Part shown: positions 1 through 8,401 of the stretch, in pieces
Layout: the number at the start of each line of letters is the position of its first letter
Numbering within the stretch: the stretch's first letter is position 1
From: Candidatus Vampirococcus lugosii
GTDB taxonomy: Bacteria > Patescibacteriota > Gracilibacteria > Absconditabacterales > Absconditicoccaceae
Direction: 5' to 3'
DNA: 8,401 bases
NCBI RefSeq assembly: GCF_018420025.1
Contig: NZ_JAEDAM010000041.1
Location: 1-8,401, forward strand
Notes under the pieces: model-generated
What the model was told of the DNA's origin: nothing
Databases searched by the model: none
Seen by the model: only the letters and a program-made list of their open reading frames with translations
Translations under genes and position numbers: made by a program

Positions 1-2
1 CA

Positions 3-128
3 TTATTAACTGAATTAAAAAATGTAAGTAAAGTTTACTTTAAAATAGATAATATACATATAAATAAAGTAGAACAAATAAATGAGCTTCAAGAAAAATT
101 ATTTAAATTATTTAAAATAAAATTATAA
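3..128 (+). CDS. 3' end of a hypothetical protein (5'-truncated by the window edge)
   Basis: Frame +3 is open from the window edge to TAA at 126-128 (LLTELKNVSKVYFKIDNIHINKVEQINELQEKLFKLFKIKL*). A terminator-like hairpin follows immediately. No family recognised. Confidence 0.45.
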   Translation, partial: LLTELKNVSKVYFKIDNIHINKVEQINELQEKLFKLFKIKL

Positions 129-129
129 A

Positions 130-160
130 ATTTGTGTAGTACACAAATCTATTTTTATTT
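130..160 (+). terminator. Rho-independent terminator-like hairpin
   Basis: Stem atttgtgt (130-137) pairs with acacaaat (141-148) around a 3-nt loop. A T-rich tract ctatttttatttt follows, 2 nt after the TAA of the upstream CDS. Confidence 0.6.
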
Positions 161-166
161 TCTTGC

Positions 167-191
167 AAATCCTTGTCTAAATCAAGGATTT
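167..191 (+). other. Second stem-loop (tandem terminator or leader structure)
   Basis: Perfect 9-bp inverted repeat aaatccttg (167-175) / caaggattt (183-191) with a 7-nt loop tctaaat, followed by agaaatttt. Confidence 0.35.
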
Positions 192-336
192 AGAAATTTT
201 GTTCTACAAAGATGAGTTTATTATTGCAGAAGGTTAGTTTTTACTATATTTTTACTTTAATAATCTATTGAAATATTCGATAAAAAAATTATATATACAT
301 ATATTTATTTATATTGTTTTAACTAATTTATATAGT

Positions 337-894
337 ATGTCAGAGTCTCTTTGAGGATTTTCTTTGGAAGATGGAAATCTTGGAAATACAGTATCAGAAG
401 TAAGTCAAGAGGATGTGAAAGCTGTGCAAAATGATCAAAAAAAAGCAAAAAAAGTATTTTCTGATATCAAAAATCAACAAAAAAAAGATAAAATAACTGC
501 TACATTGTTATCATGTATCTTGGAAAATATAAATGATGAGTTATTTGTAAACTTTTATTTATTTTATAAAAAATCTTGAGTTTCAATAAATAGTTTATTT
601 TTTATTTTTGCTCCATTTTTATGAGATAGGTTAGATATGGAAATTTTTTTAGTTTTAAATTATGATAAACCTGATAAATTTAATAATATTTCTTCTTATA
701 TAGATTATCTTGATTGATTTATTAAAAATTTTGATTTTTCAAAGCAGGTAAAATATGAATTTGTAAATTTAATTGTATCTATTATTTATAATTATGATCT
801 TTGAAAAGCTTATACAAGTTTATCTGATTTGGATGAACCAGATGTTTACAAAAAAAAGTTAATTGATAGTATTTATAGTGAATTATTTATATAA
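337..894 (+). CDS. Hypothetical protein, 185 aa (table 25)
   Basis: ATG at 337, TAA at 892-894, with 5 in-frame TGA codons read as Gly. It contains the track ORF 364..579 in the same frame. The N-terminus is charged and low-complexity (MSESLGGFSLEDGNLGNTVSEVSQEDVKAVQNDQKKAKK...) and the C-terminal half looks helical. No family recognised. Confidence 0.65.
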
Positions 895-908
895 TTAAAA
901 TAAACTAT

Positions 909-1652
909 ATGAAAACAGTTCTTGAGATAAAAGAATTAGAAAAATCTTTTAACAACAATTTTAAAAAAGTAAAAGTTTTGAATTGAGTAAATATTGTTGT
1001 TTGAAAATGACAAGTATATTGATTTTTGTGACCAAATTGAAGTGGTAAAACTACTACATTAAAATGTATATTGTGATTTTTGAAATATGATTCATGAACA
1101 GTTTCTATATTTGAGCAAAATCCAAATCAAAATAATTCTATTTTTAAAGATATATGATATGCACCAGAAAATGCTTACTTTTATGATCATTTAAATTGAA
1201 TTGAATTTCTTATTTTTATGTGAGAATTGTCTTGATTGTCCAAACAGAAATCAGAATTAAATTGAATTAATCTTTTGGATAAATTATAACTTTCTTTTGC
1301 CAAAACTAAAATGGTAAAATCTTATTCCAAATGAATGAGACAAAGATTAGGTTTGGCAGCTAGTTTAATTAATGATCCAAAAATAGTTTTTTGGGATGAA
1401 CCTATGAGTGGTCTTGATCCATTAGGTAGGATGGTTGTAAAAGATTTAATGTATGAATTAAAAGAAAAATGAGTTACATTATTTTTTAATACTCATATTT
1501 TGTCGGATGTACAAGATATTGCAGATAAATTTGGTATAATATATAATTGAAAAATTATTTATGAAGATATGACCAAAAATTTAAAATCAAATTTGGAAAA
1601 TATATTTAAAGAAAAAATATATGAAAATGAGAAAGAACTTCAAATAACATAA
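909..1652 (+). pseudogene. ABC transporter ATP-binding protein (ABC-2/NatA-like) interrupted by an in-frame TAA at 1287-1289
   Basis: With TGA=Gly the frame shows all the expected motifs. Walker A is GPNGSGKTT (1029-1055, two of three Gly are TGA). The signature is YSKGMRQR (1323-1343, Gly is TGA). Walker B is IVFWDEP (1383-1403), followed by a D-loop SGLD and an H-loop NTHIL. The frame is continuous from ATG 909 to TAA 1650-1652 except for one TAA, in LLDKL*LSFAKTK, between the Q-loop region and the signature motif. Confidence 0.8.
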
Positions 1653-1672
1653 TTTATAATTTAGTATTACAA

Positions 1673-2344
1673 ATGATTTTACTTATAGATAAACCTCAAT
1701 GACGAACTAGCTTTGATGTTGTTAAAAAAATTAGAAATAAAGAATCTTGAAAAAAGAAAGTATGACACTCTTGAACATTAGATCCTATGGCAACTTGATT
1801 ATTAGTTTTGTGAACTGATAAAGATACCAAATTATTGGAAAGTATACAAAAATTAGATAAAGATTATATTGCAAATATTGATTTTTCTGTTTTTACAGAT
1901 ACATGGGATATGGATTATCATAATGAAATTATAAATTATGATACAAAAATTATGGACTGAAAATTTTTTTTGCAAAAAGAATGATTAAGTATTTTATCTC
2001 CTGATATATTTGATATAAAAAATAAATTAGATTTATTAATTCCAGAATATGAATTACCACTTCCTGCATTTAGTGCAAAAAAAATTAAGTGAAAAAAATC
2101 TTATGATTTAGCTAGGAAATGAAATATACTTAAAAGATCTCAAAATATGAAAATGTTTAATTATGAAATAATTGATTATAATTTCCCAAATTTGAAAATA
2201 AAATTTACTGTATGAAGTGGTTGTTATATTAGATCTATTGCTTATTGGATTTGAAAAGAATTTAATTTATGATGAACTTTATCATATCTTAGAAGAACTA
2301 GAATAGGAGATTATGATATAAAATATGCAAATACTATTTTATAA
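1673..2344 (+). CDS. truB: tRNA pseudouridine(55) synthase TruB, 223 aa
   Basis: The N-terminus is MILLIDKPQG(CGA)TSFDVVKKIR. The catalytic motif is GHSGTLDPMATGLLVLG (1764-1814, all four Gly encoded by TGA). Also present are PAFSAKKIKGKKSYDLARKG and GSGCYIRSIAYWIGKEFNLGGTLSYLRRTRIG. These are the canonical TruB motifs, in the canonical order. Confidence 0.9.
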
Positions 2345-2371
2345 ATTTATTATTTAATTTCATTTTTTGAA

Positions 2372-3769
2372 ATGAATAGTCCTGAAATTATTAATTGAAA
2401 TATAAAAACATCAAAAAATTGAACATTTGATAAAATGTTATTGCAAAATATAGAAAAAAATTTTTTTCGTCAACAAGTTCCTCATATTTCTCAAAAAAAA
2501 GAAAATTTAAAAGAATTATGACTTGATGATGAAAAAGCAAAATATTGGGAAGATAGATCATGTGGTTATATTTGTCTTTTGATGTGATTAAAATATTTTT
2601 ATGGTGAAATAAATTATGATATAGAAAATATAGATTATGATTCTACAAAATCTTATGATTTTTTTGATTTTTATAATGCAAAAGAAAAATCTTATAAGTT
2701 TTTTACTAAAGAAAATGGTTGGTTGCATTATTGATTATTACAAATGGCAAGAGAATTATGACTTTATTGATTTTATAAAAAATTTCCAAAAGAAAAGCAA
2801 AAATTTATGATTTCTTTAGTTTCTTCATTAAATGAAAATTATTTTGTAACTGCTAGTGTATGATTTAAGTGATCTATTTCTCAATATTCAAAAGATTCTC
2901 ATCTATTAGTTATTTCTGGTTATGATATTGAAAAAAATGAATTAATATTGAATGATCCTTATAATCAAAATGAATCCAAGGTTGATATAGATGAATTTTT
3001 GGAAAAATTTAATTGAACTGTGTTTATGATTGCTGAAAAACCTGATGAAGAAATGTTGGTTAGTTCTCCATTTTTGATAGAAAAAGATAATGAATGAAAA
3101 TGAAATTTTACTTCTCTCGTTGTTCATCAAGATGAGACTTCTGCATTAAATTTAGTTGAATCTTTGGATGATGTAGAAAAAATATTTTTTAGACAAAATT
3201 GAGAAAGATCTTTAAGATTTCGTGTATGAAATATATTGTTGAGAGTAGATCCTAATAGAATCTTTACAAATGAATGAGCATTAAAAACTATTTTGCAATT
3301 AAATAAACATATTATAGATTCTCAAATACAAGATGTAAATAATTATTATAAATATCTTATTGAAAATCCTGATCAAATGACTGAAGAAATTTCTGATGCA
3401 TTATCTATTGTTAAAAATATAAAAAATTATTTATTATCAAAATTAAATATAGAAAAACCTGTTGTTGCTATTCATAATAATAGATTTATGGATATTTCAA
3501 AAAATTTTAAAGAATATGAATTTTATCAAAATAATGATATTCCCAAAAATTGTTTTGTTATAGTTAATAATTTTTCTGATTTTGAAAATTTGATGAAAAA
3601 TTGAATAAGTGTAGTTTTGATGGATAAAATTGATTGAGATTGATGATTTTCTGATTTTGCAAATATTGAATGAATTAGATATTTTAATATTGAAACTTGA
3701 TTCAATAATTCTGATATTCAAAAATCATTTTATAATAAAATTTCATCAATTATAGAATTATCTTCATAA
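2372..3769 (+). CDS. Two-domain putative peptidase, 465 aa: N-terminal C39-like (papain-fold) cysteine peptidase, C-terminal M14-like zinc peptidase motif set
   Basis: The N-terminal half has VPHISQ...YWEDRSCGYICLLMGLKYFYG (Cys codon 2561-2563), HLLVISGYD (His codon 2900-2902) and LILNDPY, the Cys/His/Asp layout of Peptidase_C39-like domains. The C-terminal half has VVHQDE (3125-3136, HxxE), RVDPNRIF (3248-3259), VVAIHNN (His 3473-3475) and RYFNIETG (Glu 3692-3694). The track ORF 3293..3604 is an internal fragment in the same frame. No signal peptide is evident. Confidence 0.65.
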
Positions 3770-3801
3770 ATTAATAATTTATATATTTTTTGATATTTGT
3801 A

Positions 3802-4857
3802 ATGAAAAAAAAGTTCTTTGTATATAGTTTTTTGTTAATTTTGTTGTCTTTTTTATTTTCTTTTTATTTACTAAATAAAAACTTGATAATAAATAAACAA
3901 CTTGTAATAAATCATTGAGATTGATTTAGAAATTTAATATCTGATTTTTCTTATTTAGATAAAATTTCATTATTGGCATATAACAAAATAAATAATAAAG
4001 ATACTTCAATTTTTCCTTGAGTTTACAATTTTAGTTGATCATATACCAAAAGTGAATTTTTTGAAAAAATAAATAAATGACCAGACAAAAATTATACTTA
4101 TATTACAATAATAGAATGACGATCTATTTATGATATAGATGATTATCTTGCTAATAATTGATATATTAATTTTTGAGATTATATAAATTATGTATCTGAT
4201 AAAAAAAATATTTCAAAATATATAGAAAAATATGAGTTTTTGAAGTTTGATTTTGAAATAAATAATTTGGAATGATTTCTATATCCTGATACATATAAAA
4301 TAGATTTATGATGAGATTTTTTATGACAATTAGTTGATTTGCAATTGCAAAATTTTAATAAAAAAGTATGGGAAATGCATAAAAATGATTTTGATTGATT
4401 TAATCAAAAATTAAATAAAGATTGAAATAATTATAATTTAAGTTTTTATGATATTATTATTTTGGCATCTATTATAGAAAAAGAAGAAAATCTTAATCAA
4501 AATAAACCAGAAATAGCATGAATTTTTATAAATAGATTAAATTCATCATGTCCTTGAGCTTTCAGAATTGATGCCGATATTACATTATGTTATTGATTAA
4601 AAAAACCTTATAAATATTGTACTAGTTCGGTTATAGTTGAAAATTTATATGATTCTGATAATTTATATAATACTAGGGCAGTATCTTGACTTACACCAAG
4701 TCCTATATCAAATCCTGAATTGATTACAATTGAATCTTTATTAAATTATAATAGTACTAACAAATGTTATTATTTACATGATAATAATTGAAAAATACAT
4801 TCAAGTGTCAATATACAAGAACACAATATATTAAAAAGTAAATATTTAAATAAATAA
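3802..4857 (+). CDS. mltG: Endolytic murein transglycosylase MltG (YceG-like), 351 aa
   Basis: The N-terminus is a TM anchor, MKKKFFVYSFLLILLSFLFSFYLL. The remaining motifs are ITIIEG(CGA)SIYDI, LEGFLYPDTYKI, LASIIEKEE (4465-4485, catalytic Glu region), IAGIFINRL, FRIDADITLCYG, LYNTRAVSGLTPSPISNP and YYLHDNNGKIHSSVNIQEHN. Together these cover the full YceG/MltG motif series. Confidence 0.9.
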
Positions 4858-4873
4858 AAAACTTTTATAAAAA

Positions 4874-4901
4874 TTGCATTTTAATATATATTATATATAA
4901 T
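4874..4901 (+). promoter_or_regulatory. Sigma70-like promoter candidate upstream of the surface-protein gene pair
   Basis: TTGCAT (4874-4879), a 16-nt spacer, then a perfect TATAAT (4896-4901), about 35 nt upstream of ATG 4936. Such matches arise easily by chance in AT-rich DNA. Confidence 0.35.
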
Positions 4902-4935
4902 AGTTAGTATTTATAAACTAATTAAAATCCATACG

Positions 4936-5415
4936 ATGAAATTAGAATCTATTAAGGAGAATTTGTTAGCTTTAGTTTTAGCTTTTATTCTTGCTTTTAG
5001 TATAATGTTTGTATTTAGTACTACCGATTTACTGAAAGCTGATATATTGTGAATACAAGATAAAGAAGAGAATATAAGATGAGATGTTTATTCTAATTTA
5101 ACTTGATGACAGCTTAAAATAGTTTCAAACACTAATCTTAAATGAATATCTGCGGCATCTTTTACAGTTGTTTATGATCCTAGTGAATTAGAAATATTGG
5201 CATCTGATTTGGATTCTAAATATAATTTTAATACTAGTTTTAATGAATGAGTAGTAAATATATATATTACTGATATATGAGAGATAAAATTGGAAGATGA
5301 AATGTTTGTTATAAATTGAATTTCTTCTGATTATATAGATTCATTAAATGTATCTGATTTTATGTTTAATTTTACTGATTGAAGTTCAGATAGTCCTAAT
5401 ATTACATCTAATTAA
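4936..5415 (+). CDS. Membrane-anchored/secreted hypothetical protein, 159 aa, possible cohesin-like beta-sandwich
   Basis: ATG 4936 to TAA 5413-5415, with 9 in-frame TGA codons. The N-terminus has a hydrophobic anchor, NLLALVLAFILAFSIMFVFS. The segment ISAASFTVVYDPSELEILASD...GVVNIYITDIG weakly resembles cohesin-type domains. Confidence 0.65.
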
Positions 5416-5450
5416 AAAATTTATTTTATATTAAAAATTCAATAAACAAA

Positions 5451-7073
5451 ATGAAAATAATATTGACTTTGATTCTTTTTATTCTATCTTTTTGAATATC
5501 ATTTTGAATGATTGCTGATCTTGATGTATCTATAGAAAAAGATACAGCCGATATGAATGAAACTTTGGATATGACTATTAGAGCATTAGATGCTGATGGT
5601 AATGTAGTTGATGATCATGTTTGAAGTGTGCTTATGGTTATTGAAGGTGGTGGTTGATTTGAGTCTGTTGAGTTTCCTAGTGATTGAATTTATGATTTTA
5701 CTTTGGAAGATCAATGAGAAGTTATATTTACTAAATGATTGACTTTTTTGGAGTCTTGAGAATTTACTATTTTGGTAGAAGATTTGATGGATCCTAATAT
5801 TAGTTGAACAGCACAAATAAATATTTCTGGTTGATGAAGTGAATATCAATTTGATGTTGATATTTATTCTCCAGCTAATTGAGGAACTGAAACTAGTTCT
5901 TCAATAAATGTTATATGAGAAACAAATGCACCAAATACAATATATGAAGTTTTTATAGATTGAGAGATGGTAAAAGAAGATATAACTGATGAAAATTGAG
6001 CTATAAATACATATATACAAAATACTTATGAATGAAATGTTTCTATGATTGTTAAATTACTTGATTTAGATTGAAATGTTGTTTGAGAATCTGATGAAAT
6101 AAGTTTTGATTATTATCCAGAAGATGAAGAAGTATTTCAATCTTTGGAAATAAATCCTTGAAATGAAGTTAATCAATGAGATGATATTGAATTTATAGTT
6201 TATACTTCTGATAATGTAGAATCTGTTGATTTGAAATTGGAATGATATCAATCATATTCTATGGATAAAGATTCTAATGGTAAATTTGTAAGAAATATTA
6301 AAATTGATGATCCATGATCTTATGAAATTTGATTGGAACTTATGGCTATGTGAAATATGGAAGAATATGATAATGTTGATAATATTAATATATTGGAAAA
6401 AAAATTAATAGAAAATGTTAAATTTGTAAAAAATAAAGAAAATAATTCAATTTCTTTTGATTGGCAATATAGAGGACAAATACCAAAATTTATGTTTACA
6501 TATGCTAATTCTCAAGAAGATGTGATGTCAGAAAATTTAAGAAATGAGATTATAGTAGATGAAAATGAAACAGTTTTGGAATGAGTTGATCTTGATGACG
6601 ATTTTTATGTAATAGTTTATCCTTTGGATCAAAATGATAATGTTGATTGAGAAGAATCTGGTTTGGTTGTGATTGAATGATCTATGATGGCTTCTCCTAG
6701 TTGTCAAGTTTCTTGAATAAAATTGAGATTAGAAAAAATAAATTGAAAAAATTATATAGTTTGGGATGAAATAGATTGAGTAGATACTTATGAGATATAT
6801 ATGTCAGAAAATGAAGTTGCAAATATAAGTGAAATGAAAAAAGTTGCAGATAGAAAGGAAAATAAATATGAATATCCATTTGATCCTGATTCTGAAGAAG
6901 AGATTTATAATTGGTATTCTGTAGTTGCTAAATGTTCTGACTGAGAAAGTTTTAATATAGATGGTGTTACTAAAGTTAAAGTATGACCGGTTACTAATAT
7001 AGTTCTATTTTTATTATTTTCTGTTTTTATTTATATGTCTTATTATATAATTTCTTATTCTAGGAAAAACTAA
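5451..7073 (+). CDS. Large surface protein, 540 aa: signal peptide, tandem Ig-like/FN3-like domains, C-terminal anchor
   Basis: ATG 5451 to TAA 7071-7073 with many in-frame TGA codons; the track ORF 6357..6584 is an internal fragment. The signal peptide is MKIILTLILFILSFGISFG. An Ig-like segment reads LDMTIRALDADGNVVDDHVGSVLMVIEGGGG...FTILVEDLMDPNISGTAQINI. An FN3-like segment reads GIKLRLEKINGKNYIVWDEIDGVDTYEIYMSENE. The C-terminus is VKVGPVTN, then a hydrophobic stretch IVLFLLFSVFIYMSYYIISY, then SRKN. Confidence 0.8.
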
Positions 7074-7195
7074 TATAATAGTATTATATATGTAAATATT
7101 AATAAAGATATATATTTCTTTAAAAGAAACTATTCATAAATATAATTGAAAAAATTAGTCATTAGATGTAATATATTTGGTTTTTTATATAAAAC

Positions 7196-7249
7196 AAAAA
7201 AAGACACAGTTTTTAAGTTTATTAAAATAATGTCTTTTTTTTTGTGTTT
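7196..7249. terminator. AT-rich extended hairpin flanked by A- and T-tracts (possible bidirectional terminator)
   Basis: aaaaaaagaca (7196-7206) pairs with tgtcttttttt (7231-7241). An inner ttttaa/ttaaaa pairing (7211-7216 / 7222-7227) lies within the loop. A T-run follows on the plus strand and an A-run precedes it. The pairs are almost all A-T, so the structure is weak. Confidence 0.35.
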
Positions 7250-7386
7250 GAATTTTAAAACTTATTCTCTACGAATATAACTTATTTTTTAATATCTTAT
7301 AAATAAAATATTTGAACCTAAAAGTAAAAATGTTCTAAAAAACAAAAAATATAGAAAAAGAGTTGGAAGATGCTATAAAAGAGTAA

Positions 7387-7455
7387 TTAATTAATTTTTA
7401 AATTATCTGTTATTAATTTCTTAAAATCTTGTATTCATATTGCTATTTTTTTCAT
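7387..7455 (-). pseudogene. 22-codon remnant resembling the N-terminus of AAA-ATPase-like (PF09820-type) proteins
   Basis: The minus-strand ATG (7455-7453) to TAA (7389-7387) encodes MKKIAIGIQDFKKLITDNLKIN*. It matches my recollection of that family's conserved N-terminus (MKKLPIGIxDFxxLIxxNYxYVDKT). The conserved Gly is a TGA codon. No continuation (YVDKT etc.) appears in any downstream frame. Confidence 0.3.
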
Positions 7456-7489
7456 CTCTTTATTTTTTTAATATTACTAAATCTCTTTC

Positions 7490-7517
7490 ATTATATTTTT
7501 TTGATCTTCAAAATCAA
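7490..7517 (-). promoter_or_regulatory. Sigma70-like promoter candidate on the minus strand upstream of the 22-codon remnant
   Basis: On the minus strand: TTGATT (7517-7512), a 16-nt spacer, then a perfect TATAAT (7495-7490), about 35 nt upstream of the ATG at 7455. Confidence 0.3.
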
Positions 7518-7559
7518 CTTTTTTTTGTTATATTTCCATTTTTTGCCAAGGCAAAAATC

Positions 7560-7601
7560 AACAAAAAAACATGATAGAAGAATATATCATGTTTTTTTGT
7601 T
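7560..7601. terminator. Strong bidirectional rho-independent terminator
   Basis: Perfect 17-bp inverted repeat aacaaaaaaacatgata (7560-7576) / tatcatgtttttttgtt (7585-7601) with an 8-nt loop. The A7 and T7 tracts sit inside the arms, so the hairpin ends in a U-run on either strand. A small hairpin tttttgc-caag-gcaaaaa (about 7540-7557) lies just upstream. Confidence 0.6.
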
Positions 7602-7619
7602 AACTAAATCAAAATAAGT

Positions 7620-7647
7620 AAAGAGTCAAAGAGAACAAAGAGTCAAA
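7620..7647. repeat. 11-bp direct repeat, two copies
   Basis: aaagagtcaaa occurs at 7620-7630 and again at 7637-7647, separated by gagaac. The minus-strand reading is tttgactcttt twice. Confidence 0.6.
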
Positions 7648-7650
7648 TAT

Positions 7651-7690
7651 ACGATGAATGATTTTAAAAACAAAACAGATCATTCATCGT
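7651..7690 (-). terminator. Stem-loop immediately after the stop codon of the FISUMP-domain gene
   Basis: Perfect 12-bp inverted repeat acgatgaatgat (7651-7662) / atcattcatcgt (7679-7690) with a 16-nt loop. The right arm abuts and overlaps the minus-strand TAA (7692-7690). The downstream tract on the minus strand (atatttgactcttt) is only moderately T-rich. Confidence 0.45.
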
Positions 7691-8401
7691 TATAGTTCTA
7701 AGGCACAGACTACACTAAACCCGAGAACCTTACTATAGGTAGAGCGGTTCACAGTAACGAAACTCGAAAGCAGGTGGCGGGACCAAACAGTACTACCAGA
7801 CTCAGTACTAGACCACCAGTAACTGTAGATACCTAAACTGTAGAAACTACCAAACGTAATGCGGTAGCCTGGTAATGAAGATATAAGTCATCACATCTTA
7901 CTATTAGGACCACTTGCATTCCATCCTAAACCATCACATCTCCAGTTGATATTTTCAGAATCAGTACATCACAAGCCGATTTCTAAGGCTTGCCACTGTG
8001 CATCAGAAGGAAGAGACCATCAAGCTCATAATTCTTCACATACAGTCATAGCAGCATCCCAATCATATAGTCTACCGTATGTATTACAATTGGAAATATC
8101 ATCATCATAACACCATGAATTTCCTGCACTTGGAGTGTGTTTCATATTGGTACTAGTCCAACAGTTTCAGTCTGGCATTGATTTAGTTGTATAACTCTCA
8201 CTTCAATCATTAGTAGAAACTACATCTCAACAAGTCCATGTACTTCCTCAGCCTCCATCACTTGCTCAAGTAGATCATTGTTGTTCTACATATTCATTTA
8301 CTCAACTAAATACTTCATCCAAACTATCACCTGATAAACTTGTTCCATCTTGTTTTTTTACAATCTCACTATTATCTCATAATACAATAAATGAAGATCA
8401 A
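7690..8401 (-). CDS. Fibrobacter succinogenes major paralogous (FISUMP, TIGR02145-like) domain protein, 5'-truncated by the window edge
   Basis: The minus-strand frame is open from 8400 to TAA at 7692-7690 (236 codons, 14 of them TGA). The C-terminal region reads NSWCYDDDISNCNTYGRLYDWDAAMTVCEELGAGWSLPSDAQWQALE...LPGYRITFGSFYSLGIYSYWWSSTESGSTVWSRHLLSSFVTVNRSTYSKVLGFSVVCALEL*. This matches the FISUMP hallmarks YGxLYNW, GWxxPSxxEW, GYRxxxGxF, YWSST and GFSVRC. Confidence 0.8.

Follow-up and report, generated by a model that had tools for sequence, protein, structure and literature searches.

The window and its genes

The stretch of DNA considered here in full, hereafter the window, makes up one entire 8401-bp contig in the published Candidatus Vampirococcus lugosii genome; its GC content is 22.8 %. 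Taking TAA and TAG as the only stops gives a coding density of 87.7 %, with seven genes on the plus strand, one on the minus strand and one partial gene. The genes and other features are as follows.

3..128, plus strand: putative 3' end of an upstream gene, open from the window start; 41 codons, 0 TGA, TAA at 126-128
337..894, plus strand: g1, hypothetical protein, 185 aa, exact match to WP_213349287.1; 5 TGA, 3 GGN; TAA stop
909..1652, plus strand: ABC transporter ATP-binding protein, 247 codons, Pfam ABC_tran; 16 TGA, 5 GGN
1287..1289, plus strand: in-frame TAA at ABC codon 127, splitting the gene into 126-aa and 113-aa products
1673..2344, plus strand: truB, tRNA pseudouridine-55 synthase, 223 aa, TruB_N, exact match to MBS8122105.1; 14 TGA, 2 GGN
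1703..1705, plus strand: CGA at truB codon 11, probably read as Trp and not as Arg; also CGA in relative L011
2372..3769, plus strand: g4, C39-like peptidase N-terminal domain, 465 aa, Peptidase_C39_2 at 30.8 bits; 21 TGA, 4 GGN
3802..4857, plus strand: mltG/YceG, endolytic murein transglycosylase, 351 aa, Pfam YceG; 19 TGA, 0 GGN
4120..4122, plus strand: CGA at mltG codon 107 (IIEG-CGA-SIYDID), probably Trp
4936..5415, plus strand: g6, 159 aa with an N-terminal hydrophobic segment, exact match to MBS8122109.1; 9 TGA, 0 GGN
5451..7073, plus strand: g7, 540 aa, hydrophobic segments at both termini; 32 TGA, 10 GGN
7557..7604, minus strand: terminator-like hairpin, a 20-pair stem followed by a T-run
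7690..8400, minus strand: C-terminal 236 aa of a FISUMP-domain protein, cut off by the contig end; 14 TGA, 16 GGN, 11 TGG

Table 11 yields no listed ORF above 103 aa and a stop-to-stop run of 108 codons at most. When TAA and TAG alone are stops, the stop-free runs measure 553, 474, 359, 244, 236, 218 and 176 codons; across 500 Markov-1 randomised sequences, the longest run had a mean of 119 +/- 21 codons and a maximum of 215. An earlier note on this DNA had dismissed the supplied ORF track as an artefact, and the comparison of table-25 with table-11 gene calls bears this out. Its count of seven long plus-strand genes and one minus-strand gene also stands; their contiguity does not, as the ABC gene is interrupted by the TAA at 1287-1289.

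Seven table-25 translations are identical to NCBI proteins of Ca. V. lugosii, and the partial FISUMP protein matches P0253, 'FISUMP domain-containing protein, partial [Ca. V. lugosii]', at 100 % identity. The phylum is Ca. Absconditibacteriota, and the nearest relatives are SR1/Absconditabacterales metagenome-assembled genomes (MAGs). The source is an epibiotic predator within the Absconditabacteria (SR1, Candidate Phyla Radiation), in agreement with the earlier attribution to Absconditabacteria/SR1 or Gracilibacteria.

TruB has PDB TruB matches with E values down to 3e-27, and MltG matches the structures 4iiw, 8yq7 and 2r1f, as well as P0121, 'YceG family protein [Ca. V. lugosii]', at 100 %. 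The ABC protein shares 68 % identity with an ABC ATPase of Ca. Absconditicoccus praedator. The product of g4 is identical to MBS8122106.1, 'C39 family peptidase', its C-terminal half being uncharacterised; the gene is syntenic with truB in relative L011, at 69 % amino-acid identity. A Pfam search with g1 gave no match, one with g7 gave no significant family, and g6 gave a weak Cohesin match (20.2 bits) under the cut-off. In relative L031, mltG is followed by a syntenic 159-aa gene, as it is by g6 here, and a syntenic 538-aa gene shares 50 % identity with g7, which, judging from its sequence, is a probable surface protein. The hairpin lies in the 616-bp spacer between the convergent g7 and FISUMP genes and is the only one of its kind in the window, against 0.0 expected from shuffles. 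The FISUMP gene has a GC content of 38 %.

UGA as a glycine codon

Across the whole window there are 130 in-frame TGA and 40 GGN codons, the TGA falling where homologs that use the standard code have glycine, such that TGA makes up 76 % of glycine codons, and within the seven complete plus-strand genes the share rises to 83 % (116 of 140). TGA is thus the dominant glycine codon, as had been claimed from a hand count of truB; the recount of that gene from its ATG gives the same 14 of 16. The conserved glycines named in the earlier note are likewise where it placed them. TGA encodes two of the three glycines of the ABC Walker A motif GPNGSGKT (TGA-CCA-AAT-TGA-AGT-GGT), all four of the TruB motif GHSGTLDPMATGLLVLG, one in each of the MltG motifs LEGF and SGLTP, and both of those in the FISUMP motif GAGWSLPSD, where the second is followed by TGG. 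All nine gene-terminal stops (those of eight genes and of the partial gene at 3-128) are TAA. TAG, assumed here to be a stop, is found in the window neither in frame nor at the end of a gene; the truB gene of one relative ends in TAG.

HMM searches with the table-25 translations returned ABC_tran, TruB_N, YceG and Fib_succ_major. When each of the 20 residues was placed in turn at every TGA of ABC, TruB and MltG and scored against Pfam profiles built on standard-code proteins, glycine reached 346.6 bits, followed by alanine (281.7), serine (281.3) and cysteine (258.0), with tryptophan among the worst at 229.5; glycine is at least 65 bits above all 19 other residues. Such a test measures the best average fit, and low-level ambiguous decoding would escape it. 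The ortholog codons at 11 unbiased truB columns are TGA in 63 cases, GGN in 40 and TGG in none. Amino-acid composition comes to 6.9 % Gly and 0.8 % Trp under code 25 as opposed to 1.6 % and 6.1 % under code 4, so that code 25 is the sole code giving a normal composition. Additionally, a DNA pattern with TGA at three of the TruB motif glycines found matches in 16 genomes, all of them MAGs of Absconditabacterales, Gracilibacteria or Patescibacteria, of which some go under Peribacteria or simply 'bacterium'. With the Pfam scan, the interchange of TGA with GGN and the composition all in agreement, it is almost certain that the window uses UGA as glycine, i.e. NCBI translation table 25 with TAA stops, as the earlier note proposed.

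This reading is correct yet already known, for the 2021 genome paper of Ca. V. lugosii states that UGA is glycine and ran Prodigal with table 25, and the reassignment in SR1 and Gracilibacteria has been known since 2013 (Rinke et al. 2013, as cited in PMC8629427 and PMC8080830). The window resembles the table-25 code of Absconditabacteria in having UGA as a glycine codon, UAA as stop and a high A+T content, and it does not differ from it with regard to UGA; its two CGA codons, however, may not be arginine. At 76 % of glycine codons, TGA is unusually dominant in the window; its share is 70 % in L031 and 25 % in L030, and across these three it follows GC content.

CGA codons

For Absconditabacteria, Codetta predicts the reassignment of CGA and CGG to tryptophan (Shulgina and Eddy 2021, PMC8629427), and the window resembles the predicted code in its rarity of CGA (two CGA and no CGG, against 29 AGA, the main arginine codon) and in having CGA where relatives have TGG or aromatic or hydrophobic residues. 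Both CGA codons are kept as CGA in the nearest relatives. At truB codon 11, the closest ortholog, L011, has CGA and the others encode I, L, V, Y or F, never using an arginine codon, and elsewhere in the truB orthologs columns 77, 82, 198 and 220 alternate between CGA and TGG. At mltG codon 107, 120 homologs of the lineage have W in 62, R in 56, and Y and G in one each, and the 'R' is CGA in both of the relatives with readable DNA (L030 and L031), whose main arginine codon is AGA; solved structures have Y, M or T at this position. In the nine cleanly translated MltG homologs, arginine is the main residue sharing columns with tryptophan, and reading CGA as Trp in the relatives' proteins brings a net gain of about 7.8 Pfam bits.

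On this evidence, an extended code in which UGA is glycine and CGA (with CGG) is tryptophan instead of arginine is judged likely, although the window offers just two CGA codons and no CGG. Of these two, the mltG codon favours Trp by just 1.5 bits (160.2 versus 158.7 for Arg) and the truB codon lies outside the Pfam domain, while at the CGA site of one relative arginine is preferred by 2.6 bits. Moreover, Vampirococcus branches close to the genomes analysed with Codetta but may fall outside them, and a search of a literature library found no report of CGA/CGG-to-Trp for Vampirococcus. The extended reading is a refinement of UGA as glycine and is compatible with it. Table 25 probably falls short for the window, in that the two CGA codons behave like tryptophan, and it may wrongly give arginine at truB codon 11 and mltG codon 107. 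We hold it somewhat more probable than its opposite that V. lugosii as a whole reads CGA, and CGG where present, as Trp and that its public table-25 proteome has Arg at those positions. If true, this would extend the reassignment predicted by Codetta for Absconditabacteria to the Vampirococcus lineage.

The in-frame TAA of the ABC transporter gene

The deposited contig and the Logan assembly for run SRR13241708 (SRR13241708_791, L032) both carry the TAA at ABC codon 127, and in NCBI the gene appears as two separate proteins of 126 aa (MBS8122102.1) and 113 aa (MBS8122104.1), as would be expected were the transporter inactivated in V. lugosii by a genuine, fixed mutation that left a pseudogene or split gene. 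That explanation is nonetheless improbable. An independent assembly, that of run SRR13241709 (SRR13241709_467, L033), has TGA at 1287-1289 and an intact 247-aa gene; both halves are approximately 60-68 % identical to intact homologs, without a frameshift; the two assemblies differ by four substitutions, each of them a G<->A transition; and, according to the genome paper, the source DNA was amplified by MDA/MALBAC from about 10 cells. Of 120 homologs, 82 have G in the column of codon 127, 34 have W (a mistranslated TGA), three have D and one has H, and relative L017 has TGA there. The TAA is a single G-to-A change from an ancestral glycine TGA. As one amplified dataset shows it and another does not, it is best taken as an amplification artefact or a minor variant rather than as a matter of the code, and the deposited ABC gene is probably split by amplification error.

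Other readings of UGA

Table 4, in which UGA is tryptophan, is used by Mycoplasma and Spiroplasma and by several insect endosymbionts. It shares with the window's code the passage of UGA from stop to sense, a reduced, A+T-rich genome with TAA as a stop, and the same fragmentation under table 11, and most public relatives have been deposited with W at UGA positions. The amino acid here is nevertheless glycine, and the table-4 reading is exceedingly improbable, as the earlier note had also concluded. Tryptophan falls 117 bits below glycine in the residue scan, and it loses in four families, with Pfam scores (Gly versus Trp) of 88.8 versus 45.7 for ABC_tran, 105 versus 71.8 for TruB_N, 163.4 versus 122.9 for YceG and 47.7 versus 24.1 for Fib_succ_major. 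In orthologs, the window's TGA is exchanged for GGN but never for TGG, and UGA as Trp would give a protein set with 6.1 % Trp and just 1.6 % Gly and would destroy the catalytic and Walker A glycines.

Even more remote is the notion that the window is standard-code DNA, mostly non-coding or made up of pseudogenes, or that UGA is bypassed by selenocysteine or site-wise read-through, for although table 11 yields no ORF above 108 codons, the seven TAA/TAG-free ORFs of 176-553 codons cannot be products of chance (random maximum 215, mean 119), at full length their translations fit conserved families and have conserved, syntenic counterparts in relatives, 130 in-frame TGA codons are far too many for selenocysteine, cysteine scores 88 bits below glycine, and an Rfam search found no SECIS or other Rfam element in the window.

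Decoding of UGA

Glycine at UGA would, going by the literature on the lineage, come about through a tRNA-Gly with anticodon UCA that reads UGA; release factor 2 would be lost and RF1 would terminate at UAA and UAG, and strong A+T mutation pressure (22.8 % GC) would then favour TGA over GGN. Loss of prfB, the gene for release factor 2, is described as a hallmark of the lineage (gTranslate preprint). The window contains no tRNA genes and no release-factor genes. A distant relative, L009 (approximately 40 % TruB identity), has a tRNA(UCA) that fits the general tRNA model, not that of tRNA-Sec, and that carries G1:C72, C2:G71, G3:C70 and U73, the features used as Gly-identity criteria in PMC8629427.

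Public annotation

UGA as glycine in the window adds no new biology, and its value is practical: raw sequence was enough for the earlier note to recognise a recoded genome, and for such windows the ORF track made with table 11 is to be disregarded. The earlier warning that standard-code annotation would be badly fragmented holds in general, but the public annotation of Ca. V. lugosii already uses table 25. Most public relatives are mistranslated, with Trp at glycine codons, probably because many pipelines separate just table 11 from table 4 (gTranslate preprint). Among 120 homologs each of MltG and ABC, just 9 and 32, respectively, appear to be correctly translated. At CGA codons, even public table-25 proteins probably still have Arg-for-Trp errors.

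Reading of UGA as glycine

Under table 11, the window (GC content, 22.8 %) appears nearly non-coding, as the earlier note had held; the longest listed ORF has 103 aa, no stop-to-stop run exceeds 108 codons, and an exact look-up of the longest table-11 fragment found no record. The ORF track supplied with the window is thus an artefact of that table. Once TAA and TAG alone count as stops, the plus strand opens into contiguous frames of 553, 474, 359, 244, 218 and 176 codons, and a minus-strand frame of 236 codons exits the window at its 3' end. Across 500 Markov-1 randomised versions of the window, the longest run free of TAA and TAG was 119 +/- 21 codons on average (maximum, 215), and the runs of at least 150 codons totalled 15 codons on average and 380 at most, versus 2416 observed. 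Treating TAG or TAA as the sense codon instead yields no comparable one-strand set of frames in the window. With gene models begun at the first ATG and ended by TAA or TAG, coding density is 87.7 %, and the features are as follows.

337-894 (+), g1
909-1652 (+), ABC gene, interrupted by TAA at 1287-1289
1673-2344 (+), truB
2372-3769 (+), g4
3802-4857 (+), mltG (YceG)
4936-5415 (+), g6
5451-7073 (+), g7
7557-7604, terminator-like hairpin of 20 pairs in the g7-FISUMP spacer
near 7200-7250 and 7653-7690, further inverted repeats in that spacer
7690-8400 (-), FISUMP gene

The long contiguous plus-strand genes proposed in the earlier note are therefore present, with the exception that the ABC gene is broken. 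UGA is read as glycine in nine genes of the window, each terminated by TAA (9/9), and the positions named for it in that note hold up on inspection: TGA encodes two of the three Walker A glycines, all four glycines of the TruB catalytic motif, the glycines of both LEGF and SGLTP in MltG, and those of the FISUMP motif, whose codons run G(TGA)-A-G(TGA)-W(TGG). The count of 14 TGA and two GGN among the Gly codons of truB was likewise reproduced.

The competing assignment, tryptophan, was weighed by four independent approaches, all of which support glycine. First, Pfam profiles, which are built overwhelmingly from standard-code organisms, scored far higher with TGA as Gly in all four families compared.

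Pfam scores (bits) of window proteins with TGA translated as Gly or as Trp
Profile; TGA as Gly; TGA as Trp
ABC_tran; 88.8; 45.7
TruB_N; 105; 71.8
YceG; 163.4; 122.9
Fib_succ_major; 47.7; 24.1

Second, a Codetta-style scan tried all 20 amino acids in turn at the 49 TGA sites of ABC, TruB and MltG. The summed score was 346.6 bits for Gly and approximately 65 bits lower for the runner-up, Ala (281.7), after which came Ser (281.3) and Asn (276.8), with Trp (229.5) and Phe (226.9) close to the bottom. Third, upon alignment of the window truB with 16 orthologs, and with the three motif columns fixed by the search pattern excluded, ortholog codons at the TGA columns were TGA (63) or GGN (40), and never TGG. 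Fourth, residue composition under code 25 is 6.9 % Gly and 0.8 % Trp, versus 1.6 % Gly and 6.1 % Trp under code 4.

Decoding machinery and codon usage

Going by the literature on the lineage, UGA would be decoded by a tRNA-Gly(UCA), and RF2 would have been lost. Scans of the window detected no tRNA gene and no Rfam element. In a distant relative, an oral Gracilibacteria MAG (L009), a tRNA with anticodon UCA lies at 474-552 (-), just downstream of truB and adjoining a tRNA-Lys. This tRNA, labelled SeC by ARAGORN, fits the general tRNA model rather than that of tRNA-Sec, and its acceptor stem (G1:C72, C2:G71, G3:C70) and discriminator (U73) are exactly the set of Gly-identity criteria given by Shulgina and Eddy (PMC8629427). 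Three other relatives (L002, L014 and L015) have a tRNA-Lys at the equivalent place, and tRNA(UCA) was not detected there. The TGA share of Gly codons is 76 % in the window (22.8 % GC), 70 % in L031 (27.5 %) and 25 % in L030 (32.5 %), the last two being the relatives whose mltG DNA was readable; a share that rises with A+T richness fits mutation pressure towards TGA over GGN.

Lineage and prior knowledge

A DNA pattern requiring TGA at three TruB-motif glycines, searched in species-representative genomes, matched 16, all of them Absconditabacterales, Gracilibacteria or Patescibacteria MAGs, some of which carry the label Peribacteria or merely 'bacterium'. The MltG translation is 100 % identical to 'YceG family protein [Candidatus Vampirococcus lugosii]', and exact-sequence look-up placed the table-25 products of truB, g1, g4, g6 and both ABC fragments among the NCBI V. 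lugosii proteins MBS8122102-09; the FISUMP fragment also matches a V. lugosii protein exactly. NCBI assigns V. lugosii to the phylum Ca. Absconditibacteriota. Since the 2021 genome paper on V. lugosii (Moreira et al.) itself gives UGA as glycine and had genes called with Prodigal under table 25, and since UGA=Gly in this clade dates, according to the citing passage of PMC8629427, to Campbell et al. 2013 and Rinke et al. 2013, the finding is correct, yet already known for exactly this sequence. What the analysis adds are useful by-products, namely the diagnosis of a split ABC gene, the likelihood that Arg stands in error for Trp at CGA, and a measure of Trp-for-Gly deposits.

Concerning the last of these, most public relatives of the ABC and MltG proteins were deposited with Trp at TGA glycines. 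Homologs with no W at glycine columns number 9 of 120 for MltG and 32 of 120 for ABC, and some homologs of the two contain at least 20 W and almost no G.

The in-frame TAA of the ABC gene

Frames 879-1289 and 1290-1652 are a single reading frame parted by the TAA at 1287-1289, and NCBI holds the gene as two proteins, MBS8122102.1 and MBS8122104.1 (126 aa + 113 aa). All 120 homologs, mostly of ~247 aa, are unbroken across this column, where they have G (82), W (34, representing TGA mistranslated under code 4), D (3) or H (1); a relative, L017, has TGA. Searched with the ABC protein, metagenomes yielded only a relative at 61 %, not the source contig.

Whether the gene is truly split or a pseudogene was judged from two independent assemblies in Logan of the project's runs, which disagree. 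SRR13241708_791 matches the window at 100 % and carries the TAA, whereas in SRR13241709_467, which spans window 192-7116 (identity, 99.93 %), the codon is TGA and the ABC gene is intact at 247 aa; with that intact allele, a true pseudogene or split gene was dropped as the leading reading. The four substitutions between the assemblies (1288, 6450, 6588 and 7080) are all G<->A transitions, accompanied by one homopolymer indel, and according to the genome paper the DNA had been amplified by MDA and MALBAC from consortia of ~10 cells. Given the intact TGA allele, the G<->A differences and the amplified DNA, the TAA is most plausibly an artefact of amplification or consensus, or else a minor variant, rather than a fixed pseudogene. 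The hazard is particular to a UGA=Gly code, in which a Gly codon lies one transition from a stop.

CGA codons: arginine or tryptophan

Codetta has predicted that CGA and CGG are also Trp in Absconditabacteria (PMC8629427). Arg-type codons in the window comprise AGA (29), AGG (5), CGT (2), CGC (3), CGA (2) and CGG (0), the only CGA codons being at truB 1703-1705 and mltG 4120-4122; public translations put Arg at both. At the mltG site ('IIEG-x-SIYDID'), 120 lineage homologs have W (62), R (56), Y (1) or G (1), and the R is encoded by CGA in both relatives with readable DNA, whose dominant Arg codon is AGA. The window's second MltG Trp (TGG) aligns with CGA in L030, and in solved structures of MltG the CGA position is occupied by Y, M or T. 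In nine MltG homologs with clean translations, the main residue found in the same columns as Trp is Arg. The truB codon is CGA too in the nearest relative and I, L, V, Y or F in other orthologs, and TGG alternates with CGA at four more truB columns among closer relatives. Pfam scores help only mildly: they are nearly uninformative at the window's own CGA sites (mltG: W, 160.2 vs R, 158.7 bits); over seven CGA sites in conserved proteins of relatives, W has a net gain of ~7.8 bits, with R preferred at one site.

The window's CGA codons, whose sites in relatives carry TGG, CGA, or hydrophobic or aromatic residues, thus fit the predicted reassignment, and the evidence leans, with moderate confidence, towards CGA=Trp in V. 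lugosii. Table 25 is probably not its whole code, and Arg-for-Trp errors at CGA are likely in its public proteins. Within the literature library searched, no paper connects Vampirococcus to CGA/CGG=Trp reassignment.

FISUMP gene, spacer and gene order

The FISUMP gene has 38 % GC (GC3, 0.25) vs 19-26 % (GC3, 0.08-0.13) for the other genes, and uses GGN as frequently as TGA for Gly. Horizontal transfer was set aside because the gene has 14 in-frame TGA codons and several paralogs within the genome. At the contig edge, its opening 45 residues share 83-96 % identity with stretches of other V. lugosii proteins labelled 'partial', and one of those proteins (P0264) starts with a prepilin-like N-terminus; the segment looks like a repeated module where assembly breaks at the contig end. 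The spacer between the convergent g7 and FISUMP genes (7074-7689; 616 bp, 18-20 % GC) gave no Rfam match.

The mltG-g6-g7 order (window 3802-7073) is kept in L031 at 3324-6574 (42-55 % aa identity). Both g6 and g7 have hydrophobic termini, lack a confident family and, judged from sequence, may lie at the cell surface of this epibiotic predator. The truB-g4 order is kept in L011 at 3501-5640 (69-73 % aa identity). L011, the closest relative of the window, is among four genomes (with L003, L004 and L005) that have TGA at the TruB catalytic glycines and are labelled 'uncultured Candidatus Peribacteria bacterium'. A new recoded lineage behind these labels was set aside; they probably reflect imprecise taxonomy of Absconditabacterales-like MAGs.
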